DNA of 64,000 nucleotides, from assembly GCA_966211335.1 (NCBI GenBank), contig CBIHNF010000001.1:666773-730772 (forward strand), given 5' to 3'. Shown piece after piece: positions 1 through 64,000 of the stretch (position 1 is its first letter; every line of letters starts with the position of its first letter). Below the pieces are notes generated by a model. The model had not been told where the DNA came from and did not search any database. It saw nothing but the letters and a program-made list of their open reading frames with translations. The position numbers and the translations under genes are program-made. This DNA is from an uncultured Alphaproteobacteria bacterium (lineage in GTDB: Bacteria > Pseudomonadota > Alphaproteobacteria > Micavibrionales > UBA2020).

Positions 1-2
1 GC

Positions 3-2099
3 TCGCTCTCCCTTAAGCCCGGCAATGACTTCCCGACCGGCTCTCTGACGAGCATTGAAGCAATGAGCGGGAACGACGGTTTCACCTACACCGGCCGCAT
101 GACGCTCGACGCCGCCAACAACATAACCGGCACGCTGACAAAAGAAGTTGTGCATATGGGCGGCCTGACGTTTGAAATGACGGGCAGCCTCAACATCACG
201 ACCGAGACAGGCACCGTCAGCAAGCTTTATATCCATGACGATTCCGGCAACGGGCTGACCCTGACCGGCAATTATTCATTCGCCGCGATCGATGCCGCGC
301 TGGATGGCACGGGCGATGTTGGAAATTTCTTCGAGAATAATAGCTTCCTCTTCACCAGCGACGATACGCTAACCGTCAGCGACGGCGCGCGGGAATGGCA
401 TGGCTATGAAGGCCGCGATAAAATGACCGGCGGCGGACTGGATGATACTTTGTCCGGCGATAACGGCAACGATACGCTCACCGGCCTTCTTGGCAACGAC
501 CATCTCAACGGCGGCGCGGGTGATGATACGATGGATGGCGGTGCGGGTGATGATTCCATGGCTGGCGGCACAGGCAATGACGTCTATCTCGTCGACAGCA
601 GCAATGACGATATCGCCGAAAATTCCGGCGAGGGCAACGATACCGTCAAAAGCACGGCGAGCTTTGACCTGTCGCTGCACGGGCTCAACGTTGAAAGCCT
701 GACCCTGCTCGGCACCGCGCATCTTGACGCGACCGGCAACGACCTCAACAACACGCTCACCGGCAATACAGGCAACAACCATCTCGATGGCGGCATCGGT
801 GCGGACAAGATGATGGGCGGCGCGGGTAATGACGTCTATATCGTCGATAATAGCGGCGATACCCTGACCGATACCTCGGGCACCGATGAAGTGGATTCTT
901 CCATCAGCTGGACGCTGGCCACGGGTTTTGAAAATCTTGTGCTGACGGGCGGCGGCGATATCAATGCAACCGGCAACACGGCCAACAATAGCCTCACCGG
1001 CAATAGCGGCAACAACACGCTCAATGGCGGCACGGGGAATGACACCATGTCCGGCGGTCTTGGCGATGATACCTATGTCGTCAGCGCGGCGGGCGACATC
1101 ATCCATGAAAATTCCGGCGAGGGCCGCGACACGGTGCTGGCGGCCGCGAGTTATCATCTCGGCGATAATCTTGAAGTGCTGCAGCTGACCGGCACCTCCG
1201 CCATCAATGGCTACGGCAACGAGCTCGACAATACCCTCACCGGCAACAGCGGCAATAACACGCTGGACGGTGGCGCGGGCAACGATACGCTGATCGGCGG
1301 TTCGGGCAACGACAGCTATGTCGTGCATGACTTTAACACCACCACCATTATCGAGAACGCCGGCGGCGGCACCGATACGCTGCTGCTCTATTCCGACTAC
1401 AACCTGACCGATGGCAGCAACATCGAGAACATGACGGCGATGGAGGGCGGCCACACCATGGTCGGCAATAGTTTCGTCAATACGATTACCGGCACCTCCG
1501 GCATAGACTTGCTCGACGGCGGCGCAGGAGCGGACAAGCTTTCCGGCCTTGGCGGAAACGATGAATATTTTGCCGACAACGTGAAGGATTTGCTGGTCGA
1601 GGGCGCAAACGGCGGCACGGATCTCGTCCACAGCACCGTCGACTGGACGCTGGGTGCGAATTTTGAAAATCTCTCCATCAGCGGCGTTGCCGTGAAGGGC
1701 ACCGGCAACACCGTCGCCAATGTCATCACCGGCAGTATCGGAGACAACACGCTGAACGGCATGGCGGGGGATGACACGCTGAACGGCAACGGCGGCCACG
1801 ACACGCTGATCGGCGGCACGGGTGCCGATACCTTCCAGCTGCTCCATACCAGCGCCAATGCCTTCGTCACCGTGACGGACTTCAGCCATACCGCGCATGA
1901 CAAGCTGGATATTTCCGACCTGCTCACCGGCGGCTTCGACCCGGCGCATCCCGAAAATTACGTGCAGCTGCAGGTCATTGGTGCCGATACGCATGTCAGC
2001 ATTGATGCGTCAGGCTCGGGCGCTGCCTTCACCGAAGTTGCGGTGCTGCTGCATGCGACGGGGCTGACCCTCGACACTATGCATTTGCAGATTGTGTAA
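3..2099 (+). CDS. RTX-family calcium-binding repeat protein, 5' end cut by window edge (type I secretion substrate)
   Basis: The frame is open from nt 3 with no stop before the listed ATG at 63. It contains many GGxGxD nonapeptide repeats (GGAGDDTMDGGAGDDSMAGGTGND...). The C-terminal DKLDISDLL...VSIDASGSG...VAVLL block is typical of T1SS C-terminal target domains. Confidence 0.85.
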   Translation, partial: SLSLKPGNDFPTGSLTSIEAMSGNDGFTYTGRMTLDAANNITGTLTKEVVHMGGLTFEMTGSLNITTETGTVSKLYIHDDSGNGLTLTGNYSFAAIDAALDGTGDVGNFFENNSFLFTSDDTLTVSDGAREWHGYEGRDKMTGGGLDDTLSGDNGNDTLTGLLGNDHLNGGAGDDTMDGGAGDDSMAGGTGNDVYLVDSSNDDIAENSGEGNDTVKSTASFDLSLHGLNVESLTLLGTAHLDATGNDLNNTLTGNTGNNHLDGGIGADKMMGGAGNDVYIVDNSGDTLTDTSGTDEVDSSISWTLATGFENLVLTGGGDINATGNTANNSLTGNSGNNTLNGGTGNDTMSGGLGDDTYVVSAAGDIIHENSGEGRDTVLAAASYHLGDNLEVLQLTGTSAINGYGNELDNTLTGNSGNNTLDGGAGNDTLIGGSGNDSYVVHDFNTTTIIENAGGGTDTLLLYSDYNLTDGSNIENMTAMEGGHTMVGNSFVNTITGTSGIDLLDGGAGADKLSGLGGNDEYFADNVKDLLVEGANGGTDLVHSTVDWTLGANFENLSISGVAVKGTGNTVANVITGSIGDNTLNGMAGDDTLNGNGGHDTLIGGTGADTFQLLHTSANAFVTVTDFSHTAHDKLDISDLLTGGFDPAHPENYVQLQVIGADTHVSIDASGSGAAFTEVAVLLHATGLTLDTMHLQIV

Positions 2100-2102
2100 A
2101 TT

Positions 2103-3281
2103 TCAAGGCGTCTTGAAGCGGAGGCGGAAGGGCTCGCCCTTTTTCCAGACCAGTTCCGGCGCTTTTTCCTTTAAGGCATCGGCAAATGCCCGGCCCGCGT
2201 CGACGATATTGGCATCCACCTTTTCCAGCGGCACTTCACGCACCGAGTCAGGGCGGAGGCGATGCGCCCTTCCGGCTTCAAAGTTGAAGACGTGTGTGAG
2301 ACTACCCTTGGCGTCTTCCGTCCGCATTTCCACTTGCGTTGCGCCGGCCTTTGCAATGGTGCCGTCGCTCAAGGGCAAATCGCGGAAGCTGCGACTCCAG
2401 CCCATGCCACGCGCGGTTTCAATCGTCTCCCGCGCATCGGTCAGGCGCACATCTACCGCCTGCGCTTCGGCGGCGAATACCTGGTCGACGATGCCGCGGC
2501 GGAACATCCAGCCGAGGAAGGTGTTGCGCTCCTTCGGCGTCAGCTCCAGCGGTTCGGAAAAATTCTTCGCAAAGTCGAAGCTCTGCATATAGGCATCGAC
2601 CATGTCGCGGCCGGACAGGAGCCCGCTGCCGATCATGGAATCCAGATGCGCCTCGTTGCCCGCGGCGCCCGCGACAACAGCGGATTTTTTGAGCACGTTT
2701 TTATAATCCATCAGCACGGCGGGACCTTCCGCATGCATGTCTTTATCGGTCAGCGCGGCAAAGGTGCGGGCGAGCAGCGTGAAAACATCGCTGCCCGATT
2801 TATTGGCGGCGGATTCAAGGCCGCTCATGGTGACCTGCTGCACTTCCGCGCGCGCTTTTTTGCTGTCCGGCGCGCTGCCGTTAGCGGAGCCTTGGATTTT
2901 CTCGGCGTATTTCAGCAGCAGGTAGGCGGCGGTCACGTTGTTATGCTCGGCCGCCTTTGAAATGCCTTCGCTCACTTCGCCCTTGCCGGCGAAGCCGTGC
3001 GATTTTTCGCTTGTCACAATGCCGCCGCTTTTGCGCTGCGGACGGTTGAGCAAATACCACACGCGCCAGTTCTGGTTGGAGGCGATGGCGGAGCCGAGTG
3101 CGGAGCCGATATTGGCGGTCGTGGCGTTGCGCAGCTTTTTCGCCCATTTGCGGTCATCCGCCGTCGGGGCGGGCACGGAAATTTTGCCTTCCATGCCTTC
3201 AATGTTCACGAGCGGCGATGTCTCGGCATCGGCGCTGAGACCGTTGTCCTGCTTGAAGAGCTTGAAAAATCTTTCCAGCAT
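2103..3281 (-). CDS. hypothetical protein (392 aa), no recognisable motif
   Basis: Long ORF convergent with the RTX gene; the overlapping opposite-strand ORFs are shorter. No motif recognised. Confidence 0.55.
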   Translation of the reverse strand: MLERFFKLFKQDNGLSADAETSPLVNIEGMEGKISVPAPTADDRKWAKKLRNATTANIGSALGSAIASNQNWRVWYLLNRPQRKSGGIVTSEKSHGFAGKGEVSEGISKAAEHNNVTAAYLLLKYAEKIQGSANGSAPDSKKARAEVQQVTMSGLESAANKSGSDVFTLLARTFAALTDKDMHAEGPAVLMDYKNVLKKSAVVAGAAGNEAHLDSMIGSGLLSGRDMVDAYMQSFDFAKNFSEPLELTPKERNTFLGWMFRRGIVDQVFAAEAQAVDVRLTDARETIETARGMGWSRSFRDLPLSDGTIAKAGATQVEMRTEDAKGSLTHVFNFEAGRAHRLRPDSVREVPLEKVDANIVDAGRAFADALKEKAPELVWKKGEPFRLRFKTP

Positions 3282-3439
3282 CGTCGCATTCCTCGAGTTG
3301 TGATTGTGGCCTGACTATAGGAGGGGCGATTCACCCTGTCAACGCGGTAATTATGTCAAAAAGATAGCGGATTGCCAAAACCAGCCTGCCAGATTATGAC
3401 TAGAGATATCCAACATCCATCAACAGAATCGAAAGCGTC

Positions 3440-3994
3440 ATGGCGAGAGCCTTAACCTTCAGCGATATCAAACGCGCGATCATCGACGGCCTGACGCCCG
3501 ATCTGCTGGAAAAGAAATACTCCGAGCAACTGACGCCCGATGACCCGAAGGAAACGGGCCATTGTGCCATTGCCTCCGAAGCCTTCTATCATCTGGCGGG
3601 CGGCAAGCAGGCCGGCTTCATGCCCGTCGTCTGCGGCTATGCCGCGAATGATAAAGGCGAGATGAAATTCGGGCATGAGCGCACGGCGGCCGTGCAGCAG
3701 GGCTGGCGCGCCGAAACGCATTGGTGGATCAAGGGCCCGAAAAACGGCCAGCGCGGCAAAGGCCCTATATATGATGTGACGGCGGGCCAATACCCCGCAG
3801 CCTATCCGTATGAGAAAGGCCACAACACCGGCTTCATGCAGCCGCAGCAAAGACCATCGAAGCGCGCGCAAATCATCATTGACCGCGTCACGGAAAAACT
3901 TGGGGTCGAAGCGCTCGCCTTATATAAGGCCGCCAACATCCGCGCTTATTGCACCGCACATAAGCATAATCCACTTCAAAAATTGCTCAAGTAG
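3440..3994 (+). CDS. hypothetical protein (184 aa)
   Basis: Clean ORF that is divergent from 2103..3281. No motif recognised. Confidence 0.5.
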   Translation: MARALTFSDIKRAIIDGLTPDLLEKKYSEQLTPDDPKETGHCAIASEAFYHLAGGKQAGFMPVVCGYAANDKGEMKFGHERTAAVQQGWRAETHWWIKGPKNGQRGKGPIYDVTAGQYPAAYPYEKGHNTGFMQPQQRPSKRAQIIIDRVTEKLGVEALALYKAANIRAYCTAHKHNPLQKLLK

Positions 3995-4081
3995 CCCCTG
4001 TTTGCTTATAAAGCGAACACGTATAGTGATTGCCTGATATTTAATTTTTCAGCGGCACTGCACAGAGTGGGGTTACGCACC

Positions 4082-5857
4082 ATGCCAAGCACCATCCGCC
4101 TTTCGAAATCAAAATCCGCGCAGCCCTTACCGCTGCTTGAAACGCCCGCCCAAGGCGATACGACGCCGCTGTTTGAAAACGGTCGCTGGATCTGGGAAGC
4201 GCATTACCCGCAAGGCATTTCGTGGAAAGCGCCGATTTATAAAAAGCCGCTCTTCCACATCATCGACGCTTCGGCGGAAAAATATCCGAACAACGTGATG
4301 GTGGAATTCGAAGGCAAAAGCTGGACCTATGCCGACATGGCCCATATGGTCAACCGCGTCGCCGAAGGCCTGCAGAAATTCGGCGTCACCAAGGGCACCA
4401 AGGTGGGGCTGTTCCTGCCCAACTCCCCTTATACCTTCATGTTCTTCTTCGGCATTCTGAAAGCCGGCGGCACGGTAGTGAACTACAACCCGCTGTATGT
4501 CGAGCGCGAGCTCAGCGGCCAGATCGAGGATAGCGAAACCGATATCATGGTGACGCTCGATTCAAAACCGCTCATCGACAAGATGGACGCGATGCTGAAA
4601 TCGACGCGCCTAAAAAAACTTATCGTCTGCCCCTTTGCCGAAACGCTGCCGCTGGCGCGTAAAATTCTATACCCCTTCACGCACCGCAAGGAAGCCGTGC
4701 AGGTGAAATGGGACAGCCGGCATATTTCCTTCCTCGACGTCGTCAACAACCACGGCAACCCCATCAACGTGCTGGTGGAGGCGGAAAATGACGTCGCCGT
4801 GCTGCAATATACCGGCGGCACCACCGGCGTGCCGAAGGGCGCCATGCTGACCCATGCAAACCTCTACGCCAACATGATGCAGATCACGACCTGGATCCGC
4901 GACCTGAAGCACGGGCAGGACACCATCATCGGCATTCTGCCGCTGTTTCATGTCTTCGCCATGACCGTCGTCATGAACGTATCCATCTATGCCGGCCTTA
5001 AAATTCTGCTGCATGCGAAGTTTGACGTGAAGGATGTGCTGGAAAGCATCAAGCGCCACCGCCCCACGCTGTTCCCCGCCGTGCCCGCCGTCTTCAACGC
5101 GATTGCCAACGCGCCGGAAACGGCGAATTACGATTTCAGCTGCCTGCGCTTCTGCATCACCGGCGGCGCGCCCATGGCGGCCGATGTGCAACGCCTGTTC
5201 GAGGAAAAAACCGGCTCCCGCGCCCTCGCAGAAGGCTACGGCCTGACCGAAGCGTCCCCCGGCTGCACCTTTAACCCCGCGCTGGGCATTAAAAAGCCCG
5301 GCTCCGTCGGCCAGCCGGTGCCCGGCACCATTGTTGAAATCATCAGCCGCGATGACGGCGAAACCCTGCTGCCTGCCTATGCGCATGGCGAAGTCTGCAT
5401 CCGTGGCCCGCAGGTCATGAAAGGCTATTACAAAAAGCCCGATGCCACGGCGGAAGTCATTAAAAACGGCCGGCTGCATACCGGCGATGTCGGCTATTTC
5501 GATGCAGAGGGCTATCTTCACCTCGTCGACCGCATCAAGGATCTGATTTTGGTGCGCGGCTATAATGTCTACCCGCGCGTGGTGGAAGAAGCGATTTACC
5601 TGCACCCGTCGGTCGAGGAATGCATCGTCGCCGGCGTGCCGGATGCGGAGCGCGGTGAAACCGTCTGGGCCTGGGTGAAACCTGCCGCGGGCCGCACCAT
5701 TTCGCCCGACGGCCTGAAAGAATTCCTCATCGACAAACTTTCCCCCATCGAAGTGCCGCGCAAAATCATCATTCGCGATACTGGCCTGCCGAAAACGGCG
5801 GTCGGGAAATTGTCACGCAAAGACCTGCTGGCGCAGGAAGGCATCCGGAGAAGCTAG
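4082..5857 (+). CDS. fadD: long-chain-fatty-acid--CoA ligase (AMP-binding enzyme)
   Basis: AMP-binding signature YTGGTTGVPKGAMLTH, GYGLTE and TGD motifs, and the C-terminal PKTAVGKLSRKDL motif. The ORF track starts at GTG 4067; the ATG at 4082 is preferred. Confidence 0.88.
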   Translation: MPSTIRLSKSKSAQPLPLLETPAQGDTTPLFENGRWIWEAHYPQGISWKAPIYKKPLFHIIDASAEKYPNNVMVEFEGKSWTYADMAHMVNRVAEGLQKFGVTKGTKVGLFLPNSPYTFMFFFGILKAGGTVVNYNPLYVERELSGQIEDSETDIMVTLDSKPLIDKMDAMLKSTRLKKLIVCPFAETLPLARKILYPFTHRKEAVQVKWDSRHISFLDVVNNHGNPINVLVEAENDVAVLQYTGGTTGVPKGAMLTHANLYANMMQITTWIRDLKHGQDTIIGILPLFHVFAMTVVMNVSIYAGLKILLHAKFDVKDVLESIKRHRPTLFPAVPAVFNAIANAPETANYDFSCLRFCITGGAPMAADVQRLFEEKTGSRALAEGYGLTEASPGCTFNPALGIKKPGSVGQPVPGTIVEIISRDDGETLLPAYAHGEVCIRGPQVMKGYYKKPDATAEVIKNGRLHTGDVGYFDAEGYLHLVDRIKDLILVRGYNVYPRVVEEAIYLHPSVEECIVAGVPDAERGETVWAWVKPAAGRTISPDGLKEFLIDKLSPIEVPRKIIIRDTGLPKTAVGKLSRKDLLAQEGIRRS

Positions 5858-5858
5858 A

Positions 5859-7538
5859 ATGAGTGCAGTCGCAATGAAAACCACGGCTACCGAATACCCA
5901 TGGCTGAAAAGCTACGCCCCCGGCGTGCCGGCGGAAGTGGCGATCCCCGATGCGCCGCTGTTTTACGTGCTCGACCACAGCGTTGAAAATTTCCCCAACC
6001 GCGTCGCGGTGAATTTTGCGGGCTTCAGCTACGATTATAAAACCATCGGCGCCTTTGTCGCCTCCGCTGCCAAGGGCCTTTCGGATATGGGCATTGCGCG
6101 CGGTGATAAGGTCGGCCTCTTCATGCCGAACAGCGCCTATTCCATCGTCATGTTCTTTGCCATTCTCAAAACCGGCGCGACGGTCGTCAACTTTAACCCC
6201 GCCTATATCGAGCGGGATCTGGCGGCGCAGGCGAATGACAGCGAAACCAAAATGCTCGTCACGCTTGATGTGCCGATGCTGATGGAAAAAGCAAACAGTC
6301 TGCTCGGCAAAACCGGCATCCGGCAAATCATCCTCTGCCCTCTGAAGCAGAATTTGCGCGAAACGGTGCGCGGTGAAACGCCGATAGCGGCGGACAAGGC
6401 CGTCTGGTTCGCGGACCTCGTGCATAACGACGGCGTCTTGCTCGCGCCGCGCATTAACGCTTCGGAAGATATCGCCGTGCTGCAATACACCGGCGGCACC
6501 ACGGGCACGCCCAAGGGCGCCATGCTGACGCACCGCAACCTGCTTGCCAACGCGGTGCAGATGCGCAGCTGGTACCACAGCGCCGACGACGGGCAGGACA
6601 GCATGATCGCCGTGCTGCCGCTGTTCCATGTCTTCGCCATGACGGTTGCCATGAACATGGCGCTGCTGCGCGGCATGACGCTGCATGTGGTCAGCCAGTT
6701 CAGCGTGACGGAATTGCTGGAGCTGATCAAAACGCAAAAGCCCACCTTTATCGCGGCCGTGCCGACGATGTATATCGCGCTCGCCAACTACGACCGCATT
6801 GCGGAATATGATTTTTCCTCGCTCAAATTCTGCCTCTCCGGCGGCGCGCCGCTGCCGGCAGATGTGAAGCGCGCGTTCGAGACGCGCACGAAAGCCAAAT
6901 TGGTCGCGGAAGGCTATGGCCTGACGGAATTTTCTCCCGTCGCCACCTGCAACCCGCTCACCGCCAAGGCGAAGGCGGGTTCCATCGGCCTGCCGGTGCC
7001 GGGCACGATTGTCGATATCGTCAGCCTCGAAGACGGTGTTTCTGTTCTGCCGCCCGGGGAAAAAGGCGAAATCTGCGTTTCCGGCCCGCAGATGATGAAG
7101 GGTTATTACAAGAACCATGCCGAAACTGCCGAGGTGATTAAAAACGGCCGACTGCATACCGGCGATGTCGGTTATATGGACGACGACGGCTTCGTCTATA
7201 TTGTCGACCGCAAGAAAGACCTCGTGCTGGTCGGCGGCTACAACGTCTATCCGCGCCACATCGAAGAAGTCATGTATACGCATCCGGCGGTGGAGGAATG
7301 CATCGTCGCCGGCGTGCCCGACAAATTGCGCGGCGAGGCGGTGCATGCCTGGGTGAAGCTGAAAGCCGGCGAATCGGTGAGCGTTGATACGCTGCGTGCT
7401 TTTCTGGCGGATAAACTCTCCGCCCTCGAGCTGCCGAAAAAAATCATCATCCGCGACGAACCGCTGCCGAAAACGGCGGTCGGGAAACTTTCCAAGCGTG
7501 ACCTGTTGATTCAAGAAGGCTTCCGCAAGCGCGGTTAA
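5859..7538 (+). CDS. long-chain-fatty-acid--CoA ligase, tandem paralog
   Basis: Carries the same motif set (YTGGTTGTPKGAMLTH, GYGLTE, PKTAVGKLSKRDL). It starts 1 nt after the stop of the upstream paralog. Confidence 0.88.
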   Translation: MSAVAMKTTATEYPWLKSYAPGVPAEVAIPDAPLFYVLDHSVENFPNRVAVNFAGFSYDYKTIGAFVASAAKGLSDMGIARGDKVGLFMPNSAYSIVMFFAILKTGATVVNFNPAYIERDLAAQANDSETKMLVTLDVPMLMEKANSLLGKTGIRQIILCPLKQNLRETVRGETPIAADKAVWFADLVHNDGVLLAPRINASEDIAVLQYTGGTTGTPKGAMLTHRNLLANAVQMRSWYHSADDGQDSMIAVLPLFHVFAMTVAMNMALLRGMTLHVVSQFSVTELLELIKTQKPTFIAAVPTMYIALANYDRIAEYDFSSLKFCLSGGAPLPADVKRAFETRTKAKLVAEGYGLTEFSPVATCNPLTAKAKAGSIGLPVPGTIVDIVSLEDGVSVLPPGEKGEICVSGPQMMKGYYKNHAETAEVIKNGRLHTGDVGYMDDDGFVYIVDRKKDLVLVGGYNVYPRHIEEVMYTHPAVEECIVAGVPDKLRGEAVHAWVKLKAGESVSVDTLRAFLADKLSALELPKKIIIRDEPLPKTAVGKLSKRDLLIQEGFRKRG

Positions 7539-7595
7539 GGAACTGTTCGGGGCTGACAGGCGTTAGCGTCGAAACAATTACCGGAGTTTTCTACC

Positions 7596-7769
7596 ATGCA
7601 GAACCAGCAAGTCCTTGTCGGCGTTATTGTCGCCCTCGTCGTCATTATCGGCTTTCTGGTCTATGACCACAGCCGCCGCCCGGAAACGCTTGGCGAAAAA
7701 GTCGGCAATACCATTGACCGCGCGGCCGACCACATGGAACGCGCAGCGGACCGCGCCGAAAATCACTAA
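7596..7769 (+). CDS. small membrane protein (57 aa), not in ORF track
   Basis: ATG preceded by GGAG about 9 nt upstream. Translation is MQNQQVLVGVIVALVVIIGFLVYDHSRR... with one clear TM helix. The opposite-strand 62-aa ORF looks like a shadow. Confidence 0.4.
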   Translation: MQNQQVLVGVIVALVVIIGFLVYDHSRRPETLGEKVGNTIDRAADHMERAADRAENH

Positions 7770-7855
7770 TACCTAAAATATCCAACGCTTTAGCCGCGCC
7801 AATTTGACGGCGCGTCCCGTCGGCCTTATGCTTATGGCATTCCAAAGGGCATGAC

Positions 7856-8089
7856 ATGGCAAAGGCGAAAATCTGGACAGCAGGGGAGCTTGATGCGGTT
7901 TTCGCAAAACATGCGGCCGCGCTGCAGGTTGTCGCCGCAACGCCGGACTGCCAGGGCGTCATGTTCGATATCGACCCCAAAACCAACCAGCCCTGCGCCC
8001 GCGTTGTCATGAAAAAGGGCAGCAAATTTATCAGCGAAATTCCCGCAAGCGCGAACGGACTGCCGTTGAAAGTTGAAACCAATCACTAA
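7856..8089 (+). CDS. hypothetical small protein (77 aa)
   Basis: ORF only; no motif recognised. Confidence 0.35.
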   Translation: MAKAKIWTAGELDAVFAKHAAALQVVAATPDCQGVMFDIDPKTNQPCARVVMKKGSKFISEIPASANGLPLKVETNH

Positions 8090-8092
8090 AAT

Positions 8093-8473
8093 CTAGCCGC
8101 GGCAGTTATTGCCCTTGTGCCCCCAGCGCGCGACGGTGCCGTTGTGCAGCGTGAAGATGGTTTCGCAGGTCAGCGTATGCGCCTGTTCCGGCGGGCCGTA
8201 GCAACCGCCAAAGCCGGCATTATAGCCCCAGCCGAAACCGGAACCGACGCAGGTCGAAAAGCCCGAGTTATAAACGGCGGTATCCGTCTTCACATAGGAA
8301 ATCATCTTGGTGCTGCGGTCGAGCTGGTACTGCTTGTCCGGCGGGCCATAGGCCATGATCAGGTCACGCTCCGGTACGCCGATCCAGCGGTCAAGCTGCG
8401 CTTCGTAATCTTTCGTGGTGGTGCAGGCGCTTAACGTTAGCACCAGCGCGCAAACGGCAAATATTTTGTTCAT
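8093..8473 (-). CDS. putative lipoprotein (126 aa)
   Basis: Signal peptide with lipobox: MNKIFAVCALVLTLSAC. Confidence 0.6.
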   Translation of the reverse strand: MNKIFAVCALVLTLSACTTTKDYEAQLDRWIGVPERDLIMAYGPPDKQYQLDRSTKMISYVKTDTAVYNSGFSTCVGSGFGWGYNAGFGGCYGPPEQAHTLTCETIFTLHNGTVARWGHKGNNCRG

Positions 8474-8488
8474 CGCATGCCTCCGTTA

Positions 8489-10984
8489 TTACGAACGCAG
8501 CACACCGCCGGTTTGTTTCGTCACCGCCTCGACAATTTTATTGCTGAGGGCGGTGATTTCATCATCCGTCAGCGTCTTTTCGACCGGCTGTAGCGTGACC
8601 GAGAGGGCCAGGGACTTCTTGCCGGGTTCGACACCCTTGCCGGTATAGACGTCAAAAATACTCACCGCCGCAATCAGGTTCTTGTCGACGCCCTTGATGG
8701 TGCGGGCAATCTTTTCGGCCTCGACCGCATCATCCACCACAAAGGCGAAGTCACGGCTTAAGGGCTGGAAGGCGGAGGGACGCAGCAGTTCTTTCGCGGT
8801 CGATTTCTTTTTCGCGACGGGCAGGCTTTGCAGGAAGACTTCAAAGCCCGCGAATTTTTCATCCCGCTTCAGCGTCATGAGGACGGAAGGGTGCAGTTCG
8901 CCAAAATGCGCCAGCACCGTGGGGCCAAGGCGCAGGGATCCTGAGCGGCCCGGGTGGTACCATTCCGGCGCGTCATTGCTGACGACAAGGTTGTTGATAT
9001 TGACGCCGCAGTTTTCGAGCACCGCCAGCGCATCCGCCTTGGCATCGAAAACATCGACATCGCGCGCCGGGCCTGACCAGTGGCGCGATACGGCCGCGCC
9101 GCTACGAAGGCCTGTTGCCGTCATCAGCTGGCCTTCGGCCTCGACCGAGCGATAGATATTGCCGATTTCAAACAAAGCGGCATCCGGATAGCCGCGGTCT
9201 GTGTTGCGGCCTGCGGCATGCACAAGGTTCGGCAAAATCGAGGGACGCATCACCGCCAGCTCGACCGAGATCGGGTTGGTGAGGGTGAGGGCCTTTTTAT
9301 TCTGCTGCGCATTCACGCCAAACAAATCGGCTGTCGGCTCGTCCATAAACGACCAGGTGATGGTTTCGCTGAGGCCACGCGCGGCCAGCATGCGGCGCGT
9401 GGAGATGGCGCGTTTGGAAAGGGTGTTGATGGCGGCTCTCCGTTCTTCCGCCGGCGGGCGCACGTAGACGGCGGGGATATTGTCGTAGCCGTGGATGCGC
9501 AGGACTTCCTCCACAATATCGGCGCTGCCTTCCACATCATTTCGCCAAGATGGCCGTACTAAGATCCAAGTGTGTTTATCATGTATCTGATAATCATTTA
9601 AATCCGAAAACGGCGGGGGAGTATTTTCATCGCTAACGCTTTCGTATTGAACATCGTCTTGCTGGTATAGAGATTCGCGAAGTGAAGAAAATCCAAGCGC
9701 TTTCAAAATCTCCTTCTGCTTCTCATGCGGTAGATCGAGACCGCCGAGTGCCAGGAGCTTTTTAGGTGCGTAGATGATTGTTGTGCGCGTAGCAGGTACT
9801 TTACCGGCGGTGACGATTTCGGAAGCAGTGCCGCCGCAGAGGTCGATAATCATCTGCGTTGCCAGTTCCGCGCCCACCGGCGTGAAGGCAGGGTCAATGC
9901 CGCGCTCGAAACGGTAGCGCGCGTCGCTGTCGATCTGCAGTTTCTGGCCGGTCTTGGCAATGGCGAGCGGTGCAAACAAGGCCGCTTCCAAAAACACATT
10001 CGCGGTTGTTTCGGTCACGCCCGTCGAAGTGCCGCCGACGATACCGCCGAGGCCCAGCACGCCGGAGTCATCGCAAATCGCGACCATGCCGTCGTCAAGG
10101 TCATAGGATTTATCGTTCAGCGCGGCAAAGCTTTCGCCTTTTTTCGCATCGCGCACGGTGATGTTGCCTTTCAGCTTGTCAGCGTCAAAGACATGCAAGG
10201 GGCGGTCAAGCGCGATGGTGAAATAATTGGTGATATCGACCAGCGTCGAAATCGGGCGGAGGCCGATGGCTTTGAGTTTATCCTGCAGCCACTGCGGCGA
10301 GGGGCCGTTTTTGACGCCCTTGATATAGCGGCCGATAAACAGCGGGCATTTGGCTTCATCCGCAATCGAGACGGTGACGGGGCTTTTGAACGCGCCCGCA
10401 ACGGGTTTCACGTTTAGCGGCTTCAGCGTGCCAAGGCCGGCGGCAGCCAGATCGCGCGCGATGCCATAAATGCCGGCGCAGTCGCCGCGGTTCGGCGTCA
10501 GGTTGATTTCAATGATAGGGTCGTTGATGCCGAGTGCATCGGCGGCGGGAGAGCCGGTCGGGATAGAATCCGAAAGCTCGATAATGCCGTTATGTTCCTG
10601 GCTCAGTTCCAGCTCCCGTTCCGAACACATCATGCCGTTGCTTTCCTGGCCGCGGATGTTCGATTTTTTGAGCGTGATGCCGGAGCCCGGAATAAAACTG
10701 CCCGCCGGCGCAAACACGCCCTTCATGCCCGCCTTCGCATTCGGCGCGCCGCAGACGACTTTCAGCTGCGCCGAACCGGTATCGACGACAAGGCATTGCA
10801 GCTTGTCGGCATCCGGGTGCTTTTCCGCCGAGAGCACATGCCCGACCACAAAGCCCGCAAAAGCTTTTGCAGGGTCGTTGATGCCTTCCACTTCAAGGCC
10901 GATGGCGGTCAGCTTGGTGCTGATGTCATCCAGCGTTGCGGAAGTGTCGAGATATTCTTTAAGCCAGCTTAAGGTGAATTTCAT
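8489..10984 (-). CDS. pheT: phenylalanine--tRNA ligase beta subunit
   Basis: N-terminal MKFTLSWLKEYL and a tRNA-binding domain, followed by B3/4, B5 (PSWRNDVEG...IHGYDNIP) and the FDX-ACB C-terminus. It lies directly downstream of pheS. Confidence 0.95.
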   Translation of the reverse strand: MKFTLSWLKEYLDTSATLDDISTKLTAIGLEVEGINDPAKAFAGFVVGHVLSAEKHPDADKLQCLVVDTGSAQLKVVCGAPNAKAGMKGVFAPAGSFIPGSGITLKKSNIRGQESNGMMCSERELELSQEHNGIIELSDSIPTGSPAADALGINDPIIEINLTPNRGDCAGIYGIARDLAAAGLGTLKPLNVKPVAGAFKSPVTVSIADEAKCPLFIGRYIKGVKNGPSPQWLQDKLKAIGLRPISTLVDITNYFTIALDRPLHVFDADKLKGNITVRDAKKGESFAALNDKSYDLDDGMVAICDDSGVLGLGGIVGGTSTGVTETTANVFLEAALFAPLAIAKTGQKLQIDSDARYRFERGIDPAFTPVGAELATQMIIDLCGGTASEIVTAGKVPATRTTIIYAPKKLLALGGLDLPHEKQKEILKALGFSSLRESLYQQDDVQYESVSDENTPPPFSDLNDYQIHDKHTWILVRPSWRNDVEGSADIVEEVLRIHGYDNIPAVYVRPPAEERRAAINTLSKRAISTRRMLAARGLSETITWSFMDEPTADLFGVNAQQNKKALTLTNPISVELAVMRPSILPNLVHAAGRNTDRGYPDAALFEIGNIYRSVEAEGQLMTATGLRSGAAVSRHWSGPARDVDVFDAKADALAVLENCGVNINNLVVSNDAPEWYHPGRSGSLRLGPTVLAHFGELHPSVLMTLKRDEKFAGFEVFLQSLPVAKKKSTAKELLRPSAFQPLSRDFAFVVDDAVEAEKIARTIKGVDKNLIAAVSIFDVYTGKGVEPGKKSLALSVTLQPVEKTLTDDEITALSNKIVEAVTKQTGGVLRS

Positions 10985-10998
10985 AGCGGTGATCCTGA

Positions 10999-12075
10999 TT
11001 AAAACGCGGCGTTCGGCTGTTCCATGGGGCCGAAGCCATAGTGCTTCAGCCAGCGGAGATCCGATTCAAAGAAGGTGCGAAGGTCGGGGATGCCGTATTT
11101 CAGCATCGCCACGCGCTCGATCCCCATGCCGAAGGCGAAGCCCTGATATTCTTCAGGGTCAATGCCGCAGTTCTTCAGCACGTTCGGGTGCACCATGCCG
11201 CAGCCGAGAATTTCCAGCCAGTCCTTGCCGGTGCCGATTTTCAATTCGCCGCCTGCACGCGAGCAGCCGATATCCATTTCCGCCGACGGCTCGGTGAAGG
11301 GGAAGAAGCTTGGGCGAAAACGCGTCGGCAGTTCGTCCACTTCAAAGAAGCGCTTGCAGAATTCGATCAGGCAGCCTTTCAGGTGGCCCATATGGGTCGT
11401 TTTATCAATCAGCAGGCCTTCCATCTGGTGGAACATCGGCGTATGCGTCATGTCATAGTCGGAGCGGAAGGTGCGGCCCGGAATAATCACGCGGATCGGC
11501 GGCTTCTGCGACTGCATGGTATGTACCTGCACAGTCGAGGTGTGGGTGCGGAGCAACCGCTTTGCCGCATCGCCCGTTTTGCCCGGCACATCGGGGAAAT
11601 AGAAAGTGTCATGCATCTGGCGCGCGGGGTGTTCCGGCGGGAAGTTGAGCGCGGTGAAGTTGTGGAAGTCGTCTTCAATCTCCGGCCCTTCCGCCACGGT
11701 AAAGCCCATGTCGGCAAAAATCGTGATCATTTCCTCGATGGTCTGGGAAATGGGGTGGATGGTGCCTTTTGTTTGCGGACGCGGCGAGAGGGTGACGTCG
11801 ACTTTTTCTTTTTGCAGGCGCTCGTTCAGCGCGGCTTTCTTGAGTGTATCGGCGCGGGCTTCTATTTCCGCAGTGATTTCGTCTTTCAGGCGGTTGAGCG
11901 CCTGGCCCATTTGCTTGCGCTCGTCCGGCGACAACTGGCCGAGCGTCTGCATGAGGCCCGTCACGCGGCCTTTTTTGCCAAGGGCGGAAACGCGCACCTC
12001 TTCAAGCGCTGTAATATCGTTGGCGGCTTTCACCGTTTCGACAATCTCGATTTTCAAAGCGTCGATGTTGCTCAT
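10999..12075 (-). CDS. pheS: phenylalanine--tRNA ligase alpha subunit
   Basis: Class II aaRS motifs ([26 protein letters not shown]). The start is set at MSNIDALK (ATG at 12075), giving 358 aa. The 437-aa ORF extension overlaps the ferredoxin gene and is rejected. Confidence 0.92.
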
Positions 12076-12101
12076 CGTTTTATCCTTATCGTCTTTATCT
12101 T

Positions 12102-12437
12102 TTACGGTTCCGAGCCGGGCGTCAGCGTCACGGCAAGGCCATCCAATTCGGTATTCATGATGATCTGGCAGGACAGGCGCGAATTGTCTTCCACCGCAAA
12201 GGCGGAATCCAGCAGCATATCGTCTTCTTCCTGGCTTTTCGGCGGCAGCCGGTTCAGCCATTCTTCCGCCACATAAACATGGCAGGTGGCGCAGGCCATG
12301 GCCCCGCCGCATTCGGCCTTGAGCCCGAGGGCCGGGTCATTCATCCCGTAATCGCGGATGATTTCCATGACGCGCCAGCCTTCGATGGCTTCGAGTTCGT
12401 GCGCCTTGCCGTCGCGGTCGGTCACGTTCAGCATCAT
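12102..12437 (-). CDS. 2Fe-2S ferredoxin (adrenodoxin/putidaredoxin type)
   Basis: Cys pattern [12 protein letters not shown]...C in a 111-aa protein. Confidence 0.85.
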
Positions 12438-13207
12438 GCCATTCCGCCTTTTTCCAGCCGCACGCGCCCCAGAATTTCTTTCAGGGCGAAGCAGGCAGCG
12501 GGGGTGAGGATGGCGGTGACGAGGAACGATACAGGGGTGCTTAAGGCATAAATCAGGCCAATCACATGGTTTTTATCTTTTATATCGGGCGCAATCACGG
12601 CAAGGACGCAATAAAGCGCAATGCCGACAGGCAGGGCGGCGATGATCGCAAGGCCTAACAGCCGCAGCGAAATGCCCATGCCGTTCACGGCAAAAAAATA
12701 AGGCTTGATAGGGTAATCGACCGCCGCGAGGATATGGGCGACGCCAAAGCGCAAGCCCCAAAGCCCCAAAAACAGCAGCACAAGGCCGATAAGGTTGATG
12801 GCTGAATTTTGTCCCGCATTCGCACCTTGCGTCGCCCACTCCTGAAAACCGAAGATGCCGCTATAGGCCGCGTTGAACAAAAGCCAGATCAGTACGGAAA
12901 CGCGCAAGGCGTAACGGCGGTCCAGCAGGTATTCGCGGTCGTTGGGCAGGGCGTTCACGTGCTCGTCCAGCAGCAGCAGCCGTACCATGGCAAACATGAA
13001 CCAGCCATGCAGGACGGTCGCGGGCAGGCTGATGAGGAAGCCTTCAAAGGCGGTGCTGTTCGGCAGTTGGAAGAAAAAAAACGCCTGCGTTGCGATGCCG
13101 ATGCCAAGGGGCAGAATGCTCAAGCGCAATACTTCCCCGCCGTACTGCCCCAGAAAGGCATAGGCGTTGCGGATGGCGCTGGTGATGCTGAACTGGCTGC
13201 CGCTCAT
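12434..13207 (-). CDS. multi-pass membrane protein, unknown function (257 aa)
   Basis: Several hydrophobic helices. It has a 4-nt overlap with the ferredoxin start. Confidence 0.6.
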   Translation of the reverse strand: MSGSQFSITSAIRNAYAFLGQYGGEVLRLSILPLGIGIATQAFFFFQLPNSTAFEGFLISLPATVLHGWFMFAMVRLLLLDEHVNALPNDREYLLDRRYALRVSVLIWLLFNAAYSGIFGFQEWATQGANAGQNSAINLIGLVLLFLGLWGLRFGVAHILAAVDYPIKPYFFAVNGMGISLRLLGLAIIAALPVGIALYCVLAVIAPDIKDKNHVIGLIYALSTPVSFLVTAILTPAACFALKEILGRVRLEKGGMA

Positions 13208-13256
13208 GAAGTTTTCGTTTTACCTTGAAAAAAATTTCCTTATTACACCACCGGAA

Positions 13257-14297
<1,041 letters not shown>

Positions 14298-14326
14298 CTA
14301 TCAAATAGGCGAAAACGGCAATGAAA

Positions 14327-14929
14327 TCAAGGTTTTTTGGGTTGCGGCAGGGCGGCTGGCGTGGCTGTTGCTGCGCTTACGGCTGGCAAAACCGCCTCAA
14401 GGCCGCTCTCGACCGCCCAAAGCACCAGCTTGTCCTTGTGCTGCGGCTTGATCAGGCCGCCCACAACCGCGGCATCGAAGGTGTTTTTCAGACCGTCGAG
14501 GTAGCTGCCAACCTGTACCAGCACCACCTTCGGCCCGCCTTCATAAATCGCCAGCTCTAATCCCTGCATGGCTTCCCGCAACGTGCCGGGGCCGCCGGGC
14601 AGGGCGAAGCAGGCGACCGGATTATTCAATGTCGACAGGGCTTTAAAGCGTTCCTGCTCGGTCTCCACAAACACCAGTTTCGCGCCGGGCAGCTGTTCTT
14701 CATCGGCATATTTTTTAAGGACGACGGCGGTGACGGTCGATCCTGCTTCCATGGCGGCTTTGGCAACCGCGCCCATGACGCCTTGGGTGCCGGCGCCATA
14801 GGCAATGTCATAGCCCATTTTGCCGAGCAGGGTGCCAAGCGCCTTGGCCGCTTCCATAATGGCGGGATCGGCGGGGGTGGAGGAACCGGCAAAAATCGCG
14901 ACCGAGGGTTTCATGCGCATCGTCTCCAA
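14327..14929 (-). CDS. LOG family / TIGR00730-type Rossmann protein
   Basis: PGGPGTLREAMQ (PGGxGTxxE) motif and an N-terminal IFAGSS segment. Confidence 0.78.
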   Translation of the reverse strand: METMRMKPSVAIFAGSSTPADPAIMEAAKALGTLLGKMGYDIAYGAGTQGVMGAVAKAAMEAGSTVTAVVLKKYADEEQLPGAKLVFVETEQERFKALSTLNNPVACFALPGGPGTLREAMQGLELAIYEGGPKVVLVQVGSYLDGLKNTFDAAVVGGLIKPQHKDKLVLWAVESGLEAVLPAVSAATATPAALPQPKKP

Positions 14930-15037
14930 AGGAAATTGGGTTTTACCATAGTAACCGGCTGGAGGGCTGTCAATATGAAAACAAGTGTCGCGTCAAACGG
15001 TTTAAGACTTTAACCGATTATTGCTATGCTGAACGGC

Positions 15038-15874
15038 ATGAAAAAATACCACCTGCACCTCCTTTCCGATTCCACCGGCGGTACGCTGAACAGCGTCGTC
15101 AAGGCCTGCCTTGCCCAGTTTGAAGGCGTTGAAACGGAACAGCATTTCTGGCCGCTCGTGCGCAGCCAGTCGCAGCTGCTGCAGGTGCTGGAAGGCATCC
15201 GCAAGAACCCGGGGCTCGTCCTGTTCACGCTGGTCGATGACGCCTTGGCGGCGGCGGTGGAGCGGCACTGCCTCAACCTCTTCATCCCCTGCATCTCCAT
15301 CCTCAACCCGGTGCTGCATTTGATGAGCAGCTACTTCGGTATGGAATCGCTCTCCGAACCGGGCTTGCAGCATAAACTCAACGCCGAATATTTCGCGCGC
15401 ATGGATGCGGTGGATTACGCGCTGCACCACGACGACGGGCAGAAGGGCGACAAGGAGCTCGCGAAGGCGGATGTCATCCTCGTCGGCGTCTCCCGCACCT
15501 CCAAAACCCCGACCTGCATTTATCTCGCCAACCGCGGCGTCAAGGCGGCGAATGTGCCTTATGTGCCGGGCATCCCCTTTCCTGAATATGTGCTGACGCT
15601 CACGCGGCCGCTCTTCGTCGCCTTGACGGCATCGCCGGACCGTCTTATTGATATCCGCCGCAACCGTTTGCAGCAGCTCGGCGAAATACGCGATACCGAC
15701 TACCTTGATGAAGGCCGCGTGCAGGACGAGGTCAAGGAAGCGCGCAGATTTTACAGCCGCAACAACTGGCCGGTGATCGACGTCACGCGCCGCTCGGTCG
15801 AGGAAACGGCGGCGGAAATTCTCGGACTGCTCGATGCCCATCGCCTCGACGCGCAGAAAAAGGAAATGCCATGA
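15038..15874 (+). CDS. pyruvate,phosphate dikinase / PEP synthase regulatory protein (kinase/pyrophosphorylase)
   Basis: MKKYHLHLLSDSTGGT N-terminus and P-loop-like GVSRTSKTPTCIYLA. The ORF track starts at 15026. Confidence 0.85.
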   Translation: MKKYHLHLLSDSTGGTLNSVVKACLAQFEGVETEQHFWPLVRSQSQLLQVLEGIRKNPGLVLFTLVDDALAAAVERHCLNLFIPCISILNPVLHLMSSYFGMESLSEPGLQHKLNAEYFARMDAVDYALHHDDGQKGDKELAKADVILVGVSRTSKTPTCIYLANRGVKAANVPYVPGIPFPEYVLTLTRPLFVALTASPDRLIDIRRNRLQQLGEIRDTDYLDEGRVQDEVKEARRFYSRNNWPVIDVTRRSVEETAAEILGLLDAHRLDAQKKEMP

Positions 15875-16722
15875 GCGACAGCACGAATAACGACGACGAT
15901 TTTAAAATGGCCTGCATCCTCGGCTGGCCGGTGTCGCATTCGCTGTCGCCGAAATTGCACGGCTACTGGCTCGATAAATATAAAATCAGCGGCAGCTACA
16001 CAACGCTCGCCGTGCCGGCCGGCACGCTGAAGGCCGCGCTCGACATGCTCATCGCGCGCGGCTTTGCCGGCTGCAATATTACGGCGCCGCTCAAAGAAGA
16101 AGCGCTGTCCCTCATGCAGCACCATGACGAAAGCTGCCTGATGTCCGGCGCCGTCAATACCGTCGTCATCCGCGAGGGCAAGCTCTACGGCTTTAACAGC
16201 GACGGCTTCGGCTTTGTCGAATCCTTAAAAGTCCAGCAGCCGCATTGGGATGGATCGAAAGTCGTCATCCTCGGCACCGGCGGTGCCTCGCGCGGCATTA
16301 TCGCGAGCCTGAAAGCGGCAGGCGCGAAAAGCTTCACCCTCGTCAACCGCACGCCGGAAAAGGCCGAAAAAATCATCAAGGCCTTTTCGCTCACCGATGC
16401 GGAAGTCTACACCTGGGAACGCCGCCACGCGGCGCTGGAAGATGCGACCATGGTCGTCAACTGCTCCAACCTCGGCCAGACGGATAACCCGGAACTGCAG
16501 CTCGACCTTGGCAAGCTCGCGCCCACGGCGACGGTCTGCGACATCGTCTACCGCCCGCTGATCACGCCGCTGCTGGCCGAGGCGCAAAAGCGGGGCAACC
16601 CGATCGTCGAAGGCCTTGGCATGCTGCTGCATCAGGGCCGCCTCGGCTTTGGTTACTGGTTCGGCCGCGATCCGGAAGTATCGGTCGAACTGTATAAATA
16701 CATGGGAGAACTTGCGAAATGA
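15871..16722 (+). CDS. aroE: shikimate dehydrogenase
   Basis: SHSLSPKLHG and NVTAPLK-like (NITAPLK) motifs and the GTGGASRG NADP loop. It has a 4-nt overlap with the upstream gene. Confidence 0.9.
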   Translation: MSDSTNNDDDFKMACILGWPVSHSLSPKLHGYWLDKYKISGSYTTLAVPAGTLKAALDMLIARGFAGCNITAPLKEEALSLMQHHDESCLMSGAVNTVVIREGKLYGFNSDGFGFVESLKVQQPHWDGSKVVILGTGGASRGIIASLKAAGAKSFTLVNRTPEKAEKIIKAFSLTDAEVYTWERRHAALEDATMVVNCSNLGQTDNPELQLDLGKLAPTATVCDIVYRPLITPLLAEAQKRGNPIVEGLGMLLHQGRLGFGYWFGRDPEVSVELYKYMGELAK

Positions 16723-17381
16723 CGACGCCCGGCATCCTCACCCTTGGCCTCACCGGCTCCATCGGCATGGGCAAATCCACCGCCGCCAAAATGCTCGTCG
16801 AGATGGGGCTGCCTGTGCATGACTCAGACGCCACCGTGCATGAACTCCTGGGCCCGAGCGGCAAGGGCGTCGCCCCCATCGCCGCGCTGGTGCCCGATGC
16901 TGTCGCGCATGACGCCAAAGGCGAGCCCTACATTGACCGCCGCCTGCTGGGCCCGTTATTTTTTGCCGATCCCGCGCTGAAGGAACAGGTCGAAGGCATC
17001 CTTTTCCCGCTCGTCCGCCAGTCGGCCGATGAATTTGTGGAAAAGAAAAAGGCAGAAGGCTATCGCGCCGTGGTGCTGGATATTCCGCTGCTGTTCGAAA
17101 CGAAGGGCGAATCCCGCGTTGATAAAATCATCGTCGTGACTGCCCCCGCCGATGTGCAGCGCGAACGCGTGCTCGCCCGCGGGCCGGTGGAGGAGCGCGA
17201 AGCCCGCCTCGAACGCCTCGAAAAAATTCTGCAGGTTCAAACGCCCGACGCCCTGAAACGCCAGAAGGCCGATTTCGTCATCGATACCAGCACCGGGTTT
17301 GACGACACCCGCGCCCAGTTGAAACGCGTGGTCGATAAATTGCTGCCCCCGCCATCCTCCGCCCCGAAGTTCTGCCTGTGA
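16719..17381 (+). CDS. coaE: dephospho-CoA kinase
   Basis: P-loop GLTGSIGMGKST; follows aroE with an ATGA overlap. Confidence 0.9.
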   Translation: MTTPGILTLGLTGSIGMGKSTAAKMLVEMGLPVHDSDATVHELLGPSGKGVAPIAALVPDAVAHDAKGEPYIDRRLLGPLFFADPALKEQVEGILFPLVRQSADEFVEKKKAEGYRAVVLDIPLLFETKGESRVDKIIVVTAPADVQRERVLARGPVEEREARLERLEKILQVQTPDALKRQKADFVIDTSTGFDDTRAQLKRVVDKLLPPPSSAPKFCL

Positions 17382-18160
17382 AAAACCTTATCGCCCTTGT
17401 CGCGCTTGCCTGTTTCTTGCTGCCCGCCGCGGCGCAGGCCGAAACCGCAAAGCCAAAAGCGGAAATCTCCGTCTCCGCCGCGCTGCTGAAAGACCCCAAC
17501 GCCACGGTGGTCGAGCTGTTCACCTCCCAAGGCTGCTCCTCCTGCCCGCCGGCGCAGGCGTTTTTGCAGGACCTCTCCCACCGGCCGGATGTGATCACGC
17601 TGGAATGGCACGTCGACTACTGGGACCAGAACAAGACCTGGACCGGCGGCAGCTGGAAAGATGTCTTCTCAGACAATGCCTGGACGCAGCGGCAGGTCGC
17701 CTACAACAAGCTGCTCGGCACCTCGTCCCGCGCCTATACGCCGGAAATGATTATTGACGGCAAATTTCAGGAAGTCGGCTCCAACCGCGCCAATGTGAAC
17801 GCGATTATTCAGGAAGCGCAGGCGCTGCGCCGACAGAAATTCAAAGTCGTGCCGGGCGTGACGATGGACGGGCATGTGAAGGCCGTCCTCTCCGGCCCCG
17901 GCCTGTCGAAGGACATGAACGTCATCCTGCTGCGCCTGCAGAAGGAAGCCGCGACGGAAGTGAAGGGCGGGGAAAATAAAGGCCAAACGCTGAACAGCCA
18001 CAATATCGTCAAGGGTCTCCTCGTCATCGGCACCTATGGCGGCGGCACCGCCGATTACACCTTTGACATGCCGCATTATAAAACCAATGAAAGCTGCGCC
18101 GTGCTGCTGCAGGACCCGGAAACGCTGCACATTCTGGCGGGCGGCATGTGCACGCTTTGA
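17378..18160 (+). CDS. DUF1223-like secreted thioredoxin-fold protein
   Basis: Signal peptide followed by the ELFTSQGCSSCPPA motif characteristic of DUF1223. It has a 4-nt overlap with coaE. Confidence 0.72.
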   Translation: MKNLIALVALACFLLPAAAQAETAKPKAEISVSAALLKDPNATVVELFTSQGCSSCPPAQAFLQDLSHRPDVITLEWHVDYWDQNKTWTGGSWKDVFSDNAWTQRQVAYNKLLGTSSRAYTPEMIIDGKFQEVGSNRANVNAIIQEAQALRRQKFKVVPGVTMDGHVKAVLSGPGLSKDMNVILLRLQKEAATEVKGGENKGQTLNSHNIVKGLLVIGTYGGGTADYTFDMPHYKTNESCAVLLQDPETLHILAGGMCTL

Positions 18161-18190
18161 AAACCAACATAGAATTGCTAGATTAGAATC

Positions 18191-18907
18191 ATGTTTGAAA
18201 TCGTCCTCGATACAGAAACCACGGGCTTCGACCCGAAAGACGGCCATCGCATTGTCGAGATCGGCTGCATCGAGCTTGAAAATCACCTGCCCACCGGTAG
18301 AGTTTTCCACACCTACCTGAACCCGCAGCGCGACGTGCCGGCGGAAGCCGCCCGTATCCACGGCCTGACAACCGAATTTTTAAAAGACCACCCGCTGTTC
18401 ACGGAAAAAGTCGGCGACTTCCTTGATTTCATCGGCGATACCACGCTTGTCATCCACAACGCAGAATTCGACATGCTGTTTTTGAACCACGAATTGAAAT
18501 CCGCCGGTTTCAAAACCCTGCCCATGCACCGCGTGATTGATACGCTGCCGCTGGCGCGCTCGATTTACCCGGGCCAGCCCGCCTCATTGGATGCCTTGTG
18601 CCGTAGATTCAAGATTGATTTGGAAGCACGCAAATACCACGGCGCGCTTCTCGACTCCCAATTGCTCGCGGAAGTGTATCTGGAACTCAAAGGCGGCCGC
18701 CAGCACGGCCTCGGCCTGCTGTCCGAAGCGGCCGTCGCCGGCTCCGCCCAGCTCAACGCCAAAATCCGCCGCCAGAACCGCGCCCACCGCCACTTCCCCG
18801 CCAACGAGACCGAAATCGCCGCCCACACCGCCTTCGTCGAGAAAATAAAGGCGAATGTCTGGGGCATCAAGCCGCCGGAAAAGCCGGAAGAGAAAAAAGC
18901 TTCGTAA
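18191..18907 (+). CDS. dnaQ: DNA polymerase III subunit epsilon
   Basis: Exo I motif LDTETTG, Exo II HNAEFD and Exo III HGALLDSQLLAEVY. Confidence 0.92.
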   Translation: MFEIVLDTETTGFDPKDGHRIVEIGCIELENHLPTGRVFHTYLNPQRDVPAEAARIHGLTTEFLKDHPLFTEKVGDFLDFIGDTTLVIHNAEFDMLFLNHELKSAGFKTLPMHRVIDTLPLARSIYPGQPASLDALCRRFKIDLEARKYHGALLDSQLLAEVYLELKGGRQHGLGLLSEAAVAGSAQLNAKIRRQNRAHRHFPANETEIAAHTAFVEKIKANVWGIKPPEKPEEKKAS

Positions 18908-18928
18908 AATAAGTTATCTCAAAATTAA

Positions 18929-19213
18929 ATGCCAAAAACACAAACCACTCTTCTTTTTCCAACCTATTCTTTCGTCGGGATTAGCTGCGCTTTTTGGGGT
19001 TTTTTTGTAACCGGATTTGTATCGGTGTCAGAGGAAAATACGGCTCTGCACTTAGCGTTTACATGGGTGCCGATAGCTTTTTTGTTGTTTTCTCTTTTTG
19101 TACCTGTCTGGTATCGGCATAAAGGAAAATTTATACAGGGTTTCTATGCTGCTCTTGGCTCAGCGGTCATTTCAATTCTGCTGGCCGCTTACTTGATGCA
19201 AGGCTGTTGTTAA
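18929..19213 (+). CDS. small membrane protein (94 aa, about 3 TM)
   Basis: Hydrophobic helices in a low-GC ORF. No shadow ORFs, as expected at low GC. Confidence 0.45.
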   Translation: MPKTQTTLLFPTYSFVGISCAFWGFFVTGFVSVSEENTALHLAFTWVPIAFLLFSLFVPVWYRHKGKFIQGFYAALGSAVISILLAAYLMQGCC

Positions 19214-19264
19214 AATATTCAAAATGACCTGAATTTCTTTAAGATACATTGTCACAAAGAACTT

Positions 19265-20002
19265 TTGAGAACTGCGCCGCAAATGCCCCTTCGACAAACA
19301 ATAAATCTAAAAGCTGTGGCAATAGGCTTTCTGACTGCAGCAGGAGTCACCATCTCCGGCATTCTCCTATTCTTGGCAGCAGCAAAACTAATTTCCGCCC
19401 CAATCGCGCTTTGGAGTGAATTCTCCGGAATGGTTTTCGTCGCTACTATATGCGCGGGTGTGGGTGGATATGTTACCGGCCGACTAGCCCGAAGCGCAGA
19501 ATTGGTAAATGGACTCGCCCTAGGCGTCCTTTGCCTCTGCGTCAGCTTATATAACCTCTATGACACATATGTGCACCCGATGACGATTAGTGACGGAGTG
19601 CGTCTTATAAATGTAAACAGTTTGGAGGTCGGCATATTTTCGCTCGTTTCAGTCGTGCCCATCGTATTGTTGGGCGCATACTGTGCGAGGAGAAAGAGCT
19701 TTCGTTCGGCGACGAATACAGAGGCCGCGGTCTTCGACGGGAATGCATTTGTCATTGCATTGTTATTTAGCCCAATTGTCTTGTTGCTCAGCACAGGCGA
19801 ATGTACCTGCATAGGGTTCCCGATGCCTTGGCAAATCTCTTTGGACAACGCTTTATCCATTTCGGCTGTTGGCGTGCTTGGTCTGTACTGGCTCGCATTA
19901 CTCGTTCCAAGATTTGAAAAATTCAAGAAATATAAATTACTCTATATTGCTACAGCATTGGCAACTGCTCACATCCTCTACGACACTTGGATATTTTCGT
20001 AA
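19265..20002 (+). CDS. multi-pass membrane protein (245 aa)
   Basis: At least 6 hydrophobic segments; low GC. Confidence 0.5.
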   Translation: MRTAPQMPLRQTINLKAVAIGFLTAAGVTISGILLFLAAAKLISAPIALWSEFSGMVFVATICAGVGGYVTGRLARSAELVNGLALGVLCLCVSLYNLYDTYVHPMTISDGVRLINVNSLEVGIFSLVSVVPIVLLGAYCARRKSFRSATNTEAAVFDGNAFVIALLFSPIVLLLSTGECTCIGFPMPWQISLDNALSISAVGVLGLYWLALLVPRFEKFKKYKLLYIATALATAHILYDTWIFS

Positions 20003-20046
20003 TGGAAGTTACTTATCAAATTTCTTGAATTGTCCACTGGAGTAAA

Positions 20047-20976
20047 ATGGCCGCCATAAGTCACATAAACTGGATAGGTTTTCTGGCGCTTCTTGGTTTC
20101 CTGCCCTGCTGTATAGGGGCGCTCCATTTTGCCGCAAGGAATGTCTCCAACACGCTATCAGGTTCGTTTTTGCGGAGGATGATGCTTCAAACGCAAGCCA
20201 TAAGCTTTATGCTGGCTGCTATACTGTTTGCAGCCGTCGGAGAAAATTGGGGTGGTTGGGATATAGACTTTCTCTTCAAGAGCGTATCGTCGTCGCCGCT
20301 AAAGGAATGTCGCGCAACGGATAAAAACTGCAATCCATACGATGCGCCGGAGAATCGCGCAGTCTTGAACAATAAGAACCCGCCGCCCAAATCTATTAGC
20401 GCTAGATCTCAAGTAAAATTTTTTAACCCGTACGGTAATTGGCGTGAAATAGCTGCGCCAGTTGACGCTATAACGCAGAAGATATTTGATGCCGTGGATC
20501 GTGGCTTTATCGATGTTGGCGAATTTGAGAAATTAGATTTTCAAAACGGAAATCCAAATCAAGGCTGGCGTAGCAAGGGATTAAAAGCATACAAAAGTTC
20601 TGAACAAGAAAATTATTTTCTGTTCCCGCGAGATTCGATCGAAGGCAAAAATTTAGAAAAAAGTATTAACGCGCTCGTAGGGCTTCCTGCCACTTCTTTA
20701 AAAATTAATTTACATCGTGAGGTGGACGGCGACACTATTTCCGATAGTCTTGTATTGGTAATATCAGATATCCGTGAAGAGGTTTGTTCCGTCCACGGAG
20801 GAATAAAAAGCATGGAAATAAAAATATTCAATGATAATCACCAGCCAGTGGCAGAGTCGAAGTCATTTACAGGCTGCGTCAGAAACACTGATGGAAGAGT
20901 CTATCTTTTTGTACCATTTGCGGGGCGTATCTATACGCATGGAAAGTGGTGGTTAAATCGGCCGGGCGTTTTTTAA
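20047..20976 (+). CDS. membrane-anchored protein with about 230-aa soluble domain (309 aa)
   Basis: Two N-terminal TM segments followed by a hydrophilic Cys-containing domain; low GC. Confidence 0.5.
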   Translation: MAAISHINWIGFLALLGFLPCCIGALHFAARNVSNTLSGSFLRRMMLQTQAISFMLAAILFAAVGENWGGWDIDFLFKSVSSSPLKECRATDKNCNPYDAPENRAVLNNKNPPPKSISARSQVKFFNPYGNWREIAAPVDAITQKIFDAVDRGFIDVGEFEKLDFQNGNPNQGWRSKGLKAYKSSEQENYFLFPRDSIEGKNLEKSINALVGLPATSLKINLHREVDGDTISDSLVLVISDIREEVCSVHGGIKSMEIKIFNDNHQPVAESKSFTGCVRNTDGRVYLFVPFAGRIYTHGKWWLNRPGVF

Positions 20977-21010
20977 AAACGAACGATTTAGGTATAAATC
21001 ACCTCTAAAT

Positions 21011-21048
21011 AAAAACAGCCCCGACCAATGAAGGTAAGGGCTGTTTTT
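21011..21048. terminator. bidirectional rho-independent terminator candidate
   Basis: AAAAACAGCCC ... GGGCTGTTTTT forms an 11-bp perfect stem flanked by an A-run and a T-run. It sits between the convergent 20047..20976 and secB genes. Confidence 0.6.
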
Positions 21049-21108
21049 ATTTCTCTCATCACCCGCCATCTTCCGGTGGATTTTTTTTAAAATCAAAAAC
21101 GGCGTCAA

Positions 21109-21621
21109 TTACGCCTGTTTCTTTTGTGCTTCCTGCTGGCGCTTCAGCTCGTTGATGTAGATGGCTTCGAAGCTGATCGGCGTCAGGTACAGCGGCGGGT
21201 AGCCGCCGGCGGAGGTGACGTTCGCCACGATCTCGCGCGCGAAGGGGAAGAGCAGTTTCGGCACTTCCACCATGATGACCGGCTGGTGGTTTTCGGTGGG
21301 GATGTTTTTCAGCACGACGAGCGCGCCGTAGGACAGGTCGATGATGAAGCAGACTTTTTCATCAACCTTCTTCTTCGCTTCAATGCGGAAGTTGACGCTG
21401 CATTCATAGACATCATCCTTCACCGGCTGGTGGCGCAGGAAAATCTGCACCGAGGTTTCCGGCTGCGGCCAGCCCGAGACGAGGCTTTCCGGCGCGTTCG
21501 GGTTCTCGAAGGAGAAATCCTTGATGTACTGGGCAATCACCTGCACGCCGGGCTGGTTGCCGGTTTCGGTGTTGAGGGGGATGGCGGGTTCGCCAGCGGT
21601 GTCTTGTTTATCTTTGGCCAT
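21109..21621 (-). CDS. secB: protein-export chaperone SecB
   Basis: The segment IAQYIKDFSFENPNAP...LLFPFAREIV is typical of SecB. Confidence 0.9.
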   Translation of the reverse strand: MAKDKQDTAGEPAIPLNTETGNQPGVQVIAQYIKDFSFENPNAPESLVSGWPQPETSVQIFLRHQPVKDDVYECSVNFRIEAKKKVDEKVCFIIDLSYGALVVLKNIPTENHQPVIMVEVPKLLFPFAREIVANVTSAGGYPPLYLTPISFEAIYINELKRQQEAQKKQA

Positions 21622-21725
21622 GCCATTTATCCTTTATGTAACTTGCTGCGGAGAGAAATAGCATAGCGCGCGGCTTTGCCGCAAGCCGAAGCGGCTAAAT
21701 GCCATAATATATTCAGCCTTTATAC

Positions 21726-22202
21726 TCAGTCTTCGGTCTTGTCGTCGATGCGTTTGTATTCGGCCTCGATGACGGTGTCGGTCGGGGCGGGCGGCGGGCG
21801 TTTCGTCGCGTGGCGGAAGTTTTGCGTATCGCGGGTAAATCTGCGCAAAAAACTGTCGGGGTTGTTATGGCTGCGCTGGAACATCCAGCTGCGGAAAGGG
21901 CTGATGATGAAGGGAATCGCGATGAAATCGGAGATAAAACCCGGGAAAATCAGCAAAAGCGCCGCGATCATCAGGCAAAAACTGTCAAAAACCTCCCGAA
22001 CCGCGAATAATTCATCGTCTTCATCGCGTTTTGCGCGGGAAAAGGCGCCGGAAGCGCCGGTTTTGAGCAGGGAAAAGCCCAAAATCGTCGAACACATGAT
22101 CCAGATGAGCGTCATACCGAGGCCGATGCGGCCGCCGATCACGATAAAGCCGATCAGCTCGGCCAGCGGCAGGTAGGTCAGCGGTGTCAAAAGGAAATAC
22201 AT
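21726..22202 (-). CDS. fxsA: FxsA family membrane protein
   Basis: N-terminal PLAELIGFIVIGGRIG motif, TM helices, and a conserved position next to secB. Confidence 0.78.
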   Translation of the reverse strand: MYFLLTPLTYLPLAELIGFIVIGGRIGLGMTLIWIMCSTILGFSLLKTGASGAFSRAKRDEDDELFAVREVFDSFCLMIAALLLIFPGFISDFIAIPFIISPFRSWMFQRSHNNPDSFLRRFTRDTQNFRHATKRPPPAPTDTVIEAEYKRIDDKTED

Positions 22203-22336
22203 TTCAGCCTTTTACAAGGATTTAACGGTTTTTGCGCTACGCTTCAATGTGGACTATTGCCGCCCATAAACTAGATGAAGAGGGCGAAATAAGATACAAT
22301 TAACAGACAGGGCTTTAGGGCAGAGGGTTTATTACA

Positions 22337-23035
22337 GTGCATCTCGATATTCTGATTTTTGCGGCCGTTGCTGCCTTCATTATTTACCGCCTCAATTCCG
22401 TGCTCGGCACCCGCAACGGGTCGGAGCGGCAAAGGCCCAATCCGTTCTCGAGCCCGCGTGATGCGGTGCGGCCCGCACCCGCGCCCGTTTCGGTGCTGCC
22501 CGGCGCGCCGCCGCCCGGCATCGGCGTTGCCATGCTCAACCGCGACCAGCTGGTGGATGCCGAAAGCAACGCCGACGGCCGCATCGATACCGGCCTTGGC
22601 GAAATCGCGGCGCGCGATGCCTATTTCGACCTCAACAGTTTCCTGCAGGGCGCGCGCTACGCCTTCGAGATGATCGTGACCGCCTATGCGCGCGGCGACC
22701 TTGAGGCCTTGAAGCCCCTGCTGACCCCGAAGCTCTACAATGATTTCGCGGGCGGCGTGAAGGCGCGCAAGGAACAGAACCACACGACCGACCTCACCAT
22801 CCACCGCGTCAAGCAGGCGCGCATCACCGAAGCGCATATGGGCGGCACCATCGCCTATATCACCGTCGACTTCGAGGTCGAGGAAACGACGGTCACGCGC
22901 GATGCGGCAGGGCAGGTGGTGGACGGCAACCCCGATGCCATCTTCACCATCCGCGATATCTGGACCTTTATGCGCGACACGCGCAATTCCGACCCCAACT
23001 GGATTCTTATTGAGACGAAGTCGCTCGACAAGTAA
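22337..23035 (+). CDS. Tim44-like domain protein
   Basis: N-terminal TM, a Pro-rich linker, then a C-terminal Tim44-like domain (FLQGARYAFEMIVTAYARGD...WTFMRD). This is conserved alphaproteobacterial context. Confidence 0.78.
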   Translation: MHLDILIFAAVAAFIIYRLNSVLGTRNGSERQRPNPFSSPRDAVRPAPAPVSVLPGAPPPGIGVAMLNRDQLVDAESNADGRIDTGLGEIAARDAYFDLNSFLQGARYAFEMIVTAYARGDLEALKPLLTPKLYNDFAGGVKARKEQNHTTDLTIHRVKQARITEAHMGGTIAYITVDFEVEETTVTRDAAGQVVDGNPDAIFTIRDIWTFMRDTRNSDPNWILIETKSLDK

Positions 23036-23067
23036 TATCCTTTTATCATTTTAAAAGGATATCGCCG

Positions 23068-24279
23068 TTGAAACGCTTATCGCTGCTGCTGTGCCTTGCG
23101 CTGCTATCCTCCTGCGCGACCGCCCCCGTTGTGAAGAAAGCCGATCCGTTTTATTTAAAGCAGACCAGCTTCACCGCGCTGCCGGGGTGGAGTACGGATA
23201 AGCTGTCGGCGGCGCTTGTTCCCCTGCAGAAATCCTGCGCCCGGATCGCCACCAAGAAGCCCGAAATGTCCTTCGGCCCCGTGCCCTTTGCCGGCACCTA
23301 TAAAGACTGGCAGCAGGCCTGCACCAGCCTGCCGCCGAGCGGGGATGATGCCGCCGCGAAAACCTATTTTGAAACCAGCTTCACGCCCTATGAGATTTGG
23401 GGCGAGCAGGGGCGGGATGGGCTCTTCACCGGTTACTATGAGCCGACGCTGCACGGCTCCCTCACGAAGCACGACAAATACCAGATCCCAATCTACAGCC
23501 GCCCCGATGACCTCATCACCGTCAACCTCGGCGACTTCAAGGACGAGCTGAAAGGCGAAACGGTCGTGGGGCGCGTCAAGGGCCAGAACCTCGTCCCGTA
23601 TTTCACGCGCCACCAGATTGAAACCGGCGCGATCGAGAAGCAGGACAAGCAAATCGTCTGGGTCGACAATGCGGTTGATGCCTTCTTCCTGCATATCCAG
23701 GGCTCGGGCCAAGTCGTGATGGAAGACGGCGGCATCCTGCGCGTCGGCTTCGCGGCGCAGAACGGCCATGCCTATTACGCCATCGGCCAGGCACTGATCA
23801 AGAACGGCGCGCTGACCAAGGAAAATGTCTCCATGCAATCCATCCGCGGCTGGCTGGAAGCGCATCCCGCTGACGCCCCCAAAATCATGGACCTGAACGA
23901 GTCATACGTCTTCTTCCGCAAGCTGGACGGCGACGGCCCCTTGGGCGCCGAAGGCACCGCGCTCACCCCCCAGCGCAGTATCGCTATCGACCGCAAAAAA
24001 TTCCCCTATGGCGCGCCGTTCTTTATCGATGCGGAAGGGCCGGGGGAGCAGGGGCATATCAGCCAGCTCATGGTGGCGCAGGATACCGGGGGCGCGATCA
24101 AGGGTGCCGTCCGCGCCGACTTTTTCTGGGGCGCGGGGCCGGAGGCGGCCGAACATGCCGGCGTCATGAAAAGCGCGGGGCAGGATTACATTTTATTGCC
24201 CAATTCCGTCACCGTGCCGCCCGAATACCGCGCCGCCGCGCGGCATATTCCGCAAAAAGCCATTGGCTATAACAACTAA
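23068..24279 (+). CDS. mltA: membrane-bound lytic murein transglycosylase A
   Basis: Lipobox LLSSC, an MltA domain, and the 3D-domain motif AQDTGGAIKGAVRADFFWG. Confidence 0.88.
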   Translation: MKRLSLLLCLALLSSCATAPVVKKADPFYLKQTSFTALPGWSTDKLSAALVPLQKSCARIATKKPEMSFGPVPFAGTYKDWQQACTSLPPSGDDAAAKTYFETSFTPYEIWGEQGRDGLFTGYYEPTLHGSLTKHDKYQIPIYSRPDDLITVNLGDFKDELKGETVVGRVKGQNLVPYFTRHQIETGAIEKQDKQIVWVDNAVDAFFLHIQGSGQVVMEDGGILRVGFAAQNGHAYYAIGQALIKNGALTKENVSMQSIRGWLEAHPADAPKIMDLNESYVFFRKLDGDGPLGAEGTALTPQRSIAIDRKKFPYGAPFFIDAEGPGEQGHISQLMVAQDTGGAIKGAVRADFFWGAGPEAAEHAGVMKSAGQDYILLPNSVTVPPEYRAAARHIPQKAIGYNN

Positions 24280-24297
24280 AAGGCATTAGTCTGCCCC

Positions 24298-25116
24298 ATG
24301 GCTGACGTCACATCACCCTTTGGCACCTATAAGCTCAACAAACGCAAGGATCAGTTCCTGCGCTGGGGGCAGGGCATGCCCGTCAGCTGGCTCGGCCGCC
24401 GCGCCGCGCTGCTGCTGCGCCGTGCCGTGCTGGAGAAAAAAATCACCACGGTTGATGCCGTGGTCGATGGCCTGAAACTCCGCCTCTACATGCAGGACAA
24501 TGTCTCCGAGCGCAAATTCCTGTTCATGCCGCAGTTTTTTGACAGGTACGAGCGCAACCTGATTAAAAACAGCGTGCCCGCCGGCGGCACCTTCGTCGAT
24601 ATCGGCGCGAATGCCGGCATCTATACGCTCACTGCCGCCGCCGCCGTCGGCGCCAACGGCCGCGTGCTCGCGATTGAACCCAACCCCGCGGTGCTCGACC
24701 GCCTGAAATACAACCTTGCCCTCAACAACTTCACCGCCCGCGTCATTGTGGAGCAGGCTTGCGTGTCCGATCATGCCGGCACGGTGGAGCTGACGCTGGA
24801 TGATACCAACCTCGGCGGCTCAAGCCTTGTCGAAACGCGCTCGGCAAAAACCCTCTCCGTCGCCTGCTACCCGCTGCTCGCCATCCTGCAGAAATACCAG
24901 CTGGCGCATATCGATGCCTTAAAGATTGATATCGAGGGCGCGGAAGACATGGCCCTCATCCCCTTCCTCACTGCCGCGCCGCCGCAACTGCTGCCGCGCT
25001 TTATCATTTTAGAAAATTCCAAAGACAGCTGGAAAAAAGACCTGCAGGGCACGCTCAAGTCCGCCGGCTACAGCCTGATCGAAACCACGCGCATGAATCT
25101 GGTGTGGAGTTTGTAA
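24298..25116 (+). CDS. FkbM family methyltransferase
   Basis: SAM motif FVDIGANAGIYTL and the DALKIDIEGAE motif. Confidence 0.8.
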   Translation: MADVTSPFGTYKLNKRKDQFLRWGQGMPVSWLGRRAALLLRRAVLEKKITTVDAVVDGLKLRLYMQDNVSERKFLFMPQFFDRYERNLIKNSVPAGGTFVDIGANAGIYTLTAAAAVGANGRVLAIEPNPAVLDRLKYNLALNNFTARVIVEQACVSDHAGTVELTLDDTNLGGSSLVETRSAKTLSVACYPLLAILQKYQLAHIDALKIDIEGAEDMALIPFLTAAPPQLLPRFIILENSKDSWKKDLQGTLKSAGYSLIETTRMNLVWSL

Positions 25117-25117
25117 G
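25061..25117. repeat. direct repeat copy 1 (57 bp; equals the last 56 nt of the FkbM gene incl. stop, plus 1 nt)
   Basis: Matches 25913..25969 at 55 of 57 positions. Confidence 0.9.
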
Positions 25118-25912
25118 CTGTCTCGATCAAGGCGCTTATGTCGCTCCCGCCGCCGCCTTCTGAAATTTTTTAAAAATCATTTTCAAGTTTTAAATCGGAA
25201 ATATTCATCAAGGGATATCCAATAGCGTGACCATGAAAATAAATAACAATGAATATTTAGATTTGGTTGGGAATGAATTTTACCAAATCGTTTATTCTAT
25301 TTCCGAACAAATGATTGATTCCAAATGGCTTGCAAAAGTAAAACCTATAAGGCGGGACACGATGGAGTCTGTCAAAGGAGGGTTTACTGTCTTTGAATCT
25401 GATAAAAATGTCATAATGGAAAAAATAAAAAAAAGGGTCGATGAGTCGCTTTTCCCCGAACTGGAAAAAATAGGCAAGCCGTCAGATTGGAATAGCGAAA
25501 TACGGAAGATATTACTCAAATGTAATGATGTGACGAAAAGGCTTATGAGGTTTGGAACCTATTCGATTGATCATCCGCCCGAACAAAAAGCTGAATATGA
25601 ATATTGGTCTGAATATGCGCAGTATTGGCATGATATTATTAAAGACACCATCGCCGTAAATAGAATGGTCGAGGCGCTGGATGACAAGGATCGGATAGAA
25701 CTCTTGACTATCTCCGACAGTAGCTTGCAGGATCCTTCGGACATTTGGAGTTTAAACGACATAGACTTTCGACTGGCGGCGTTCAGATTTTTTTCCTGTC
25801 CATCTGAACAAGAGAAAAGACATCACGAATTACAACTGGAAAGACTGGCCCGCAGGCATGACGAACTCGGCTGGAAATAAATTGTGGCCTTTAGTTGACT
25901 AACCAATCTTCG
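25118..25912. mobile_element. putative inserted element remnant bounded by the 57-bp direct repeats
   Basis: Low-GC segment with a single ORF, flanked by a duplicated gene 3' end (att-like). No integrase is present. Confidence 0.35.
25227..25880 (+). CDS. hypothetical protein (217 aa), low GC
   Basis: The only long ORF inside the repeat-bounded segment. Its start may be the ATG at 25233. Confidence 0.5.
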   Translation: MTMKINNNEYLDLVGNEFYQIVYSISEQMIDSKWLAKVKPIRRDTMESVKGGFTVFESDKNVIMEKIKKRVDESLFPELEKIGKPSDWNSEIRKILLKCNDVTKRLMRFGTYSIDHPPEQKAEYEYWSEYAQYWHDIIKDTIAVNRMVEALDDKDRIELLTISDSSLQDPSDIWSLNDIDFRLAAFRFFSCPSEQEKRHHELQLERLARRHDELGWK

Positions 25913-25969
25913 CCGCCAGCTACAGCCTCATCGAAACCACGCGCATGAATCTGGTGTGGAGTTTGTAAG
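25913..25969. repeat. direct repeat copy 2 (orphan copy of the FkbM gene 3' end)
   Basis: Still encodes ...ASYSLIETTRMNLVWSL* but has no upstream gene body. Confidence 0.9.
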
Positions 25970-25970
25970 G

Positions 25971-26669
25971 CTACTCTTGTTCCTGTTCAACAACCGGAAA
26001 ACAGTCGTCAGGTACGTCATACACAAAAACTGGCGGTGGATAATTGCTACTAACGTTGTGTTTGGACGCTATTAGGCCGAATTCTTTGAACAGGGCGTCA
26101 GGATCTTTTTCCCACTGTTTAGAGATAAACTTGAGCTGGAAAGAAATCAGGTTTTTCCCCAACAAAAATTTATGCCAGAAAAGCCGCCACCAGCTATCCA
26201 AAACTATGGCTTGTTCGCTTGGCAAGGCGATGACTTCGAAACAGAAGTTAAATCCAAAAGGTTTTCTCGAGAGCTGCTTTGGTAGATAAACGGCAACAAG
26301 TGTCATCTGATAAAGCCGCTCGTAAGGAACGAAGAATTTTTCGTCCACAAACCAGAAACCGTGAGCATAGGCTTCCAGAATGACCGGATTTTTCTCAAGC
26401 CTGATACGGCGCTTCCAAGATGCAATCGCGGCGGCTACGCAAATCACGAAGCCTACATCAAGGCCATATTGCAGCTGCCTGATAAAAATAAAATGACTGA
26501 AGGGGATAATGGTGAGAGCTGTTAACCAGAAGAGAACTTCAGAAATCGGCGAAAGGGGAAGTTTTAATTTCAAAGCCGAGACGAGAAGAGTTTTCGAAGG
26601 TCGCTCTCTTGAAATTCTCGGGGGCTCGACCGTGTAATCGGCCTCGATGGTCGGGCCGTTTTTCTCCAC
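25971..26669 (-). CDS. membrane protein of unknown function (232 aa), mostly low GC
   Basis: Two central TM helices. Its start is 1 nt downstream of the ribokinase stop and its stop abuts repeat copy 2. Confidence 0.5.
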   Translation of the reverse strand: MEKNGPTIEADYTVEPPRISRERPSKTLLVSALKLKLPLSPISEVLFWLTALTIIPFSHFIFIRQLQYGLDVGFVICVAAAIASWKRRIRLEKNPVILEAYAHGFWFVDEKFFVPYERLYQMTLVAVYLPKQLSRKPFGFNFCFEVIALPSEQAIVLDSWWRLFWHKFLLGKNLISFQLKFISKQWEKDPDALFKEFGLIASKHNVSSNYPPPVFVYDVPDDCFPVVEQEQE

Positions 26670-26670
26670 G

Positions 26671-27597
26671 TCAGGAAATCTTCACCGGCGGCTCCAGCCG
26701 CGAGAGGTTCGCTTCGATGTCATCGAGCGCCGGCATGCCGGATTGGGCGCCGAGGCCGAGGCAGGCGAGGCCTGCGCCGACAGAAGCATGATGCATGGCA
26801 TTGAGCCAGTTGTGGCCCGCCTGCAAGGACGCCGCGAAAATGCCGCAGAAGGCGTCGCCCGCGCCGGTCGTATCCACCACTTCAATGGGGAGTGCGCCGA
26901 CGCGGAAGAGGGCGCCGGCCTTGGCCGCAATCGCGCCCTGTTCTTCCATGGTGATGATGCAGGTGCAATTGATATGCGCGGAAATGACTTTCGCAATCGC
27001 GCCGGCATCGTCCGACTGCAGGCCAAAGCCACTCGCCAGCTGCTGCGCTTCAATTTCGTTCACGATCACGTAATCGACAGATGGCAAATCGCCCGCCGTC
27101 ACCATGTGCCCCGGCGAGGCATTCAGGATGGTGGTTGCGCCCTTGGCTTTGGCGCGCTCCAGCACCAGCAGCGTTTCGCGCGGGCTGGCCTCCAGCTGGC
27201 AGAGGATGATGTTTTTTTCGTTGAAGACTTCGTCCGGCAGCTGGTCGTTCGTCGCATCCATGTTCGCGCCGGGCGCGACCATGATCATGTTGGAGCCCTT
27301 CATGTTCACGGCAATGGTGGCGCAGCCCGTCGGCCGGTCGGAAATACCAATAGCTGTGGTCCAGACGCCTTGGGTTTTAAGGTTGTTGACCGAACGGCGG
27401 CCGAATCCGTCATCGCCCACTTTGCCGGCCATGGCGACTTTGGCGCCGGCGCGCGCGGCGGCGATGGCCTGGTTGGCGCCTTTGCCACCCTCGCGGCTTA
27501 AATAGTCGGCCGTGCACAGCACGGTTTCCCCCGGTTTGGGGAAATGCGCCACCGGCATGACGATATCGATGTTCATCGAGCCAAATACAATAATCAT
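26671..27597 (-). CDS. rbsK: ribokinase / PfkB-family sugar kinase
   Basis: N-terminal GSMNIDIV, the GGKGANQA motif and the PfkB signature DTTGAGDAF. The start is set at MIIVFGS; the ORF track extends to 27663. Confidence 0.78.
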   Translation of the reverse strand: MIIVFGSMNIDIVMPVAHFPKPGETVLCTADYLSREGGKGANQAIAAARAGAKVAMAGKVGDDGFGRRSVNNLKTQGVWTTAIGISDRPTGCATIAVNMKGSNMIMVAPGANMDATNDQLPDEVFNEKNIILCQLEASPRETLLVLERAKAKGATTILNASPGHMVTAGDLPSVDYVIVNEIEAQQLASGFGLQSDDAGAIAKVISAHINCTCIITMEEQGAIAAKAGALFRVGALPIEVVDTTGAGDAFCGIFAASLQAGHNWLNAMHHASVGAGLACLGLGAQSGMPALDDIEANLSRLEPPVKIS

Positions 27598-27811
27598 TCC
27601 ATCAGCATATCCTAAACACGTAAAGGGTCTATGAAATTCAAATGGTTGAAACGGCTTGTTCAAAAATTATGGGAATAAAAGCGGGCGTGTTTTCGCCGCC
27701 GCTTGACCAAAGCTAAGGGAATGAAATTAAGGGCAAATCCCTGTTGCTTCCCAAGGGGGTGGGGCGTATATCATAAAAGCAGCATAATTATGGCTTCCGA
27801 CCCCCCTCCGA

Positions 27812-29137
27812 ATGGTTCGTCACATGTCCGTCTCCAAGCTCAAATCGGCACTTGCCGCCCCCCCTCATACGACGGCGAAAAACTCCAGCCTGAAAAATAC
27901 CAGCCTGGGATTTTACGAAAGCTTCTTCCAGAGCCGCCTGACGGATCTGCACAAGGAAGGCCGCTACCGCGTCTTCGCCGATCTTGAACGGCAGGTCGGG
28001 AAATTCCCCAAGGCTCTCTACCGCTCCGAAGCGGGCGAGCAGGAAGTCACCATTTGGTGCAGCAACGACTACCTCGGCATGGGCCAGCACCCCAAAGTGA
28101 TCGAGGCGATGTGCGAGGCCGCCAGAACCAGCGGCGCCGGCGCCGGCGGCACGCGCAATATTTCCGGCACCACCCATTACCACGTTGTGCTGGAAGAAGA
28201 ACTGGCCGACCTGCATGGCAAGGAAGGCGCGCTGCTGTTTACCTCCGGCTATATCTCCAACGAAGCTGCGCTCAGCACCATTGCCAAAGTTCTGCCGGAT
28301 TGCGTCATTTTCTCGGACGAGCTGAACCATGCCTCCATGATTCAAGGCATCAAGGCCTCGGGTTGCGAGAAATACATCTTCCGCCACAACGATGTTCAGC
28401 ATCTTGAAACGCTGCTCGCCTCGGTCGAGCGCTGCCGGCCCAAAATCATCGCCTTTGAATCCGTCTATTCGATGGATGGCGATATTTCGCCGATCAAACA
28501 AATTTGCGACCTTGCCGAAAAATACGGCGCGCTGACATACCTTGACGAAGTGCATGCCGTGGGCATGTATGGCGACCGCGGTGCCGGCATTGCCGAGCGC
28601 GACGGCCAGATGCACCGCATCGATATTTGCGAAGGCACGCTTGGCAAGGCCTTCGGCGTCATGGGCGGCTATATCGCCTCCAGCCGCGCAATTGTCGATA
28701 TCGTGCGCTCCTATGCCTCCAGCTTTATCTTCACCACATCGCTGCCGCCGGCTTTGCTGGCAGGCGCTGCCGCTTCCGTCCGCCACCTGAAGGAATCGCA
28801 GGTCGAGCGCGCGCAGCATCAGGAGCGCGCCGCAAAGCTGAAACAAATGCTGCAGGATGCAGGGCTGCCCGTGCTGATCTCCAAAAGCCATATCGTGCCG
28901 CTGATGGTGGGGGATGCGCGGCTTTGCAAAAAGGCCAGCGATGAATTGCTGCAGAACCACGGCATCTACGTGCAGCCCATCAACTACCCGACCGTGGCGC
29001 GCGGCACGGAACGCCTGCGCCTGACGCCGACGCCGTTCCATACGGATGCAGATATGAAAGCGCTGGTCGATGCGCTGTGCGAGGTCTGGGCCAGCCTCAA
29101 CCTTCGCCGCGCCGCGACGATCAGTTACTTGGGTTAA
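27812..29137 (+). CDS. hemA: 5-aminolevulinate synthase
   Basis: The segment [13 protein letters not shown]...[13 protein letters not shown]...GGTRNISGT, plus the PLP lysine region [10 protein letters not shown], is typical of ALAS. Confidence 0.92.
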
Positions 29138-29140
29138 GCC

Positions 29141-29722
29141 TTATTCCGCTGCGCCTTCCGGCTTCGGCCCGTCTTTTTTCGGGATTTCGCCGATGACGCC
29201 GTCAATCAGCGGTGACTGCAGCGTGTCATCGAAGGGCTTGTCCTTCAGCAGCGCCAGATCATCCACCGCTTCTTTCGCCTCCAGCAGGTTGGTGCCGCCG
29301 CAGGCGCCGCCCACATCATAGGTTTCCGACGGATATTCGTAGAGCGACCAGTCCTCGTAATGCTCGGGCCGGCGCTTGTAGGCGTAGAACAGGTATTTCT
29401 TGCCCTTCTCGTAGGTCGCGCCGGCGCAGGTCCAGACATGCATGTTGCTGAAAATCAAAAAGGTATTGCCGTCATTGGCGCCCTTATAGGCTTTGTCGAT
29501 TTTGATCGTCACTTTGACGGGGATATCATCGTTGCCGTATTCAACGCGCGGCTCGTCCGTCTCGACCGCGGTGATCTGCCCTGTGAAAATCGCATCGGCC
29601 GTCGCATAGCGCGTCGCGAAGGGGGCGGGCATGCAGTAGCAGCGCGTGTTCGGCTTCCGCGCCTCGGCGCCGGTCGCGGTCAGCGTCAGCAGGGCGAGCA
29701 GCATCAGCGTTATGGTGCGCAT
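29141..29722 (-). CDS. secreted protein with TIMP/NTR-like N-terminal pattern (193 aa)
   Basis: Signal peptide MRTITLMLLALLTLTATGAEA. It is followed by CYCMPAP...ADAIFTG...IKIDKAYKG...C...KKYLFYA, which resembles the TIMP CxCxP ... IKMTKMYKG pattern. Confidence 0.55.
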   Translation of the reverse strand: MRTITLMLLALLTLTATGAEARKPNTRCYCMPAPFATRYATADAIFTGQITAVETDEPRVEYGNDDIPVKVTIKIDKAYKGANDGNTFLIFSNMHVWTCAGATYEKGKKYLFYAYKRRPEHYEDWSLYEYPSETYDVGGACGGTNLLEAKEAVDDLALLKDKPFDDTLQSPLIDGVIGEIPKKDGPKPEGAAE

Positions 29723-29748
29723 GGAATTTCATCCTCTTTTGCCCTAGT

Positions 29749-30711
29749 ATGAAGCAGAAGCGGGTTTGGAAAAACAGCAAGATGACAACATTACATAACG
29801 ATTTGGCGGGGATGAGCGCGGCGGCGAAAGGCGCGGTGATTGCGATTGGCAATTTCGACGGCTTGCATCTGGGACACCGCGCGCTGATTGCCAAGGCGCA
29901 GGGGCTTGCGAAGACGCTGGCGGCACCCTCCGGCGTCATGACCTTTGAGCCGCATCCGCGGGAATACTTCCAGAAGAACGCAGCCCCCTTTCGCCTGACG
30001 CTGCTGCCGATGAAGCAGCGGCTGCTCGGGGAAATGGGCGTTGATCATCTTTATGCGCTGGGGTTTGATGCGGCGCTGGCGGGGCTCTCGGGGCAGGAAT
30101 TTATCGACCGGATATTGGTTGAGCAGCTTCAGGTGAAGCATGTCGTGGTGGGGGCGGATTTTGCCTTCGGGCGCGACCGCTCGGGCACTATCGATACCTT
30201 GAAGGCGTCGGGGAAATTCGGTGTAACGGTTGTGGAACCGGTGCTTTGCCCAGATGGCACGGCCTATTCATCCAGCCGCATCCGCGATCACCTCTCCCGC
30301 GCCGAGTTTGATGCCGCCAATGCCCTCCTCGGCTGGAACTGGCAGATGGAGGCGCCGGTGGTGCACGGCGACAAGCGCGGCCGCGAGCTCGGATATCCCA
30401 CCGCAAATCAAATTACCACCCGCTATATCCCTATTCCCTATGGCATTTACGCCGTCGAGGTTTTAATTGAGAACGAGTCGCACACTCGACGCGGCGTCGC
30501 CAACTTCGGCATCCGCCCCATGTTCCGCATCGAACAACCCCTCTTCGAAACCTTTATCTTCGATTTCTCCGCTGAAATTTATGACAAAGTCATGCGCGTC
30601 AGGCCGTTGAAATTCTTAAGGCCTGAAGCCGCTTTCAGCGGCATCGAGGCGCTCAAAGACCAGATGAAACAGGATTGCCTTGCCGCCCGTGCTATGGTCA
30701 AATCCAGCTGA
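29749..30711 (+). CDS. ribF: bifunctional riboflavin kinase / FAD synthetase
   Basis: IAIGNFDGLHLGHRAL and C-terminal kinase motifs (GYPTAN...PYGIYAV). Confidence 0.9.
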   Translation: MKQKRVWKNSKMTTLHNDLAGMSAAAKGAVIAIGNFDGLHLGHRALIAKAQGLAKTLAAPSGVMTFEPHPREYFQKNAAPFRLTLLPMKQRLLGEMGVDHLYALGFDAALAGLSGQEFIDRILVEQLQVKHVVVGADFAFGRDRSGTIDTLKASGKFGVTVVEPVLCPDGTAYSSSRIRDHLSRAEFDAANALLGWNWQMEAPVVHGDKRGRELGYPTANQITTRYIPIPYGIYAVEVLIENESHTRRGVANFGIRPMFRIEQPLFETFIFDFSAEIYDKVMRVRPLKFLRPEAAFSGIEALKDQMKQDCLAARAMVKSS

Positions 30712-30747
30712 TTATCGCAACATTTTCGAAAGCGCGCCGGCCAGTCC

Positions 30748-31332
30748 ATGTCCAATCCGAAAAAACTCAAACCGGGCCGTTTTTTCGCCCTCGCGCTGTT
30801 CTTCATCGGCATCATCATCGCGGTCGACCAGTACACCAAGTGGCTGGTCATGGAGACGATGCTGCGGTCGGTGCCGAAATCGATCTCCTTCCGCGACTGG
30901 TTCTTAACACGCCAGCCGCTGCCTGAATTCGCCGACCTGCAGGAAAGCTTCAAGACGGAATCGCTGACTTCCTGGCTGGATTTTGTCATGGTCTGGAACC
31001 GCGGCGTCAGCTTCGGCCTGTTTGACAGCGGCTCCACCATGATGGTCACGATGTTCATCGCCTTTTCGCTGTTCGTCTCCATGGGCCTCTTCATCTGGAT
31101 GAGCTTTGCGGGCACAAGGCTTTTGTCCGCCGCGCTGCCCCTCATCATCGGCGGCGCCCTTGCCAACGCGATTGACCGTTTCCGCTTCGGCGCGGTTGCA
31201 GATTTCATCGACGTCCATGTCGGGGCGCATCACTGGCCGGCGTTCAACGTTGCCGACAGCGCGATCTGCCTTGGCGCGGCGCTGCTCGTCATCGATACGC
31301 TGATGAGCGCCGGTAAAACAAAAAAAGCTTAA
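30748..31332 (+). CDS. lspA: signal peptidase II
   Basis: VDQYTKWLV, NRGVSFG and FNVADSAICLG motifs. Confidence 0.9.
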   Translation: MSNPKKLKPGRFFALALFFIGIIIAVDQYTKWLVMETMLRSVPKSISFRDWFLTRQPLPEFADLQESFKTESLTSWLDFVMVWNRGVSFGLFDSGSTMMVTMFIAFSLFVSMGLFIWMSFAGTRLLSAALPLIIGGALANAIDRFRFGAVADFIDVHVGAHHWPAFNVADSAICLGAALLVIDTLMSAGKTKKA

Positions 31333-31352
31333 AAAATAGAAGGTGCCTTGAA

Positions 31353-31907
31353 ATGACCAGAAATTTGAAACCGTTGATGTTCGGCCTCGCGCTTGCGCTG
31401 ATGCTGCCGGGCTGCTCCAGCGTGAAAAAAGAACTCGGTGTCGGCCGCCAGTCGCCGGATGAATTCATGGTCGTGAAACGCGCGCCGCTGACCCTCCCGC
31501 CCGATTACGCGCTCCGCCCGCCCTCAACAGATTCCGCGCCGCCGGCATCCGAAGCCGCCAACCAGGCGAAGACCGCGCTGCTCGGCACCAGCGGCTCTTC
31601 GGCCGATAAAGGCACGGCGGAAGACGCGCTGCTCGGCAAAATGGGCGCCCAGAACCCGACGCCCGATATCCGCGATACCATCAACCGCGAGAACGGCTAT
31701 ATCGCGCTCAAAAACCGCACCCTCGTCGACAAGCTGGTTTTCTGGAACGATACACCACCGTCCGATGAAAAAACGCCTGCCTCCCTCGTCAATGCCCAGC
31801 AGGAAGCAGAGCGCCTGAAGAAGAACCAGGAAGAAGGCAAGCCCGCCAATGCCGGCGACGTGCCGGTCATCGAGAAAAAGCAGAGCACTTTCGAGAAAAT
31901 TTTCTAA
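31353..31907 (+). CDS. DUF3035-like lipoprotein
   Basis: Lipobox MLPGC followed by PDEFMVVKRAPLTLPPDYALRPP. Confidence 0.68.
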   Translation: MTRNLKPLMFGLALALMLPGCSSVKKELGVGRQSPDEFMVVKRAPLTLPPDYALRPPSTDSAPPASEAANQAKTALLGTSGSSADKGTAEDALLGKMGAQNPTPDIRDTINRENGYIALKNRTLVDKLVFWNDTPPSDEKTPASLVNAQQEAERLKKNQEEGKPANAGDVPVIEKKQSTFEKIF

Positions 31908-32818
31908 GCTAGACGACTGTCGAGCAGCGCCGCATCCGGCATTTCCAGCACTGTATCCGCTACGATCTGGTGGCGGAACCAGGTTACCTGCCGCTTCGCG
32001 TACTGCCGCGTCGCGTTTTGCGACAATGTGATGGCCTCTGTCAGTGTGATATTGCCGTCAAGGTGTGATGCAAGCTCCGCATAGCCGAGCGCCTTGACCA
32101 GCGGCATCTCAGGCCTTGCCGTTTCTTTAAATTTTCGCACTTCCTCAAGCGCGCCCGCCGCCAGCATCTGGCTGAAGCGGGAGTCGCATTGTGCGTACAG
32201 CTTCGCGCGCGGCGGCACAAGGGTCGCGACGATAAATTGCAAATGCGCGGGCGGTGGTTCCGGCGGCAGCGACTGCCAGTAGGCAAGGCTCTTGCCCGTT
32301 GCCTCCAGCACCTCATAGGCGCGCACGATGCGCTGCGGATTGTCGCGATCAATTTTGGCGGCGGTCTCAGGGTCTTTGCTGGCGAATTCAGCATAGAAGG
32401 CGGGAGTGCCCATCTCCCGCGCCCGCGCGATCAGCACCGCGCGAATATCATCCGGCACGGATGGAATAGGGCTCAACCCCTTCAGCAGTGCCTTCAGGTA
32501 AAAACCGGTACCGCCGACGACAATAGGCAGCTTCCCTGCCGCGATGACGTTTTCAATTTCCGCCAGCGCAAGCCGCGCGTAGCGGGCGGCGCTGCAGATA
32601 TCGGCCGGCGGCAGGATGCCGTAAAGCGCATGCGGCACTGCGGCTTTATCGGCGCTCGTTGGTTGCGCCGTTAAAATACCAAGACCGTCATAGAGCTGCA
32701 TGGAATCGGCATTGATGATGACGCCGTTATATTTTTGCGCCGCAGACAAGGCGAGGCCCGACTTGCCACTGGCAGTCGGGCCTCCGATAACAAGTACCTT
32801 GTGTTTAACGTCCGTCAC
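31904..32818 (-). CDS. miaA: tRNA dimethylallyltransferase
   Basis: P-loop GGPTASGKS and the NADSMQLY motif. Confidence 0.9.
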   Translation of the reverse strand: MTDVKHKVLVIGGPTASGKSGLALSAAQKYNGVIINADSMQLYDGLGILTAQPTSADKAAVPHALYGILPPADICSAARYARLALAEIENVIAAGKLPIVVGGTGFYLKALLKGLSPIPSVPDDIRAVLIARAREMGTPAFYAEFASKDPETAAKIDRDNPQRIVRAYEVLEATGKSLAYWQSLPPEPPPAHLQFIVATLVPPRAKLYAQCDSRFSQMLAAGALEEVRKFKETARPEMPLVKALGYAELASHLDGNITLTEAITLSQNATRQYAKRQVTWFRHQIVADTVLEMPDAALLDSRLA

Positions 32819-34308
32819 TTCGCTTTCGGGAACTTCAAGGCGACGAAGCGAAGGTCGTTTTTGCGGCCGAGGAAGAGGAGCACGGAGGAGTTGCCGGCCT
32901 TTTTGCCTGCTTCCACTTTCGCGACCACATCCGCTTCCGTCGCCACATCCTTCTGGTCGACCGAGGCGATAACGTCGCCTTCCGCCAGACCCTTTTCAGC
33001 GGCGGGGCTGTTCGGCGCGACCTTGGTGATAAGGACGCCGTTCAGCGTTTTGTTGAGGCCATATTGCTCGCGCGCCTTGTCGGTCAGCGGCGCAAGCGTC
33101 AGGCCAAGGCCCGGCACTTCCGTGCCCTTGGTTTCGACCGGCTTGTCTTTCTTGGCATCATCCGGCTTGTCGGAAAGCTCGCCGCTTTCCTCCGCCGTTT
33201 CCAGCTGCCCGAGCGTGACCGGAATCGTCAGCGTCGTGCCCTTACGGTAGAGGATGACGGGCGCGGATTTTCCGACTTCCGTTTCCGCAACAAGGCGCGG
33301 CAGGTTTTTCATGTGGCTGATGTCATGCGCGTTGAAGGACAAAATCACGTCGCCCGGCAGGATGCCCGCTTTTTCGGCAGGGCCACCCGGCGTCGAGGAG
33401 GAGACAAGCGCGCCGCGCGCCTTGCCCATGCCAAGGCTTTCGGCGATCTCGGGCGTCACTTCCTGGATGCGGACACCCAGCCAGCCGCGCTTCGTCTTGC
33501 CGTATTTCACCAGCTGGTCGACGACGCCCTTGACGATATTGGAGGGGATCGCAAAGCCGATACCGACGGAGCCGCCGGAGGGGGAGAAGATGGCGGTGTT
33601 GATGCCAACGACTTCGCCCTTCATGTTGAACATGGGGCCGCCGGAGTTGCCGCGGTTGATGGAGGCATCGGTCTGGATAAAGTCGTCATAGGGTCCTGCG
33701 TTGATATCGCGCTGACGGGCGGAGACGATACCGGCCGTGACGGTGCCGCCAAGGCCGAAGGGGTTGCCGATCGCGAGGATCCAGGAGCCAACTTTCGCGG
33801 TGTCGCTGTCGCCCCATTTGGTGGAGACGAGGTCTTTGCCGTCTGTCTTCACTTTCAGCACGGCGATGTCGGTTTTTTCGTCGGTGCCGACAAGCGTTGC
33901 ATCCAGCGTTTCATCATTGTGCAGGATGACTTTAATTTCATCCGCGTCTTTAATGACGTGGTTGTTGGTGACGATCAGGCCCTGCGCCGCATCGACAATA
34001 AAGCCGGAGCCGAGGGCGGAAACTTTTTCATCGCCCTGGGGTGCTTGGTTTTTATACTGGTCGTAGAAATCCTTGAAGAACTGCTCAAACGGCGATCCGG
34101 GCGGCAGGTCGGGCATTGGCGGCAGCTGTTCCTTTTGCGCCTGCGGCACCTTCGCGGTGGTCGAGACGTTGACGACGGTCGGCAGCAGTGCTTCCGCCAA
34201 ATCTTCGAAACCATCCGGCGAGGCGGCGGGGGCGGGCGCGGCCTGCATCATCCAGCCGGCGACGGCGAGCGCCGACAGCAGCGGGAAACGGGAGAGAGCT
34301 TGTATCAT
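32815..34308 (-). CDS. Do/DegP/DegQ-family periplasmic serine endoprotease
   Basis: Signal peptide, the catalytic TNNHV...D...GNSGGPMF triad context, and two PDZ-like regions. Confidence 0.9.
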   Translation of the reverse strand: MIQALSRFPLLSALAVAGWMMQAAPAPAASPDGFEDLAEALLPTVVNVSTTAKVPQAQKEQLPPMPDLPPGSPFEQFFKDFYDQYKNQAPQGDEKVSALGSGFIVDAAQGLIVTNNHVIKDADEIKVILHNDETLDATLVGTDEKTDIAVLKVKTDGKDLVSTKWGDSDTAKVGSWILAIGNPFGLGGTVTAGIVSARQRDINAGPYDDFIQTDASINRGNSGGPMFNMKGEVVGINTAIFSPSGGSVGIGFAIPSNIVKGVVDQLVKYGKTKRGWLGVRIQEVTPEIAESLGMGKARGALVSSSTPGGPAEKAGILPGDVILSFNAHDISHMKNLPRLVAETEVGKSAPVILYRKGTTLTIPVTLGQLETAEESGELSDKPDDAKKDKPVETKGTEVPGLGLTLAPLTDKAREQYGLNKTLNGVLITKVAPNSPAAEKGLAEGDVIASVDQKDVATEADVVAKVEAGKKAGNSSVLLFLGRKNDLRFVALKFPKAK

Positions 34309-34449
34309 GTTAGAAATCCTCCATTAAGGCTTCTTTTTAAGGTTTATTATTATAGGTATGCCTGCCGGCTTTGGTGGTCAACGTGTCAGCCGCTGTCTTG
34401 CAAAAATTTAATGGCGGTTTAAAGGCCAGTTAATTTCGGCAGGGTTTGA

Positions 34450-35337
34450 TTATTTCTTGCCGTTTTCGTCCTTGAAGAAGCGGAAGAAATCGCCGTCCGG
34501 CGACAGCATGAACGTGGTATTCTCGCCGGGCAGGGCGTTGCGGTAGGCCTCCATCGAGCGGTAGAAGGCATAGAATTCCGGGTCCTGCTTGAAGGCTTCG
34601 GCGTAAATGCGCGTTGCCTCCGCATCCCCTTCACCGCGCAGAATCTGCGCCTGCTTTTCAGCTTCGGCCAGCAACACAGTGCGCTGGCGGTCGGCATCTG
34701 CTTTTGTCGTCTGCGCGCTCTTGTCACCCTCGGCGCGGTAGCCGGAGGCTTCCTGCTGGCGGCTTGACTGCATGCGGGCGTAAATGGACTGGCTCGTCTG
34801 CGACGGCAGGTCGGCCCTGCCAATGCGCACGTCAACGATTTCAATGCCGTTGTCTTTCACGGCAAGGCTCGCCTGATCGCGGATTTTATGCATGATGTCG
34901 GCGCGCTGTGTGGAGAGGACGCCGATGTCCTTGCCCTCGACGCGCAGTGGCACGTTGCCGAGCACTTCACGCGTCACGGAGTTGATGATGTTGTTGAGGC
35001 GGGCGGACGCAACGTCGATGTCGACCATCGTGTTATTGAACTGCAGCATGTTGGTGATGCGGTAGCGGGCGAAGGTATCGACCACCAAACGCTTCTGGTC
35101 GGAAAGGATGACTTCTTCCGGCAGGGGGTCGACGCTCAAGGTCTTGCGCGGGAAAATTTTGACCTGCTGGATAAAGGGCGTCTTGAACTTCAGGCCCGGC
35201 TCCGTGTGCTGCTCGACCGGACGGCCGAACTGCAGCACCATGGCCTGCTCGCCTTGGGTCACGATGAAGGCCGACTGCATGATGAAGATGGCGCCGAGGA
35301 GGAGGCTGAACAGAAGGAAGCTATGTGATTTTTGCAT
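34450..35337 (-). CDS. hflC: protease modulator HflC
   Basis: SPFH/band-7 domain with an N-terminal TM. It follows hflK. Confidence 0.88.
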   Translation of the reverse strand: MQKSHSFLLFSLLLGAIFIMQSAFIVTQGEQAMVLQFGRPVEQHTEPGLKFKTPFIQQVKIFPRKTLSVDPLPEEVILSDQKRLVVDTFARYRITNMLQFNNTMVDIDVASARLNNIINSVTREVLGNVPLRVEGKDIGVLSTQRADIMHKIRDQASLAVKDNGIEIVDVRIGRADLPSQTSQSIYARMQSSRQQEASGYRAEGDKSAQTTKADADRQRTVLLAEAEKQAQILRGEGDAEATRIYAEAFKQDPEFYAFYRSMEAYRNALPGENTTFMLSPDGDFFRFFKDENGKK

Positions 35338-35354
35338 GGCGTTTTAAATCCTTC

Positions 35355-36560
35355 TTATTGCGCGTCGGCGGGGGCGGGCGGGGGCGGCGTCAGCTTCGCG
35401 TTGCCCTTCGTGTCCAGCTGCAGGTAGGGCAGCACGGGCGCGCCGCGGTCGTCCCCAATGATGATCTTGCGGGAGTTCTTCAAAATTTCCTGCATGGTGT
35501 CGAGGTAGATGCGTTTTTGCGTGATGTCCTTTGCCTGCGCATAGGCTTCATAGACGGAATTGAAGCGGGCGGCATCACCCTGCGCCTTGGCGACGGTGGC
35601 AGCTTTATATGCTTCGGCTTCCGCCAGTACGGCGGCAGCCTTACCCTGCGCAACGGGGACGATGTTGTTGCGATAGGCTTCCGCCTCGTTCTTCTTGCGC
35701 TCCTGCTCCGTGCGTGCGCGCTGCACGTCGTTGAAGGCATCCACAACGGGCTGCGGCGGATCAACCGAGAGCAGCTGGACGCGGATGATGGCAACGCCGG
35801 AGTTATAATCGTCGAGGACCTTCTGCATCAGGTCGCGCGTGCTGGTTTCAATCTCGCCGCGGCCTTCTGTCAGCGCGTCCTGAATTTTCGTATGGCCGAT
35901 GACTTCGCGCATGGCGCTTTCAGCGACTTTTTTCACCGTGTCGTCGGGGTTCTGGATTTCGTACTTGTATTTGCCAATATCGCTGACGTGCCAGAAGATG
36001 GAGAAGTGGATGTTGACGATGTTTTCATCGCTGGTCAGCATCACAGATTCAACCGGGTTGTCATTTGTGCCGTCGCCCGAAAAGCCGATGTTGATCTGCC
36101 GGTTGCTGGCGACCGCTTCGGTTTCCGATTCTTGAATCGGCCAGGGCAGGTGGTAGCCAAGGCCGGTATCTTTCTTCACATCCGTCAGCTTGCCGAAGGT
36201 AAGGATGACGGCATTCTCGCCGGGCTGCACGGTGTAGAAACCTGTTGCCGTCCACAATAAGAAGATAACGCAGAACAGAATGCCGATCGCCTTGCCGCCG
36301 TCCATAGACGGTTGCGGGCGGCCGCCGGTAAAGCGGTTTTTGAATTTGTCCTGCGCGTGGCGCAGCATGTCGTCGAGGTCGGGCGGTTCGTTGTTGCGGT
36401 TGCCGCGCGGTCGGTCGCCCCAGGGATTCTTGTCGCCGCCGTTGTTTCCGCCACCGTTGGAGGGCGGGGGCGTATCGCCGCCGCCACGGCTTCCCCACGG
36501 GCCCTGATTGGGCAGCAGGATCATGCCGGGTTCGGGAAGGTTTTGCGGCTTTTTGGACAT
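35355..36560 (-). CDS. hflK: protease modulator HflK
   Basis: Gly/Pro-rich N-terminus, a TM and an SPFH domain. It lies upstream of hflC. Confidence 0.88.
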   Translation of the reverse strand: MSKKPQNLPEPGMILLPNQGPWGSRGGGDTPPPSNGGGNNGGDKNPWGDRPRGNRNNEPPDLDDMLRHAQDKFKNRFTGGRPQPSMDGGKAIGILFCVIFLLWTATGFYTVQPGENAVILTFGKLTDVKKDTGLGYHLPWPIQESETEAVASNRQINIGFSGDGTNDNPVESVMLTSDENIVNIHFSIFWHVSDIGKYKYEIQNPDDTVKKVAESAMREVIGHTKIQDALTEGRGEIETSTRDLMQKVLDDYNSGVAIIRVQLLSVDPPQPVVDAFNDVQRARTEQERKKNEAEAYRNNIVPVAQGKAAAVLAEAEAYKAATVAKAQGDAARFNSVYEAYAQAKDITQKRIYLDTMQEILKNSRKIIIGDDRGAPVLPYLQLDTKGNAKLTPPPPAPADAQ

Positions 36561-36671
36561 AGATTGAATTCCTTGTTATGTCACCTGATAGGCGGTATAA
36601 ACGCGCGTGAATTAATATACCCCAGCATGGTAAAAATATGCTGAAAGAATGAGAAGAAAAGACCCCTGATT

Positions 36672-37775
36672 ATGTCCTCTGTCACCAAAGAAATGGTCTT
36701 GCAGGCGCTCTCCGCGGTTACGGACTCTGACAAAGGCCGCGATATCGTCACCCTTGGCATGGTTCAGGAAATTGCCGTGCAGGGAAAAACCGTTTCCTTC
36801 GCGATCGAGGTTGACCCCAAACGCGGCGCGGCGCTCGAGCCCCTGCGGCAGGCGGCGCAGGCGGCGGTCGAAAAAATTCAAGGCGTTGAAACCGTCATGG
36901 CCGTGCTGACGGCGGAGCGCGCGGCGCCGCCTGTGATGCAGACGCGCAGCGCGCCTGCGGTGACGCACAAAATTTCCTCAAAACCTGTCGCGCCGGATGT
37001 GAAATACATTATCGCCGTCGCCTCCGGCAAAGGCGGCGTCGGCAAATCGACGGTTGCGGCCAACCTTGCCCTTGCGCTGCATGCGCTCGGCAAAAAGACG
37101 GGCCTGCTGGATGCCGATATTTACGGCTCGTCCCAGCCGCTCATGATGGGCAAGCGGGAACGGCCGGAAACGAATGCGGACGAAATGATTTTGCCGCTCT
37201 TCGCCCATGGCATCAAATTCATGTCGATGGGCTTTTTCGTGGAGCCCGACGCCCCCGTCATCTGGCGCGGGCCCATGGTGCATAGCGCCGTGCAACAATT
37301 GCTGCGCGATGTGTTATGGGGCGCGCTGGATGTGCTGGTGGTGGACCTGCCGCCCGGCACCGGCGATGTGCAGTTGAGCATGGCGCAATATGTACCCATG
37401 GCCGGCGCGGTGATCGTTTCGACACCGCAGGACATGGCACTCAATGAAGCCAAAAAAGGCCTCAAGATGTTCGAAAAGACGGGCGTGCCGGTATTGGGGC
37501 TTGTCGAGAATATGAGCTACCACATCTGTAGCCACTGCGGCACCCGCGAAGATATTTTCGGCCATGGCGGCGTCGCCACGGCTGCGAAGGCGCTGAATGT
37601 GGAGTTTCTGGGTGAAATTCCGTTGCAGAGCATCATCCGCGAACGCGCCGATAAAGGCCTGCCGATTGTGGCGGCGGAACCCGCGCATGCCGTTTCGCAG
37701 GCCTTCAAAAATCTCGCCGCCCGCGTCTGGATGAAACTGCCGGAACAAAAACCGGCGCAGAAGTTGAAGGCTTAG
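36672..37775 (+). CDS. apbC: Mrp/NBP35-family Fe-S cluster carrier ATPase (ApbC)
   Basis: N-terminal DUF59-like region, deviant Walker A ASGKGGVGKST, and a CSHCG motif. Confidence 0.88.
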   Translation: MSSVTKEMVLQALSAVTDSDKGRDIVTLGMVQEIAVQGKTVSFAIEVDPKRGAALEPLRQAAQAAVEKIQGVETVMAVLTAERAAPPVMQTRSAPAVTHKISSKPVAPDVKYIIAVASGKGGVGKSTVAANLALALHALGKKTGLLDADIYGSSQPLMMGKRERPETNADEMILPLFAHGIKFMSMGFFVEPDAPVIWRGPMVHSAVQQLLRDVLWGALDVLVVDLPPGTGDVQLSMAQYVPMAGAVIVSTPQDMALNEAKKGLKMFEKTGVPVLGLVENMSYHICSHCGTREDIFGHGGVATAAKALNVEFLGEIPLQSIIRERADKGLPIVAAEPAHAVSQAFKNLAARVWMKLPEQKPAQKLKA

Positions 37776-38671
37776 GCCTGCGGCCCCGTGCCCGGCTTTT
37801 TCGGCTTCGGCGGTTCGGGGAGTTTTTCGATGATGAGGTCGGGGAAGGGCTTTAGCTCCACCTTGCCATCCGCCTGCAGGTTGAGGCGCGGGTTATAGCC
37901 GAGCGCTTCGGAAATTTCGTTATAGGCTTTGACTGCGCGTTTCACGAGGCTGCGGTCGCCGCCTTGCGCGACAGCAGCGATTTCAGCGCCGAATTCTTCA
38001 TGTTCCTCGGCGCTCGGGCCTTCCGGCGCATCGATATCGTCTTCCGCCATGAAGTGCTGCAGCATTTTCATGTCGGCGGTGGCAAAGGCGATAAAGACGC
38101 GGGCTGAATCGCGCTCGAAGCTTTGCAGCATCGCCATGCGACGGGCAGGGTCTTCCTCGTCATCCGCCATGCGCAGCTCGTCGACAATGCCGACGGCGCC
38201 GGGGGAAAGTTCCTGGTACATATCGTCAAAATTCTGCGCATCGAGGCAGAGGGCGGCGACCGTCAGGTCGTCAACTTCATTGTCCTTCAGCTTGCCGCGG
38301 AAGGCTTCCTCGATGAAGCCGGCAGCAATCACGCTGTCCATATCGAGGTTGGAGAGGTCTTCAAGCGCGTTGCGCACGGCTTTCCGGCGCGGCAGCATGC
38401 CACGGGCGGCTTCAAAGACATGTTCCTGATCGTTGAGACGTTCTTTCTCATCTTCCCATTCATCGTCATCGTCGCGCTCTTCGGGGAAGGGCAGGGCTTC
38501 AAGGTCTTTGGGGTCGAATTTCGCGGGCTCTGCCTGCGGCTTGGGCGCGGGTTTCTGCTCCGCCTTCTTTGCGGGTTCGGACGCAGCGGGTTTTTCCTCC
38601 GGCTCCCCGAAGGAGAAGGATTGGAATTCTTTGCGCAGCGAAAATTTATCCGAGGGTTTGTCGTCCGGCAT
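37772..38671 (-). CDS. acidic hypothetical protein (299 aa), paralog of 46354..47223
   Basis: Shares a collinear central region and a C-terminal ...ELxx...KKPGxxP Pro/Lys tail with the 289-aa protein. Confidence 0.55.
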   Translation of the reverse strand: MPDDKPSDKFSLRKEFQSFSFGEPEEKPAASEPAKKAEQKPAPKPQAEPAKFDPKDLEALPFPEERDDDDEWEDEKERLNDQEHVFEAARGMLPRRKAVRNALEDLSNLDMDSVIAAGFIEEAFRGKLKDNEVDDLTVAALCLDAQNFDDMYQELSPGAVGIVDELRMADDEEDPARRMAMLQSFERDSARVFIAFATADMKMLQHFMAEDDIDAPEGPSAEEHEEFGAEIAAVAQGGDRSLVKRAVKAYNEISEALGYNPRLNLQADGKVELKPFPDLIIEKLPEPPKPKKPGTGPQA

Positions 38672-38799
38672 TCTGAAACTTCCCTAAAACAGAAGGCTAA
38701 CTTTTAAGAATCAACCGCGGCGACGGTTAATCAAATCCACGGGCACAATATCATAAACATTATGGCAATGGAAGCAAAACAAGCGCCGGATAAAGCTTG

Positions 38800-56633: not shown

Positions 56634-58435
56634 AACTTTTCGGCAAGAAAAACGACGAAGCTCCCGAAGCCGTCACCGACGCGGAAACGACCGACATGGG
56701 CGAAGGTGCGCATGAAACGGGCGCGCAGGAAAACTTCGATGCCGGCCTCGATGAAATCGAAGGCGCGCAAGGTACCGAGCTTTCCGCCCCCAGCCGCAAA
56801 TTCGGCGGCGGTGGCGGGTCCAAGAAAAACCTCATGGTCCTTGGCGGCCTCGTGCTCGTCGCGGTGCTTGGCGCTGGCGGATATTTCTATATGAACAGCA
56901 TGTCGTCGGACACCCCGCCGCTGAACGTCGCGGCCGCAACGCCGCCGCAGCCGGAACCCGCGCCCGCAACCCCCGCCGCGGCTGTCCCGCCGCAACCTGC
57001 CCCGGCGCCCGCTGCCGATCCGCTGGCCCCCGCGCCTGCAACTCCGGCTATCGCAAACCCGCTTGGTGCACCGCCGGCCGATGAAGCGAATGCCCTGCCC
57101 GCTGCCACTGTGGCAACCGGTGCTGCCGCGCCAGCTCCGGGTACTGTTCCCGCCACCATGCCGGCCGCGACGCCGGAAGAAGGCGCGCCCGACATGCCGC
57201 CGAGTGCGCTGACAACGCCGGCTGGCCCGAACGGTGCCGCGCCTGCCACGGCCGCTGAACAGCAGTCCGCCCAGATGGAAGCCAAAAACGTTGCCGCCGG
57301 CGCCGCCCCGTCGGTGCCAGGCACAACACCTGAACAAACCGCCGCGCTGGCGGAGGCAAAAAACATCGCCGCCGGTGCCGCCCCGGCAACTGCGGGCGCG
57401 GATCTGCCGCTGCCGACCGATGCGAATGCGCCGAAAGTCCCGCTCGCCAATGGCACGCCTGCTGCGGCACCCGCTGCCGCCGGTACACCGGCGTCGGTGA
57501 ATGCAACCCTTGCCGCCGGTGCCAAAGCAGAACCTGCCGCCGAAGCTGCGCCCGCCTGGGCCACGCCCGGTGCCGCGCCCGCGCCCGGTACCGCCGCGCC
57601 TGCCGGCGCCAAGGCGACGACGCCGACCGATGCGGAACTCGCGATCGTCCAGAACGCCGCCGTCATCGACCAGCTGAGCCAGCCCGCGAAACCCGCGGCG
57701 GCAAAGCCCGCGACGGCCCCCACCGGCGCGCCCTTTGACCCCAATGCGCCCAAGCCGCAGGTCAGCGATTCCATGAAGACCGTGGAACAGCTGCTGGAAA
57801 CGCCCGCCATCATCCGCCCCGTGCCGAACGGTTATGTGACCGTCCGTAAGGAAAGCGATGCCGGCGATATCGACAGCCGCCTTTCCGCCGCGCGCACCGC
57901 GCTTGCCGAAAACCGCAACGCCGCCGCGCTGCAGCTGTTCGACGACCTGCACCAGACCTATCCCAAAGACAAGCGCATCATGATGGGTCGTGCCGTCTCG
58001 CTGCAGAAAATGGGCCAGACCGATGACGCGCTCGCCGCCTATGAAGACGTCCTTAACCGCGACCCCAAAAACGTGCAGGCACTCACCAACATGCTCGGCC
58101 TTTTGAAAGTGAAAGACCCGCAGCTGGCGCTTGAAAAACTGCAGCAGCTGCATGACGCCTATCCCTATCAGGCGGATATCACGGCGCAGCTGGGCGTTGC
58201 CTATGCCTCGACCGGCGCCTATCCCGAAGCCGCAAAATACCTTGATATGGCGGATTCCTTGAAACCCGGCAGCGCCTATGTCATGTACAACCGCGCCGTG
58301 CTCTACGATAAAATGGGCCGCTCGAAAGATGCTGGCTTCCTGTATCGCCAGATCATCCGCATGTCGGCCGATGGCACGCTTGACCAGCAGCTGCCGATCG
58401 ACATCATCCGCCGCCGCCTTTCCACCCTGCAATAA
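56630..58435 (+). CDS. bitopic TPR-repeat protein with about 330-aa Ala/Pro-rich tether
   Basis: Acidic N-terminus, TM (LMVLGGLVLVAVLGAGGYFY), a long A/P low-complexity stretch, and C-terminal TPR repeats (ALQLFDDLHQTYPKD...AYEDVLNRDPKN...). Confidence 0.75.
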   Translation: MKLFGKKNDEAPEAVTDAETTDMGEGAHETGAQENFDAGLDEIEGAQGTELSAPSRKFGGGGGSKKNLMVLGGLVLVAVLGAGGYFYMNSMSSDTPPLNVAAATPPQPEPAPATPAAAVPPQPAPAPAADPLAPAPATPAIANPLGAPPADEANALPAATVATGAAAPAPGTVPATMPAATPEEGAPDMPPSALTTPAGPNGAAPATAAEQQSAQMEAKNVAAGAAPSVPGTTPEQTAALAEAKNIAAGAAPATAGADLPLPTDANAPKVPLANGTPAAAPAAAGTPASVNATLAAGAKAEPAAEAAPAWATPGAAPAPGTAAPAGAKATTPTDAELAIVQNAAVIDQLSQPAKPAAAKPATAPTGAPFDPNAPKPQVSDSMKTVEQLLETPAIIRPVPNGYVTVRKESDAGDIDSRLSAARTALAENRNAAALQLFDDLHQTYPKDKRIMMGRAVSLQKMGQTDDALAAYEDVLNRDPKNVQALTNMLGLLKVKDPQLALEKLQQLHDAYPYQADITAQLGVAYASTGAYPEAAKYLDMADSLKPGSAYVMYNRAVLYDKMGRSKDAGFLYRQIIRMSADGTLDQQLPIDIIRRRLSTLQ

Positions 58436-58458
58436 AGGGCGGGCAGGGGAGGACAGCG

Positions 58459-59286
58459 ATGGCGGAGCCGAGCTTCAGCGAGCTGCTGTTTTCAACACCT
58501 GTGTTCCTGCCGCTGACAGTCTTTCTGGGCCTTGTGTTCGGCAGTTTCGCAACAGCGCTCTCCTACCGGCTGCCGCGGGATATTTCCATCGTCGCCAAGG
58601 CGCGCTCCAGCTGCCCTTCCTGCAATCATGATTTATCGGTGATTGACCTTGTGCCGGTTTTTTCGTGGCTGTTTTTGCGGGGCCGCTGCCGCTATTGCAA
58701 AGCATCCATCGGCCTGCGCTATCCGCTGATCGAGCTTGCGACGCTTATTCTGTGTCTGTTGTTCTACTGGCGCTTTGGCGCCACGCCCTTCACGCTGTTC
58801 GTGTTTCCGCTCGCGCCCATCATCACCAGCATTGTCGATATTGACCTGCACTATAAAATCATCCCCGACGGGTTGAACCTCTCCATCCTCGGGCTCGGTT
58901 TTGCGGCGCTGGCCGCTGCTGCCTACTTTAGCGGCATCAGGCCGGATGATTTTCTGGCGCTCGGCCTGCAGGCGGCAGGCGGCGCGGCTGTTTATGGCAT
59001 CGGCTCCATTTTGCTGCGGCAGGGCGTGATGATGGCGCTGAAAAAAGAGCCGCTGGGCTGGGGTGATGTGAAGTTTTTCGGCGCGGCCGGCTTCTGGCTG
59101 GGCCTTAATCCTGATTCTCTCGCCTATTTCATGTTCGTCTCGGGCGTTTCGGGCATCCTGCTCGCCCTTTTCTGGGCGAAAGTGAAAAAGGAGCGCGAAT
59201 TCCCCTTCGGCCCCAGCATTATTATCGCCTTTATCGTCATGCTGCTGTGGCAGGGACCCTGTTTCTGGCCGCTGGGGCAATCTTGA
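58459..59286 (+). CDS. pilD: prepilin peptidase (A24 family)
   Basis: CPSC...CRYC zinc motif, the catalytic Asp contexts GWGDVKF and FPFGPS, and multiple TM segments. Confidence 0.9.
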   Translation: MAEPSFSELLFSTPVFLPLTVFLGLVFGSFATALSYRLPRDISIVAKARSSCPSCNHDLSVIDLVPVFSWLFLRGRCRYCKASIGLRYPLIELATLILCLLFYWRFGATPFTLFVFPLAPIITSIVDIDLHYKIIPDGLNLSILGLGFAALAAAAYFSGIRPDDFLALGLQAAGGAAVYGIGSILLRQGVMMALKKEPLGWGDVKFFGAAGFWLGLNPDSLAYFMFVSGVSGILLALFWAKVKKEREFPFGPSIIIAFIVMLLWQGPCFWPLGQS

Positions 59287-59364
59287 AGCAGGTGCGAATT
59301 AAGCGCATATGGGAAACGATAATTTACCGTTTTTTCAGGGTATTTGCGCTATCGTAGACTGTGG

Positions 59365-59401
59365 CATCCGCCCGCCGGTTCTCGGCGGGTGATGGTTTTT
59401 G
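59365..59401 (+). terminator. rho-independent terminator candidate between pilD and pilT
   Basis: CATCCGCCCGCCG GTTCT CGGCGGGTGATG stem followed by GTTTTT. Confidence 0.5.
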
Positions 59402-59427
59402 GGTAAATTTTGAGGGGGCTAAAAGCC

Positions 59428-60618
59428 GTGGAAATCACTGAACTGCTGAAATTCATGCTCGACAACAAGGCGTCCGACTTGCACCTGGCCGCCAACAACC
59501 CCCCTATCGTCCGTATCGACGGCGACCTGCAGCGCATCAAGACCGATGTGCTGACCGGCGACATCATCCGCTCCATGCTCTTCTCCGTGATGACGGAGGA
59601 AATGCGCGCTATTTATGAGCGCGACATGGAGCACGACTTTGCTATCGCTCTCGGCACCGACGCCCGTTTCCGCGTCAACGCCTTCACCAACCGGCAGGGC
59701 TCTGCCGCCGTCTTCCGTACCATTCCGACCAAGATTCCGACGATGGAGCAGCTCGACCTGCCGCCTGTCATGCGCCGCCTCGCCGAGCTTGAAAAAGGCC
59801 TCGTCCTCGTCACGGGTCCTACCGGCTCGGGTAAATCGACGACGCTTGCCTCCATGATCAACCACATCAACGCCAACTTCCCCTATCACATCCTCACCGT
59901 TGAAGACCCGGTTGAATTTATGCACACCTCGAAGACGGCGCTGATGAACCACCGCGAGGTCGGCAACGATACCAAGTCATTCGCGCGCGCGCTAAAATCC
60001 GCCCTTCGTGAAGACCCGGACATCATCCTCGTCGGGGAGATGCGCGACCATGAAACGATTTCACTTGCGCTGACCGCCGCGGAGACCGGCCACTTGGTCT
60101 TCGGCACCCTGCACTCCAACACCGCATCCAAAACCATCGACCGTATCATCGACGTCTTCCCGGCGTCGGAGAAGGAGATGGTGCGCGCGATGTTGTCCTC
60201 TTCCATCCAGGGCATTATCTCGCAGGCGCTTTTGAAGCGCGCCGGCGGCGGCCGTGTCGCTGCGCATGAGATCATGGTCGGCACCAACGCTATCCGCAAC
60301 CTCATCCGCGAAAACCAACTGGCGCAGGTCTACTCCATGATCCAGACCGGTTCGCGCTACGGTATGCAGACGATGGAAGATTCCGTCAACGACCTCGTCC
60401 TTTCTGGCGCGATCACAGAAGAAACCGCGCATGAAGCCCTGAAGGACAGTGCCGAGGAAGGCGACGAGGTTGCCAAGCCGAAGACCGGCGGTGCGCCGCC
60501 GCCAGCGCAGGTCACCAAGAAATCCGCGCCGCTCATGGGCAAGGCCGCCGCCCCCGCGAAGCCTGCGGCGCCTGTACTTGAATCCGACGACAAGCCTGAA
60601 GGGGGATATTCCTTTTGA
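59428..60618 (+). CDS. pilT: twitching motility retraction ATPase PilT with C-terminal Ala/Pro/Lys-rich extension
   Basis: VEITELLKFMLDNKASDLHL N-terminus (GTG start with GAGGGGG RBS), Walker A GPTGSGKSTT, and the AIRNLIRE signature present verbatim. It carries about 50 extra C-terminal residues. Confidence 0.92.
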   Translation: MEITELLKFMLDNKASDLHLAANNPPIVRIDGDLQRIKTDVLTGDIIRSMLFSVMTEEMRAIYERDMEHDFAIALGTDARFRVNAFTNRQGSAAVFRTIPTKIPTMEQLDLPPVMRRLAELEKGLVLVTGPTGSGKSTTLASMINHINANFPYHILTVEDPVEFMHTSKTALMNHREVGNDTKSFARALKSALREDPDIILVGEMRDHETISLALTAAETGHLVFGTLHSNTASKTIDRIIDVFPASEKEMVRAMLSSSIQGIISQALLKRAGGGRVAAHEIMVGTNAIRNLIRENQLAQVYSMIQTGSRYGMQTMEDSVNDLVLSGAITEETAHEALKDSAEEGDEVAKPKTGGAPPPAQVTKKSAPLMGKAAAPAKPAAPVLESDDKPEGGYSF

Positions 60619-61736
60619 GTGGAGTCGCGATATACGCCTATCTCAACGAGATGATCCGGCAGATGGCATCCGACCTTTACATCACGGTCGGCGTGCCCCC
60701 CACCTTGCGCATCGACGGCAACCTCTCCCCGCTCGGCGACCAGCCGCTGCAGGAAGAAGACGTGCAGGCGATGCTGAACGAAGTTTTGACGTCCCGCCAG
60801 CGCCGCGAATTTGATTCCAACATGGAGCTCAACCTCGCTTTCGACATGGGCAAGGAAGGCCGCTTCCGCGTCAACGTGTTGCGCCAGCGCCAGCATACCG
60901 GCATGGTCATCCGCCGCATCACCAGCCAGATCCCGAGCTTCGACCAGCTGGGCCTGCCGAAAATTTTGGAGACGCTGGCGTGTGAAAAACGCGGGCTTAT
61001 CATGCTGTCGGGCGTCACGGCATCGGGGAAATCCACCTCGCTCGCCTCGATGATCGATTTCCGCAACCGGACCCTTGGCGGCCATATCATCACCATCGAA
61101 GACCCAATTGAATACTACCACGAGCATAAAAAAGGCGTCATTACGCAGCGCGAAGTCGGCATCGATACCAATTCGTACCAGATCGCTCTCAAGAACGCGC
61201 TGCGCCAGAAGCCCGACGTCATCCTCGTCGGCGAGGTGCGCGACCCCGAGGTCATGGAACAGACCATCACCGCCGCGGAAACTGGCCACCTCTGCCTTGC
61301 AACCATCCACACTAATAACGCGGCGCAGGCGATCGAGCGCATCACTAACTTCTTCCCGGAAGACCGCCAGACGCAAGTGCGCATCGCACTCTCGCTCAAC
61401 CTGCGCGCGATCATCGCGCAACGTCTCGTACGCTCGGTCACGGGCTCCATGGTCGTCGTCCTCGAAATTCTTTTGAACGAAGCGCTCATCAAAGACCTCA
61501 TCCTCAAAGGGGATACGGTCAAGATGAAAGAGGTTATGGCTAATAACAACCACTCGGGCATGGTCACCTTCGACCAGTCCATCCTCCGCCTTTATATGGA
61601 GGGCGTTATTTCCGAACAGACCGCCATCATGGAAGCCGACATTCCCGCGGATATGAAAATCAAAATCCAGATGGTCAAAATCGGCGATAAATCTAAGGGC
61701 ATGCCGAACATTGACACCTCCAAGCTGTCTCTGTAA
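60615..61736 (+). CDS. pilU: PilT-family ATPase, PilU-like
   Basis: ASDLYITVGVPPTLRIDG, and Walker A GVTASGKSTS. It lacks the AIRNLIRE motif, having LIKDLILKG instead. The TTG start overlaps the pilT stop. Confidence 0.85.
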   Translation: MSGVAIYAYLNEMIRQMASDLYITVGVPPTLRIDGNLSPLGDQPLQEEDVQAMLNEVLTSRQRREFDSNMELNLAFDMGKEGRFRVNVLRQRQHTGMVIRRITSQIPSFDQLGLPKILETLACEKRGLIMLSGVTASGKSTSLASMIDFRNRTLGGHIITIEDPIEYYHEHKKGVITQREVGIDTNSYQIALKNALRQKPDVILVGEVRDPEVMEQTITAAETGHLCLATIHTNNAAQAIERITNFFPEDRQTQVRIALSLNLRAIIAQRLVRSVTGSMVVVLEILLNEALIKDLILKGDTVKMKEVMANNNHSGMVTFDQSILRLYMEGVISEQTAIMEADIPADMKIKIQMVKIGDKSKGMPNIDTSKLSL

Positions 61737-61813
61737 TAATGTTTTGATTTCAAAACCATAAGGCGGTTTTGGGCGTTCAACACATTTTTTACTGAGAGTC
61801 GGGGCCTTTAATA

Positions 61814-63616
61814 ATGACTGTAGCTGGACGCTTTGGCCGCATCTGCGGCAAATCTTTAATGGTCATCACCTTCGCAGCAATGCTTTCGAGCTGCCAGTTG
61901 GCCAAGAACCAGATGCAGCTCGATCGCGCCGCAGAACTTGACCGCCAGCAATTCCGCGATGCTTTCGCGCCGATCCCGACTGTGCCCGACACGAGCCCCA
62001 AGCCTGATTTCCAGCCCGTCGTCGCGACGCCCGACGACCTGAAACTGCCGACGCCGCTCGTCACCGTTTCCGTCAACCAGACCGTTTCGCTCCGCGATTT
62101 GCTGTACCAGCTGGCGCAGCAGGCGGATGTGGATATCGAGATGGATCCGCAGATCCACGGCTCGCTTATTTTCACCGCGAAAGACCGCCCGTTTGACCAG
62201 GTCGTGCAGCGCATCTGCGACATGGCTGGTCTCCGCTACAAATACGACAACAACGTGTTGCGCGTCGAACTTGACCGCCCATATGTGAAAAGCTACAGCG
62301 TCGATTTCCTCAACGTCGAGCGCAAGGGCTCGACGACGTTGAATACGACATCGACCAGTTCCGGCACTTCGGTTTCCAACAAGAGCGAGCCCGACGTCTG
62401 GAAAGACCTCAACGACGGCATCGAACAAGTGCTGACCGCTTCCGACACCTACGCATCACTCGCCACGCTTGCCGATCCTGTCGCGCAAGTCGTGAATCCG
62501 CTGCCGGCCCCCGTCGTTTCTACCGACCCGAACGTGCCGCCGCCGCCGCCGCCGCTGCCCGGCTCTCCTCAAGTTGCGCCCATTCCCGCCAGCCAGGCGC
62601 CGACGATCAACATCCAGACACCTGCCGGCGAACCGCTGGTGCCGAGTCCGCCTGCGACCTTCTCTATCTCCAAACAGTCCGGCCTCGTCAACGTCTTTGC
62701 CTCTGAGCGTCAGCAAAAGCTTATCGGCAAATTCATCGCCGACTTCCGCCGCCGCATGCAAACGCAAGTCCTCATCGAGGCGAAAGTGCTGCAGGTTGAC
62801 CTCCGTGACGAATTCGCAACCGGTATCGACTGGTCAACGCTGAACCTCACGGGTGTGCTGCGCGTTGCGCAGTCGTTCCCCATTCCTGCCCTGTCGCCAT
62901 CAGCAACGGGTGCCTTTGGCCTGACGTTTACGCCGGGTAACGACTTCAACGCGGCAATCCAGGCGATCAGCCGCTTCGGCACGGTGCGCGCGCTGTCCTC
63001 CCCGCGCGTGACGGTGCTCAATAACCAGCAGGCCGTCGTCAATGTGACGAAGGATCATAAATACCTCGACTTCGACTTCACAGTGACACCCGCGACTTCC
63101 ACGACTTCGGCGACCTTCGCGCTCGACAGCAACGAGAAGAACGCGCCGGAAGGCGTGGTGCTGACCGTGGTGCCGACCGCCAACGTCGATACCGGCGAAG
63201 TGACCATGACCGTCCGCCCGACGATCCTGCGCGTGACCCGTTTCATCACCGACCCCACGATCAGTCTTGACCTTGCGCTGAACGGCATCGACCCCTCGAC
63301 CGTGACGGTTCCCGACAACCTGATCCCGCAGGTTGACGTGCAGGAAGTTGATTCTGTCCTGCGCATGCAGTCCGGCCAGATGATGGCGCTCGGCGGCCTG
63401 ATGCAGGATGCGAATACCACCGAACAGCAGGGGGTGCCGGTTCTGGGCGACGTACCCTACATTGGCGGTCTGTTCCGCAGCCACCAGGATAACATCGTGA
63501 AATCCGAGCTCGTTGTCTTTATCCGCGCCTCCGTCGTCGAGGGCTCCAACCTCGACGAAATGGATCGCAAGGCCTACGAGGTCTTCGGCAATGACCGTCA
63601 TCCGGGGCCGATGTAA
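61814..63616 (+). CDS. secretin (PilQ/MshL/GspD family), predicted lipoprotein
   Basis: Lipobox AAMLSSC, an N0-like domain, a Pro-rich linker, and a secretin C-domain (VRALSSPRVTVLNNQQA...GVPVLGDVPYIGGLFRS). Confidence 0.88.
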   Translation: MTVAGRFGRICGKSLMVITFAAMLSSCQLAKNQMQLDRAAELDRQQFRDAFAPIPTVPDTSPKPDFQPVVATPDDLKLPTPLVTVSVNQTVSLRDLLYQLAQQADVDIEMDPQIHGSLIFTAKDRPFDQVVQRICDMAGLRYKYDNNVLRVELDRPYVKSYSVDFLNVERKGSTTLNTTSTSSGTSVSNKSEPDVWKDLNDGIEQVLTASDTYASLATLADPVAQVVNPLPAPVVSTDPNVPPPPPPLPGSPQVAPIPASQAPTINIQTPAGEPLVPSPPATFSISKQSGLVNVFASERQQKLIGKFIADFRRRMQTQVLIEAKVLQVDLRDEFATGIDWSTLNLTGVLRVAQSFPIPALSPSATGAFGLTFTPGNDFNAAIQAISRFGTVRALSSPRVTVLNNQQAVVNVTKDHKYLDFDFTVTPATSTTSATFALDSNEKNAPEGVVLTVVPTANVDTGEVTMTVRPTILRVTRFITDPTISLDLALNGIDPSTVTVPDNLIPQVDVQEVDSVLRMQSGQMMALGGLMQDANTTEQQGVPVLGDVPYIGGLFRSHQDNIVKSELVVFIRASVVEGSNLDEMDRKAYEVFGNDRHPGPM

Positions 63617-63658
63617 CTCGGCCTTCGGCGCAGTCGTCATACGCTTAAGGAACTGCTG

Positions 63659-64000
63659 ATGATCTCACGACCGCTCGTTCAATACGTCGTCACCGCGGCC
63701 ATGCGCGACAAGCTGATTATGACCCTTCTGCTCATGATCGCCATGGGCGGGGCGGTGTCGGTCTTTCTCGGTGCCGCCACCATCACGGAAAAAGAAAGCT
63801 TCGCGCTGGTTTTTGGCGCCAGTGGTCTTCGCTTCCTCGGCGTTCTGGGTGTTGTCCTTTTCTGCAGTTTCTATATCCGCCGCAGTTTCGAGACGAAGGA
63901 AGTCGAATTCCTCCTCTCCCGGCCGCTGTCGCGCATGACGTTCCTCTACAGCCATGCCGCTGCCTTTGTCCTACTCGGCGTCGCGCTGGCCTTCATCGTC
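63659..64000 (+). CDS. ABC-2/NosY-like permease, 3' end cut by window edge
   Basis: ATG at 63659 with the frame open to nt 64000. It has TM helices and the ETKEVEFLLSRPLSR motif typical of ABC-2 permeases. It is not in the ORF track because no stop is reached. Confidence 0.5.
   Translation, partial: MISRPLVQYVVTAAMRDKLIMTLLLMIAMGGAVSVFLGAATITEKESFALVFGASGLRFLGVLGVVLFCSFYIRRSFETKEVEFLLSRPLSRMTFLYSHAAAFVLLGVALAFIV

Follow-up and report, generated by a model that had tools for sequence, protein, structure and literature searches.

The window, that is, the whole 64-kb stretch of DNA analysed here, contains two unrelated and compositionally foreign single genes, ORF217 on the forward strand and ORF232 on the reverse strand, both located between an FkbM-family methyltransferase gene and a PfkB-family sugar kinase gene, with an orphan copy of the FkbM gene end exactly between them (Table 1). 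The FkbM gene has orthologues at the equivalent syntenic position in the related loci L001, L002 and L093 to L095. As the sequence-only reading had held, the 795 bp between the two copies of the gene end, in which ORF217 is the one ORF, are richer in AT than their flanks, with a GC content of 39.9% against 59.5% for the FkbM gene and 57.8% for the window. The low-GC block extends from about 25166 to 26604, running past copy 2 and through ORF232, with native spacer from about 26605 onwards, which places copy 2 inside the foreign DNA and not at its border.

Table 1 Features of the FkbM/PfkB locus, with positions numbered from the first letter of the window.
Feature	Position	Strand	Remarks
FkbM-family methyltransferase gene	24298..25116	+	272 aa, intact; PF05050 E=5.6e-19; TIGR01444
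Repeat copy 1	25061..25117	+	Functional FkbM gene end: last 56 nt of the gene plus one base
Microhomology site A	First 15 nt of copy 1	+	CCGCCGGCTACAGCC; at FkbM -57
48-nt spacer	25118..25165	+	GC 0.604; native-looking, not foreign
ORF217	25233..25880 (ATG, 215 aa) or from GTG 25227 (217 aa)	+	GC3 0.43
Putative PfkB 3'-terminus relic	25899..25912	-	AAG ATT GGT TAG (K-I-G-stop), in register with K-I-S-stop of the resident PfkB
Repeat copy 2	25913..25969	+	Orphan FkbM 3' end, without a start codon
Hybrid A/B microhomology at the joint	First 15 nt of copy 2	+	CCGCCAGCTACAGCC
ORF232, orphan low-GC ORF	25971..26669	-	GC 44.7%, GC3 0.51; two predicted membrane helices
Terminator-like hairpin and T-run	26639..26668	+	Just before the PfkB stop
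PfkB-family sugar kinase gene	26671..27663	-	Convergent with FkbM; PF00294 E=1.6e-45
PfkB 3' terminus with microhomology site B	26677-26699		AATCTTCA; site B, CCGGCGGCTCCAGCC

ORF232 stops 2 nt from the orphan FkbM stop, and its first ~10 codons overlap the native spacer. It matched only itself in 5.8e9 proteins, and it was absent from all the relatives compared at this locus. The terminator-like element before the PfkB stop is ancestral intergenic DNA; L095 has a hairpin and T-run at the equivalent position. The 48-nt spacer and the FkbM end are predicted to form a hairpin together (fold of 25100-25200, -27.3 kcal/mol, z=-2.45). No informative similarity was obtained when the spacers were compared with the relatives or with each other, nor was any relatedness seen among the orphan ORFs of the window and of the other loci.

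The two copies form a direct repeat of 57 nt in which 55 positions are identical (96.5%), and the mismatches are those reported from the sequence alone, GGC to AGC (Gly to Ser) and the synonymous CTG to CTC. Both fall within the 5' 17 nt, the remaining 40 nt being identical, and the homology stops abruptly at either border. Only these two sites were recovered when a 51-nt pattern allowing up to 3 mismatches was run over both strands of the 64 kb, 0 occurrences being expected from shuffled sequences (n=100), and relaxed blastn gave no third copy in the window. Moreover, the two copies and their two mismatches recur in six independently assembled metagenome contigs (L081-L085 and L096), at least 99.7% identical, which shows that the repeat did not arise as an artefact of assembly; every one of the six contigs sampled from the species has the final, integrated arrangement. 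That the repeat might be a chimera produced during assembly, or might belong to a dispersed family with no link to any insertion, is therefore extremely improbable, the six assemblies having already refuted the former; as to the latter, the window holds two copies only, and the degenerate pattern was unmatched in the viral and JGI metagenome contigs scanned. Strain heterogeneity at a contig break was also considered for sample ERZ27336871 and rejected, since the two contigs concerned merely share a 9-nt overlap, which falls in an A/T run outside the repeat.

At the two mismatched sites the outgroup, L095, reads GGC and CTC, which leaves one derived change in either copy; divergence in place from one ancestral sequence would give this pattern. 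Copy 1 retains the Gly conserved in all relatives, and its CTG is derived relative to the CTC of L095. The Gly to Ser change of copy 2 hits that conserved residue, which is consistent with relaxed constraint on an orphan gene end.

The sequence-only reading had proposed that relatives should reveal an empty site, and this was seen. In the closest non-self relatives, which are fully syntenic and whose FkbM proteins are 66-75% identical, FkbM abuts the convergent PfkB gene, and both ORF217 and ORF232 are missing. In L093 and L094 (FkbM 72% identical) the gene order of the window is kept from CoaE to the genes past HemA, and the FkbM and PfkB stop codons overlap by 4 nt; in L095 (75%) and L001 (66%) the two genes are separated by a hairpin-rich spacer of 121 and 157 nt, respectively. 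The opposite outcome, relatives sharing the duplication, did not occur: the FkbM end is non-duplicated in 79 of the 80 related FkbM loci, L093 and L094 among them, the sole exception being L065 with a partial gene copy of 330 nt, which is of a different kind. L095 likewise has a single FkbM end. The comparison indicates that DNA was inserted between FkbM and PfkB, and to this extent the earlier view stands; its further claim, that the repeats bracket the insertion, does not, because low-GC DNA and ORF232 continue beyond copy 2. No allele with ORF217 only or with ORF232 only was found, just the final arrangement (the six contigs) and fully empty sites, and no integrase gene follows FkbM in the five closest relatives read downstream (L001-L003, L093 and L094).

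ORF217, a low-GC gene, was acquired horizontally and belongs to an uncharacterised family. The earlier description of this ORF as lacking any recognisable motif was upheld by searches of Pfam, PHROG, PADLOC and NCBIfam, none of which gave a match. The family comprises 10 close homologues and about 87 representatives at 50% identity. The AF2 model of ORF217 is confident (pLDDT 87.5), and Foldseek returned just weak partial matches, PC4/Whirly-like and T7 Gp1.2-like, with nothing below E=0.2 in the PDB and none below E=0.01 in BFVD (best 0.018). The sequence-only reading had proposed looking for the ORF elsewhere in the genome or in phages. Four further chromosomal sites carry homologues with 41-71% amino acid identity, two of them following RsmJ and dCTP deaminase, respectively, and two preceding DUF808 and a TonB receptor; all are bare single-gene low-GC islets. 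No relatives were found in JGI metagenome contigs, IMG/VR, or the plasmid and phage collections. In Alpha- and Gammaproteobacteria, members of the family appear singly, as low-GC genes at varied loci, and at these other sites they typically lie 12-38 nt upstream of a convergent gene. Similarity to the homologues at the DNA level covers 25227-25881 only, i.e. the ORF alone; around three of them (L086, L088 and L089), the search for flanking direct repeats gave only short chance matches, and no sequence resembling the FkbM end was found nearby.

To the left of copy 2, the 14 nt that precede the repeat resemble the PfkB 3' terminus, and CTAACCAATCTTCG would putatively belong to that terminus and not to an ORF217 cassette. 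The 23-mer at 25905-25927 matches the PfkB terminus at 26677-26699 in 19/23 positions, its best non-self match in a search space of 128 kb (next best, 16/23). A score of 19/23 is reached anywhere by 3.9% of random 23-mers from the window, and here the match falls at the one place that synteny predicts. The 7 nt immediately left of copy 2 (AATCTTC) agree with PfkB at 7/7 positions and the part to the right is FkbM, the joint lying in a 15-nt GC-rich stretch in which the PfkB 3' end (site B) and the FkbM gene at -57 (site A) share 13/15 positions. The left edge of copy 2 thus looks like a PfkB/FkbM chimera fused at a microhomology, with moderate significance: the reading concerns 14 nt plus the 15-nt microhomology and was noticed post hoc, and the match alone has p~0.04, lower if its location is counted. 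The relatives end in K-I-A, K-L-A or K-V-S with TAG, TAA or TGA as the stop, so variation in the final residue and in the stop codon is natural. In the final two codons of the relic, 5 of 6 nt are not those of the resident PfkB, against just 2 of 57 nt by which copy 2 departs from copy 1, and this requires a divergent donor allele or local remodelling. A tandem-accretion model was rejected, as the third, degenerate copy of the FkbM end that was sought near the right border was not found.

On these grounds we favour, with roughly even confidence, the idea that the 57-nt duplication is the by-product of one illegitimate, microhomology-mediated recombination event at a permissive FkbM/PfkB intergenic hotspot. 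Two earlier versions of the locus would have existed, allele X with FkbM, the 48-nt spacer, ORF217, 18 nt and PfkB on the reverse strand, and allele Y with FkbM, 2 nt, ORF232 on the reverse strand, the terminator and PfkB, also on the reverse strand. A type-Y chromosome may have received type-X DNA, or mispairing may have occurred between two copies of the locus, from sisters or strains; the left side would have been anchored by homology in FkbM, and on the right the joint would have formed where site B annealed to site A, either by homology-facilitated illegitimate recombination (HFIR) or by unequal crossing-over. The product would carry both islet genes stacked and, of necessity, a second copy of the 57 nt that run from site A to the FkbM stop, with a 14-nt PfkB stump left behind. 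In a one-genome variant with the same joint, a tandem duplication from A to B would have been followed by a separate gene insertion into each copy of the spacer. Afterwards one substitution per copy would have been fixed, synonymous in the live gene and Gly to Ser in the dead copy. Such an event needs no recombinase, att site or self-mobility. The full synteny and empty sites of the nearest relatives speak for this model, as does the lack of an integrase, inverted repeats or conserved flanks, and the 18 nt between ORF217 and PfkB in allele X match the 12-38 nt seen between ORF217 homologues and their convergent genes. Against it, neither parental allele was found in the relatives or the population, and the shortness and post hoc recognition of the PfkB-like relic, as well as its divergence from the resident gene, also weigh on the negative side.

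In experiments, HFIR events usually delete recipient DNA rather than duplicate it, which we also count against the favoured model. Illegitimate joints are said, in work from 2002 attributed to de Vries and Wackernagel, to be typically GC-rich. The locus resembles HFIR and microhomology-mediated unequal crossing-over in that a foreign segment adjoins a homologous anchor, here FkbM, the other joint falls where two unrelated sequences share a short GC-rich microhomology, and neither a recombinase nor inverted repeats nor conserved element ends are present. The differences are that the microhomology is long and imperfect (13/15) compared with the 3-10 bp reported, that 57 nt of recipient DNA were duplicated where deletion is more usual, and that the event would be reconstructed from a single scar. 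For natural transformation there are records of illegitimate joints that formed at short microhomologies, with a single stretch of homology as the anchor (PMC6382021), and HFIR has been described for Acinetobacter, S. pneumoniae and P. stutzeri in studies cited there.

The sequence-only reading had instead taken the repeat for the att-like scar of a site-specific integration, which the results do not support. Described CIMEs (cis-mobilisable elements) are far larger than an 852-bp one-gene element, and the pseudo-SCC elements at the rlmH/orfX 3' end are a case similar to theirs. CIMEs are decayed ICE/IME elements that kept attL and attR and lost their integration genes, and their attL/attR occupy a gene's 3' end, for example that of fda or of a tRNA gene (PMC5704250). 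A relic of this type, which we regard as unlikely here, would consist of ORF217 with a surrogate FkbM 3' end, integrated into the end of FkbM by a tyrosine recombinase, the two copies being attL and attR; the integrase would later have been lost or would act in trans. The locus does offer what such a relic should have, namely an integrase-less, low-GC cargo, missing from relatives, that lies between direct repeats containing the target gene's 3' end, the classic footprint, with the gene left intact and a copy of its end supplied. In addition, 57 nt is in the usual att range, and mismatches confined to the 5' 17 nt, with the conserved Gly in the gene-side copy, would fit a crossover in the identical 40 nt. 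However, neither an integrase nor a recombinase was present within 10 kb on either side (precomputed Pfam) or in ten atypical ORFs elsewhere in the window, an absence that had already been remarked upon, nor did an integrase lie by the tmRNA gene, whose neighbour is an aldose epimerase. No related element with an integrase at the FkbM end was found either. The repeats enclose only half of the foreign block, and what follows the putative attR is another foreign gene, ORF232, not the native neighbour. The four other ORF217 loci lack flanking repeats and share no att-like sequence with this one, similarity ending with the ORF and so leaving no attP-like region; viral and JGI metagenome contigs hold no match to the FkbM-end peptide pattern; the single gene end of nearly all related FkbM loci, the one exception being of another kind, tells against it as well. 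Moreover, a one-gene unit of 852 bp falls far below CIME size, and a junction with a stump of the neighbouring PfkB gene is not predicted by integration.

A smaller version, in which ORF217 plus one 57-nt copy form an integrase-less mini-cassette of 852 bp, excised and integrated in trans by a recombinase from elsewhere in the genome or from a helper element and using the FkbM 3' end as its att site, seems quite improbable to us; if true, it would be the smallest CIME- or satellite-like integrative unit described, with single-gene cassettes hopping between gene ends. Of similarly low probability is a Campbell-type single crossover by RecA, through 57 or more nt of homology, with a circle bearing ORF217 and a fragment of the FkbM 3' end, derived for example from an earlier imprecise excision or from a transduced fragment that circularised. 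Such a crossover would leave the shared segment on both sides of the insert in direct orientation, just as seen, without an integrase, 57 nt exceeds the minimal length for RecA recombination, and the copies are 96.5% identical. The prior step that would place the FkbM end, the native-looking 48-nt spacer and the PfkB-like stump on a circle is, however, unexplained, the homology ends abruptly at both repeat borders, and ORF217 occurs on no plasmid or phage in the collections searched. Two other kinds of element were rejected. A transposon or IS is contradicted by the lack of inverted repeats at 25118/25912 and of a transposase domain, and by a duplication far longer than known target-site duplications, which are short (2-14 bp). 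An integron gene cassette is contradicted by DNA similarity of ORF217 that ends at the stop codon, leaving no conserved attC-like flank, by a fold of 25870-25990 that was no better than those of shuffled sequences, and by the absence of an integrase within 10 kb on either side.

The locus also resembles the single-gene genomic islets that are common in comparative genomics, i.e. low-GC orphan genes between conserved genes. ORF217, ORF232 and the ORFs at 19265-20976 are all isolated low-GC3 genes between conserved syntenic genes, and the ORF217 relatives are also isolated low-GC genes at different loci. Genomic islets usually leave no informative scar, whereas here the duplicated gene end and the chimeric joint record how two of them became neighbours. 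The FkbM/PfkB locus does not overturn current understanding. It offers a small and cleanly documented case of single foreign genes piling up between convergent genes without mobile-element machinery, and a caution for island finding, as low-GC DNA flanked by copies of a gene 3' end is insufficient evidence of site-specific integration. The ORF217 family, which numbers ~87 clusters at 50% identity and has a confidently predicted AlphaFold structure and no significant fold match, may merit functional study. Finally, in a second low-GC islet of the window (18.9-21.1 kb) a duplication of a gene end was sought and none was found; its two ORFs at 19265-20976 again stand as isolated low-GC3 genes between conserved syntenic genes.

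The two copies of the 57-nt repeat made of the FkbM 3' end are identical at 55 of 57 positions, as the sequence-only reading had described, and differ by GGC/AGC (Gly/Ser) and by the synonymous CTG/CTC, both mismatches being confined to the 5' 17 nt of the repeat. A 51-nt pattern allowing up to three mismatches hit only these two sites on both strands of the 64-kb window, where shuffles expect zero, and relaxed searches of the window gave no third, degenerate copy. Upstream of copy 2 there is no start codon that could serve it, and an in-frame stop lies at 25900-25902. Judged against the outgroup L095, the closest relative (GGC, CTC), each of the two copies has acquired a single change: the one in the live gene is synonymous, and the one in the dead copy is Gly>Ser at a residue that is otherwise invariant, as divergence in place would predict. 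Six metagenome contigs of one ENA study, assembled independently (L081-L085 and L096, locus 99.7-100% identical), all have the two copies and the same two mismatches between them; the repeat structure is therefore not due to assembly, and the sampled population is fixed for it.

The 795 bp separating the copies are AT-richer, as had been noticed (39.9% GC vs 59.5% for FkbM), and contain one ORF with no family match. The 48 nt that follow copy 1 (25118-25165) look native, with 60% GC, and are predicted to form a hairpin with the FkbM end (z = -2.45). The low-GC block extends from ~25166 to ~26604 (41.9% GC), exceeding the interval first reported, and the last 66 nt ahead of the PfkB gene are back to 58% GC. 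ORF217 is separated from the orphan FkbM end by a 32 nt spacer, beyond which lies ORF232 (GC3 0.51, two predicted membrane helices), whose only match among 5.8 billion proteins searched was itself. The order is native DNA, ORF217, orphan FkbM end, ORF232, native DNA; because low-GC DNA continues through ORF232, copy 2 sits mid-block and the repeat fails to enclose the foreign DNA, contrary to what had been claimed. A plus-strand hairpin with a T-run lies just ahead of the PfkB stop and has a counterpart at the equivalent position in L095. In L096, a low-coverage contig, two SNPs (window 26655 and 26657) fall in a hairpin overlapping the first ORF232 codons and the gene caller starts ORF232 32 codons later, so the annotated GTG start may not be the real one.

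Coordinates of the features discussed, in the window and at loci of other contigs
Feature	Location	Strand	Remarks
FkbM-family methyltransferase gene, 272 aa	window 24298..25116	+	PF05050, TIGR01444
Repeat copy 1	window 25061-25117	+	last 56 nt of FkbM gene including stop, plus one base
Repeat copy 2	window 25913-25969	+	orphan FkbM end
ORF217	window 25233..25880 from ATG; 217 aa from GTG at 25227	+	inside low-GC block
ORF232, second orphan ORF	window 25971..26669	-	stop 2 nt after orphan FkbM end
PfkB kinase gene	window 26671..27663	-	PF00294
Second low-GC islet	window 18908-21108		43.8% GC; between RNase T-like gene and SecB
Orphan ORFs of second islet	window 19265..20002, 20047..20976		GC3 0.50 and 0.43, respectively
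tmRNA gene	window 41661-42021		permuted two-piece, alphaproteobacterial type; tag peptide ANDNMPARAELRLVA
171-aa gene in FkbM-PfkB gap	L002:8026-8541		Rhodospirillales MAG; N-terminal P-loop motif GGLPGSGKT
FkbM locus with partial duplication	L065:9794-12262		betaproteobacterial MAG
ORF217 homologues	L086:6394-7041, L088:1598-2251, L089:1755-2444, L090:350-997, L091:628-1272
Further orphan low-GC ORF, 205 aa	L086:4862-5479		~40% GC; no Pfam match

The species has no GTDB representative, and identity to the nearest FkbM orthologues is 62-75%. The gene order of the window (CoaE, DUF1223, RNase T, SecB, FxsA, Tim44, MltA, FkbM, PfkB on the minus strand, HemA) recurs in the syntenic relatives L093 and L094, whose FkbM is 72% identical; the longer locus, L093, runs on through RibF and LspA. 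In these two relatives the stop codons of FkbM and PfkB have a 4-nt overlap. Between the two genes L095 (FkbM 75%) has a 121-nt hairpin-rich spacer, L001 (66%) 157 nt, and L002 (64%) another gene, of 171 aa, so that this spot took up different cargo in different lineages. Neither ORF217 nor ORF232 is present in any of these loci, and the proposed comparison with related genomes therefore yielded the empty site, FkbM running to PfkB in L093-L095 and L001. Gene order shows that the insertion is real, that the FkbM-PfkB intergenic spot is variable and that ORF217 and ORF232 are both acquisitions. L001 (DASPMW010000110.1) is labelled 'Patescibacteria group bacterium'; its gene order is alphaproteobacterial and the same as in the window (Tim44, MltA, FkbM, PfkB, HemA, RibF), and the contig is probably mis-binned.

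ORF217 has no domain match in Pfam, PHROGs, PADLOC or NCBIfam. Ten homologues, 41-71% identical, were found, and a profile searched against 1.84 billion representatives hit 87 clusters (50% identity), whose representatives are nearly all 200-220 aa long, part of the family coming from gammaproteobacterial MAGs. Among 53 aligned divergent members R40, D42 and W86 are invariant and E45, P83 and P190 nearly so. AlphaFold predicts the structure with confidence (pLDDT 87.5): four strands form a sheet at the N-terminus, and helices come after it. Nothing in PDB or BFVD matches this model significantly, and no Pfam domain is common to the members. ORF217 thus represents a real, conserved but uncharacterised family of proteins of ~215 aa, which is a minor side lead. 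Members of the family stand alone as low-GC genes in both Alpha- and Gammaproteobacteria, at chromosomal sites that differ: immediately behind an RsmJ/RlmJ-type methyltransferase gene (L086, L087, L089), after a dCTP deaminase gene and a 90-aa ORF (L088), or upstream of a DUF808 gene that is convergent (L090) or of a TonB-receptor gene (L091). At every recovered locus the homologue has 37-40% GC and its flanks 46-64%, the gap to the convergent gene often being 12-38 nt. DNA similarity to the window (74-78%) is limited to 25227-25881, the ORF alone, with no direct repeats flanking the homologues and no FkbM-end-like sequence near them. Since contexts differ, similarity stops at the ORF and flanking repeats are absent, ORF217 is a patchily distributed single-gene islet that lacks conserved ends, an att-like flank and any preference for FkbM. 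Looking for it elsewhere, as had been suggested, thus gave homologues at other chromosomal loci but none in phage, plasmid, IMG/VR or JGI metagenome collections. The 205-aa orphan of L086 precedes the ORF217 homologue by ~0.9 kb, with the RsmJ gene between, and is unrelated in sequence to the orphans of the window.

When the PfkB 3' end was aligned to the insert, the best match spanned the left border of copy 2. The 23-mer at 25905-25927, AATCTTCGCCGCCAGCTACAGCC, scanned over the whole window on both strands, has its best non-self match at 26677-26699 (AATCTTCACCGGCGGCTCCAGCC, 19/23), the very 3' terminus of PfkB, every other site, that in FkbM included, giving at most 16/23. A 19/23 match anywhere is reached by 3.9% of random 23-mers from the window, and this one lands on the sole sequence placed by synteny beside the FkbM end. 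The 7 nt left of copy 2 agree with PfkB at 7/7 positions and with FkbM at 2/7, and rightwards from the repeat border the sequence is that of FkbM; in a 15-nt GC-rich stretch at the joint, PfkB (CCGGCGGCTCCAGCC) and FkbM at -57 (CCGCCGGCTACAGCC) are 13/15 identical. These matches indicate that the joint is chimeric. Read on the minus strand, 25899-25912 gives ...AAG ATT GGT TAG (K-I-G-stop), and the resident PfkB end, in the same register, ...AAG ATT TCC TGA (K-I-S-stop); the PfkB ends of relatives are K-I-A-TGA (L095), K-I-A-TAG (L093), K-L-A-TAA (L094) and K-V-S-TGA (L001), which shows natural variation in both the last residue and the stop codon. The reading of 25899-25912 as a stump of the PfkB 3' terminus, joined to FkbM through the microhomology, is suggested rather than proved by this, since it was noticed after the fact and involves few bases.

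If site A is the microhomology at the start of copy 1 and site B its counterpart in the PfkB 3' end, the joint, left-of-B to A-and-rightwards with A ancestrally upstream of B, would be the product of unequal or illegitimate B x A recombination, which would inevitably duplicate A to the FkbM end, that is 57 nt. The most economical history would involve two alleles of one hotspot, X (FkbM, 48-nt spacer, ORF217, 18 nt, PfkB) and Y (FkbM, 2 nt, ORF232 on the minus strand, terminator, PfkB), type-X DNA having recombined into a type-Y chromosome with FkbM homology as the left anchor and the B/A microhomology as the right joint. This would be homology-facilitated illegitimate recombination (HFIR), the original work on which is reportedly that of de Vries and Wackernagel in 2002. 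The 18-nt gap between ORF217 and the convergent gene in allele X fits the geometry of ORF217 homologues elsewhere, and HFIR as described for natural transformation (PMC6382021) has the same form as the proposed X-into-Y event. Within a single genome, the same joint would arise if the A-to-B unit were duplicated in tandem and each spacer copy then received its own insertion, but the last two codons of the relic would have to have changed at five of six positions. We give an even chance to our best explanation, an illegitimate-recombination scar recording two stacked single-gene islets at a convergent-gene hotspot. The 57-nt scar is a fresh instance of an already known kind of event, and its interest is modest.

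Among the classic signs of integration only the flanking direct repeat with a gene's 3' end is present. The integrase or recombinase already reported missing was indeed not found, no recombinase domain occurring among the genes called within 10 kb either side or in ten ORFs of atypical composition elsewhere in the window, the tmRNA neighbours included, and a degenerate pattern for the FkbM C-terminal peptide had no match in viral or JGI metagenome contigs. The FkbM end is present twice in one of 80 related FkbM loci, L065, where a glycosyltransferase-like ORF of normal GC (10803..11933) is inserted after the FkbM gene and followed by a 330-nt (110-aa) C-terminal FkbM fragment (11930..12262), which matches the live gene end over 68 nt at 88% identity; this is a partial gene duplication of a kind differing from that in the window.

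A CIME-like relic, that is a cis-mobilisable element which keeps attL and attR and has lost its integration genes (PMC5704250), would explain the repeat and the clustering of both mismatches at its 5' end, but has no positive support other than the repeat and leaves both the foreign DNA past the 'attR' and the PfkB-like stump unexplained, and we consider it unlikely. Campbell insertion, through RecA, of circular DNA with a piece of FkbM on it is formally possible but requires an unexplained precursor, while artefact or chance is ruled out by the independent contigs. Of the original proposal, the insertion itself stands, but the att-like scar of site-specific integration is unsupported beyond the repeat.

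No integrase or island adjoins the tmRNA gene, next to which lies an aldose 1-epimerase ORF. The second low-GC islet is not present in the syntenic relatives L093 and L094 and shows no gene-end duplication; at its right edge there is a 20-nt inverted repeat (21007-21052).
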